From Carcharhinus amblyrhynchos (lineage: Eukaryota), in NCBI GenBank assembly GCA_965287045.1, contig OZ336888.1, positions 30,132,001 through 30,196,000 of the forward strand: 64,000 bases of DNA, written 5' to 3'. The first letter of the stretch is position 1. The number at the start of each line of letters is the position of its first letter. The position numbers and the translations under genes are program-made. Shown here one piece after another: positions 1-64,000 of the stretch. The notes beneath the pieces are model-generated. The model searched no databases. It was not told the DNA's origin and worked only from the letters and a program-made list of their open reading frames with translations.

Positions 1-1722
1 AGATCTATAAAGCTGCTGGTCCTGCACTTATCGAGAAGCTCACCAAGTTGTTCCAGTCCTTTTGGAAGCGAGAATTCATTCATCAGGAACTTAAGGATGC
101 TTCCTTCGCACACCTCTACAAGAGGAAGGGCAATCGGCAAGTATGCGACAACCACTGAGAAATCTTGCTGCTCTCCATCACAGGAAAAACCCTTGCAAGA
201 GTCCTGCTATATCGTCTGGTCACTCATCTGGAGCTGGGTCTGCTTCCAGAGTCACAGTGTGGCTTCCACAAAGGTCATGGGACTACTGATATGATTTTTG
301 CTGCGCGCCAACTTCAGGAGAAGTGTCAGGAGCAGAATTGCGAGCTCTACACAACCTTTGTTGACCTTGCGAAAGCCTTTGATACTGTAAGCCGACAAGG
401 CCTGTGGAGGGTCATGTCAAAGTTCGGCTGCCCCCCCAAATTCATTCAGATGGTACACCAGTTCCATGATGGCATGATGGCCAGAGTACTGGATGGCAGA
501 GAATCCTCTGAGGCATTCCCAGTCACCAATGGCGTCAAACAGGGTGTGTGCTTGCACCCACACTGTTCAGCATGATGTTTACTGCCATGCTGAACAATGC
601 CTTCCAGGACAGTGTTGCTGGAATCAGCTTCAAGTACAGAGTGGACGGGAAGCTTTTCAACCTGAGGAGACTTCAAGCTATTACCAAAGTGGAAGAGATT
701 GTTCTGAGAGATTTCCTCTTCGCCGATGACTGCACCCTGTATACTGGGTCAGAGCCAGGGATGCAAGTCAATATGGACAAATTTTCCACGGCTTGTGACA
801 ACTTTGGACTCACCATCAACATTAAAAAGACCGAAGTCATGCACCAGCCTGCTCTTCATGCACTGTACACAGAACTCATAATCACAATCAAATGGCAGAA
901 ACTACAGGCAGTGGACCAGTTCATTTATCTTGACAGCACCATCTCCCACGCAGTGACTATTGATGCAGAAGTTAACTGCAGAATAGCAAAGGCAAGTTCT
1001 GCTTTTGGTAGACTGTGCTCCACTGTATGGGAACATCGAGGAATCAGCCCAGCAATAAAACAGCGTCTACAGCACAGTGGTACTCACTACCCTCCTGTAC
1101 GCCTGTGAAACATGGACTGTGTATCGAAGGCATGCAAGACAACTCAATCATTTCCACATAATTTGTCTTCACAGAATATTACGCATCCGATGGCAAGACA
1201 AAGTACCAAATACTGAAGTTCTCTCTAGAGCAAGTCTACCATCAGTCCACACACTGCTGATGAGAGCGCAGACCCCGTGGGCAGGTCATGTCATCCGTAT
1301 TTCAGACGAGCGCATATCCAAGCAGCTCCTTTTTGGGGAACTCTCTGCTGGAAAACGCTTGCATGGAGGGCAGAAGAAATGTTTCAAAGACACACTCAAA
1401 GCCTCCCTGAAGTCGCTTGACATTGAAACGACCACCTGGGAAACGCTGGCACAAAACTGCCCTACCTGGCGCTGCCCCATCCATAAAGGCTGTCAAGCTC
1501 ACGAAGCAAGGTGTATTGCTGAGGCACAACTTAAGCGTGAGCTGTGCAAGTCCAGAACCACCAGCGTAACAACTACAGTGTCTACACAAGTCTGTCCAGT
1601 ATGTGCCAGGACATTCCGTGCCTGAATTGGCCTGATCAGTCATCTTCAGACACCCCGCAACCAGCCTCAAAATGACTAATGGTGTCGAGGTCCTCACCGA
1701 TGACGATGGACGAACAACAACT
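1..1722 (+). mobile_element. RTE-clade non-LTR retrotransposon, 3' part of ORF2 (frameshifted RT) and 3' end
   Basis: Motifs PESQCGF, FVDLAKAFDTV, GVKQG, LFADD, GKLFNLRRL, LLYACETW, C-terminal CPVC..F...HL zinc finger, (ACA)n-like tail at about 1713-1722. Confidence 0.92.
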
Positions 1723-1727
1723 GTATG

Positions 1728-1975
1728 CAAAAGATCCCATGGGATCATTTTGAAAAGTATTGATGTTCTCCCTGGTCAATACTCATCCAACAAATAACAT
1801 CACTAAAACAAGTTATCTAATAACTACTAGATTACCATTTTGTGGGGATTTACATGTGTGACTTGACAGCGATGTTTCCTTCATTACAATAATAGCTACT
1901 CTTTTAAAAAGTGCTTTATTTTCTGTGAAGCATTTTGGGGTATCCAAAGGTCATGGATAAATGCATGTCTTCCTT
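1728..1975 (+). mobile_element. Old DeuSINE (SacSINE1/AmnSINE-related) 3' half
   Basis: aaaagatcccatgg...ctggtcaata...aacatcactaaaaca...gtttccttcattacaa...taaatgcatgtcttcctt resembles the Deu domain and tail. Confidence 0.65.
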
Positions 1976-2043
1976 TACGCAGAACGTAATTCTTCTTCAA
2001 ATATGAACAAACATGAATATTGAAAACTGGCGAATAAACTCAC

Positions 2044-2179
2044 TGATGCTTTTAAATGTTCCCCAGCCTATGTTGTTGCATCCACGAAGGCTTAAATGGA
2101 TCACAAAAGTGCGGTAGTTGCGCAGAATATTTGCTACGTCGGTGTCCTGGACTCGTTTTCTGACTGGGAAAAAATTTAC
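2044..2179 (-). CDS. FBXL13: FBXL13 coding exon, first LRR (VNFFPVRKRVQDTDVANILRNYRTFVIHLSLRGCNNIGWGTFKSI)
   Basis: tttctttccag / gtgagt, 136 nt. LSLRGC is a cysteine-containing LRR motif and follows the F-box exon in frame. Confidence 0.9.
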
Positions 2180-2514
2180 CTGGAAAGAAAAGTTTCAGAA
2201 TGAAGACACAGTAAATTTGTAAGTAATCATAAAGATAATCAAGTTTTTATACAATAACAATCTGGAATGAATCTTTCATATCAAAGCATGAGTTAATTTA
2301 ATTTTTGAAATACAGGTAAATTTCATGTATGAAAACCTAGCAGTCAGTCGGCAGCAGAAAATGTGATAAACAATCTCTTTTTAGGTTGAATAAAAGTTAA
2401 CAAAGGAATATTCAGCAGAGAGTGCAAGAACTCACTACCCTTCATTGATCATCTATCTTTTTTGGACACTAACAAGATGATCCTCCTCTGAGGTCCAAAG
2501 ATACTGACTTATCC

Positions 2515-2725
2515 TTCAGTGCTGAAGGAGGCCAATTGGCCCATCAAGTCTATACCGATTGTCCAACAACCCACCCAGGCCGTATCCCCATAACCCCACA
2601 TATTTTACCCACTAATCCCTCTAACCTACATATCTTGGAACACTAAGAGGCAGTTTAGTATGGCTAATCCACTGAAGCTGCACATCTTTGGACTGGGAGG
2701 AAACTGAAGCACCCAGAAGAACACA
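2515..2725 (-). mobile_element. HE1-type SINE fragment
   Basis: cacatctttggactg..ggaggaaac and ccacccaggccc motifs in reverse orientation. Confidence 0.75.
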
Positions 2726-2974
2726 TCGATAATGTCACTGTCAAATCATGTGGTTCTTAAATCAATCATGCAACCACTTAACTGTTCAATAATATCCTAT
2801 ATGTATTCTTAACTACCTTATCCAACTATCCTGCTGCCTGCAGAGATTTTGCACCCCAAGGTCACTGTAGGCATGCACGCCAAGGTCACCCTGATCTTCT
2901 GTATTTCCACGTGGCCTACCGTTCATTGTGTATTTTCTTGCCTTGTTAGTCCTCCCAAAATGCATTACCAGTCA

Positions 2975-4690
2975 CATTTAGTACTGAAAACTTGTGCCCC
3001 AGAATTCACTGCGCCGCTAGCCAAGGTATTCCAGTACAGTTACAACACTGGCATCTTCCCAGTAATGTGGAAAACTGCCCAGGTATGATCTATACACGAA
3101 AAACAGGACAAATCCAACCCAATCAATTATTGCCCCACCAGTCTACTCTTGATCATCATCAATGTGATGGAAGGAGTCATCAACAGCTTTATCAGTTGGC
3201 ACTTAAGTAGCAATAGCCTACTTCCTGGTGCTCGTTTTGGGCTACACGAGGGCCACTCAATTCCTGATCTCATTACAGACTTGATTCAAATACAGACAAA
3301 AGAGTTGAATTCTAAGGGTAAAGTAACAGTAACTGCTCTTGACATCAAGACAGCATTTGATCAAGTAAGAGACCAAGGAGCCCTAGCAAAACTGGAGTCA
3401 ATGGGAATCAGGGGAAACATTCTGCAAGAGCCAATTATCTCAGTTGCTTCATCAATGATCTTCCTTCCATCATAAGGTCAAAAGAGATGTTCACTAATAG
3501 TTGCACAACCTTCGGCATCATTTGACTCCTGAGGTATTGAAGTACGCTATATCCAAAAGCAGCAAGACCTGGACAATATGCATGCTTGGGCTGACAAGGG
3601 CCATTTAACATTCATGCCACACAACTCCAACAAGAGAGGAACTTCACATTCCACCATTACCCTTCACATTCAATGGTATTACTATCACTGAACATTCCAC
3701 CACCCTCTCCCCACCCCACACTCCCCCACCCCCACTATGAACATTCTAGTGGTTACCATTGACCAGAAACTGAACTAGACTAGCCACATAAATACTGTGG
3801 CTACAAGGTAAGTTAGAGTCTATGAATCCTACAGTGAGCAAATCACCACCTGACTTTCCATTAGCCTGTGCACCATCTACAAGATACAAGTCAGGACTGT
3901 GATGGAATGCTCTTCATTTGCCTGGATGTGTACAGCTCCAACAACACTCAGAACGTCAACGCCATCCAAAACAAAGCAGCCCGCATGATTGACTAAGTGG
4001 CACAGTGGTTAGAACTGCTGCCTCACAGTGCCAGGCCATAGGTTCATTTCCGGTCTTGGGTGACTGTGTGGAGTTTGTATGTTCTCCCCATATCTGCGCA
4101 GATTTTCTCTGACTGTTTGGTCTTGGGTTGACCATGTTAAATTGCCCCTTAGTGTCTAAAGTTGTGTAGGTTAAGTGTATTAGCCACAATAAATGCAAAG
4201 GGTTATGGGGATAGGTCAGGATGGGGCAAGCCTCTTCAGTGCAGACTTGATGGGCCAAATGACTTCCCTCTGCACTGTACAGATTCTATGATTCCCTTCC
4301 ATAAACATTCATTCTCTCCATTACTGATGAACAGTAACAGCAAAGTGTACACCTACAAGGTGCACCGCAGGAATTCACCAAGACTCCTTAGGCAGCACCT
4401 GCCAAACTCATGACCTAGGACAAAGATGGCAAAGACATGGGAACACTACGAACAGGATGTTCCATCCAAGTCACTTACCATCCTGCTTTGGAAATAAATC
4501 ACCATTCCTTCACTGTTGCTGGATCAAAATCCTGGAACTCCTTTCTTAACAGCACAGTGGAAATATCTGCGCCACAGAGATTGCAGTGGTTCAAGAAAGC
4601 AACTCATCACCAACTTCTCAAGAGCAATTAGGGATGGGCAATAAATGCTAACCTAACCAGTGACGGCCACATCCCATCGATGAACAGAAC
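2975..4690 (+). mobile_element. Degraded CR1-like LINE 3' portion, interrupted by a SINE
   Basis: LKTCAPE..APLAK.FQYSYNTG, ALDIKTAFDQV, 3' UTR gcaattagggatgggcaataaatgc. Confidence 0.85.
3997..4294 (+). mobile_element. HE1-type tRNA-derived SINE
   Basis: gtggcacagtggttag A-box, ggttc B-box region, gattctatg tail. Confidence 0.85.
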
Positions 4691-4753
4691 ATTAATCATG
4701 TATAATTTTTATTTTCACAGCAACCATACCAACTTCTCAATCACTAAACATAC

Positions 4754-4849
4754 CTTGCTCCAGAGAGAACTTGTCTGTGCAACCACTTTCCAGAACTGAC
4801 AAACTTGTGCACATCTCACCAGATCCCTAACATCAAGATAGCTGAAAAC
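4754..4849 (-). CDS. FBXL13: FBXL13 coding exon, F-box core (VFSYLDVRDLVRCAQVCQFWKVVAQTSSLWSK)
   Basis: catttttag / gtatgt, 96 nt, matches F-box consensus IFSYL...DL..C..VC..W......LW. Confidence 0.93.
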
Positions 4850-6315
4850 CTAAAAATGAGGAAATGTTTAGAAAATCGTTATTGAATCACAATTGCAGTA
4901 CATTTAACTGTTAAATTAACTTTGCAATCATCAGCATGTGTTTTCCGGTCCATCAATATCAAGCCTAAGAAATTGTTTGACAAAGCAAGTTAAAAATCTC
5001 CTTGATCTCTTGTCTCCATTTCTGATAATAGACTGGTCACCAGTATTTATCATAATTCCATTGACTCTCACAGCTATAACTCCTCCCATACTGCTTCCTG
5101 TAAGGGCTCCATCCCATTTTCCTGGCCCCTATTCCAAAGCTGCCACCTTGAAAATGGCACTTCTTGCATGTTCAAGATTTCCCCTCTTCTGCTGCTGACA
5201 GGGTATTAAACTGGTTCAGACCCATTTCTCACACTTGTACCCTCACCCCTTCCTTTCCCTCCCAGAACCATGAGAAGGTGCCCTCGTCCTCCCCTTTTGA
5301 TCCCACCAGCCTTCACATTCAAACGATCATTCTTCAGCATCTCTGCCAACGTCAGCATGATGCCATCATGAAACACATCCATCAGCATTCAGCAGGGACT
5401 GCTCCCTCAGTGACACCCTGGTCCCCTCCTCCATCACCCCTCACTCCTCATATCCTTCCCAAGTCACCTTTCTTTGCAATTGCAGAAGGTGTAACACCTG
5501 CCCTTTTAACTTCTCATTCCTCACTATTAAGGCCTCAACCACACCTTTTAGAGGAAGCAACATTTCCCTATCACTTCCTTCAGTTTGGTCTATAATATTA
5601 ATTGCTCCAAATGCAGTCTTCTTCACTGGGGAGACTAAATGCAGATGAGTGACTGCTCTGCAGAACACCTTTGCTCAATTTGCAATCATGACCCTGTTGC
5701 ATGCCACTTCAACTCAGCATCATTCCTACATGTCCATCCTTGGCCTGTTGCAAGCTCCAGTGAGGTCCCAAGCAACTTGGAGGAGCAGCACTTCATCTTC
5801 CAATTAGGTATATTACAGCCCTTGAGATTCAACACTGAGTTCAGTAACTTTAGACTATGATCTATTTCCTTTGTCTTGACCTTTTATTTTAATCCAATTT
5901 TTTTTCCCCACACAACACCACTAGCCCCTCCCCCCATACTGGGCCATCTGCCACTTGTTCTTAAGTTTTCCTTTCATTGAGCACTAACCTTTGTTATCCT
6001 GTAGACACATTCTACTTTCTTACCTTGATGCCACTGTCAGCACCTTCTATAGTCCTTCACATTGCCATTAACACTTCCTCCATCTTGTCCCCAACATATC
6101 TTTGTTGCTATCCTTCCCAGCTCTCAACTATCACTGACTTCTACCTTCCTCCATCTACTCCATCTCCTTTTATACACTATATAATCTTTCACATTCCTCT
6201 TTCTCTTTAGCTCTGAAGAAGTCGTATGGACTTGAAATTATAACTCTGTTTCTGTCTCTGCTGTAAGAAGTCTCACAACACCAGATTAGAGTCCAACTAG
6301 TTTATTTGATAGTAA

Positions 6316-6359
6316 TCTCACAAGCTTTCGGAAATGGTGTTCCTTCGTCAGGTGTGTGG
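6316..6359 (-). ncRNA. Minimal type I hammerhead ribozyme motif, mirror copy (sense to FBXL13)
   Basis: Exact reverse complement of the 6965-7008 core. Confidence 0.75.
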
Positions 6360-6964
6360 AAGGTTCTGATCAGAGAAGGGCATATAAAGTCACACACAGT
6401 TTACAGAATACTGATTAGAATGCAAGTCTTTACAGCTAACCTGCTATTCAAGTCATAAAGATGCAGACAACGTGAGTGGAGATAGCATTAGCATAGGTTA
6501 AAGAGATGTGTATTGTCTCCAGACAGGATAGTAAGTGAGATTTTACAAGCCCAAGCAAGTCATGGGGGTTTACAGATAGTGCAGCATGAACCCAAGATCC
6601 CGGTTGAAGCCATCCTATGCATGCAGAACTTGGCTATCAGTCTCTGCTCAGCGACTCTGCGCTGTCGTGTGGTCGGTGAGCAGAGACTGATAGCCAAGTT
6701 CCGCACAAGAGGACAGTCTCAACTGGGATCTTGGGTTCATGTCGCACTACCTGTAACCCCCATGACTTGCCTGGCTTGTAAAATCTTACTTACTGTCCTA
6801 TCTGGAGACAATACACATCTCTTCAACCTATGCTAATGCTATCTCCACTCACAATGTCTGCATCTTTATGACTTGAATAGCAGGTTAGCTGTAAAGACTT
6901 GCATTCTAATCAGTATTCTGTAAACTGTGTGTGACTTTATATGCCCTTCTCTGATCAGGACCTC

Positions 6965-7008
6965 CCACACACCTGACGAAGGAACACCATTTCCGAAAGC
7001 TTGTGAGA
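6965..7008 (+). ncRNA. Minimal type I hammerhead ribozyme motif (PLE-type)
   Basis: cacac-CUGACGA-aggaacaccauuucc-GAAA-gcuu-gug: catalytic boxes, stem II ggaa/uucc, palindromic stem III AAGCUU, stem I cac/gug. Confidence 0.75.
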
Positions 7009-7475
7009 TTACTATCAAATAAACTGGTTGGACTCTAACCTGGTGTTGTGAGACTTCTTACTGCATTTACCTGAGTCCAACGCCGGCATTTCTACATATG
7101 TCTGTTTCTGCTGCCAGATCAGCTGAGTTTTTCCAGAATTTTCTGTTTCTAATTCAGATTTCCAGCATGCGCATGCAAGGTTATATAAACTCTCTAGTTA
7201 TGTTTACCATACCACCAAGTAATAGCTGAATTAGAACTTGTATCCAAATCAGGATTTTGAAAAAAATCTACTTTACCTAAATATAATCTATTTAGAGTGG
7301 GGGTGTTTACCATGCTCAAATTTCACATGTACTAGATAAAGTAATCCTGAAGTTCAAAACAGCTTTTAAATACCTTCAATTTGAATATAGGATTTTGACG
7401 TTGAAACAAAACTGTTCCTAAACCAAATTATATTCCCAGAATCTTATCATTTGCAAGAATTATACGATCCTTTTA

Positions 7476-7655
7476 TAGAATCTCTACAAAGAAGACCATT
7501 CGGCCCATTGAGTCTGCACTGACCACAATCCCATCCAGACCCTATTATCGCAATTCCACATATTTACCCTGCTAATCCCCTGACACTAGGGTCAATTTAG
7601 CATGGCCAATCAACCTAACCAGCACATCTTTGGACTGTGAGAGGAAACCGGATCA
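7476..7655 (-). mobile_element. HE1-type SINE 3' fragment
   Basis: atagaatc..tacа-type tail, tttagcatggccaatcaacctaacc..cacatctttggactgtg. Confidence 0.75.
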
Positions 7656-8034
7656 ACTGTGAATATAATACTAGCTTTTCCAACCTCCAGCTATTGTTTA
7701 TTGATATTCTGGTGTGCTAGGGGCAATATATGTGCAGTCAAGGATTCATTGGACACAAAGAAAGCTAACCATTGCTGCAAATCCCCATGATCTCTTGTTT
7801 TGACTGTTAAGGTCAATGGGCAGTATGTACCGGCTAGCCCTAGGAATAGGGAATTTGTGACTGTTTAATACTGATTTGTAGAGATAAGGGAGATTTCTCA
7901 TGTAGCAGACTGGAAGGAGCCAAAGGCAAAGAGAACCAGGCCTATTAAGGTTGTTGTTCCTCTTCTTCCAACAGTTCCCACATCAAATTAAACCACCAAC
8001 AATGTCACCCATGGTAAATATTGCTTCAGTGGCT

Positions 8035-9185
8035 CTGTGAGACTAATCCTGCCAGTTTCTGCTGGTGGTTGGGGGTACTGGGTAATAAATCCGTGGGTTT
8101 GTATTAAGGTTCATCTGAGGTCCTTTACTTCTGACTCTTTAAAAGTTGGCTGCATTTTAATGAGGTTTTACGATCCTTAAAGTAGGAAGAAAGCTACGCT
8201 GCTCCTAAGCAACAAGCATTTAACTAATCAGTTTTAATTTAGTTGGAAACAGCATTCCGGAAAGTGCCGCAAAACATAGGACATGCAAAGAGGAAGAAAG
8301 CAAGTCTCAAATTAAAGAAGATTCCAAAAACCAGGGAGCAGCAGGAAAAATCCCCAAGAAGAAAGCTGGGGCAAGGTACAAGGACAGGGCTCATACTGGG
8401 GAATAGAGGCAGAGGCTACAAGTTCAAAGAAAAAGCTTCTTGGTGCAGGCCTGGAATAATGTGGGCTTGCAAAAAACCAGGAGATCAGTGGAGACACCAA
8501 AGGTTGGTGATTCTGTACTACAGGCCTGAATAGCAGTGGTGTTATATAGGTACGGATAGTATCAGAGAAATTAGCAGGCTAAGCTTGAAAGCACGTGGCA
8601 GAGTATCATCAGAACGAGAGGCTGAACTCCCGGAGCTGGATTCCTGGTGAAGACATCTCAAAGAAAGCATAATTTGGGAGAAGATTCCAACGTGTGTTCT
8701 TTGAACCAATTTGTCTCACAGAAAATCAATTGTTCACACAAGAATTTCCAATCTCTTCTCAAAGTGTGACAAGCACCGAGCTGGGCTGCAGGTGAAGAAA
8801 AATATTCAGAAATTGTTTTGAATGGCACTTGTCTTTTGCTTTCAGAATGTAGTATGTCTGACTGCAGTTCTCTTATTGGTTTACATGAATTGTGTACTTT
8901 CTGTGAATGTTAGCATATGAGATGGATTTGTAATTTGTGTAATTCTTATGGATCTATAGATATTTCTAAAGGTATGTTGTGGGCGCAGGAGTAGTGTATA
9001 CTGTTCATATTTTGTTTAATAAAATGTTTTATTCTTTTGTTAAAAGCTCATTAACAATCTTTACGACTCTGTTTAGTCGTTAACCTCCACATTTTTGAAC
9101 AAAAAACAAAAGTTAGGATCCATCAAGCTGGGCTCCACCCTAGGATCTGACTTGTCCAGTAGTAGCATCAGCTGGGATCATAACA
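8035..9185 (+). mobile_element. Probable solo LTR
   Basis: TG...CA ends (tgtgagac...cataaca), AATAAA at about 9018, no coding motifs, TSD not evident. Confidence 0.5.
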
Positions 9186-9214
9186 CTTTGCAGACAGATC
9201 GTTTTCATTGGCCA

Positions 9215-9645
9215 AAGTTTCCCATTTCTCAGTTAATGCTTCTGCACTGACTTCTTGTAGAATGCTACAGTGAAATTGCTCTGCCGCTTCTACCACATGC
9301 TCTTCCTCCTGTTTATCACTGGAGGGGTTCTTCCACTTCCCACTTCTCAGTATATGTGCTGTGCCACCTCCTCCCTGAATGCTCCAGTGAAGTCTCTCTG
9401 CTGCCCCTATCAGATGCTCTTCCTCCCATTTATCACTGGAGGGGTTCTTCGCTTCCCACTTCTCAGATGTTGCTGCACTGACTTCTCTCACAATTCTCTA
9501 GCAAAGTCCCTTTGCCACCTCAACCAGAAGTTCTTCTTCCCGTTTATCACTGGAGGGCTTCTTCTGCTTCCCACTTCTCAGTAGATATTGCTGCGCTGAC
9601 TTCTCCCAGAATGTTCCAATTAAGTCCCTCTGCCACCTCTACCAT
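9215..9645. repeat. Degenerate tandem repeat, about 3.7 units of 114-117 bp
   Basis: tttatcactggagg at about 9312, 9429, 9543; ttccca(c/t)ttctcag at about 9219, 9337, 9454, 9568. Confidence 0.85.
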
Positions 9646-9789
9646 AATGAACGAAATCCAAAAGGCACAAATATCAGGTGAGATTGTGGTAAAATTAGGG
9701 AATACCCCAAAAATGTATGGCCTAAATACTTTCCAAGTCATCTAATCCTGAAATAGTACTTCAAACAATTAAGACACCTCAGAGTCATA

Positions 9790-9893
9790 GATCCAAAAGA
9801 GAAAAGGCTGGCAAATCTCAGCAGGTCTGGCAGCATCCGTAAGGAGAGAAAAGAGCTGATGCTTCGAATTCAGATGACCCTTTGTCAAAGCTC
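9790..9893 (-). mobile_element. PLE pLTR fragment with degenerate hammerhead
   Basis: Reverse complement ttgacaaagggtcatctgaattcgaa...gatgctgccagacctgctgag matches the pLTR pieces at 40900 and 49010. Confidence 0.6.
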
Positions 9894-10135
9894 AAAATGA
9901 GCTTCGGATGAGTAATGTCATGGATGACTTGGACTGCAAAATTTCAACTGGTGGCCTGGGATTCCACATGACCTGTGCAATCCATTGCCAGCAGCAAAGA
10001 AAACCAATCATGGTATCCACAATACCATCCAGGCTGTGGGAACATCTCAGAATGCATTTTTGCACTCAAAGAAAAAGACATTCTTCGTATTTGTTGACGA
10101 CTATTCTGGATGGATTGAGGTCAAATGTCTTCATA

Positions 10136-11108
10136 AGACCATCAGACATAGGAGCAGAATTAGGCTGCCTGGCCCATCGAGTTTGCTCTGCCATTCAATC
10201 ATGGCTGATATTTTTCTCAACTCCATTTTCCTGTCTTTTCCCCATAACCCCGATCCCCTTATTAATCAAGAACCTATCTATTTCTGTCTTAAAGATACTC
10301 AATGATCTGGCCTCCACAGCCTTCTGTAGCAGAGCTCTACAAATTCACCACTCCCTAGCTTAAAAAATTCCTTCTCATCTGTTTTATAGGATCGTCCTTT
10401 TAGCCTGAGGTTGTGCCCTCTGATTTTAGCTTTTCTTACTAGTGGAAACATCCTCTCCACATCCACTCTATCCATACCTCACAGTACCTTGTAAGTTTCA
10501 ATAAGATCCCTCTCATTCTTCTAAACTCCAACGAGTACAGACCCAGAGTCCTCAATCGTTCTTCATATGACAAGCTCTTCATTCCAGGGATCATTTTTGT
10601 GAACCTCCTCTGGGCCCTTTCCAAGGCCAGAAAGTTCGCATTTGGGAAATTTCTCCATTTAGAAAATAGTCAATGGACCCTATTTTGCATTACACCCAAA
10701 GTCGGCTGTGAGGCCATTAACATGATCTGCGCCCATGTCTGCGCAGACGGCCACTTTACCTGCATGCATTTAAATTGAATTAATGAAGTGTTCACTCAAT
10801 TTTATCATCATTTCTCCCTTTACCACTGCGTTCATCGATCCAGCATCGCACCAAAATGAACATGCTGAATAGAAGTCTAAATTGGGAGCTCCAGCTGCCA
10901 AAGGTGGGTTCAGAGCTTCCAACAGCTCTCTGACTCAGACTGGGGGGGGGGTTGGATCATTCTCTGATTAGGGGGGAGAGGGGGAGGCGGATCAGATGTA
11001 ACTCTGGTGGGGAGGGGGAAGGGAGGACCAATCGTTGTCTGGTTTGGTTGGGGGGGGGGCGGTGATCATTGCCTGATCGGGAGGTGGGGAGAGGACCGAT
11101 CATTGTCT

Positions 11109-11139
<31 letters not shown>

Positions 11140-12040
11140 CGAGGGCTGGTTGTTGTCTGGTGGGTGGGGAGGGCCGATCATTGTCTAGTTGGGGGAAAGG
11201 AGGAGGGAGGCAGGTCAGATCATTCTCTGCTGAGGGAGTGGAGAGGGAAATGGAGACGGATCAGATGTTCCCCTTAGGGGGGAGAGCGAGGCCAGATCAT
11301 TCTCTGTGGGGGAGAGGGGGGCAGTGAGGACAGATCATTCTGCGGAGGGCAGGGCAGTGAGGGCAGATAATTCTCAGGGTGGGGGGTGGGCGGGGAGAGT
11401 GAGGCCAGATCATTTTCTGGGGGGAGGGGGGGGAGGAAGGAGCCAGATAAGATGTATCTCTGGTGGGAGGGGTTCTGCAGGGCAGATGGATCTCTGGTGG
11501 GGGATATGGAGGGGGGCAGCAGGGTCCGCTGCCACTCTGAGGGCAATCATGGGGGGGAAGGGGGCAGCGGGTCGTAATTGGTCTGGGTAGTGGGTGGGGT
11601 GGATAAGGGGGACAGTGAGGTCTGTGGGGGCCATCACTCCCAGGCCACTTTACCCGCTTTTTGCAGCTTGGGAATGATCTAACACAGGTGCACTTCTTCA
11701 AATCTTTTTCTAATTGCGCATGCGTAGTTCAGAGCTCTGATTGTTTTGGGCGTGATAAACCCCACCCACAGCGTGAATGGGGTCCGCGATTTTATTTTTC
11801 AGGCTAAGTGCATATGGGGACGCCTGAAAGTAGACTTCCAAGTCAGATCTGAATTGTGCCCAGATTCAGCACTTAGAATGAAAATTATAAAATCAGGCCC
11901 AAAGTTCCATTCCTCCTTCCAAAGTGCATAACCTCACACTTTTCCACATTGTATTCTATCTGCCACTTCTCTGCCCACCATCCTAACCTGTCCAAGTCCT
12001 TCTACAGTCCCTGGCTTCCTCAACATTACCTGTCCCTCTA
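10136..12040 (-). mobile_element. CR1 LINE 3' portion (10136-10673 and 11902-12040), interrupted by a MITE
   Basis: QRRFTKMIPGMKSLSYEERLRTLGLYSLEFRRMRG; KCEVMHFG-like segment at about 11920. Confidence 0.88.
10674..11901. mobile_element. Non-autonomous TIR element (Harbinger-like MITE) with G-rich core
   Basis: Imperfect TIRs tggaccctatttt / aaaatcaggccca, splits a CR1, G-run core at 10940-11630. Confidence 0.6.
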
Positions 12041-12293
12041 TTCATGGTCAAACATCAGAAGCAATCATTAAATCACTGAAGGAATTTCTTGCCACACACA
12101 GCATTCCAGATTTAGTAGTTTCAGACTAGTGATTTCCAACCTTTCATATGTCTTGGGACACCTCCTATACGATAAAAAAAATTGAGGCACATCTTATTTT
12201 CTCTGTCTTCTTCCCTTACTGGGAACATTATTTTTAATTCCTCCCTGCCCTCTTGCTTGTTTGTTTTAACCTCTCCCTGTCTCACTCACTTCT

Positions 12294-12698
12294 AAGAGCG
12301 TATTAGGTAGCCGCCCTCAACCGGGATCTGGAGTTCATGTCACACTATCTGTAATCCCCATGACTTGCCTGGGCTTGTAAAATCTCACTTACTGTCCTGT
12401 CTGGAGATAATACACATCTCTTTAACCTGTGCTAATGCCACCTCCACCCACATTGTCTGCATCTTTAAGACTTGAATAGCAGGTTAGCTGCAAAGATTTG
12501 CATTCTAATCAGTATTCTGTAAACTGTGTGTGTCTTTATATGCCTTTCTCTGATCAGGACCTTCCACACACCTGACGAAGGAACACCGTTTCCGAAAGCT
12601 TGCGGGATTACTATCAAATAAACTGGTTGAACTTAAACCTGGTGTTTTGAGACTTCTTACTGTGTTTAGCCCAGTCCAACGCTGGCATCTCTACATCA
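12294..12698 (+). mobile_element. Penelope-like pLTR copy (same family as 6264-7100) with hammerhead at about 12564-12607
   Basis: Collinear with 6716-7097; cctgacgaaggaacaccgtttccgaaagctt; TSD-like tcactcacttct at 12282-12293 and 12696-12707. Confidence 0.88.
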
Positions 12699-12759
12699 CT
12701 CACTTCTCCCAGGGCTTTTGCACCCTTTGAGTTTTTGAGGACAAAGAAGGAGTAAGAAC

Positions 12760-14070
12760 TCACTGCGCAGGGGTAAAGATAGCCAGACCTGCAATGGACA
12801 CACCGTGCTGGGAAAGGATAAAGAGAGAGCCAGGTTCGGGGCCTTCACTTACCTTCTTAGGAGTAGAGACAGCCGGACCTGTGAGGGACACACTGTGCTG
12901 AGGCAACACACTGAGTATGAAAGCATTTCAGGAGTGAGATTACAGGAAAGCAGCAATTTCATTGATTGGTAAATAACTACTAATTTGAATTATCTATTCT
13001 AAGTTACTTTCAAATCAAAGATTAGAAGGAAAATATTTTACAGATTAAAAAACTGAAAGCCTGCTGATTTAAAAAAATACACATTAAAAAAGAATTAAAT
13101 AAAATAGCGACGGAGGGTCAGGCAACATGTTGTACTTGCATGATGTGGGAACTGGGGGACCTCATTGTGGTTCCTAGTGAACATATCTATAGTAAGTGTT
13201 GATTGCTTGAGGAATAGCTGCTCAGAATTGAACAGCTGGAGTCTGAGCTTCGGATGTTGCAACACATCAGTGAGGGAGAGAGCTACTGTGTTTCAGGAGT
13301 CAGTCACACTCCTTAGATTAACTACCTTGAATTCAGTCCATGGTCAGGGACAGGAGGTTATGACTGTGAATGAGACAGGTAGAGAGATCCAAGGGACAGC
13401 ACTGCAGGAACCTCAGTCCTTGTCCCTGGCTAACATTTATGAGATTCTTGCTCCTTGTGTAGATGAGAGAGGGGACTGTAGGAAAGATGAACAAGCTGAC
13501 AATGACTCAATGAAGACCACATGGTTCAACGAGCCGTTCAAGTGGGGAGAGAAAAGACAAATGTAGTGGGGATAGTACAGTCAAGGGAATAGACACTGTT
13601 CTCTGTAGCCAGAATCCAGAGTCTCAAAGGCTGTGTTTGGTGACCGGTGCCAGGATTTGGAACATGTGGACTGGGCTGGAGAGGAACTTAAGGTGGGAGG
13701 GGGAGGATCCAATGGTCATGGTCCATGCAAGCACCAACAATATTGGTAGAACAAGGAAGGGGGTTCAGTGTACACAATTTGAGTAGTTAGGCACTGAATT
13801 AAAGAACAGTGCCTCCAAGGTGATAATTCTGGATTATTACCTGAGCTATGTGCAAACTGACAAAGGGTACGTAGAATTATAGCAATGAATACATGGCTCA
13901 AAGTCTGGTGTGGGAAGAGTGGTTATTGGTTTGTGGGACATTGGTATCAGTATTGGGGAAAATGGGGGGTATACCATCAGGACAGCCTGTATCTGAATCA
14001 TGTTAGGACTAATGTTCTTGCGGACTGTATAACTTGGGGAGTAGAGAGGGCTTTAGACTAAAGAGTCGGG
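12760..14070 (+). mobile_element. CR1 LINE 5' UTR and decayed ORF1 (Cys-rich finger, leucine zipper, SGNH esterase-like)
   Basis: CCTCMMWE..ICSKC-like finger, LEQLESEL zipper, GDSTVKGID and GARI esterase-like motifs. Confidence 0.7.
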
Positions 14071-14429
14071 GTGAGGGTTGCTTGAAAAATTGGGAAGTCA
14101 AAGTGAAAGATAGGAGGAGTGCAGGTGAGTGATCTGTCTGAATGTCAACAGAAAACTACAGGTAGGGACAGATCATATGAACATTACATCAAGGACCCAT
14201 ATAGGAGGCCTAACTAGGAGGGGGAAAGTTCAGAAAATAGAAGGTTTAAAAAATCTGGGGTATATGAGGGAGTGCGCCACAGGATAATGAGAGAGAACTT
14301 GACTATCAGTGTGACAGGCCAGGGCAGGAAACATAAAACAGAAGTATGCAATACAGAGCAAATTCAGAGTTGTAAACAACTAGAAGACTGTTTAACATTT
14401 ATTATTGACAAGATGTTGGGATCATTAAT

Positions 14430-14605
14430 CAAAGAGAAAAAGAACAAAGATCAATACAGCATTGGAACAGACCCTTCGGCCCACCCAGCCTGCAGTGATA
14501 TGTGGTTTCTATCGCTCTGTTCGCTTCCCATTCATGTGTCAATCAAAATACATCTTGAACGTTGCTAACGTGCCTGCTTCCACCACCTCCGCCGGCAGTA
14601 AGTTC
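14430..14605 (-). mobile_element. CR1 3' UTR fragment
   Basis: aaagaacaaaga..tacagca..ggaacag.cccttcggccc tail in reverse orientation. Confidence 0.65.
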
Positions 14606-14835
14606 CAGTGTGAATACAATTGTGGCTTTTTGAAACAGAACATTGCACAGTCAGGCAGCAACAGCCTGCGATAAAGATGGAACATGAGAAAGAAAAGTTA
14701 CGAATTGATTTTAGAGGGTGGCACGGTGGTTAGCACTGCTGTCTCACAGCGCCAGGAACCGGGTTCAATTTCCAGCTGATATCCATGTGGCAAAATCCTG
14801 CCAGGTTTCATACGCAAGTGGATATCAAGCTTATT

Positions 14836-14992
14836 ATGTTCTTATAGGCAAGGGGATTAAGGGTTATGGGGAGAGGGCGGGAAAGTGGAACTGAGCCACA
14901 ACAGATCAGCCATGATCTTATTGAATGGCGGGGCAGGCTCGAAGGGCTGGATGGCCTACTCCTGCTCCTATTTCTTATGTTTATGTTCTTAA
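14836..14992 (+). mobile_element. Young CR1 3' end fragment
   Basis: Near-identical to the reverse complement of 63357-63505, ttcttatg tail. Confidence 0.85.
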
Positions 14993-15109
14993 GTAATGTA
15001 ATAGATGCTGAACATTTGGTTTAAGCATTGATAAAAGAAATTGTGTTTAACTATCTAAAGTAAACTTTGTGCATTTATATGCTAGTAGAGATTAACACAC
15101 ACAGGTTTG

Positions 15110-15355
15110 TCCAACAGCTACAACATAAAGGGCCAATCATTTAAAACTGAGGTGCATAGAAATTTCTTCTCGCAAAGGATAGTGAATTTCTGGAATTCTC
15201 TTCCCCAAAGGGCGGTAGAGACTACATCATTAGGAGTATTTGAATTAGAGGTGGATAAATATTTGATAGGTCAAGCAATAGAGGGCAATGGGGAAATTGT
15301 GCAGAAAAGAAGTTTAGGCCGGAATAGATCAGCCATGATTGTATTGAATGAAAGT
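15110..15355 (+). mobile_element. CR1 ORF2 C-terminal fragment
   Basis: FKTEVHRNFFSQRIVNFWNSLPQRAVE. Confidence 0.8.
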
Positions 15356-15399
15356 CCTGTTACAAAATTTTAACAACAATAATAATCATACAAAGCAAT

Positions 15400-16930
15400 A
15401 ACTCCCTTAATCTTTTATTCCCTACACTTCTTCGCTGTTTTCTCCCAGTATCTGCAGCAGAGTTGGAAGCAGTCTTCTGGCAAGTTTGCCCTTTAGTCTT
15501 GGATGACTTCGGCAGGTATCCTCTGGAGACCAGACATTGGGAGGGCCCCAGCTTCCTTTGGCTCTTTTGATGTAAGGCAGGTATTCCCTTCAGTCACAGA
15601 GGACAAAGCTGAAGGGGTCACAAGCAAGAGGGATTCTGAAGGAAAGTACTGAATGAAAGTCCCAGAGGTATCCAACAGAATGTGAGACCCTGCCTGAACT
15701 AGATCTGGTATCTGTCTCTAGGCAGGTGGAGGGTGCATGTGCCTGCTGTGATGATTCTCCAAGTGCACTTTTGTCCTCCTCCCCAATGTCCTCAGTTCTC
15801 TGTGGACTGGATGAATTTCTGGACAGAGCATCTTCTCCTGGCCTCACCCTCTTCCTTCAGGCACCTTAAATGAGGGAGGAAAGAGAGCAAGTGACTGCAT
15901 GAGCTGCAGTCATCAAGGAGCAAAGCATGATCTAGAGGTTTCTATCTGACTATATTATACATGGAATCTTTACTGGATGGGTGAAGCTTCTCCATCTGCA
16001 TGGTTCACCCCTTTAGCTACCAGCAGAGCTGCCGGCTCCTCAAAATATATAATGTTTCTCAGCGCAGGCTCCCTTATGTCTTCACTCTCCCTCTCTCTCT
16101 ACTGCTGTGCTGTAACTTCTCCTATGCAAAGAGAGAAGATAATGTTAAGAGCAATGGGGCTTCATGCATCTTTCTCATGCTTTCAGTCTCATAAATAACC
16201 TACTGGATTGTATGCCATATGATTCATGGACTGCAAGTTCTCCACAAGGGTTCTGAGGCAGAGTGTGTGATCCTATGCAGATATCCTATGTTCATAGAAA
16301 CATATCATTGACAGTACTTGCTGGTGCCCTCAACACCTAACTTACTTCCCCACCCCTAGGCAGCGGCTGAGCTGTCTGTGTTGAAGGATCAGGGACCCAC
16401 AGCAGCCTCTTCATCTGCAGACTTGATGGACTACAGTGGGTCTAAGAAGGATTACCTTATTATGTTGAGCAGCTGTTTTATGTTTTGGTCCACCCTTGCC
16501 ATTGAAATCCATACCCTCCACATTCAGTGAGATGTGTGAGGAGTTGAGGGAATACTTATCTTGGTAGCATAGATGAGATCATTCATCTACTTCCAGTATC
16601 GCAGGGAATCCTTCAGTGAAAAATAACAGCACTGACCACCCTGGTGACTTCTTCCCACGCAGGGTTGGTCACAAGGTTCAGTCTCGTCCTTCCATTTTCA
16701 TGGTATGGAATGCCTCTCTTGGCCTCTATAACATTGAGCAGCACATTGAGGGAAGTGTCACTGAATTTAAGAGCTGGAGCTCCCTGGGATCAGTGGGCCA
16801 TCTCCTCCTTCCATGATGGATTCACGTGAAAGAAGTTGATGTCCAGGTGCCTTTTACATATTACACCTGAATATGATGGTGCAGCGCACATCATTCACCA
16901 TGCATGTCGTGCATTACATCAAGAAACCCC
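15400..16930 (-). mobile_element. Decayed PIF/Harbinger remnant encoding a Myb/SANT-like protein
   Basis: Minus-strand translation of about 16560-16790: APALKFSDTSLNVLLNVIEAKR...TNPAWEEVTRVVSA, then a frameshifted K.MNDLI. Confidence 0.6.
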
Positions 16931-17129
16931 TGATTGCATAATTAATCAGCCCAGCATCACATGAATTTTCACTGGGCTCTGCAGTGGTAAACACTCCTGG
17001 TTCCCGCCCCCACTGCAGGACTTAATGACAAGGGCACCATCCATCTGGCCCATACATAAAAGAGCTACTCAACATGAGATGGTAATGTCCCGTGGAAAAT
17101 CCCAGACATACAGAAAATCCCCGGCTTAT

Positions 17130-17400
17130 GTACCACATTATCAATTTTGTATCATGTGCAAACTTCAGGATTGTACTTCCTGCACCCAAGTCGTTTACAA
17201 ACAACAAGAAAGCTAATACTGGTATCAGGGAATCCCATTGCACATTTCCTCTGTAGCTAGAAAACCACTACTCTCTGCCTCTTAAAAGTTTAACTGACTA
17301 CTTACCCAAGTTTATCACCATTCCGTATAATATCATGTGCTTCTATTTTCCAAATAAATCTGTTAGTGGTATATCATTAAATGCCTTTTGAAAATCTATA
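17130..17400 (-). mobile_element. Highly decayed CR1 RT fragment
   Basis: LLFVNDL..STILKFAHDTKL; DFQKAF-like motif. Confidence 0.6.
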
Positions 17401-18339
17401 CCTTCCATAGAACTAACACCCATACTGGAATTTTCAGACTAGATAAAGCAATAAATCAGTTGAATTATTCAAAGGTCCATTAAACACAAGTTTTCAAAAA
17501 ATATGTAAGTTTATTGATGTTATATTTCTGTATTTTAAATGAACTGCTCATACATGTACAAATTACTATAAAATCTGTTGAAAACCACTGTGTACTCCAT
17601 ATTGCACTGAACCCACAAAGCCTAACAGGTGATAAGAGAACTGCATCTTTAAAATTTGAATAAATACTCTGGTTTTAGCAACTGTGCCACAGAAGTGCAA
17701 GAGGGAGAGGCCTGTATTTATCAATCTGCTCCACCATATAAAATTCTAGGATGGTTTATAATGTAAAAAGGGCAGCACCCATAACATTTACAGTGTTACT
17801 GCAGACAAAGCTTGAGAGAGAAATTGAATTTCAAAGAGTGCCTTGTTCTTCAGCTGAGATGCAGGTAGTTTGACCAAAGATAATTATTTAATGTTGACCT
17901 GTTTCTTCATCAATTTCCCATTTTCTCCACTGTCAACTGACTTCTTAGACATAGATTCCCATTGCAATTTGAACATGCTGATGTTAGGTCCATTTATGAT
18001 ACTTGTGCAGCCTATTTACCTGCATCGTGCTGATATACGTACTAACAATACACACTGCAAGGATTGCAACGTGAGTTGTGGGGTACAACAAGTTTCTCTC
18101 ATAACATTGGAATTTCACAATACAGCTGGAAGGAAACTGAAACAGCTTGCATTTGAAATTCCTTCATCTTCACAAATTACTTCTATTTCCAGAATTGGTC
18201 AGAATTTTTAAACTTTGATTTCTGATATCCTCGTTTGTACTTATTTACAGACATATAAAGTATCTGCTCATACATTTAAGTATCCTTTAATGTAACATAC
18301 CAGAATTAAAGTAAACAAAATAGAAATATAACACACTAC

Positions 18340-18435
18340 CTTTAGTGCAGCTGGCCAAGGTAAGAGGAAAATAATATCTTCCACACCTGCCAAATGTATA
18401 TCAGTCTCATCATCCAATTCCCCTCGTTCCAGGCG
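18340..18435 (-). CDS. FBXL13: FBXL13 coding exon, start of F-box (RLERGELDDETDIHLAGVEDIIFLLPWPAALK)
   Basis: tctctccttatag / gtagtg, 96 nt. The LLP...LK motif is the start of an F-box. Confidence 0.9.
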
Positions 18436-18845
18436 CTATAAGGAGAGAAAAATAGCAGCATATGTAAGACACAGTGAAATCTGACATTATGGCAACACAC
18501 AAAATTTTTAAAAATCATGCATTAAAGCATTATCTCTTTAACGTTAATGCAAGATAGTGCAAGTAGTCATTTTGACAGTCACTTGTTGCAGCATAAATTG
18601 GATGTCTGATAACTTTCAGCAGGAATCTCAAGCTCCTGCAACTTCAGCACTTTGTACGATAGCATAGCTTCTGCAGCAAGGCAGAACCAGTAGCACTGGA
18701 AATGCCCATGTCAAGCAAACACTTAATTATTTACTAGCGTATCATCCTGCAAGGCAATTCTCGTAATCTCAAGAACAGCAACAAATTTGATCTATATAGT
18801 GAATTTAATATACGCTTATGCTGACATGATGCATAATTTAACAGT

Positions 18846-19191
18846 GGGCGGCACGGTAGCACAGTGGTTAGCACTGCTGCTTCACAGCTCCAGGGACCTG
18901 GGTACGATTCCTGGCTCGGGTCACTGTCTGTGTGGAGTTTGCACGTTCTCCTCGTGTCTGCATAGGATTCCTCCGGGTGCTCTGGTTTCCTCCCACAGTC
19001 CACAGACGTGCAGGTTAAGTTGATTGGCCATGCTAAAATTGCCCCTTAGTGTCCTGAGGTGCTTAGGTTAGAGGGATTAGTGGGTAAAATATGTAGCGAT
19101 ATGGGGGTAGGGCCTGGGTGGGATTGTGGTCGGTGCAGACTCGATGGGCTGAAGGGCCTCTTTCTACACTGTAGGGTTCTATGGTTCTATG
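18846..19191 (+). mobile_element. Full-length HE1-type SINE
   Basis: gggcggcacggtagcacagtggttagcactgctgc head, V-domain-like body, (ggttctat)n tail. Confidence 0.92.
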
Positions 19192-19309
19192 GGTGGAAGG
19201 GGTTGTGAAATTATCAGTCTTAGAGGCCTGGTAATTACATTCAAATTTATGAAAATGGGGTACCCAATATTGAACATATGGATTCCCATTACATCATTGG
19301 GGGGGGTTT

Positions 19310-19760
19310 GTTTGATTTGTTTTGATTTATTATTGCCACATGTATTAACATACAGTGAAAAGTATTATTTCTTGTGCGTATTACAGGCAAAACATACCAT
19401 TCGTAAAGAAGGAAACGAGAGAGTGCAGAATGTAGTGTTACAGTGATGGCAGTCTTCTGAGAAAGTAAAGGCATTAGTGGGGTTTCTTAACTATAGTGTC
19501 GGCGTAGGGGTACCAGGACAGGTTTTTGTAATCTGGACACCTAAAAACTTGAAGCTCTCAACACTTTCCACTTCATCCCTGTTGATGTAGAGGCATGTTC
19601 TCCTTTAGGCTTCCTGAAGTCGATGACAATCTCCTTCGTTTTGTTGACATTGAGGGAAAGATTATTGTTGCCGCACAGATTCTCTATCTCATTCCTTAAC
19701 TCTGTTTCATCATTGTTTGAGATCCGACCCACTACAGTGGTCTCATCAGCAAACTTCCTA
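19310..19760 (-). mobile_element. Rex1/Babar-like LINE 3' fragment, internally deleted
   Basis: [36 protein letters not shown], (TCAAA)n tail. Confidence 0.8.
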
Positions 19761-20409
19761 ACCTTACTAATTGTGGTCTGTGAGTTAGGAACTTCAAGAT
19801 CCAGTTGCAGAGAGAGGGGCTGAGGCCCAGACCACGGAGTTTGGAGTTGAGACCTTGGGCCTTTTGCAAAATTTCCCACTCTCATCACTGAATCTGAATG
19901 GGAGCAGAAAATCCTGGCCTTTGCTTCCATTCCATTTGAGGAAGAGAGTTCCAAACACTCATCATCCTCTGAGAGAAAAAGTTTCACCTCATCTCTGTCT
20001 TAAATGCATGACCCAGAAATAACCTTTCCATCTCTATACTGAATGTGGAACAGATGGGGATTGATATCTTGTAGGGAGGAAAGGGGTGGTGGACACTCCC
20101 GATTTGCACAAAATATGCATATCCTCCATTTAGCGAATACCCCCGTTTTTCACACCTTTTCAAAACTGTTACAATTCCAGTTGATATTGATATTCCAGCT
20201 GAATGGGAAGATCCCAGAATGGAATTCTGGCTTAAAGGACTGTAATTTTTATTTTTTATGGAAAATGTGGATAAATTGAGTCATTGGAATGCCAATTGAC
20301 TTTTAACAACAGAAGAAAGCAAAATGTTTGACCGTTATATGCCTTCATTCCAACTAATCTGCATAAATGTATACAGATTTCAAAGGAACACAGATTACAC
20401 AATATATCC

Positions 20410-21212
20410 CAGAAGTTCTCAACCAGTGTGTTGCAGAATATTGGTGTGCTGTGGAGGCCCCACAAGTATGCCACAAAATAAGATTAAAAATTATTAAACA
20501 TTAATGTAAATAAACTAAATCTAATCTTTGCTTTCAAGTCAGCACCTCCAAGTCCCAATGAACCATGAGCCTTTCAAGTATGCAGCAGCTGGGAATGGGC
20601 CGCACTTGCACGGTTCATGTTTTTTACATTGCTCAGCCACATGCATCTGTGCCTGGACCTAACTGATGTAAAAATTCAGAATTGCACATGTGTGGCTGGT
20701 GCATGCACAGATTACCAACATAAAACATTCTGACCTGTACATGTGCAGCCCTTCCCTGGCAGACGCACACACATAAAATCTTAAGTTTCTTGGGAATTTG
20801 AGATCCCACCTGCAATTGATGATAAAGGCTACATGCACCTGCACAAAAACACAAAAAGGGCACAAATGGTTGGGAGAAGCAAGGGAGGTGGGGAGAGGTT
20901 GAAAATAAAACAGGAGAGAAGATGGGGAGAAGTTAAAAAATAAGTTCCCAATAACAGAAGAAGATAGAGGTAAGAAACAGGAATCAATAAAATTAAGAAA
21001 AGGAGAAACAGGCTGTAATATTTTATTTGACATGCAAATGATGATTAGGCTTTCATTGTAACTTCTTAAATTAATGAAAATTGTATTAAATTGTGGCTTG
21101 ACATGTTTTTAGACATTGAAAAGGCAGTTCAGTTGATGAAAATAGAAGGTGTGCCTCAAAATTTTCTATAGTATAAAGGTGTGTCATAACGTAAAAAAGA
21201 TGGGAACCACTG
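20410..21212. mobile_element. Non-autonomous hAT (Charlie-like) DNA transposon
   Basis: TIRs cagaagttctcaacc / gatgggaaccactg; 8-bp TSD atatatcc (20402-20409) / atatatct (21213-21220). Confidence 0.8.
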
Positions 21213-21265
21213 ATATATCTTATACAATAATGTTCTCGGTAAATACAAAGTCCCTATTACCCAAA

Positions 21266-21600
21266 GACGGCATGGTGGCACAGTGGTTAGCACTGCTGCC
21301 TCACAGTGCCAGGGAACTCAGTTCGATTCCTGACTTGGGTCACTGTCTATGCAGATTTTGCATGTTCTCCCCATGTCTGCATGGGTTTCCTCTGGGTGCT
21401 CCTGTTTCCTCTCACAGTCTGAAAGAAGTGCTGTTTGGGTGCATTGGCCATGTTAAATTCTCCCTCAGTGTACTCAATCAGGCGCTGGAACAAAGAACAC
21501 AGAACAACACAGCACGGGAGTATGGCAAGTAGGGGGTTTCCACAGTAACTTCATTGCAGTGTTAATGTAAGTTACTAGTGACACTAATAAATAAACTGAA
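21266..21600 (+). mobile_element. HE1-related SINE variant with alternative 3' tail (..gtgacactaataaataaact)
   Basis: tRNA-like head; tail matches the reverse copy at 34547-34805. Confidence 0.85.
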
Positions 21601-23544
21601 AAAAATAGGCTAACTGTGGTCAGACAACAATCCACTCTGAAGCCAAGGGTTGAATTTTCCCATAGTTTGTCAGTGTCAGGCTCTGCCTGAGAAACCAGCA
21701 TGTACCTCTCCAGATGCATTGCTGAGTTTTCAGACAAGATCTTGACAAAGAAAAATCATGGGGGAATGGTAAACGCTGGCAATCTGGCAGAATTGGGCCT
21801 GATAGATTCGGCAAGGCTGACTGCAGAGATCGGGGCACCATCTTTAAAGGCCACCCCGGCCAAACTACACACACCCCCACCACCCCCCACAACACTGCAA
21901 AGATATTTTCATGGAGCTATTGTGAACCTTACCAAATCTATAGTCTTGAAATTCCAAGAGGGGAGAATCACATGGCAGGAAGGCCCCTCACTAATAGCAA
22001 GTTCATTACATTGTCTGTAACAAGGTTCTCGCCAGCGAGAATTTCATTTCCCGCTCTTTATGAACATGGGCACAAAATTGCCCCCCAAGTGGTAGTTAGA
22101 TGTAATCCAATTGAACTTCTGTGGCTATCTCAACAAAGCCACCCAGTAGATTGTTATCTTGCGAGACAACTGGCTTCATTGGACTCCAGCTTCAGCAGGA
22201 GTGTTTCTAAACTCCATTCTCGAAAAGACACACATTAGAATCTCCATTCAAACAGCGCTTTCTTTCAGCTGTTTTCAGAATCCACCTCCAGGTTTTACAA
22301 CTCCCCTTTCAGTACTCCTTTTTCACAGCCAGGTGCTTTCAAACTTTCACACCAACTCTCAGGGATTCAGCCAACAATTGATTCATAATTACTTAAACCT
22401 TTTACTTCACAGGCTGTAGTAAGATATTACCAACTTTCCGAGGCTTCAGATATTACTGGCCTTTCACTAGCTAACTCCACCAGGTCTGCATCTTTCAGTT
22501 CTGATTTTAATTTCAACAAACAGTACCCTGATCCAATGTTCCTTTTTACTTCAGTCTTCCTGGAAACTTTGTTTCATTCTCAAGTATCTAGAACTCCATT
22601 TGACACATGCAGAACACCGAAAGAGGTCCATGTCAACTCTTTGCTAAAGTGTTATGAATAGAGAGAGGTAAAAAAAATCCTTTCTCCTCACCTCTCAGTT
22701 GAATGCAACAAATGGCAGAATCTTCTTGACCAGTGTGAGGCTAAAAGTCAGTTCACTGATATCAGTATGAAATGTTGGAATTTTGTTCTTTGGGCTTTAA
22801 AGATGGTGGGAGATTCCCGAAGGACAGTGTCTAAATGCATTAGCATGTCATGCACGTCCATTTAAAGGCTATCTTACTGGAATTTTAAGTTCCCCCACCA
22901 AATTAAGGCCAGGATTCTCCCGGCACGCTGTACTGCTTGAGTAGATGATATTTCGGCGGGTTGGTGCAAACTTGATGGTCAAATGGCCTCCTTCTGCATT
23001 GTAGGGATTCTATGGGGGTGTCTGGAGATGGGGGGGGGGGGGGAAGAGTTCAAGGAAGTGGGGGAAGAGATGTTCAGGGGCACTTGAGAAAGAGTTTCTG
23101 GCGGAAGGGAGGAGGAGGGACTGTCCATGGAAAAGGAAGTGGGGAGAGAGTTTCAGGGAAGGTGGAGAGAAAGAGAATGATTTAGAAGTTGTCTGTGCTG
23201 CGACGGTGGGATCCTGAGTTTTGAACTTAGCATACTGATCAGGTGAGGTAACAATGTCAGTTTGGCAGGTCCTTTTTGATAGTCTGGTAGGTGAAGGTTT
23301 CATTTTAGAGGAGAGGTCACAAAGGCAGATTAGACAGATGGCTTGGATAATGGGAGAGATCAGGGTGGGCAGAGATGATAACAGTTGTTGGCTGTAAAGG
23401 GAGGCAACAAATATGGAGCTGGATGGATCGAGGATAACAGGGAGGATCCACAGTGAGGGAGAGGAAAGGAATGGTGACAGGGCAAAGTTGGAAAACGGTG
23501 GACCAAGTTTATATGGTGAGATGGTCTAATTTTCAAATTTTTAT

Positions 23545-23870
23545 ATTTATTCATGGTACATGGGCATCATTGCCTGGCCAGCATTTACTGGCCATCCCCA
23601 GTTATCCTTGAGAAGGTGGTGATGAGCTGCCTTCTTGAAACGCTGCAGTCCACATGCTGTGGATTGACCCACAATGTCATTAGGGAGGAAATTCCAGGAT
23701 TTTGATCCAGCGACTGCAAAGGAATGGCAATATATTTCCAAGTCAGGGTGGTAAGTGGCTTGGAAGGGAACTTGCAGATAGTGATGTTCCCATATATCTG
23801 TTGCCCTTGTCCTTCGAGATGGAAATGATTGTGGGTTTGGAAGGTGCTGTCTAAAGATCTTTGGTGAAAA
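23545..23870 (-). mobile_element. CR1-like LINE 3' end (family of 2975-4690)
   Basis: AGSKSWNFLPN..LQRFKKAAHHHLLK. Confidence 0.8.
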
Positions 23871-24827
23871 TCTGACCCTGACTACGCTGTTGGTCAGCAA
23901 GTGAGATCCCTTGAAAAGGGAAGAGGGTCTTTTCAGGCAGGTGGAGTTCAAGGTCAGCACAAGTGTCCAACTGAAAAGAAACACTAATAATCATGAGACA
24001 ACTGGATGTCAACCATGCCTAATTGTGTTGTCTCAATGATGAAGTCCACACAGCAGCTGGTTTGTTGCCAACGCATGGGTATCATAATATCGACATCCCA
24101 GCAAGGTTTTGAGCAGTTGTTCATGCTGTGCCAATGTGCCATATGCTACACTCAGAAGCAGGAATGAAGGGAAGAAGTGAAGTAGATCCCTCTAAGAATC
24201 TGGCTGGTGGTGGGTAGCCAACTCATGAGTCCAAACCTCATTCCTGCCAGCTGAATGGACATACCTGACAAGGACTTATGTGGTTAAGTCTTTTTATGAT
24301 GCCAAGGCAATGGTCTTGTTTGGAGTCTTGAGGGAAACGGAAGCAAATCAACTTAACATTTACATTTTTATAAGACAATATCTCCAGCAGAGGTAAAAAG
24401 TCAGTTAGAATAATAGTATATGAATGATGTTTCCCTATCTCATCAAATTGGATAATAACTTTGTCAATGAATCAGTAAGGATCTCCCTTTTCGCTTCTCC
24501 TGAGTTAATATTCCAGCTCGCTACAGTTTAAAAATCCAATAGACAGTAATTTCCATTGAAAGGAACCTCAGTGCAAAAATCATCAATTTCTGGAAAGGAT
24601 AGATTATGTTTTTAAAAAGAAATTGTCTCTGACATTTGCAGTTTTACATAGGCCTCAATTCAACACGTGGAATCTAAATGTAAACCTGCAAAAATTTCTG
24701 CTGCAGCCACAGATACCAGCAAAGAACTCATAAACAGACAGCAATGGGACTAGGGATCAAATTTGGAAATATGTGGTAAATCAAAAAGTAAGGCAAAAGA
24801 AAACTATATTCTTGGAACCAAAGAACC

Positions 24828-24985
24828 ATAGAATCCCCACAGTGCAGAAAGAAGCCATTTGGCCTATCGAGTCTGCACTGACTCTTCAAAAGAGCACTGT
24901 ACCCAGTCCTTCCCCTCCATCCTATCCCCATAACCCAATGAATTTACCATAGATAATCCACTTAACCTACACACCTTTGGACTTC
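24828..24985 (-). mobile_element. HE1-type SINE 3' fragment
   Basis: catagaatccccacagtgcagaaagaagccatttggcc. Confidence 0.7.
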
Positions 24986-25879
24986 TTATGGGAAATGAAA
25001 ATCAGACCATGACAGTGAGGAATAGGGCATACAAATATAACAGTACAGCAACAGATGAGATGGACATTATGAAAAGAATAAAAGGATGAAACTATGAATG
25101 CAAGAACTATTTGAAATGCTGCCTTAAACAAAAACAAATGAAATTCAAACATCAAACTAAAACATTATTAAGAGGATCAATAATGCACTTTAGATCCGCA
25201 GTGCCCACTGGGAACGGAAGGCCTCAAAGTTGCCAGTGGACACCATGTGTTCCCTCTCTTTGGACACCCATCCATGAATGTCGCCATGGTAGAGGGACAG
25301 ACAGTAGTGGAAGACCACCTTGGTTGCCAGCTGCCTGGACCTATTGATTACAAACTTAGTCAGGCCCAGGATCAGGTTCATGAGAAGGTCCACCTCCTTG
25401 CCCGCCCAGGTGCCTGTAACTCAGAAGCGTGGGGCTGAAGTGCAAACAAAACTGTAATGAAAGGTATTTTAATAAACTGTAAAGGGGAAGCAGTCTAACA
25501 CAACCTATTCAGGCAAAGTTCATGGACTCCACAAGACTGCAAAAAGGCATGCTTCTTGGAAGTCTGGTAATTACTGCAATCTACGGTTGTGCATGCAATA
25601 CCCAGGTCCCTGATATTAAGAAGGACTTGTTTACTGAGATACCTCCGTCACTAGATGTCAACAAGGCATGCTAAGGTGTGTCCAGACAATGGGTGAGGGC
25701 AAGGAAGTATAGGTCTGTGGTTTACCAATTCAGTGATCTATATCTCTAGGCCACAGGAGGAAGCCAAATTTTTTCCCATGCCTGGCACAGAAGGATTTAC
25801 CATCCACTACGGTGGGGTTCAAGCCTGGAACCCCAGAGCATTATCCTAGGTTTGTAGATTACCAGTTCAGAAGCCTATA

Positions 25880-26720
25880 CCATTCTTCTTCTTCATCAAT
25901 CACCTGCTAATGTGTATGATTGTTCACTTGAGAAACTCTGCATTACTGGTCATGGGTTATGTTGGTCCTTGCTTGGCTGATGAGCCTAATCCTAGAGAAA
26001 CATCTTTGACCGCACATTTGGCAGATGTTTCCAGAAGGTGGGTTTGGTCCTTGGACTCTGTGTCACTGGTAATCCTTTTTCAGGCTGCTTTCCTGGGCCT
26101 CCTATTGCCATTGCGTATCCTCGAAGAACTGTGTCCCTTCAATCAAGAGGTTCCTCCAAGTAGGTCTCTGCTGAGCAAGGCTCTCCCACGTATTGATGTC
26201 TGTGTTAGATTTCTTGAGGTACGTCTTCACGGTATCTTTGAAGGACTTCCTTTGTCCTCCTCTTGTCCAGGTACCTTCTGTGAGCAGAGAGAAGATTTGC
26301 TTTAGCAGTCAAACATCCTAACATGACCAGCCCAATAGCATTGGTTTCGGATGATCATGGACTCAATGCTGGTATTCTTATCTCCTTCAAGGATGCTGGT
26401 GTTGGTTCCCCTGGCCTCCCAGCTGAAGCAAATAATCTAATTCAGAGAGTGTTGATGGTATCTTTCCAGGGCCTTGAGATGGCACCTATATGTGGATCAA
26501 ATTTCTGAGCTGTATAGAAGATTTGGGTAGATGATTGCTTTGTATACGAGGATCTTGGTGTCAGCGTGAATGTCCTGGTTGTCAAAGACTCTTGTCCTAA
26601 GGTGTCCAAAGAAGGCGCTCATGGATTGGATACAATGCTGGATCTCCCCATCGATGTCAGCCTCAGATGAGAGGTGGCTCCCAAGATGGGAATATTCCAC
26701 ATTTGCGAGGGTTATTCCAT
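25880..26720 (-). mobile_element. Older RTE-clade LINE 3' fragment
   Basis: LGSHLSSEADIDGEIQHCIQ..FGHLRTRVF..TKILVYKAII..LLY. Confidence 0.75.
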
Positions 26721-27127
26721 TGATCTCACTAGCGCTGCCACTGCTTCCCATGCAGGGTTGGTGAGCTTGCTGGCAGGTCAGCCATGATCTTACTGAAGGC
26801 AAAGCAGACTCAAGGGGCCTGATGACCTACTCCTACACCTAGTTCTTATGTTCTTTTGAAATGGAAGAGGCAAATGATTAAATCGTCCCAATTTTAGCAA
26901 CATGCAAGATTTCAAGTCTAAAAATCACTGACATGAAATTGACAAACTCTAAGGAATTAGGTGTTGTAGTTATTTTAACGCATCCCTGGACGAGGTCCTC
27001 AGTGTTATGACTCCAGCTGGGGTACCCCCAAATTGTTATGCTCCTGGACAAGAAAGAATAAACTGTCTCCCTGCCTTTATTCAAACTCTTCGGTTGGTAA
27101 CAACAAGGTTAGTTTTTAAGAAAAGAT

Positions 27128-27432
27128 TTAGAATCATAGAACCCCTACAATGCAGAAGGAGGCTATTCAACCCAAATGAGTCTGCACTGACAACAATCCC
27201 ATTCAGGCCCTATCCCCATATCCCACATGTTTATCCTGACACTAAGGAGCAATTTAGCATGGTCAATCAACCTAACCCACACACTTTTGGTTGTGGGAGG
27301 AAACTAAAGCAGCCAGAGGAAACCCACACAGATACGGAGAGAATGTGCAAACTCCACAGTCACCGAGGGCCAGAATTGAACTCGTGTCCCTGCAGTTGTG
27401 AGGCAGCTGTGCTAACCACTGTCCTGCCTTCT
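27128..27432 (-). mobile_element. HE1-type SINE
   Basis: Reverse head gtgctaaccactgt, tail tagaatcatagaacccctaca. Confidence 0.85.
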
Positions 27433-28129
27433 CTTGAAGATATATTTTTCAAGTTGGAATGTATTTATGTTTAAAAACCAGTCAATTTAACCAGGCTTTC
27501 TTGAGTTGAAGAAAGAATGGGTTATTTGTTACTAAAATGAGAGGAAAAAACAAACATAACATACATACACAGAGGTTAGAAATGAATCCAAAGGTACAAA
27601 TTTAAAAAATTAACAAATCTGTCTTTGACTTGTCGGTGAGCAACACTACAGCCATTAAATTGAATGATTCCAGTAGCATTGACTTTGGCAGTTGAACGTT
27701 AATTAGGATATTTCTGATTTTGTTTTTTAGCTGCAAGATATGTCCTGTTTCCTTTTTGACTGTGGCTTTGCTAATTTGCTTCCAGCAATCAGAGACAGAG
27801 AGAGTTAGCAAGACTTCTCACCTGCAAGAGTAGGGGTGTTTAGGTGTTCTCTAGCTGTGACCCTCACAGCACACACTAGCACAGTGGAACTGGAACACCA
27901 TACAGCAGGCAGAAAATAGAGTTGCAGTTGTTTTTTCTTGTGCATTCCTAGAAAAGGAAAAACACAAATGTGTGGGATATAACCCACAGGAGATTGTTCC
28001 TGCTGAGATGGTAATCAGCTTCCATTATCTGCACAGTTTAGTTTGCATTGAACTTTTCCTTTGAAATGCCTATCTGAAAAAGGGTGCAACATTTTGTCAT
28101 TTCTCTTGGGACTGACTATAAGCCACATA

Positions 28130-28980
28130 GGAATTCTAGCAAGTGGTTGCTTTTACAGTTACTACTCGGTGGTTAAAGCAATTCTCAGCCTTTTTTGCAA
28201 AGGTTGGCTCACAGTATTTATTTCAGCCAGATGGTTCAGCAAGGAAGCCATGCCAGCCAGATTCATGACAGTAAATGAAGAGATTAAAAACTTTATATCT
28301 GACAAAGGAAAATGCACGAGTTTCATGAGTGATTATGAATAGCATAATGATTTAACATTCATTAGCTGGCATCACTAAGCTTTTTGCAAACTTGAATGAG
28401 AAACTGAAAGGAAAGAATTAGCTTGCCAACAGACTGTATGAGCATGTCCATGTGCTCATTCAGAAGTTAGAATTGCTTCAGAAACAATTGGCCTTGAAGA
28501 AAGTTGTCTTCATCAAGGCTTGCTGAGGCAGTGGGCCATGAAAAATATGCTGCACTGATTGTTGGCTTGAGAGATGAATTCATGCACATCTTTGTATATT
28601 TCAGAGAGTTCTGTGATGAGATGAAACTCATTTGGAACTGATGCTCCTTAAGTTTTCCAGATGGAGCTAATTAAGATGCAGAATGATAGTGTCCTGAAGA
28701 GAGCTTTTGCAAAAATAACCCTCTGGCATTTTACAGACATTATGTTCCCTCAGATTCATAACCAAGCCTGTTAAGACATGCCCATTGTTTCACTGCACTG
28801 TTTGGCAGCACATCTTGCTGCAGGCAGCTTTTTTCACAAATGAAAGCATTAAGTCAAAATCAAGATCACTGTTGACAGGCAAGCATTTATCTGAAATACT
28901 CCATATTAGCACCTCAAATGTGCAGGCAGACATTGACTCCTTGTGCAAATAAAAGCAATGCATGATGTTTCACTGACCCC
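28130..28980 (+). pseudogene. Decayed hAT (Charlie/GTF2IRD2-like) transposase C-terminal half
   Basis: RWFSK (RWLS-like), LAGITK..ANLNEKLKGK, FQMELIKMQ, LFGSTSCCRQLFSQMK..KSKSRSLLT.KHL dimerisation motif, with stops and frameshifts. Confidence 0.8.
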
Positions 28981-29774
28981 ATGTTCACTGTGCTGTGGAG
29001 AAGGTGAGCTCATGTAGACCTCTCTCATAAAGATGCAAATTTCTGTTGCTTGAGATAAATTTCTAATCTGATTGTTTCACTTTTCTCCCAGAACTTCAAC
29101 ATGGGGAGACACAGTGGGCAAAAAAAGAATGGAAATGTGATCCCTCAAATAAAAAATACCATCAAGATCATTACTGACAGATGGGCATCAGATCTGCAAT
29201 ATGCCATGGCGCTATATCAAGTACACAGGCAGGCACTGGCTTCTTATAACAGGCAAAAACAAGGATAAACGTTTGACTGAATGAGAAGGAAAATGATAAG
29301 TTAGTTTTCTCACCTGAAGCCTACTTGTAAAGGTGCAGGTTTTTATGTGGACACATGGGAGGATACATTTCCACTTATTTGATTCGGTTCCCTTTTCTTC
29401 CCAAAACACACATGCACATGTTTTTAGGTAAGTTAAGATTCAACAAGAAAAGGCAAATAGAATTGGAACATGCGTTCTAAAGATATTTTAACACCTGATT
29501 TGTGGTAGCTTTTGGCATAATTAAAAACATCTCCTTACTTGTTAAAACTCCAGAAAGCCCATCTGAGTTCTTTGCAATCAGCATGTAAATACTTAAATAC
29601 ATACTCTGAATTAGCAAGTCATCCTCAATGAATGGTGGTGAATGGGGTGCCAATCAAGTGGGCTGTTTTGATCTGGATGAATGACCTATAGAGTATTCTC
29701 GGCACTGCACTCATCCAGGCGATAGTGGAGATAGTGGACAGGCTTGGGGAGTCAGGAGTTGAGTTACTCTGTAG

Positions 29775-30325
29775 AGGGATCTGGGAATACAGGTTCACAG
29801 ATCCTTGCAAGTGGCAACATAGGTGGATAAAATTGTCAAGAAGGCATACAGGGGCATCGAGTATAAAAGTTGGCAAGTTATGTTACAGCTGTATAAAACT
29901 TTAGTTACACCACAATTGGAATTTTGCGCGCAGTTCTGGTTTCCATACCTCCAGACGGACATGGATGCTTTGGAGTGGGTGCAGAGAGGTTTACCAGGAT
30001 GTTGCCCAGTCGGAGGGGTTTTAGGTATGAGGAGAGGTTGGATAAACTTGGATTGTTTTCACTGGAAAAACGGAGGCTGAGGGGCGACCTGATAGAAGTC
30101 TACAAAATTATGAGAGGCATAGATAGGGTGGATAGTCAGAAGCTTTTTCCCAGGGTGGAAGAATCTATTACAAGAGGGCACAGGTTTAAGGTGAGAGCTG
30201 ATAAGTTTAGGGAAGACATGCAGGGAAAGCTTTTCACACAGAGGGTGGTGGGTGCTTGGAATTCACTGCCAGTGGAGATGGTGGAAGCAAGCACATCAGC
30301 AACGTTCAAGATGTATCTTGACAGT
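29775..30325 (+). mobile_element. CR1 ORF2 3' fragment
   Basis: LQLYKTLV.PQLEFCAQFW; YEERLDKLGLFSLEKRRLRGDLIEVYKIM. Confidence 0.88.
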
Positions 30326-30619
30326 TACACATACAAAATTAGTTCTCCTCTTCCTACAATCTTTCCTCATACCCAGGCTGATCCACTGTCAAAGTTTCCA
30401 GCCATGACTTAACTGTCGACCTCAAACACTCTGGATGTGACCTTACAAAAAAAATTCAAAGTGCTTAATGACCAAAAAAATGAAAGTGAATAGCGTTGGT
30501 TTTTCAGCAAGCTATAAGCCACAATCTTATGGCACTTAGTGCAATAAAAGGGCCTCAATGCAATTCTCACCACCATTAACCCTCTGGGCACATAACTTAC
30601 CCAAAGTGGCTGCATTTGT

Positions 30620-31800
30620 ACTCAGTTAACAACAGAGGACTGAATATAAGCACTACTGATAGGCACACAAGCTGTCATAACAGTAAGATGGCACCTAGAC
30701 AAACAGCATTCCACCCCTCTGCTGCTCCCATTGAGACATCCCACGGTAACTCAAGGGAAACCTCCGAGGCCAGCACCAGTCAATCAACACAGGTTTCCAC
30801 CATGCAATCCACCAGTGCAGACACTATCACTACAGTGGGACAAGTTAGTGGTGAGGCTTCTGGATCATTCTCTGGTGCGCATGGTCGTTGATGTACATTG
30901 GGTGGAGGCAGAAATGTTTAAGGCCTCGGGTGCACAGAGGCCTGCTGGAGGCAAGGAATCAGTTGCCTTCAAGTCAGGCGCCGGGCCACAGCAATTAGCT
31001 CTCCCTAAGCTGCTGGAGATGCAGCAGCAGAGCTGGGGAGCGCAGGAGGAGCTGTCAGCAACACTGCAGAAGCTGCAAGGGTGGGAGCAATACCACAGAC
31101 CACAGGTGCAGGAAATATTGCTGGCAATGCATGGTAGCCAGGCCAATACTGCAAGGGTGACATTGAAGTGCCTGGGTCAGGAAATGGTCACCATGGGTTG
31201 CAAAGTCCAACGAATTTCTGAGTCACAGAGGGCCATTCCCAAATCACAGTGGGTATAGCTTAGGGCCTCAGAAGCACGCTTCAGATCTAGTGGGTCATGG
31301 CTGTGGTCTTTAAGGGCATGCCCAGTTTCAGGGTGTGCACTTGCTGCAGGCATGGATAGCTTGGCCCAGACTCAGAGGACCATCATCAAGGGCTTACAAC
31401 TATGGGCGAACACATTTGGGCCTCCAGGATTGGCAGGGCCAGGGGGTGCTCGGACTTCTGGAGCTAAGTCCAATTGCTCTGCCATCCCATGGAATGACCC
31501 AGAGGAACACTGGCACGCCAAAGGAGGGAGCACTGGAGCCCATGCTGGGGCCTTCCACCCAGTTGACTCTGGCCAACACTAGGCCTTCCAAATCTGACCT
31601 TCCTGACAACTGTGCCTCTCATGAGCAGCAGGATGAACAGGGTGGCATGGACACGTCAGTGACATCAATAAGTCGGAAGGGGCCCTGCAGGTCCTGACCC
31701 TCCAAAAAATTACCCGCCAAGAACATCACAATGGAACGCTGTACACTGCTGACCTCTGATGTACATCCTGGGGAACATCTTGACGTAACAGTAGTTCACA
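30620..31800 (+). mobile_element. Probable Harbinger ORF1 low-complexity C-terminal remnant
   Basis: Frameshifted S/T/P-rich and coiled-coil-like ORFs, no splice-consistent exon structure; assignment is by resemblance only. Confidence 0.35.
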
Positions 31801-32399
31801 TATGATTAAGAAGCTGTAGGATCACCAAAAAGGCACAGTTGAAGGATTGCACTAGTTAGGGTTAGGGAAGTAGCACTGTTTAGAATTAAGCACATCTGCT
31901 TTATTGCGCTGTTAAATATCACCACCTAATGCTTTTGTTCTGTTAGTTTCACCAATAAATGCCATTGCATCCCACAGCTCTGACTAATCTGTTTGTGATT
32001 CGCCTCCCACAAGGGTGACCATGCCCCTACCATACCCAAAGAGGCTCAGAGTGTTGTTCTGCAAGGGAGAGGCCCTTCGGCCCATCGCGTATGTGATCCC
32101 CATTTCCCAATCCCTGTGCCAGAGCCCTGACTGGTGTGGAACTCCAAGTGCTCATTCCAAGCTGTCCCAGCAGTGGATGTCCTATAGGCCCAGTGTGGCA
32201 CCCCAGCACCCACCAGACCTGGGAATGCCCCCTACTCCCTCCAAACTGGGCACCATCCCCACACACCCAGGGCATTGAATCCTCAACCCTCATTCAGGCG
32301 CCAGTGTGCGGTCATAGAACAGGTAGGAGTGAGACTTGTGTGGCTGCATCACAGTCGCATACTGAGTCATCATCACCCTCTTGCCTGGACCAGTAATTC

Positions 32400-33780
32400 A
32401 ATAACAAGGCCAACCGATGCCCTGTAGTGATGTCAATGGGACTTATGGTGGGAGGCATAGACAGGAGTTGAACCTCAGGGATGCCATGGACAGAAAAGAT
32501 CTGCTGCAACCTGTCGATGGTGGCTTGATAGACTCAATTATCCAGAAATCTAGCCATTTTGAATTTCCATCAACCACACATGCTCCATGAAGAGTCCAGT
32601 AAAATCTATGTGCTAATGCAATCATGGCCGCCTGGCCACTCCCACAGATGCATATTTGCTGATGGCAGTAATGATTGCTGAGTCTGATAATTCTTGCACT
32701 GGCTGATCATTTTTAAAATCTCCTTGCCTACATCAGGCAATCAGGCATTGTTTTGGGCCAGTTCCTTCATCCTGCTCTGTCCAAGGTATACTTCATGCAG
32801 CTCCTGTAGTAAAGGCTGTTGTTACCCCTGGGGTGGCACTATAACACAAACAGCAATCTGCAGCAGCACTGGCTTACCTGCTCGGAATAACCCCAACAGT
32901 AGCTTGTGATCTAGTACAATGGTCTAGTAGAAGGGTCTACCATATATATATTGGTGAAGCTTCTTCACAGCATAGATAACTGCATGGCTCTCTAGCAATT
33001 TGAAAATATTTCTGTTCAGCATTGGATAAGGTTCTTGATTCAAACACAGAGGCCTTTCTATTCCATCTGACATCTAGTGGGAAAGGACTGCTCCCACTCA
33101 ATGTGGCGATGTGTCAGAGTTAACTACCAATAATTTGGTTGGATCAAAATGTATGCGTAGTGTTAATTAAAGTATGTCTTGCTTTACTTTAGCAAATGCC
33201 TCATTTTGAGCGTGTCCCCATTTCCATCACTGACGCCTCTTCAGAAACTGGTGTAATGGGGCCAGAGTCATGGACACATTTTTGCAGGAATCACTCAATA
33301 ATTACTATCTCTAAGAAAGACCTCAACTCTTTCACTTTCCTAGGCCGTAGTACTTCTTTCATCTTGTCCTCGAGGGGATGCAACCCCTTGGCATCTACCT
33401 TGAAACTCAGGTATGTAACCTCATCCGCTTGAAAGTGCATTTCACATGTTTTAAGCAGACGTCCACTTCTTTAAACCTTTTTAGGACCTTTTCTAGGTTT
33501 GCCACGTTCTTCTTGAGGGATACACTTGTGATTAGGATTCATCCAAGCATACCACCACTTTGAGGATTCCTTGTAATAGGCTTTTCATGATGCATTTAAA
33601 GATTGTACAGGCTGATGAGGCACCAAATGATAATCGAGTGTACTAACATAACCTTTTGTGGGTATTAATGATGACCAGTCTTCATCCAGCTCAAGCTGTT
33701 AATATGCCTAACTCAAATCTAACTAGTTGTACTTAAGGCCTGTGCTAGTTGGAGGAACTGAATCCGGCACTGAAACCCAT
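32400..33780 (-). mobile_element. Decayed Gypsy pol (RT-RNaseH-integrase)
   Basis: VVDGNSKWLD and IFSVHGIPEV (integrase), HFDPNKLLVVNSD (RNaseH), YL.FKVDAKGLHP (RT). Confidence 0.75.
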
Positions 33781-33899
33781 GAGGGGCAGGAAACATCGGG
33801 TTTCCTTGCATTTAATGGGTAATGACCTCATTGAGGCCCATGAGATGGCCTCTTGGAGTATGTGCTCCCTGATGGGGGAAATGATGCAATCAGTCCTAA

Positions 33900-34315
33900 G
33901 CTCCTGATCTATGGACACCTGATGTAGAGGGGGCAGAGAAGGAAGAAGAGGACCTCATGAACGTGCTCCTGGGCCTGGCAAGGTGTATCATCTACAGGGC
34001 CAGGCAGCAGGCGATTGAGGGGGTCTTTCAACCTGACTGTCCGACCCTCTACCTCATCTATATTGGCAGCTGGGTGTCCCTGGAGAGGGAGCACGCAGTG
34101 TCTGAGGGCACAGTTGATGACTTCTGTGCCCGCTGGGCACCACAGGGACTGGGGTGTATTACTGAGCCCTTTAATCACATTTTAATTTAATGTTTTAAGT
34201 TTCTTTTCCGCTTTGTCTTTGGTTTCAGGCGGTTCGCCTCCCTTTAGGGAGCTGTCCCTTTTGAGTTGTCCCTAAGTTAAGTTGATTTTGTTTATCTGGT
34301 TGGACACAAAAAAAA
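33900..34315 (+). mobile_element. Tx1/L1-like LINE 3' end
   Basis: LLGLARCIIYRARQ..LEREHAVSEGTVDDFCARWAPQG then T-rich UTR and A tail. Confidence 0.7.
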
Positions 34316-34546
34316 TGTCCCCGATTGAGGTAATGATTGCTTGTCCAATCAGGGATTCTCACCTTTGTATATAATGAAGAGTGTCAGGTGTGCTGGCACT
34401 TTGGATCCTGAAACACTCATAGGAATGGAAATAAATTTGTAAGTAAAGGGAATCTCATCAAGAGACATTGGCCTCTGAGGGGTTATTTCAGTATCACCTT
34501 TTGCTTTTGTGCCATAATGATTTGGTACCATGAAGAAATAAGCTTT

Positions 34547-34805
34547 TAAGTTTATTTACTAGTGTTATAAGTCAGCTTACATTATCACTGCAATAAAATT
34601 ACTGTGAAAATCCCCTAGTTGCCATATTCTGGCACCTGTTCAGGTACACTGAGGGAGAATTTAATGACCAATGCACCTAACCAGCACCTCTTTTGGTCTG
34701 TGGGAGGAAACCCACACAGACAAGGGGAGAACGTGCAGGCTCTGCACAGACAGTGACCCAAACCGGGTCCCTGATGCTGTGGTTAGCACTGTTGCTCAAT
34801 GTGCC
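34547..34805 (-). mobile_element. HE1-related SINE variant
   Basis: aagtttatttactagtgt..aaaatcccctagttgcca; mirrors 21266-21600. Confidence 0.8.
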
Positions 34806-35710
34806 ACTATCTAACCCTTCAATATATTGCCCCAGCTGTTAACTCTGGGTCAAAGAGCTCTAGCTCCCCAATCAGAGGCATAGTTAGGACATTTATACTC
34901 TTATTCTTCTTGGTTTCTGCAAACACTTTCTCCCTTTCTAATGACCCACTACGATCTCCCAATGATTGCCATAGTTTGTCCTCCATCAAGAGGTGACTCA
35001 ATGTGGCTTTAATAATAAAACAGGTTTATTAAACAAAGATAATTATTTACACTCTCTGACAGAAACATCACTCAGATCTGCTGTCTTTTCCTCCCTGGAT
35101 ATAGCTGAACTCCTCCTAATCGCTAGGACACATGCCCTCACTTCCAATTGGCCTAGTTTCCTGTACTTCCATTCCATGGGGGGGTCCAGCCTATCATACA
35201 GCCTGCAAACGATTGCCACTTAAAGGGGCCATGTTCCCACAGTAATTAATATTGTGCAATCATCAGTCATCAATCAAACCATCACCATTTCTGATCTTAT
35301 GATGAAGCAGCTGAAGATGTTTGGGCCTAGAACACCATCTGGGACCTTAACACCATATGTAATAAGACCAAGGCTTTTTTCACATACTCAGGCTTGGACC
35401 CTCAACATCTGTTTCCTTGCCTATAATAATGTGATGGAACGGGAACTTCAAGTTCAAAATGAACATTTATTTCCTTACCTGTTGTGTTGGAGCATTAGGA
35501 GTCCATTTAGCACTTGACAAACAAGCATTGCACAGTCAAATTTCTAGGTTGTGTTGTTCACTGTGTGGTTTACAAATTGCTCTGCTTATGTTAATTAATG
35601 CCCATGTTTAGATAACGTAAACAATAATTTTAATCAGTTAAGACTTGTAGATATTGTGGATACAGATTTGCATATAATATAAATATATGCAATAATTAGG
35701 GATTAATTAC

Positions 35711-35820
35711 CTCAAAGTACTCTCGGGTACTTCTAGTATCTCTTGCCAAAGTACTCCACTCTTTTAAAATGATCTTGCACAAAAGCTGGTCACTGACATG
35801 CTGTAAATGTTTCACTGCCA
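35711..35820 (-). CDS. FBXL13: FBXL13 coding exon (AVKHLQHVSDQLLCKIILKEWSTLARDTRSTREYFE)
   Basis: ttgttctag / gtaatt, 110 nt, phase 1 start completes a TTG codon with the previous exon. Confidence 0.88.
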
Positions 35821-36424
35821 CTAGAACAAGAATAAATTATAGGAATGTGATGTTATATATTTATTTGTGCAATATTTTAACATACAATAAGATTGCACCA
35901 TCATAGAATACTTTAACTGATTTGATCCAAAACGATGTATGTTTGCAGGATTTTTAATACCACATATATGCAAAGATCACATTTATGGAAAGTTACAAGT
36001 CACTAATTACTTAAGTATCATTTTAGGAGCAGGCAAATTGTAACTGCTCTCCAAACAATAATTTAGGGGCGCAGGTATCTCAATCCGATAATTGCCTCCT
36101 TTGAAGATGCTCATTACATGGCAGAGCATTTAGGGGTCATTTTCAACAATAAAAATAGTCTTCCCTTCAATCACAATCAGATACTAAGATAATTTCCATC
36201 ACCCAATAGATAATGGTGATTAACTTTCTTATTTGATTATGCACATGTACATTGTGGGAAATTGAAGAAAATGTAACATTAAATTTAAAGATGAGAGCTT
36301 GTTTTGCAGAATGCAATATAGCAGAACACTTGTCAAATTAACCAACAAACAGTGCCAAGCAATGATGGTAAAAAACAGGAGCTAAAAGCACCATAAACCT
36401 CATAACAACAATAGGAGGCAAACA

Positions 36425-37740
36425 GACATAGGTAGCCCTTCACCTCCCACCCAGAGCATGATATAGAGTCCCTCTTGTCCTCACTTTCCACTCCATCAAC
36501 CCCTGCAGATAAAGGATCATTCTTCACCACTTCTACCAACTCCAACATTATGCCACAATGAAATACATCTTCCCCTCACCTCCACTGCCAACATTTCATA
36601 GTCACCACTCCCTCCATGACATCCTGATCAACTCCTACATCACCCCTAATTCATTATCCTTTCCCATGGCATTTTCCCTTACAATTGCAGAAGGTGCAAT
36701 ACCAGCCCCTTTACCCTTTTGCACGCTCACTCCAGGCAGCAGGTGGCATAGTAGTTAACACTACTATCTCACAGCTCAGGGACCTGGGTTCAATTCCAGC
36801 CTTGGGTGACTATCTGTGAGGAGTTTGCACGTTCTTCCCATGTTTATGTGGGTTTCCTTTGGGTGTTCCAGCTTCCTCCCACAGTCCAAAGATGTGCAGG
36901 TTAGGTGGATTGGCTATGCTAAATTGACCCTTAATGTCCCAAGGCGTGTAGGTCAGATGGAAAGTAAATGTTTGGGGTTGCAGGAATGGAGTGGGGGAGA
37001 AGGCCTGGGTAAGATACTCTGTCAGAGAGGTGGTGCAAACCCAATGGGCAGAATGATCTCTTCTGCATTGTAGGGATTCAATGATTAATCGTAAGTCCCC
37101 AAGCACTCCCTTATGCTGAAGCAACATTTCATTTGCTCCTCCTTCAATTTGGTCTACTGTATCCGCTGCACCGCACCCAATACAGCTTCCTCTAGATTGG
37201 GGAGACTAAAACAGGACATCTTAGCTCAACCCACAATCGTTACACAAACCTTCCTGTCGCCTGCCATTTCAACTCAGCATCTTGATTTAATGTCCAATGT
37301 CTGTCCTTGACATCCTGCAATGCTCCAGTGAAGCCCAATGAAAATTGCAGGAGGAGTATTATATCTTCTGATTAGATACGTTATAGCCCTCAGGACTCAA
37401 CACTGACTTCAACAACTTTAGACTGAGACTTTTCTCCTCCATCCTGCCATTTTTTAAAAAAGAATTTATATCCAAAACATTTTTTATCCCAATGCAAAAA
37501 GACCCAACCTCCCCCTGAAAAGGCCATTTGGCACCTGTTCTTTAATTTTACATTCACTGAGCATTGAAATTATTTTCCCATTAAAGCATTCTAATATCTT
37601 ACCTTTATTCAACCACTAGCATCTTGTCCTGCCATTAATACTTCCTTTGACTTGTGACCTGCACATCTTTGCTGCTATCTCTCTTAGTTCCCACCAATCA
37701 CTTACCTTCTACTCACCTGCAGCTGCTATACCCCCTCTTA
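36425..37740 (+). mobile_element. Old Penelope-like element (family of 5040-6263) interrupted by an HE1 SINE
   Basis: tgcagaaggtgcaatacc, IGETK GIY-YIG motif (attggggagactaaa), caacactgacttcaacaactttaga shared with about 5830. Confidence 0.7.
36736..37085 (+). mobile_element. HE1-type SINE
   Basis: Head ggtggcatagtagttaacac, tail tgtagggattc. Confidence 0.85.
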
Positions 37741-37741
37741 T

Positions 37742-37960
37742 AGAAACATAGAATCCCCACAGTGCATAAGACGCCATACAGCCCATTGAGTCAGCACTGA
37801 CTCTCTGACAAAGCATCCCACCCAGGCCCTAACCCCACATATTTAACTTGTTAATCCACCTAAACTATACACCTTGAGACACTAAGGAGCAATTTAGTAT
37901 GACCAATTCACCTAACCTGTACATGTTGGACTGTGGGAGGAATCCAGAATATCCTCAGGA
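37742..37960 (-). mobile_element. HE1-type SINE 3' fragment
   Basis: catagaatccccacagtgca...ggactgtgggagg. Confidence 0.75.
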
Positions 37961-37996
37961 ACAGAACATAATCCGTCACATTTCTACCTCTAACTC

Positions 37997-39600
37997 AGAA
38001 GATATCAAGAAACTGCTGATGGCACTGGATATTGCAAAGGCTATGAGTTCTGACAACATTCAGCAATAGTCTTGAAGACTTGTGATCCAGAACTTGCTGT
38101 GCCCCTAGCCAAACTATTCCAGGAATGCACTGGCTATTCCAGGAATTCCACAGGCAACTACCCAGCAATGGGAAAATTGCCCAGGTATATCCTGTATGCA
38201 TGAAAAGCCAATTATCGCCCCATCAGTCTACCCTCGAATGTCAGCAAAATGATGGAAGGAGTCATCAACACAACAATTAAGCAGCACTTTTGCAGCAAAA
38301 ACCTGCTCATGGACAACCACTTTCAGTTCTGCCAGGCTCACTCACCTCCTGACCTCATTACAGTCTTGGTTCAAACATGAAAAAAGGGCTGACAGACCTT
38401 GACATCAAAGCAGCATTTGAGCAAGTATGGCATCAAGGACCCTTAGCAAAACTGGAGTCAATGGGGATCAGAGGAAAACCCTTCACTGCTTGGTGTCTTA
38501 CCTGACACAAAGAAGATGGTTCTGGTGATTGGAGGTCCAAGACATCACTGCAGGAGGTTCCTAGTGTAGAGTCCCAGCCCCATCTTCAGTTGCTTTATCT
38601 ATGACCTTCTACCATCATAAGGTCAGAAGTGAAGATGTTTGCAGATGACTGCACAATGTTCAGCACCATTCGCAACTCCTTAGACACTGAAGCAGGTCAT
38701 GTCCAATGCAGCAAAACATGGACAATATCAAGGCTTGAGCTGACAAGTGGCAAGCAATATTCACATCACACAAAGGCAGTATGGTGGCACAGTGGTTAGC
38801 ACTGCTGCCTCACAGCACCAGGGACCCAGGTTCAATTTCCAGCTTGGGTAACTGTCTGTGTGGAGTTTGCACATTCTCCCTGTGTCTGCATGGATTTTCT
38901 TCGGGTGCTCTGGTTTCCTCCCACAGTCCAAAGATGTGTGGGTTAAGCAGATTGGCCATGCTAAATTTCCCCTCAGTGTTGTGGAGATTAGTTAGGGTAA
39001 ATGCATGGGGTTATGGAGGTAGAGCCTGGGTGGAACTGTGGTCACTGCAGACTCGATGGGCTGAATGGCCTCCTACTGCAGTATAGGATTCTATGAAGTC
39101 CCAGGCAATGACCATCTCCAAAAAGCGAGGATCCAACCAATGCCCCCTGACATTCAATGGCATTACCATTGCTAAATCTCCCACTACCATTCCTGAGGGT
39201 TACTATTGATCAGTAACTGAATTGGACTAGCCATATAAATACTGTGGCTACCAGAACAGAACAAAGGTTAGGAAATCTGCAATGAGTAATTCACTTCCTG
39301 ACTCCACACAGCCGTTCCACCATCTACAAGGCACAAGTCAGAAGTGTAATGGAATATTCTTCACTTGCCTGGGTGAGTGCAGGTCCAACAGCACTCAAAA
39401 AGCTTGACACCATCAAGGGCAAAGCAGCCTGCATGATGGTTACCCCTTCCACAAACATCCCTCCACCATTGACAGTGGCAGCTACAATCTACATGATACT
39501 CTGCAGGAATTCGCCAAGATTCATTAGGCGGCACCTTTCAGATCCACGATCACTACCATATAGAAGGACTAATGCAGCAGATACCTGGGAATGCCACGTT
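37997..39600 (+). mobile_element. Degraded CR1-like LINE (family of 2975-4690) with a nested HE1 SINE
   Basis: LKTCDPELA.PLAKLFQ, DIKAAFEQVWHQG, MFADDCT, MEYSSLAW. Confidence 0.85.
38775..39095 (+). mobile_element. HE1-type SINE
   Basis: ggtggcacagtggttagcactgctgcctcacagc head, ggattctatg tail. Confidence 0.9.
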
Positions 39601-41009
39601 GGAGATTCCCCTCCCCATCGATCCCCATGCAGAATGGCAGTGGACCCCTCTGTCCCAATTGATTGCCTCATGACAAATTGGCAGTGCCAAGTTGCCTCCC
39701 TGGGCACTGGCATTTTGCCACTTGCGTAGTGCTAGGGGCACAGGCTGAGGGCACAAGCCAAGGGGGCATCAGCACCCCAGACACCTAACCCCTGGGGGTC
39801 CCAACTGCCCCCCCTTTCACTCCAGCAGGGTCGTTCCAACAGTTCCCCTAAAGTGAAGACTTTCTGTCAACCCCGCTGGACTGAAATACTCTGGTGGGGT
39901 GGGAGAGGCTAGCGGGCCCAGAGAATTCAGTCCTTGGCCTGCTAATCACATAATTACTTATCTGATGTTCACACCGGTTTCCAACATCGATCCGATGGCG
40001 CCAGAAATCTGGCGCTGGTAGATGAGTGCATGCAGCAGGAATGCACGCGTGAATCACACGCATGCCTGGACGTGAGACCTTCCCACCATGCTGCACTAGA
40101 AAATTAATGCAGCATGGTGGGAAAATCACCCCCTATGTTTCAATCTGCATCAGGTACACACAGTGAAGGACCAGATATAATCATTAACAGCAACAGTCTC
40201 AAGGTTGTAGAAAAATTCTCATATTTTGACAGAATGCTCTCTAAGGATGCCACTATTAATGAAGACATTAATGTTTCTTGATTCTAAAGAATGTGAATTT
40301 TCTGAAGGAACAGGCTTTTCTTGACCTCCTCCAAACTGGACATTACCCTGAATCCCAACCAGCTAGTTGACTTATCACTCTTGTGGCTTTTTTCACAAGT
40401 TTGCCTGGCCCTGGAGGTGCCTCGCACCTCAACTTGTCAACCTTACTTCAATGCTGGCTGCCTGGCTATGGCCTTCCCAGGCCTCCTCAGCCCTGACCTG
40501 GGCATCGAGTCACCCCTGCTCCCCTAATGACAGCTTGCTCGCCAACTCACAAAAAAGTTAGGGTAAGTAAACACAGGAGATCTTTGGCATGACTGCCACC
40601 TCTCACCCTCCTATTCGCTTCAATGTTCAACAGTGTTTTCTGAATTCAAGGCTAGCAGTCTTTACATTGGCCCCAAAGACACTGGCCAGTCCGCCACTGC
40701 CCCCCACCCCCAACCCCATTGATCGGGGACTGTGAGTAGAGATTGCACAGGGTCATCTAGATTCTAGGCAATGTGGTTTCTCCAGAAATCAGCAAGTCTA
40801 AGTTATCAGATAATTCACCCATACTTTTGATAGATGAGGATGAATGTGCAGTTTGCGCACTGTTCAATAGCTTAAACATTTTAAAGTGAAATGACAAACT
40901 GTCCTTTAGTTCTATTCTCTCCCCACAGATGATGTCAGACCTGCTGAGATTTTCTAGTGTTTTCTGTTTTTGTTTCAGATTCCAGCATCCAGCGTACCTT
41001 GCTTTTATC

Positions 41010-42680
41010 ATGACCATTTATATCTGTGCTGCACACCATCTGTAGAGTTGCTGAAGGTCTTTTGTAATTTGGCATCTTTTGCTGTGTCCATCTGTAGTCT
41101 GGATGAGGCATCTGGTCTGCTGCCAGCGCTGCTGGATCATCCAGCTGCATCAATGTTGCAGTGAATGAGCAGCCTGGAAATGGCCAGCAACATTGGAAGT
41201 TGCTAAAGGCCGTCCAGCTGCTCACTGTTTTGAGCCGGGCATATATGTTAATTAACTGGAGTGGAGGATTCTTGTGTGTCAGTAATGAGGGGGCAACTGC
41301 CCACCACCTCCTTAACTTTGCAGATGATGAAGCTGACCCCCTCAATAGCAGAATACCTAGGCCGGCGGAATGCAAGTCATTTCCTCCTGACAGATTAATG
41401 GTCCCAATGCGACCACTGCCTGTAGGAGCTGAGATGCAATGTCTCATACTCCAGCACAACAGAACAGCAGATTGCTTTAACCTTGGAAAGGTAATCCACC
41501 TGGCAAAACATCATGTAGTGGATTTAACACTATGCACGTTAGTGAAAGCAATCTTTATCCCCATTTTAACATGTAGCCTTACACTATTCAAGGATACAAT
41601 ATGTGCTGGACAGAGGTGTGCAAACATCCCTCATCAGCCTGAACCAGGAGAAGGCTTTTGACAGAATATTGCACACCTATAAGATGGATGTGCTCTCCAA
41701 AAGGAGGTTTGGGGACAGAATCCGCAAGTGAATCCATCTGCCCTGCACAAACATAATTAGCACAGTTTCAACCAAAGGATGAGAATCAGAAAGCTTTCAA
41801 ATTAAATCTGGAGTCAGGTAGGACTGCCCTCTCTCGCCTGTCCTGTTCATGGACTGCATAGAACCCTTTGCTGAGCCCCTCAGGAAAGCTAAAATACAGA
41901 TGGAGTGTGAGAAGGTAAAATCCAATACCAGTGTCTTCTGCTTAAACAAAGGAGACTACAAAGGGATGAGAAAGATGTTAGCTAAGATAAACTGGGAGCA
42001 AAAACTTTATGGTGGGACAACTGAGGAACAGTGGAGGACTTTGCCTGTGCAAAGAAGGTCTGGAGAGAGATGAGGTGGTTCTAGTCGAGGTTCATCCTGA
42101 GCAGCTCTATGACTCAGGTCTCTGTGCTCTATGGGCTGTTCCCAGAGATGCACTCTGAGACAAACATCAGCTGTTGCTGGAGGATCATCAACTCAGTGAA
42201 GGAGGTTCTTTGGTCTACCTGAAACTTGTTGATCTTCCAGTGCAAGGAGTTCTCTCCAACTGAGTGTTGCACACTGGCATATTCCAAAGCCCTGGACTAC
42301 GTCCTGAGGGACACACTAAAGCTTGGGGTAGTTGCTGCGGAGGCACAACGGGAAAGGTCGCTGTCTAAGACCTTTCAGCCACTCAGAACTGAGGATAGTG
42401 GAATTGGAACAGAAACCCTCGGGCTGTATATCTCATAGAATGTATACAGTGAATATTACATGTGTCACAATTGTATGGAAGCACCTCAGATGCAACTTGC
42501 TGTAGCTGACAACTTAAGCACCTTTGCAGCATTTGCAATGACCATTTTGAAATGTTTGTAACGTTTCTTTGCGTGTACTGAAGGACGTCAGGATTGCATC
42601 ACGACGTGATGGCCATTTTGAAATATGTGTAACGTTATTTCAGATATTTTATGAATAATGTATAATTTTGAAATCAAAAT
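41010..42680. mobile_element. Rearranged Tx1/L1-like LINE fragments (endonuclease on -, RT and 3' end on +)
   Basis: Minus strand LQLINIYA; plus strand IKSGVR.DCPLSPVLF..CIEPFAE; 3' end tatgaataa. Confidence 0.6.
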
Positions 42681-42789
42681 AAAAAGTCTGAGGTCTTAGC
42701 ACCCATGTAGGAGGTAGGCAAAAGACCTCTGAATTGACAGGGAAGGATAAAATTAAAAGAGGAAAAATATAGGGGGATTAGGATATAGA

Positions 42790-43573
42790 ATATAGGATTC
42801 TCCCATTCTGACCTGCTAATTTTTTGGTGGATCGAGCCAGGGGATTCATGCATGTGCCGATTTGCACTGGAGGCCTGGGGGCAGGGCCAGTTGAGGGCAA
42901 TTGATAGGGGTGGGGGTGCCACTCTGCGGATAGGATCGGTCAGGGCTGGAGGGAGGTCAGCGATCGGGGTGGTCTGGGTGGGGTGTGCCGGTGGTCTGCC
43001 TCCTGTAGGAGGGGGAGGGGGGGTGCAACTGCCAGGGTGGGGTTGCCTCCCAGGGGAGGGGGTATCTGCCCAGGAAGTAGAGTCTGCTGGGGTGGGAGGG
43101 CGTCTGCCTCCGGGGGAAAGGATCTGTCGGGGTGGAGGAGGTGGAAGAAGGCGGCTGGAGATAGGGGTGGTCTGAGGCAGGAGGAGAGGGTCAGGACTGG
43201 CTCAGGAAAGGTTGTGGGTGCCGCGATTGTGCCATGGTGGGGCAGGGTGGGGGATGGAGGGGGGGCAAGGGAGGAGGGGGTTAGGTGGGGGGAGGGGCAG
43301 CATTGTGGGGGTTCTGGGCTGGTCAGCGATCGAGTTGGCCAGCAAATTGCAGGCTGATGGTTCGGGGCCACTGCGCATGTGCAGAGTTCCGGAACTGTCA
43401 AACTCTGATGTAAATACCCCCCGAGCTTTTAATGATAATCACTATTGTAACCTCTGCATTGCACAGAGTGAGGAGATTTGAGTCTGAACTCCCACTGAAA
43501 AAAAAGCAATTGTGAGTTACACCATTTTTCCCGTGAATTCAGCACTTAGAGCTTTTTTGGGAGAATTGCTCCC
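42790..43573. mobile_element. Non-autonomous TIR element (Harbinger-like MITE) with G-rich core
   Basis: Ends ggattctccc / gggagaattgctccc; shares gcgcatg.gcagagtt and cagcacttaga with 10674-11901. Confidence 0.55.
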
Positions 43574-43792
43574 TAGGTTTTTCCTGATTTCACACCACCA
43601 AGGAATCAATGCCTTACTTCCATCAAATGTACTTCTCATTTAAGATCGATCATAATTTTTATTTAAAAATTTACTCTAAGTAAATAAGTAAGTAACTGAC
43701 CATAAAATAGTCTTTAAAGAAAACTTTTAGCACATATGTGCAGAGAAATATTAATTCCAGTTCTTTATTATATAAAACCGATTTCAACTCAC

Positions 43793-43947
43793 AAGCTTGT
43801 CGCCTCTTTTGGAACAGCACCCATGTCATCCATGCATCAAATGCCCTTTTTAATTTGTTAGTTCTATAAAAATGTTCAGCCTTTATTGCATATTGGAGCA
43901 TTTTCATCCGCCGCCTTTTTATGCTTCTGATATACAACTGCCATCCA
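43793..43947 (-). CDS. FBXL13: FBXL13 coding exon (GWQLYIRSIKRRRMKMLQYAIKAEHFYRTNKLKRAFDAWMTWVLFQKRRQA)
   Basis: cttttttttcag / gtgagt, 155 nt, lies within ORF 43671..44051, phases consistent on both sides. Confidence 0.9.
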
Positions 43948-44734
43948 CTGAAAAAAAAGGCAGAAAAATAAAGAAAAATTATTGCTTGCTTATCTAGTAA
44001 CAAAGAAGAGCAAACTTGTAAAACACGGTACAGTAACCCTGGACATAGCATGTTGTAATCTCTGTTCCTTAACTAGTTTCAGCTAAACCCCACCAAAAAT
44101 TCTCATTGGTTTTGCCATCCTATTAAGCTGTAAACACTGAAAACATTAATTAAAACTCAGTGTGATATACTGTAGTTGACATCACCAGAAAACAAAGAAA
44201 AATGAAAAAGTATCTAATGCAAAAATATTCCTTTTCTTCCTTTAGTACACATATGTTTACTGTAGGTTTGGTAATATTTTCAGATTAGAAATGTCGTTGA
44301 GGAAAAACATCAATGAGTTTTCCCAATCATTCACCAAATTTTTGGACAGGATTTTCCAGTAGGCTTCAGGACATGTTCAAATGGGATTCAGAAGCCTGCA
44401 CTATGTGGGAATACCACTCACCTGTGACTTTATTGAATTGGTCAATTAACGGTCAGACCGTAAGTTTGCTGTCCAACTAAATCTGACATTCACCTGCTTG
44501 CATGCAGCAGATGGACTCCATGGCAAGTAAGTAAGAAAGAGCGTACCTTGAAATGAGGCCAAGTAGGTAAAGAGGACTTTAAAACCTGCCTTGTGCACTT
44601 GCTCCCTTGGTCTGCTACCAGGTGACTGACTTAAACTTGCATTGGGAAACATGCAAGCCAAACGTGCAAACTTCCAGTCAGCTTTTGCCAGTCGATCTTG
44701 GCAGGACTTAAAAAAACTTTCATGGGATCCGGGC

Positions 44735-45660
44735 ATTGACTAGGCCTTTATTTACTGCCCATTCCTAGTTGCTGTTGCTCAGGGGTGGGGTGGCAATGAG
44801 CTTAATTCTTGAACCACCACTGATCCACAAAGTGTAGGTATATCCACAGAGCTGTTAGGAAAAGAAGTCCAAGATTTTGGCCCGGTGACACTGAAAGAAC
44901 GGTCATAAACTTCCAAGTCAGGATGGTGTGCGGCTCAGAGGGGAACTTGCAGGTATTAGTGTTCCCATGTACCTGCTGCAATTGTCCACCCATATGATAG
45001 AAGTCACATGTTTGGAATTTTTAGTCAAAAGAGCTTTGATAAATCACTGCAGTGCATCACGTGGCTGGTAACATTGCTGCTACTATGTGTCAATGCTGGA
45101 GGAACTGAATGTTTGTGGATGGGGTATCAGTCAAGCAGGCTGCTTTGCCCTGGATGGTTTTGTGCTATCTGAATGTTATTGGAGCTACAATTATACAAGC
45201 AAATGCAGAATGCGCCATCAGTTGCCTGAGTTGTACCTGATTGGTGATGGATAGGCTGTGGAGTGTAAAGAGGTGAGTTAGTTGCCACAGAATCCACTGC
45301 CACTGACCTGCTCTTGTAGCAAGAAGTCTGACAACACCTGGTTTCTTACTGTGTTACTTCTTACTGTGCTTACCCCAGGCCAATGCCGGCATCTCCACAT
45401 CATGCCTGCTCTTGTAGCCACAGTTTTTTATATGGTTGGTCCAGTTCAGTTTCTGGTCAATGGCAACCCCAGGACATTGATAGTGGGGATTCAATGATGT
45501 TAAGCCATTGAACATCAAAGGGAAATAAATGGTTGAATCCTCTCTTGTTGGAGGTGTTTATTACTTGGCACTTGTATGGTGTGAATGTTACTTACCACTT
45601 ATTAGCCCAAGCTGGATGTTTAGATCTTTTTTGCATTTGGGGATGGACTACTTCAGCATC
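44735..45660 (-). mobile_element. CR1-like LINE 3' portion (family of 2975-4690)
   Basis: Reverse of ggggttgccattgaccagaaactgaactggacc, 3' UTR motifs. Confidence 0.75.
45321..45404 (+). mobile_element. 84-bp collapsed Penelope-like insertion with perfect 14-bp TSD
   Basis: aagaagtctgacaacacc (inverted start) plus cttcttactgtgcttaccccaggccaatgccggcatctccacatcatg (family tail); TSD cctgctcttgtagc at 45307-45320 and 45405-45418. Confidence 0.85.
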
Positions 45661-46019
45661 TAATTATCATTAATTGGCTACCCACTTTATGTGGGTTGCC
45701 CTAACTACTTCATATGCTGGAGGCCAGATGGATGCAGCCTGCCAACTAATATACCAGTGCTAATTGCTGCGCCCTTCCGTCTCCACACTACCAAACTGGG
45801 GCCTAAAATTCCTTCTTTAAGTCTTTGACATGGAACTTGAAACCACAGTCTTTGAACTCAGAGGTGAGAGTGCTATCACTAAATCATCACTGACACATGT
45901 CAACATGTTGTGAATAATTAAGTGGCACTGCAACACCTGGTGTAAGGAATGCAAACTTTCAAAAATATTATAGAATGATTATAGAATTAGTAGGCATTGT
46001 TGTTACGCGTTTGATTAAA

Positions 46020-47535
46020 GGACAAAGAAAAGTACAACACAGAAACAGGCCCTTCAGTCCTCCAACCTTGTGTCAATCATGATGCCTTAAATAAACAAAA
46101 AAAACCTTCTGCTCTTATTCAGAATATAGGCTACTATTCTCCTCCTATTCATGTACCCATCCAGATGCCCCTTAAATGTTGCTAATATGCCTGCTTTCAT
46201 CACTTCCTCTACAGCGCATTCCAAGCACTCACACACCGTGAAAAACTTTCCCAAAACATAGAAGCATAGAATCCCAGCAGTGCAGAAGGAGGCCATTTGG
46301 TCCATCAAGCTTGCACTGACAATAATCCCATCAAGGCCCTATCCTTGTAAGCCCATGTATTTACCCTGCTAATCCCCCTGACACGAAGGATCAATTCAGC
46401 ATGAACAATCCAGCTGACTCACATACCTTTGAACAGTGGGAGGAAATCTGAGCACCTGGAGAAAACTCCACACAGACAGTTATCCAAGGCCAGAATTGAA
46501 CCCAGAATCCTGGCGTTGTGAAGCAGCAGTGCTAACCATTGTGCCACCATGCCACATCTCCCTTAAACTTTCCCCCTCTCACCTTAAATCTGTGCCCCCT
46601 TGTAATTGACATTTCCAACCTGGGAAAAAGCCTCTCATAATTTTGTAAACCTCTATTATGTTTCCCCTCAGCCTCCATCTTTCCAGTGAAAACAATCCCA
46701 GTCTATTCAACCTCTTCTCATAGCCAACATCCTCAAGACCAGGCAACTCTCGCCAAAGCTTCCTCGTCTTTCTGTAGTGTGGTGATCAGACTGTATGCAA
46801 TACTCCAAATGTGGCCTAACCAAGGTTTTGGACAGCTGCAACATGATTTGCCAAATCTTGTACTCAATGCCCCAGCCAATGAAGGCAAGCCTTCTTAATT
46901 ACCTTAGATACCTATATTGCCACTTTTAGGGAACAGTGGACCTTGACGTCCAGATTCCTTTGCATGATAACGTTCCTAAGGGTTCTGTCATTTACAGTAT
47001 AATTCACACCTAAATTTGATCCTCCAAAGCGCATCACTTTTTATTTGTCCAAGTTAAACTCTATCTGCCATTTCTGTGCCCAAGTCTCCAATCTATCTAT
47101 ATATCCTGTTGTATCCTCTGACAATCTCTGACACTGTCAGCAACTCCACCAATCTTTGTGTCATCCACAAACTTAATAATCAGACCACGCATATTTTCCT
47201 CCAGATCATTTATATATACCACAAACAACAGAGGACCCTGCACTGATCCCTGTGGAACACTACTAGCTACAGATTTCCGTTCTGAAAATCACCCTTCCAC
47301 TTTCTATCTTCTATGACCAAGCCAGTTCTGTATCCATCTAGCCTGTACACCCTGAATCCCATCTGATTTTAGTTTTTGTACCAGTCTGCCATATGGGATC
47401 TTGTCAAACACCTTACTAAAGTCCACATAAACCATATCCATAGCCTATCCTCATCAATTATTTTGTCACCTCTTCAAAAAACTCAGTGGGACATGATCAT
47501 CCCCATGCAAAACCATATTGTCTGTCACTAACTAT
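46020..47535 (-). mobile_element. CR1 LINE 3' portion with a nested HE1 SINE (about 46258-46553)
   Basis: Reverse DFSKVFDKIP, VPQGSVQGPLLF, KFVDDTKIGG motifs; SINE head gtgctaaccattgtgccacc. Confidence 0.85.
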
Positions 47536-49011
47536 TCAAGGTACAATTTAAATATTACAAGTGAGCCCTGGATGCAATTGTCCAGGCTTCCATGCCTCTG
47601 TGACCTCTCTGATGAAGGTGCTCAATGGTGAGATCGCGTATGATCCTCCTCAACGCAGACCAGAGAGGATAGCCTCTCTGATATGACCTGAGGCAGCCCA
47701 CCCCCACCCCACAGGAGGTCAGGTGCAAAGGATTGCTCCTTGGACAGTACCAGCCTGGCACGCTGGCAGTGCTCACCAGGCACCCTTGCACTGCCAGCCT
47801 GGCCCTGTCACTCCCATCTTACCTGGAGTGTACTTCAGGGATCTGAGGAGCTGCAGCACTGTGAGTTTTCTTAAGGGCAGGAGATAGTAGGCACCTACTT
47901 GAACCAATCAGGCACTTCAATATCACAATATTGGAACTATAAGGCAGCAGCATTGTGATCCCTTTAACCTGGAGACATTAGAACAGGAGGATCCAGGATT
48001 TGAAAAGTACAAGACAGGGAAAGCTGCACATTCATTCCACTACTTCTCTCTGGCAGAAGAGAATGAAATGTTGAGGACCTGAGTGATCCCCCTTAGATAA
48101 CAGTGGATAAAAAACAGTGAAATGTCACAAGGAGCCAGACAAATAAGAGTTTAAAGCCAGCCATGGCCATTTTCACAGCCACTGGCACTGAAGCTTTTGC
48201 CGTGTTCTGAGATTGCAGTTATGGTTGTAGCAAGTGGAAAATTTCAGTAAAGATGTCATTACTGAAGCACATATGTGTGAAACCTTGTGCCTTGCCATGG
48301 TTCGGGTAACAGAATTGCACAACCTTCTGATTCAGAGGTGCGAATGCTACTGTTAAACTGTGGCTGACATCTAAAATTTAAAATGTTCATCCTGTCATTT
48401 AAACTCCTCTACTGCCTTAGCCTTCCCTGTTTTTCCAGATTGCAAATCCTCCCTCTGGAAATCTCCACACCTTTGATTCAAACTTTTGTGATCTCCCTCT
48501 CCCTTCTCCTCACCATTAGTTCAGTTGCCGAAGTCCTACTCTTTGGAATTCTATCCACAAATTCCTTCAACTCTCTTGGCTCATTTCAGATCTTCCGTAA
48601 ACTTCTTTGACTCATGCCTTTATTGTCCTCCCCCAATCTTTCTTTCTTTGTCTGAGGGCAGAATTTTCTCAAAAAAAAGATAAAGTGGCACCTTAGGTGG
48701 GAAAATGACAAAGAAACTGCCAGCTACAAAGATGGCTTTCCCTGCCAAACTGTTTGGCACATAGCTGAAAAAAAAATGAAAGAACGTAGCTCATCAGGTC
48801 ACATTGCTGGGGCAGGCTCTCATTAAGCTCACCCCGTCAGCAATTTCAGTTGTAAAAAATCAGGGTCCATTTTTAAAAGATGTCCCAACACAAGAAGTTA
48901 AAAAGGTAAACTTACCCGTCCCACTCCAGTCCCATGGAACACCATCCCTCTCCCCCTTGAGCCAAACGCTCACCTGAACTCCTCTGACTCACCAGGTACA
49001 GGCTGTGGGAG

Positions 49012-49190
49012 ACAAAAACAAAAAATACTGGAAAATCTTAGCAGGTCTGACAGCATCTGTGGAAAGGGAATAGAGCCAACGTTTCAAGTCTGGGGAACCC
49101 TTTGTCAATGATGCTCCACAGATGCTGAGATTTTCTAGCATTTTCTGTTTTTGTTTCAGATTCCAGCTTCCGCAGTATGTTGCCTTTATT
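49012..49190. mobile_element. Small foldback PLE pLTR remnant
   Basis: aaacaaaaaatactggaaaatcttagca..gcatctgtgga is inverted relative to tccacagatgctgagattttctagcattttctgtttttgttt. Confidence 0.65.
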
Positions 49191-49204
49191 ATATTGTATG
49201 ATAT

Positions 49205-50000
49205 CTTTGATTTGATGTATTATTCCCACATGTATTAGCATACAGTCAGAGCGTTCAAAGAGAAGGAAATGAGAGAGTGCAGAATGTAATGTTACAGTCA
49301 TAGCTAGGGTGTAGAGAAAGATCAACTTAATGCAAGGTAGGTCCATTCAAAAGTCTTGACAGCAGCAGGGAAGAAACTGTTCTTGAGGTCACGGTTCGTA
49401 CATGACCTCAGACTTTTGTACCTTTTTCCCAACGGAAGAAGATGGAAGAGAGAATGTCTGGGGTGTGTGGAGTCCTTAATTATGCTGGCTGCTTTGCTGA
49501 GGCAGTGGGAAGTGTAGACAGAGTGAATGGATGGGAAGTTGGTTTGTGTGATGGATTGGGCTATATTCATGACCTTTTGCAGTTTCTTGCAGTCATGGGC
49601 AGAGCAGGAGCCATACTAAGCTGTGATATCCCCAGAAAGAATGTTTTCTTTTGAGAGAGTTGTAACTAACATGTCAAATTTCCTTAGTCTTCTGAGAAAG
49701 TAGAGGCGTTGGTGGGCTTTCTTAACTCTCGCGTCGGCATGGGGGGACCAGGACAGGTTGTTGGTGATCAGGACACCTAAAAGCATGAAGCTCTCAACCC
49801 TTCCCACATCGTCCCCTTTGATATAGATGGGAGAATGTTCTCCTCCATGCTTCCTGAAGTCAATGACAATCTCCTTCATTTTGTTGACATTGAAGGAGAG
49901 ATTACTGTTGCCACACTAGTTCATCAGATTCTCTATCTCATTCCTGTACTCTGTCTCCACGGTGGTGTTGTCAGCAAACTTAAAAATCAAGTTGGAGGGG
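49205..50000 (-). mobile_element. Rex1/Babar-like LINE 3' fragment
   Basis: KEIVIDFRK, KKAHQRLYFLRRLRKF, HSLFHLLPLGKRYKSL, LKNSFFPAAV. Confidence 0.85.
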
Positions 50001-50805
50001 AATTTGATCACAGTCATAGGTGTATGATTCATGTCATTTTCTCACACCGATTTGAATGCCAAATCTTATGGGAATGGACTATCGGGCGTAAAGGCCTGAT
50101 AATTATATGTAAATATAGTCAAGTCGGGATCCCAACATTTAATGGTGGAATTTTCTTTACATTATTGGTGTCGGGCAGGGCCAATTGGAATGGGAAATCC
50201 TGCTGGAGCAAATCACGTTTTGGGACTCTTGCAGGATTTCCTGCTCCCACCCCCAATTGCACTGCTCAAAAATGGGGGCACAAAATCTCCCCCCTTTGTT
50301 CCTCCTCAGTCTAGAGAAGCAATTTGGATTAGTGCTAAATAAATGCAGGTTCTTCTTCTTTACACCAATTAATAATGAATATTTTATCTGCACGCGCAGT
50401 TGCCAATAGAATATTCATCGATACCACACTTTCTTCTAAACATGGATGGCAACAACAATGCTGGTTAGATAGATGAAATTGAAGACTGCTAAATTCTAAC
50501 AAGTAAAATTAATAAAGCTGAGTGATTTGTTTTGTTGTCCTCATCACAAATTTAACCATATGGAACTATAATAAAGGAGATACGTCAGTCTTTATAATGT
50601 ACTAAAAATAGAATCATATCAACATTATCAAAATCAAAATCTTGTGCAAGGATATTCATGAATCTGGCAGTATCACTAAAGGATTCTGCTCAATAAAGGA
50701 AGAGATTAATATTTTCTAGTGACTTTGTTTTCAGTTATAAGAACCAGAAATCAAGTCTGATGATTTTCTTCATTTCTATTAAATAGTTCCTTCAAAAATA
50801 CTCAC

Positions 50806-50873
50806 CAAAAGCACTTCCTCAATAAACTGTATGAATGAAAGAAATATGCTCTCTCATACAATTCTGGAGCAAG
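50806..50873 (-). CDS. FBXL13: FBXL13 coding exon (LAPELYERAYFFHSYSLLRKCF)
   Basis: tttttgcag / gtgagt, 68 nt. Resembles the human N-terminus MTPELMIKACSFY..HFC as recalled. Phase 2 matches next exon. Confidence 0.88.
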
Positions 50874-52325
50874 CTGCAAAAATAAATTGCAAAGGTAAAT
50901 TTTTTTTTAGTTTGGCACAGAAACATTCTACTTTATGAAAATGCGGAGCTCTAATTTTAACTAGGAATGCAAGGTAAGTGTGAGGCTTGCAGGGCTAGTG
51001 GCAGGCTTATGTTAAATTGCTGCACGAGACCCAAGCCATTTTAACAAATACTTTATTAACATAATGCATAATAGAAATGGCATTTGATTGGCGAGCAGAG
51101 AGAACAATGGCCACCAGCAGGGACTCACAGGAACGGTCACCTGCTGATGGACTGATAGACAGCAACAGATCAGGCGACACACCAGGTGCCAGAAGATGGG
51201 ATTAGAATGGGCAGCTACCTTTTTTTCAGCTGGCGCAGACACAATGGGCTGAATGTTAGAAACCCTACAGTGCAGAAGGCGGCCATTGGGCCCAAGGTGT
51301 CTGCACTGACAACAATCCCACCCAGGCCCAATCCCCGTAACCCCAGATATTTATTCCGCTAATCCCTCCAAATGAATGATTTCATTCTGCGCTATAACTT
51401 TACTAAGGTTTCTATAGTCTCAGATACTGAATGAGAAAGAAACCCATATTTGCACAATGATTTTGCTATAAAAATCAAAAATCTAGTACAAGGGATGGTT
51501 ACACTGGAAGGAAACCTGGAACAGAGAAGGTCCAAGAGTTACTTTTGGAGTCCAGATGAGATTCCTTGTTTCTCCTGGTTTACATGAAAATCTTTCAATA
51601 ATGTCTTATTTATCTTTTATGCCAACTTCCCTGGGTGTAATTAGTACCGCACTTGAGTCCTGTGACCTGTGATTTTGTCTCAAATCATGACTTTTGCACT
51701 TTAATGTGACTGTCACTACCTGAGCCAATAGGATAGAAGCTGCTTATAACTTTTTTAAAATGGTTCAGGATATGAAATTGATGGGAAGTAGGTGAGTTGC
51801 ACATGATTGTGATTTTTACTTCTAATTCCCCTGCATCCCCAGATTTTGCTGTCATTTGGCACAGGGGTTAGAATTAGAGTTTATTAAAACCTGAATATTA
51901 CAAATCTTAAAAATTACACAACTGTGTACTTTAAATTAAGATACATTATGGCTTTTACAGTTCAGACTGGTTAAGAAGGCTGTATAAAAGTCTAATGATG
52001 TCATCTTAATGAGCAGAGACAAAAAATAAGAATATGAATCTAGGGCAACAAAGGATTAACAGCACAAAGAGGTGGACAAAGATAAGGAATGTCACACATG
52101 CATAGTGGTTTATAGTCACTTAATCGTGCACAAAAAATATTATAACTGGCAAGTGTGAAATATTTCTCATCATTTTACTGATAAGTAATGTATACAACTG
52201 ACTTGTAGTTTCAATATTCATAAATTAAAAATTTTAATTACTACTGAATCGTAAATAGTCATTTGACACTCACCCTATTTTTCTATGAACAGGTCTAGGG
52301 AATAGAAAAGTGATCAGCTGCTTAC

Positions 52326-52419
52326 CACCTCACCCGACTCCAGATCAAAGAGATAACTTAGATAACTGCCTATCGTTTTGGCCATACGTTGCTTGAATTC
52401 GTCAGTGATAAACATATCC
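52326..52419 (-). CDS. FBXL13: FBXL13 coding exon (DMFITDEFKQRMAKTIGSYLSYLFDLESGEV)
   Basis: ttatttag acceptor, gtaag donor, 94 nt, open frame, phase-0 join to next exon LAPEL. Confidence 0.8.
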
Positions 52420-52755
52420 CTAAATAATAAAGGAATAAAATATTAAAAGTCCAATTTACAGAATAACAATCTGAACAAAAAGAATGCAAGTTGTAAGATG
52501 CAGACCAGGGTGTAAAACTAATGTTAAGGAATTAAACATTATTTTTATCCAAATTTTTACTCTTTTAAAGATTTCATCACCTCCAACTAATGTATTCTCC
52601 AACTAATGAAGTTAAGACAATCTGAGATATTGCCTGCTTTATGTTCCACAACTACATAATTAACTAGTATAACTTTACTGTGGTGAAATGGGCAGTATCA
52701 AAGTAACACAATGGTGCATATCATTGAAACACCAATACAAAGCACCAGAAAGTTA

Positions 52756-52941
52756 GAATCATAGAATCATAGAACCCTACAGTGCAGAAAGAGACCCTTC
52801 GGTCCATCGAGTCTGCACCGACCACAATCCCACCCAGGCCCTATCCCCATATCCCTACATATTTTACCCACTAATCCCTCATCTCGGGACACTAAGGGGC
52901 AAATTTAGCATGGCCAATCAACCTAACCACACATCTTTGGT
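52756..52941 (-). mobile_element. HE1-type SINE 3' fragment
   Basis: (agaatcat)n tail, tttagcatggccaatcaacctaacc. Confidence 0.8.
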
Positions 52942-53995
52942 TCCAATGAGGTGCCTTCTCTGAGGTAAAATTAGTTGAACCTCACTCTGAAGAGATTGTG
53001 GATCCACTGGTTATGATTTTGAAAACTTCCGTACTTTCTAGCATGATTAGAAAATGTAGATTCTACGATTTGTGAGAGGCAGGAAAGGAAAACAGGGCAC
53101 CACAGATTAGTAAGCCTGTCATCAGTCATCGGGAGAAAGCTGGAACCTGTTATTAAGGAAGTCTTAACAATGCACTTAGAAAATCATAGTTTGATCAGAC
53201 AAAGTCAATATGGTATTATAAAAGGGGAATTCTCTTTAACAAATTTATTAGAGGGTCATAAGAGGGAAGATTGACAAGTAGGAAGGTCAGTGAAAGAAGG
53301 TATAAATGAGTCAGTCAGCAAGCATGAAGGTTGGTGAATAGATGGGAGCCAGTGAGCAGGAAGGTTGCCGATTGGGAGAGCCAACTAGCAGAAAGGAGGT
53401 GGACGGGAAGTATGTTATTCGGAGATACTAAGTTATTAAGAACTAGATTATTTTTATCCATTTGTGGGACGTGATTATATTACCCATTGCTAATTGTCCT
53501 TGAACTGAGTCGCACTTCAGTGGGCATTTAAGAATCAACCACATTGCTGTGGGTATGGAGTAACGTGTAGGCCAGACCAGATAAGGATGGCAGATTTCCT
53601 TCCCTAAAAGACATTAGGCTCCACAAATGCTGCCTCAGCTGCTCAGCTTGAACAGCACTTTTTGTTTTTTAATTTCAGATGTGCAACATCCGTAGTATTT
53701 TGTTCCAGATAACGTCATTAGTCTGAGGCATTATAAATTTGAAGTTATGACACCTTTTTAATGAATAGATTTGTAATGTATGGAATAAACACTTCGAGAT
53801 ATGGCAAAATCTAAACTATTTTATACTTCCTATAATTCTGAAAATACTGTTTTCAACATCTTGCAAATAAATTTTGTAAAACATAGTGTAAATTTTACAC
53901 CTCATTCATAGTTAAATTATAAATTGGAGCATTGTTGAAAGTTAACTGTCCTCAATTTGCAATTAGATATTGTAATGATGATTTAAAGCACCCAC

Positions 53996-54025
53996 CAGTT
54001 CAACTCCAGGTGTCTTTCCTTTGTC
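53996..54025 (-). CDS. FBXL13: Probable 30-nt coding microexon of FBXL13 (G-TKERHLELN-TG)
   Basis: Acceptor tgttttgttacag, donor gtgggt. Phase-2 end TG joins the first G of exon 52326-52419 to give W-DMFI. No upstream exon found to check its 5' phase. Confidence 0.55.
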
Positions 54026-55005
54026 CTGTAACAAAACATAAGTATTTTATGAAATGAATATAAATATCCAATAAAGCTAATGAGCACCATTATCTCTCAA
54101 TTTTGCGACAATGTCACATTCATTCACAAGCTAAAAAAACCAAAACAAAGTGCATTGGTCAGGAATTTACACTTCCCTCACTAGCGGATTTTCCAAACTG
54201 AGGGACAAATTTGGAGGGGTTGAAATTGAATGGTTGTGAATCCCTCAGGGTTCCCTCTCACGTCAACCAAGTAGCAATTTTATGCTCGGGCAGGCAGAGC
54301 CTCAAATGGGAAGCCAATCCTTGCCCCAGTTAAGGCCCTTAAATGGCCACTTAATGGTCACATAAGAGCCACATGTGGCTCAATTTTTAGGTTAGTGGAT
54401 AGATGACAGCTCAGAGGTAGAAATGCGTAAGTAAAGATAGTTGCATCTGAGACAGTAAGGGGCAGGAGAGGGGGAGTGTCTCCATCAGAAGCCCCGTCCT
54501 GACTGGGGGACACTCTCCTCTTAAGGTACAGTGACTTCCAGACCTCCCTACTCCATCCAGCCTCTGCTCAATATCCCAATCCCTTCCGCTGCGGCATGGT
54601 GCCTGGAAGTACTGAAGGGCTGCCAACTAATCAGATAAGCTGGTAGTGCTCCAAGGCAGGACTTTGTCTGGTGAGGAGTGGAAGTCTCACCTTATGCCAC
54701 TTGACGCTCATTGGAGCATAATACAGCATCAGAGATGCTTTTGTCTTGGCAGGGGGGTATATTCTCGCTGCCAACTCTTTGCAAAATTCAGGTCATTGAT
54801 AATTCTTTAAGGGCCTGATTTTTTTTTCAGTATGCAGAAAAGTATCTGTCAAATAAAATTTCTAATTATTTTGGTAAATGCAAGAATGTCAAAGGCTTCT
54901 TAGAATAGTCAGCTACTAATTGAGTGCATCCAATGGAATTTAGTTACATACCAGGACCAAACTGCCCCCTATTAATAGCATAGATAATAAAAATGTCTTA
55001 AGGTC

Positions 55006-58000
55006 TGACTTTATATTTGAAAGGGTTGCATTAATGCTTAAAACCAGATCATATGATTTGATGGTGATGTCATTAGGCTGTTGCCAGATTGCTGTTTTAC
55101 TTTCAGTTTGTACTCTATACAGGCAAGATCTCCTGGAATAAATCTGTTCCTATTAGTTCGAATCTACGTGCGCAAACCATTATTTTTCTTTCTGTTTAAC
55201 ACACAGCCTCTAACATAATTAGGACTACAGGAAGAAAACTGGCGATGAGTCAGGATTTTGTTTCACAAAAACATCAAGAAAAGATCCAAGAAAGAAGAAA
55301 ATAATCATGTGGCTCCTCACATTTCAAATGTTAGAAGGCTGGGGAAAAGTCAACATGATTAAATATTTAAGTGGCAGTGAAGGAAGATCAAGTAAGAAAA
55401 AAGCTCTCTGTGTGGTTTTAAAAGAGGAGCTTTTCTTTTCCCAATCAAAGAACAATGAGATTCCAGGCAATATCAGGCATATTTGAAAAAAAGAGATGCA
55501 ATACTGTAGGGCTGGGTTCATTTGAGAAAAAAAATTAAGTCAACAGTCTCCATGGGATATAAAGGGAGTGCTGGAAGACAGTAAAAAAAAATACTGGGTA
55601 GTCTTGAGTTGCTAATGCCTGCAAGAGAAATGGCACGAATCTCAGGATCTATAGGGCTTTTCATGAAGAAAATGAATCGTGGAATTTCCCATGTAGAGCA
55701 TTTTCAATGCTTTGTACAAGTGAATAAAATTGCAAACAAGTTGCTTGTACCAGCTTTTCTAGTACAATAGAAAGTAAAACCTTCAATTTGCTCCAGAATT
55801 TGGTTCATACAGCAAAGCCAGGAACCAAAACTTATGATGACTTGACAAAGATCCTTGAACAGCATTATTCTCTGGAGGAATCAAGTGGAAGGTGAACACA
55901 TTGCTCAGTTTGTGACAACATTAAAAAAGCTGGCACAACATTGTGAGTATGGTGAGTCATTATAATATACTCTTTGAGATCGTCCAATTTGTGATCTCCA
56001 AAATGAGGCCATCCAAAGATTTCTTACTGAACATGCTCTGACTTTAAAGACAGCAGTAGAAATTGCAAAACTGGCTGCTAAAGAGGCTTCACAATTTGGT
56101 GCAGGAATGAAGATCCACAAATTAGGAACTGCCCATTAGGAGTAAAATCAGCAGCATTCACAGATGTGCCAAAAGAAGTCTCTTCGCGAGTGAACGCTGG
56201 AACAAGGATAGCCAATGCAAGAATTTGGCAAATGAGTCACATTGCAAAAGCTTGTTGGGCTAGACCAGCTTCCCTTGAAAAGAATATTCAGAAGAAGAAT
56301 CTGGATACCTCAAGAAGAACAAGTTGAATTCTACAAAAATAATTTGCAACATGGAAGAATTATGACTGTGAAGAAGAGAATATCCAGAAATATGATGAAG
56401 AGCTCTAACTGAATATCTTATCCATACAGGGTGAATCACACAGATTCTGAGTGATTCCAAAATTAAGCAATCTATTAGAATAGAGGTTGACACTGGTGCT
56501 ACTATGTCTTTAATTCCTGAAACTACACACCAATAAAAGTTGAAGCATCTTCCTTTAAAATCAGTTGATGTGATTTTAACAATATAACAGGATAAAGATT
56601 GTATATTCAAAAGCTTATATCATGGTCAATATAAATTGAGTGGGAAAACAATGAGGTTGCCTCTCCATGTGGTTTCTGGTAATTTTCCAGTTCTATTTGG
56701 GAGATCATAGTTGGAGAAGATCAATTTGGATGATGCCAAAGAGAGCTACCTGGATAAATACAAGGTTGTTTTTGAATAAACATTTGGCTCAATGGAAGGA
56801 GTTCAAGTGGAACTCAAGATAAAGTCTAATAATCTACGAAAAAGTCTCAAAGCAAGAACGGTGCCATATGCAATTCACCCCAAGATCGAAGAAGAATATG
56901 ACTTGTTAACATTGGTGTATTTGAGTTGGTTACAATGAGTGACTGGACTACCCCCCCTTTGTAGCTGTCAAGAAACCAGACTGCTAACTTTGTAACTGTG
57001 ATGATTTTAAAACATGCATAAAGCCGCTGCTGTGCACTGATCACTATCCATTTCCTTTAATTGAAGATTTGGTTGCTGGATTATCAGGTGGATAGAAATT
57101 CAGCAAGATTGATATTTAACAGGCATATTTACAGATTCATGTAGCCACTGAATCGCAAACGTTGCTTACCATTGTTACTTATAAAAGATTGCCTTTTGGA
57201 ATAACATCTACACCAACCCTAATCCAGACAGACATTGGTGGATCAGATTTTAAAGATATCAGATGATATTCTAATTACAGGCTCCAGTGAATAAAAGCTC
57301 ACTTGTCTAAACAGCCTTGCTGGTGGAGGTCCTCACTGGTGAGAATCACGTATAGTCCCCAACAACAGGGGCAAAAAGTGATGGTCTCACCTGTGGGATC
57401 GGAAGCTATTGAGGCCCCCGGGTGGTTGGGGGCAAGGGCAGGCTGTGCCCCTATTAAGGTTTATACAATATCATGGGTTTTTTCTTGTTTGTAACTCATA
57501 AAAGTTATTGCTAATTTTCTTTCTATGTGTTCAAGGTATTCTTAAATAAACTTTGTTTGATAAAAGCTCCCTAGTGGCTCATCTGAATCATACCTGGAGT
57601 GAAATACCTTATACTTATCCAAAATTCAAAGTGCAAAACTTATGGCCTATGCTGTCTTCATAAAACATCTTGGAGCTTCTGACCTGGATTACAACACCTT
57701 AAACCATTTTTTCAAAGCTTCAAGAGAACAAGGTTCATTATCACATCGTATGAATAGCTTTTTGGCAGCTTACAAAAATGCTACTCATGAGACTACCCAA
57801 AGTTCACCTGCATTACTTATAGAGAAAGTTGAGAACTATGTTTGATTTGTTATTAGCTTCAGAAACAGCAGAAATAGTAGATCGTCAACAACAATTCAAG
57901 TTGCTGGATGAGAAGTGAGGGCAAAACAACACTCATTTCAAAAACAAGATCCAGTGTTAGCACAAAATTATGCCATGAGTAAGAAATGGGTACCAGACAG

Positions 58001-58665
58001 TTTTAGCAAAAACTGGTCCAATTTCTTGCACGGTTCAAATTAATAGGATAAACTAGTTTGGTGATGCCATACTGATCAATTGTTATCATCCTGAAATCAT
58101 TTCTCAGAATCATCTCCAGAAATATCAATTTCTTTAGTTCCCAGTGTTGTGAATACTACTGCAAAGACTTAGTTGAATTTGAGTTACCTGATGACTGTGT
58201 CTTTGCTACTGTACCATGTGAGAATGCTGGAGAATTAGTTCCAAGAGGTGTCTACTGAAATTGCAGATCATACTTCTAGGGTCAAGACAGCCAATTTTCA
58301 GAATGTCATATACAACCAAAGAGGAATAGACATCCTTCTGATCGACTTTCTTATTGATTGTGTATAATGATTAATGATCCATAGTACTAGAGTATTAATG
58401 GTCCTATGTATAAGATTGTAGTAACTTGTTGTCATGATCACAGATGTAAAGAGGGAGGGATGTCATATATTTAAAAGGGTTGTAATAATGCCTTAAGGCT
58501 TGACTTGATAATGATGTCATTAGGATGTTGCTAAACTTTCAGTTTGTACTCTGTACAAGACCTCCTGGAATAAATCTTTTGTTGTTAGTTTGAATCTACA
58601 TGTGCAAGCCACATTCTTTTCTTTTTGTTAAAACCCACAACCTCTAACATAGTTAGGACCTTACA
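55006..58665 (+). mobile_element. Decayed Gypsy LTR retrotransposon with both LTRs (about 55006-55229 and 58461-58665)
   Basis: Direct repeats gatgtcattagg..ctttcagtttgtactct..ctcctggaataaatct..cctctaaca; PBS-like tggcgatgag at 55240; PPT aaagagggaggga; gag LKKLAQHCEYG; protease VDTGA; RT DDILITG; integrase C-terminus HETTQSSPA. Confidence 0.88.
57304..57696 (+). mobile_element. Partial solo LTR inserted into the Gypsy pol
   Basis: tgt...acaaca ends, AATAAA, interrupts pol between RT and the integrase C-terminus. Confidence 0.55.
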
Positions 58666-59480
58666 ATACTCACGGAAGCAAACGTTGATATTTCATTTGG
58701 TTTTGTAGTTCTTTAATTTTCTCTTCCAAAAATAATAATGGATCATCAGGACACTGAATAAATAATCCTATAAGCAATGCCTATTAAAAGACAAAAATAT
58801 TAAATAAATAACAAATTAAGATGAGTCATGCAGCTTTTCTGTAATTTAGGTGGGCTTTGTTTGGTCTTGCAGTAGGGAATGTTTTCTGTTCAGAGAATCT
58901 CAAATTATTTATATCCACACAAAGAACTGTGCACAAATCTAAGCATTTAGTGACTTGACAAGGTCACTGCACAATATTTGGCATCGCCAAGCTCGATTTG
59001 CAGCATGATTTTGAAAATATTCCTTTTTCTAATTTAAATAAATGCATTTTAATTAAAAAACAAAGGAACGCTGGAAATATATCACTTCTGAAAGAAAGTA
59101 AGCAGGCCAGGGCTGCACCTTCATTAGTGAAGTTTTGCAAACTGTGACTGAGCTATCTCAAGTTTGAATTTGGCAAACCTTTTTTGTTAGCCAAAAGTCC
59201 ATACTGTGTATTATTTTCATCACAATAAGTCAACACACAATGCTCGCATTTTTGAAAATTGTCACCATGTGTTGGTAGTAAATCAAGCTTCCACATAAAA
59301 CATGCTTGGGATTACATTTTTTCAAATGCAATCCTCTGATCCAAGAAGCACTTGAAATTCTTTCATAAAGTAATTGCAATCAACTAGCAGTTATATCGGA
59401 TAACTGCAAAAAGATGGGTCTCTAGTGGGAGATCAAGATACGTGACTGAAATATTCTGACCACCACTGTTAATTAGAAAT

Positions 59481-59837
59481 GACTCTGATTGGTAGAAGTA
59501 TTGCCATGGAGAATGCATGAAGCAACTGATAACGATCAGTTAACTGCCAAGTTTCATTAAATTCAAACCAGGCAAATTGCCTGAGATTGGTCAAGGCATT
59601 ATTCCGGGGCATGACTAGAGAATGGCTGCTGCTGATTTTTGTATAGTTGAAACAGGTGCACTGTTTCAGCTAAACAAAGTAAGCGACAGCCACTGCCTGG
59701 TTCATTCCCCAGGGCAAATACCTGGACCGCTCTGAGACATCTTGCTTGGTTTAAATTGAAACAAAGATTGGCAGTTAATTGTGAGTCATCAGCTGATTGG
59801 TGCATTCTCCATGGCAATGCCTCTATCAATCAGAGTC
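59481..59837. repeat. Imperfect palindrome of about 360 bp, probable foldback of a third PLE pLTR family
   Basis: gactctgattggtagaagtattgccatggagaatgca / tgcattctccatggcaatgcctctatcaatcagagtc; centre tgaaacag-gtgca-ctgtttca. Confidence 0.85.
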
Positions 59838-60044
59838 CACTTGCCAACCAATTCCAATCTCATGAAGCATAATTGTTGTTCCTTTTACATTGGCTGAGTG
59901 CAAGATGAAAAGCTTTGACATGCATCGTTTTCAGTAATACCCAAATTCTGTTCTACCAAACTATTACATGTTTATTTAATTACTGCTTTAGAATTGCTGC
60001 GAAGTAAACACTTTAATCCAAAAGAGATTATTTTAATTTAAAAA

Positions 60045-60385
60045 TTGAAGGTTGAAATCCAACCCCAAAGAGGTGAGCACCAAATCTAGACTATACTCAT
60101 GCAAGTGTATTACTCCGTGTACAGCATTGTCAAAGGCTGTCTTTCAGATGATACATTAAATGAAAGCCCCATTTGTCCTCTCAGGTGAATGTGAAACATC
60201 CCATTTGAAGAAGAGCTGGAATTGCTTCTGCTTCTCTGGCCAATATTTATCCCTCAACCAACATCACCAAGAAAAAATGGTTAGCCAGTTATTATAACAA
60301 TGCTATTTGTGGGATCTTGCAATTTACCAACAGTCTGCTCTTTTCTTACTAGTACAACAGTGGCTACATTTCAAAAGTACTTTAC
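60045..60385 (+). mobile_element. DeuSINE (SacSINE1-like)
   Basis: gtctttcagatga..ttaaa..cctctcaggtgaatgtgaaacatccca..tttgaagaagagc..ctggccaatatttatccctcaaccaacatcac. Confidence 0.75.
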
Positions 60386-60896
60386 GTAGACCAAGTGGTC
60401 ACATGATGATGTGGCTACTGAAAGTTGGAAGCACGGGACTTCTCCCAGGATCCTGGTTTCTCCCAGGATCACCTGTAGGACGGAAGCATGCAAGAGATGC
60501 TCAGAGTATTTAATAAACTATTGTCCTTGGTTGCCAGTGATTGGAACCCAACATTTTTACATGATATCAAGAGTTGGCAGTATGGCACAAGGACTTGGCT
60601 GCATAGGCCTGCTTGACAAAAACATGGCAGACAACTGGGCCAAGTTTTGGAAAAGAGTGATACATCCACTATGGTGAGAGATTATTGGAAAAATCTAAAA
60701 AGGTACAAGCATACATATTCATCCAGCAGTAAGAATCCTGCAATAGCAAGCAAGAATGAACAAAAAAAACTTTTCAAAATAACAATTTAATAAAGATCCT
60801 TTGTTACACAACCACTTGGCCCATACCCTCGGCCAAAAATGCCCCCACCAATCCCTATCTGCTTCCTATTTCTACTGGGTCAGCTGACCATCACAG

Positions 60897-63268
60897 CATA
60901 GAACATAGAACAGTACAGCACAGAACTGGCCCTTTGGCCCTTGATGTTGTGCCAAGCTAAGTCCAAACCCAAGATCAAGCTATCCCACTTCCAATCATTC
61001 TGGTGTGTTCCATGTGCCTATCCAATAACCGCTTGAAATTTCCTAAAATGTCCGATTCTACTATCACAGCAGGCAGTCCATTCCACACCCCAACCACTCT
61101 CTGAGTAAAGAATCTACCTCAGACATCCCTCCTCTATCTCCCACCAGTAACAGATACATCCACCTGAGGAAATAGTCTCTGAATGTCCACTCTATCGATC
61201 CCCCTCATGATCTTATAAATTTCTATTGAGTCACCTCTCATCCTCTTCCGCTCTAAAGAGAAAAGCCCCAGCTCCCTCAACCTTTCTTCATAAGACATAT
61301 CCTCCAAACCAGGCTGCATCCTGGTAAATCTCCTCTGCACTTTCTCCAATGCTTCCACATCCTCCTTATAGTGAGGTGACCAGAACTGCACACAATATTC
61401 CAAATGTGGTCTCACCAAGGTCCTGTATAATAGTTGCAGCATAACCCCACGACTCTTACTCAAACCTTCTGTTAACAAACGCTAACACAGTATAAGCCTT
61501 CTTCACGGCTCTATCCACTTGAGTGCTAACCTTCAGAGATCTGTGGATATGAACCCCAAGATCTCTCTGTTCCTCCACATTCCTCAGAATCCTGCCATTG
61601 TCAATGATAAAAATTCCAAATAGCAGAGGACCCAGCACTGATCCCTGTGGTATACCACTGGTAAGTGGCCTCCAGTCTGAAAATTTTCCCTCCACCACCA
61701 CCCACTGACTTCTGTGAGATAGCCAGTTACTTATCCAAACAGCCAAATTTCCTTCTATCCCACACCTCCTGATTTTCTTCATGAGCCTACCATGGGGAAC
61801 CTTATCAAATGCCTTACTAAAATCCACGTATATAATATCAACTGCTCTACCTTCGTCTACACACTTGATTACCTCCTCAAAGAATTCAAATTTGTGAGGC
61901 AAGACCTACCCCTCACGAATCCGTGCTGACTATCCCGGATTAAGCTGCATCTTTCCAAATGGTCATAAATCCCAACCCTCAGGACCCTTTCCATTACTTT
62001 ACCGACCACCGAACTAAGACTAATTGGCCTATAATTACCAGGATCATTCCTATTTCCTTTCTTGAAAAGAGGAACAACATTTGCCACTCTCTACTCTCTG
62101 ACACAATCCCCGTGGACAGTGAAGACCCAAAGATCAAAGCTAAAGGCTCCGCAATCTCATCCCTTGCCTCCCAAAGTATCCTAGAATGTATCCCATCTGG
62201 CCCAGGGGACTTATCAACCCTCAGGTTTTTCAAACATCTACCTCCTCCATCCTATCAGTCTGTATCACACTCTCATCCTCAAAAACATGGTCCCTCTCCT
62301 TAGTGAACACTGAAGAAAAGTATTCATTCAATGCCTCACCTATCTCTTCTGACTCCATGCACAAGTTCCCACTACTATCCTTGACTGACCCTAACCTCAC
62401 ATTGGTCATTCTTTTATTTCTCATGTAAGAGTAAAAAGCCTTGGGGTTTTCCTTTATCCAACCCACCAAGGACTTCTCATGCTCCCTCCTCGCTCTCCTA
62501 AGCTCTTTTTTTAACTCATTCCTAGCTACCTCGTAACCCTCAAGCGACCCAAATGAACCTTGTTTTTTCTTCCTTACGTACATTTCCCTTTTCCTCTTGA
62601 CAAGACATTCAACCTCCTTTGTGAACCATGGTTCCCTTAGTTGGCCATTTCCTCCCTGCCTGACAGGGACATACCTATCAAGGACACACAGTATTTGTTC
62701 CTTACCTGACAGTTTCTGTTCCCATATTATGCTCCCTAATTCTTGCCTAATTGCATCATAATTACCCCTGCCCCAATTAAAAAACTTTCCCTGCCATGTG
62801 ACCCTATCCCTCTCCATTGCAATAATGAAGGACACCAAATTGTTGTCACTATCTCCGAAGTGCTCTCCCACAAACAAATCTAGCACTTGGCCCAGTTCAT
62901 TACCCAGTACTAAGTCCAATGTAGCCCCACCTCTTGTAGGCTTATCCACATATTGTGAAAAGAAACCCTCCTGCACGCACTGTACAAAAAGTGCCCCATC
63001 TGATCTATTCGACCTATAAAGGTTCCAATCAATATTTGGAAAGTTAAAGTCACCCATGATAACTACGCTGTGACCTCCATACCTATCCATAATCTGCTTT
63101 GCCATGTCCTCCTCCACATCTCTATTACTATTTGGGGGCCTATAGAAAACTCCTAACAACGTGACCGCTCCTTTCCTATTTCTAACTTCAGCCCATATTA
63201 CCTCAGTAGGCAGATCCCCCTCGAAATGCCTTTCAGCAGCCGTTAAACAATCCTTGATTAACAATGCA
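60897..63268 (-). mobile_element. CR1 LINE ORF2 (APE endonuclease to RT and 3' UTR), frameshifted with internal deletions
   Basis: [66 protein letters not shown], (catagaa)n tail. Confidence 0.95.
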
Positions 63269-63356
63269 TGTTGCCATTGGTTACATTGTAACAGATTCCC
63301 CTTTCTCTTTCTTCAAATTAACTTTATGTAATCATCCTCCAGTATCTCAACAATTT

Positions 63357-64000
63357 AAGAACATAAGAACATAAGAAATAGGAGCAGGAGTAGGCCATCT
63401 AGCCCTTCGAGCCTGCCCCGCCATTCAATAAGATCATGGCTGATCTGAAGTGGCTCAGTTCCACTTTCCCGCCTTCTCCCCATAACCCTTAATCCCCTTG
63501 CCTATCAAAAACCTATCTACCCACGTCTTAAATATATTTAGCGAAGCAGCCTCCACCACTTCAACAGGCAGAGAATTCCAGAGATTCACCACCCTCTGAG
63601 TAAAGAAGTTCCTCCTCAACTCCGTTCTAAACTGCCCCCCCCCTTATCTTGAGGCTGTGCCCTCTAGTCCTACTGTCCTTTCTGAGCAGGAAGAACCTCT
63701 CCACCTCTACCCTATCCATCCCATTCATCATCTTGAACGTCTCAATGAGATCTCCCCTCATCCTTCTAAACTCTAACGAGTACAAGCCTAGTTTATTCAG
63801 CCTCTCCCCATAGCTCAACCCCCTCAACTCCGGTATCAGCCTAGTGAAACTCCTCTGCACTCCCTCCAAGGCCAAAATATCCTTGCGCAAGTGCGGCGAC
63901 CAAAACTGCACGCAGTACTCCAGCTGTGGCCTCACCAGTGCCCTGTACAGTTGCAGCAAGACCTCCCTGCTTTTATATTCAATCCCCCTCGCTATGAAGG
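63357..64000 (-). mobile_element. Young CR1 LINE 3' end, runs off the window
   Basis: LQLYRALVRPQLEYCVQFWSPHLRKD..LYSLEFRRMRGDLIETFK, (ttcttatg)n tail, CpG retained. Confidence 0.93.

Follow-up and report, generated by a model that had tools for sequence, protein, structure and literature searches.

The window, a stretch of 64,000 nucleotides of the Carcharhinus amblyrhynchos genome, contains an insertion of 837 bp (6264-7100) with direct repeats on either side, placed within an intron of a gene read from the minus strand. The features concerned are as follows, in order of position.

4754-4849, minus strand: host exon encoding the second part of an F-box (Pfam F-box-like, E 1.4e-11)
6213-7172, plus strand: older repeat serving as the target (6213-6263 and 7101-7172; the left part also as 5300-6263), with 553 first-look candidates
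6251-6263, no strand: left TSD, 13 bp, which is the modal TSD length of 40 family foldbacks
6264-6671, minus strand: left arm, a 5′-truncated, tail-less copy of the 3′ end of a Penelope-like element (PLE)
6319-6354, minus strand: minimal type I hammerhead motif that reads as sense in the host pre-mRNA, with cleavage predicted after 6322
6573-6670, minus strand: frameshifted remnant of the GIY-YIG endonuclease ORF, covering its last ~32 codons (tblastn E 1.3e-07 against the endonuclease of the relative L013)
6672-7060, plus strand: right arm, a second 5′-truncated copy, head to head with the left arm
6672-6753, plus strand: frameshifted remnant of the endonuclease ORF, covering its last ~27 codons (tblastn E 2e-06)
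6970-7005, plus strand: minimal type I hammerhead motif that reads as antisense in the host pre-mRNA, with cleavage predicted after 7002
7061-7100, plus strand: one-sided, unpaired tail of 40 nt, of a type described in parts of PMC8557442 and PMC11167929
7101-7113, no strand: right TSD, from the sequence and the family TSD statistics
12316-12696, plus strand: a single family copy that entered this intron independently and bears a hammerhead motif of its own at 12572
18340-18435, minus strand: host exon whose end encodes the first F-box residues, predicted from splice signals and reading frame

Host gene

The insertion lies in a 13.5-kb interval (4850-18339) that is predicted to be an intron splitting the F-box. 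Cysteine-type LRR exons occur further along the minus strand, in the 120 kb downstream, and an LRR gene on the opposite strand is nested in a downstream intron (L035:7557-8552(+), L033:3584-3799(+) and L032:44-424(+)). We take the host and the nested gene to be FBXL13 and LRRC17, respectively. A protein look-up returned only generic LRR names, and no protein matched a putative exon further upstream (43794-43943) when this was used as the query. The earlier note had placed the insertion in an FBXL13 intron: the exons and the Pfam match support an intron of an F-box/LRR gene, while the name FBXL13 is plausible from synteny, because the nested LRR gene mirrors LRRC17 in FBXL13, a nested gene pair listed in the excerpts of PMC3933685 at hand. 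The coding part of the nested gene stops ~26 kb before the insertion, so a plus-strand transcript of the insertion would arise only by read-through, and the nested gene was set aside as a source of plus-strand transcription.

Anatomy of the insertion

Both the 837-bp extent and the flanking 13-bp repeats described previously were found in the sequence, the repeats (6251-6263 and 7101-7113) with one mismatch. The inverted arms, which had been put at about 390 bp, align with 92.9% identity over ~394 columns and differ by 24 substitutions in 389 ungapped columns. The 40-nt unpaired tail was likewise recovered, whereas the short loop that had been thought to separate the arms is not a spacer: its 16 nt (6656-6671) are the unpaired 5′ overhang of the left arm, which extends 16 nt deeper into the element than the right arm. 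The head-to-head arms with a tail on one end match the inverted pLTR and 3′ tail expected of a PLE insertion. RNA of the minus strand of the insertion is predicted to fold at -705 kcal/mol (z = -48), a value that none of 20 shuffles matched. An assembly artefact is excluded by the 24 arm-arm differences, the TSD and the presence of the junctions in other sequencing runs.

Identity and abundance of the family

The Penelope-like origin proposed in the earlier note was borne out, in that longer relatives carry RT and GIY-YIG and the arms hold the last endonuclease codons. On their 5′ side, the longer copies (L013 and L027) retain coding sequence for RT, followed by a Cys-rich linker and then a GIY-YIG domain. 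Pfam RVT_1 was detected in these relatives at E 3.7e-07, over the cut-off in one of two pieces, and Pfam GIY-YIG at E 2.6e-04 and 4.7e-04, both slightly below the cut-off. A Zn-finger-like linker of the form CxxxxCxxC lies between RT and EN in L013, L027, L011 and L029. In the sections of PMC8557442 available, RT followed by a linker of the CX2-5CxxC type, with GIY-YIG at the C-terminus, is the layout of Neptune and Nematis PLEs. By this domain layout the family is probably a Neptune-type PLE; Nematis has the same linker, and RT phylogeny would separate the two.

The family is very common, with thousands of copies. The right arm gave 9149 first-look candidates in the 2.9-Gb genome, and pattern searches found 130 exact copies of the 32-nt hammerhead and 816 of the 34-mer downstream of it. 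Since the exact 34-mer is carried by 3/28 to 10/28 sampled arms, the subfamily would number ~2,000-8,000 arms. In the pre-mRNA, the single copy at 12316-12696 has antisense orientation, and pairing between it and the left arm is possible too (92% over 308 nt).

The repeat that received the insertion carries a decayed hammerhead-like string at 6213, and its translation looks Penelope-like. An older Penelope as its identity was rejected after BLASTP (E 0.19) and tblastn gave no support. Other family copies were seen in or beside the same target repeat (L071, L119 and L003); a mild preference of the family for it is possible, the repeat itself being abundant.

The foldback shape among family insertions

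Ninety family loci were drawn in three samples (best matches, exact hammerhead, and exact downstream 34-mer), and eight were dropped as duplicates or second arms of one insertion, leaving 82 distinct loci of ~3.4 kb, too short for a full element (direct pLTRs around a full ORF). In this non-random set, in which foldbacks get two chances of being drawn, 40 of the 82 loci were head-to-head foldbacks (the insertion at 6264-7100 counted), eight had an inverted upstream piece, and 34 had no inversion at the sensitivity used. Both arms spanned the hammerhead in 20 of the 40 foldbacks. The sample least bound to length or motif yielded 15 foldbacks and four loci with both hammerheads among 24. With about half of the sampled insertions foldback-shaped, the insertion in the window is most likely ordinary transposon debris.

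A tail was present on one arm only in 37 of the 40 foldbacks, the other arm ending ~35-40 nt short (P 2e-08 against independent choice). TSDs of 10-18 bp flanked 35 of the 40, with a mode of 13 and a cluster at 12-14 bp; in the null set of 400 mismatched end pairs, 4.3% had TSDs of at least 10 bp and none reached 13, and the TSDs are therefore not due to chance. The untailed arm extended further 5′ in 20 of the 37 foldbacks with a one-sided tail, the insertion in the window among them. Breakpoints varied between foldback loci, and the junction of the insertion had one match in 2.9 Gb at ≤1 mismatch, as had the reversed control. Each foldback is therefore a separate integration, and the unit has not spread.

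Other arrangements were also noted. The inverted upstream pieces at eight loci (L003, L004, L005, L018, L023, L029, L047 and L066) do not overlap and resemble L1-type twin priming. One exact hammerhead pair is in tail-to-tail order, the opposite of the usual one (G000:C18:20964398-20964819), and the window holds a further short inverted pair at 59481-59837, with 70-nt arms and 217 nt between them.

The 5′ ends of short copies (loci L043-L103) cluster 2-19 nt upstream of hammerhead C3, equivalent to ~6954-6971(+). In the hammerhead sample this pile-up took in 13 of 29 anchors; among ends collected independently of the motif, it accounted for 16 of 64. A 10-bp palindrome lies here, together with a small hairpin and a pyrimidine tract that terminates in CAG, and the spot may be where the RNA begins or a 3′ splice site; the latter has a precedent in Drosophila Penelope, as described in part of PMC4209133. 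No upstream exon sequence common to the copies was found that would indicate an origin from spliced RNA.

Age and divergence of the arms

Runs X6 and X9 each have one contig that spans the right junction, with 14 differences in 451 for X6. The left junction is crossed by X2, X5 and X7 contigs by 21-25 letters, short of the 31-letter rule; the X6 contig ends at 6226 on this side, and contigs of X15 and X19 (~6% diverged) start at 7139, short of the right junction, so that they showed no empty site. From these junctions in related organisms, the insertion is older than splits with ~3% flank divergence. Neutrality permits, and does not require, its retention in those organisms.

Divergence from the family majority is 4.8% for one arm and 4.3% for the other, similar to other copies, and the 24 substitutions between them compare with 27.4 expected for unrelated copies. 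The arms of the insertion have thus decayed like unrelated copies. Across the family, foldback arms were 19% closer than unrelated copies (414 versus 509 substitutions; lower in 26 of 34). The mutational spectra of foldbacks and other copies were similar, and an ADAR/APOBEC signature in the DNA was rejected.

No sign of selection on the motif after insertion was seen. Across the family, loss of the catalytic G8 and G12 kept to the rate for CpG sites: CpG-borne G8 and G12 had changed to A in 11/62 and 11/68 arms, compared with 81/429 for other CpG G. Non-CpG core positions had eight rare changes versus 13.2 expected (P 0.09). All 12 core bases were kept in 49 of 69 arms, and two intact cores are therefore unremarkable.

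The differences between the two arms are unevenly spread. Twenty substitutions fall in the inner half and four in the 207 columns of the outer arms (6264-6470 versus 6860-7060), which are nearly identical (scan test P 0.0095, uncorrected), and the 61 nt around the hammerhead show no arm differences. With gaps counted, the inner arms differ at 24 in 187, above any of 351 unrelated pairs. The same lean appears in one or two of eight other long foldbacks. The uneven divergence and the closer foldback arms speak against a wholly neutral history; a common source RNA together with some gene conversion would explain both.

Arm-to-arm gene conversion that homogenised the outer arms with their hammerheads, with no function involved, is a possible addition to the main explanation given below, and one that we hold tentatively, at odds clearly below even. 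The identical runs of 104 and 61 nt speak for it, as do three derived bases common to both outer arms and the four differences in 207 columns, a figure equalled by only 0.3% of the 351 unrelated pairs. However, just one of the three shared bases is rare in the family, much of the signal comes from the excess in the inner arms, and P rises to ~0.08 when the nine long foldbacks are allowed for.

The hammerhead motifs

The motifs at +6973 and -6351 are the same letter for letter, as the earlier note had claimed, and its predicted cuts after 7002(+) and 6322(-) are consistent with the sequence. Their classification as minimal type I also stands: core boxes, the helix II pair G10.1-C11.1, the palindromic 15.2-16.2 and NUH match the minimal hammerheads in the portion of PMC4209133 consulted, which share the core boxes, an extra base after position 9, and the lack of helix III. 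Helix II (4 bp) and helix I (3 bp) of the motif in the insertion are shorter than those given there for Schistosoma (7-8 and 4-5 bp). The AAGCUU described as stem III is indeed a palindrome; the helix III that a dimer would form, however, comprises only the 4 bp of AGCU, A14 and U17 belonging to the core. Rfam gave no match of any kind in the window at gathering. With E relaxed to 10, it brought up only models of generic hairpins and snoRNAs, far under the cut-off, and still no hammerhead, which is what a motif lacking helix III should give; the miRNA-like matches at 6622-6705 were discarded as the tip of the hairpin.

CUU cleavage sites are weak. The open hammerhead is predicted to fold at -4.8 kcal/mol, compared with -83.7 kcal/mol when the 43-nt motif pairs with its antisense, in agreement with the proposal that the hairpin would bury the ribozyme. 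That the antisense arm is made first also holds, following from the orientation of the arms in the minus-strand host pre-mRNA. Isolated arms folded no better than shuffles, and the minimum free energy structure of a two-copy hammerhead RNA differed from the dimeric hammerhead. Arm 5′ ends coincided with the predicted cut in 3 of 64 cases. No second sense hammerhead of this family was found on the minus strand in the 184 kb covered, which hold part of the gene.

Opposite-strand pairs of minimal hammerheads separated by 100-700 bp are reported from Schistosoma in the part of PMC4209133 consulted, which records no cleavage by a single minimal hammerhead and low cleavage by dimers. According to sections of PMC11167929, an anole PLE hammerhead cleaves only with the protein of the element and is dispensable for insertion in vitro. 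We predict that the one sense hammerhead in the host pre-mRNA is silent because of its 3-bp helix I, the absence of helix III in the monomer, the lack of a partner in cis and pairing with the antisense arm. Masking in the pre-mRNA is likewise predicted from the folding, with little activity to mask and no evident route of unmasking.

Origin of the insertion

We conclude, with a probability of roughly 0.86, that the insertion represents one old event in which two 5′-truncated Neptune-type ends came to lie head to head, that it was likely built by integration, and that it is likely inert. The steps outlined here are inferred from footprints in the DNA and from in vitro work on a PLE of another clade. 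The endonuclease of the element would nick both target strands 13 nt apart, giving rise to the TSD. Each nick would then prime a cDNA, one at the end of the RNA tail and the other ~40 nt inside, and both cDNAs would stop within the last endonuclease codons. The two would be joined at an imperfect microhomology, such as that present at the junction of the insertion, which is a natural inverted pair of the element, and the two hammerheads would be passengers of the two pLTR copies. Passive editing of the hairpin in the host pre-mRNA, as of other inverted repeats, is plausible. In the anole PLE, both strands are cut and extended from two RT start sites (PMC11167929, in part), and an inverted 5′-truncated copy with a 30-40-bp tail is typical of PLE insertions in the passages of PMC8557442 at hand.

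The same origin could instead have involved self-priming, or snap-back, of a single cDNA or antisense RNA into a hairpin, the tail being trimmed at resolution. Excerpts of the literature offer both halves of this course, self-priming for head-to-head PLE palindromes (PMC3846280) and a tail attributed to endonuclease resolution (PMC8557442); the microhomology at the junction, the overlapping junctions of 17 of the 40 foldbacks and the closer foldback arms agree with it. A copied arm, however, cannot carry a tail that its template lacks, and in 20 of the 37 foldbacks it is the longer arm, made first, that has no tail, so simple self-priming is insufficient and would further require that either arm can be trimmed. 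Two cDNAs on the RNA of one source element would also be expected to give closer arms. We consider self-priming unlikely.

The earlier note had suggested a candidate self-regulating ribozyme switch. In a selected switch of this kind, the antisense arm would mask the hammerhead until it is freed by editing or by helicases and cleaves the host intron. The order of synthesis and the hairpin are as that suggestion requires, both cores are intact and identical, and the insertion is retained in related organisms. Nevertheless, the full 12-base core is present in 49 of 69 arms regardless, the dual layout recurs in 20 of 82 sampled loci, and the foldback is the usual shape of the family. The second sense copy that would be needed was absent from the family motifs counted in the 184 kb, the CUU site is weak, no trigger is evident for unmasking a duplex of 390 bp, and nothing shows selection on the motif, all of which makes such a switch very improbable. 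It would be just as improbable that arm-to-arm gene conversion keeps the outer 200 bp, with both hammerheads, near-perfect and that the host uses edited dsRNA to gate a protein-assisted cut in the FBXL13 intron that splits the F-box.

A non-autonomous retrozyme-like or MITE-like unit moving as a whole, the least probable reading and one largely refuted, would fit a short, non-coding-looking, TSD-flanked, hammerhead-bearing insertion and the derivation of retrozymes from PLE pLTRs (bioRxiv 10.64898/2026.07.22.740005, in part), but the junction was found once, equal to the reversed control, breakpoints differ, the arms hold ORF remnants, and the head-to-tail units that define non-LTR retrozymes, with at least two same-strand hammerheads, were not present at the insertion.

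Comparison with known systems and implications

Intronic inverted Alu pairs form long imperfect dsRNA in pre-mRNA and are likely passive ADAR substrates; the present hairpin differs from them in deriving from one insertion event, in its 16-nt loop and in belonging to an unrelated element. A close likeness is to Adineta Pen2a_Av and other EN+ PLE insertions (PMC3846280 and Fig. 2 of PMC8557442, as excerpted), which share the head-to-head arms, a 30-40-bp tail on one end, a TSD and a pLTR hammerhead. Unlike in those insertions, both copies here are ~400 bp with no ORF between them, and the TSDs of the shark family (10-18 bp) are longer than those of the rotifer cases (8-10 bp). Non-LTR retrozymes, in the sections of bioRxiv 10.64898/2026.07.22.740005 consulted, likewise derive from PLE pLTRs and carry type I hammerheads, but they are head-to-tail tandems with hammerheads on the same strand, whereas the insertion is a lone head-to-head unit.

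Earlier publications already describe inverted copies and tails, as well as pairs of hammerheads on opposite strands (PMC8557442, PMC3846280 and PMC4209133, as far as their excerpts extend), and the supplements of these papers may include examples from cartilaginous fish. A literature search at the level of titles found nothing on point for natural hammerheads that an inverted repeat would mask, in connection with ADAR.

The locus itself matters little, and the family provides a usable natural data set on the integration of PLEs. One start site per arm in 37 of 40 foldbacks, TSDs of 12-14 bp and an untailed arm that is as often the longer one together favour two primed cDNAs over simple snap-back, which fits the in vitro result in the available part of PMC11167929. 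By estimate, the genome would hold at least hundreds of such long intronic or intergenic hairpins, and this set may represent a load on dsRNA surveillance, a question for the genome-wide scale.
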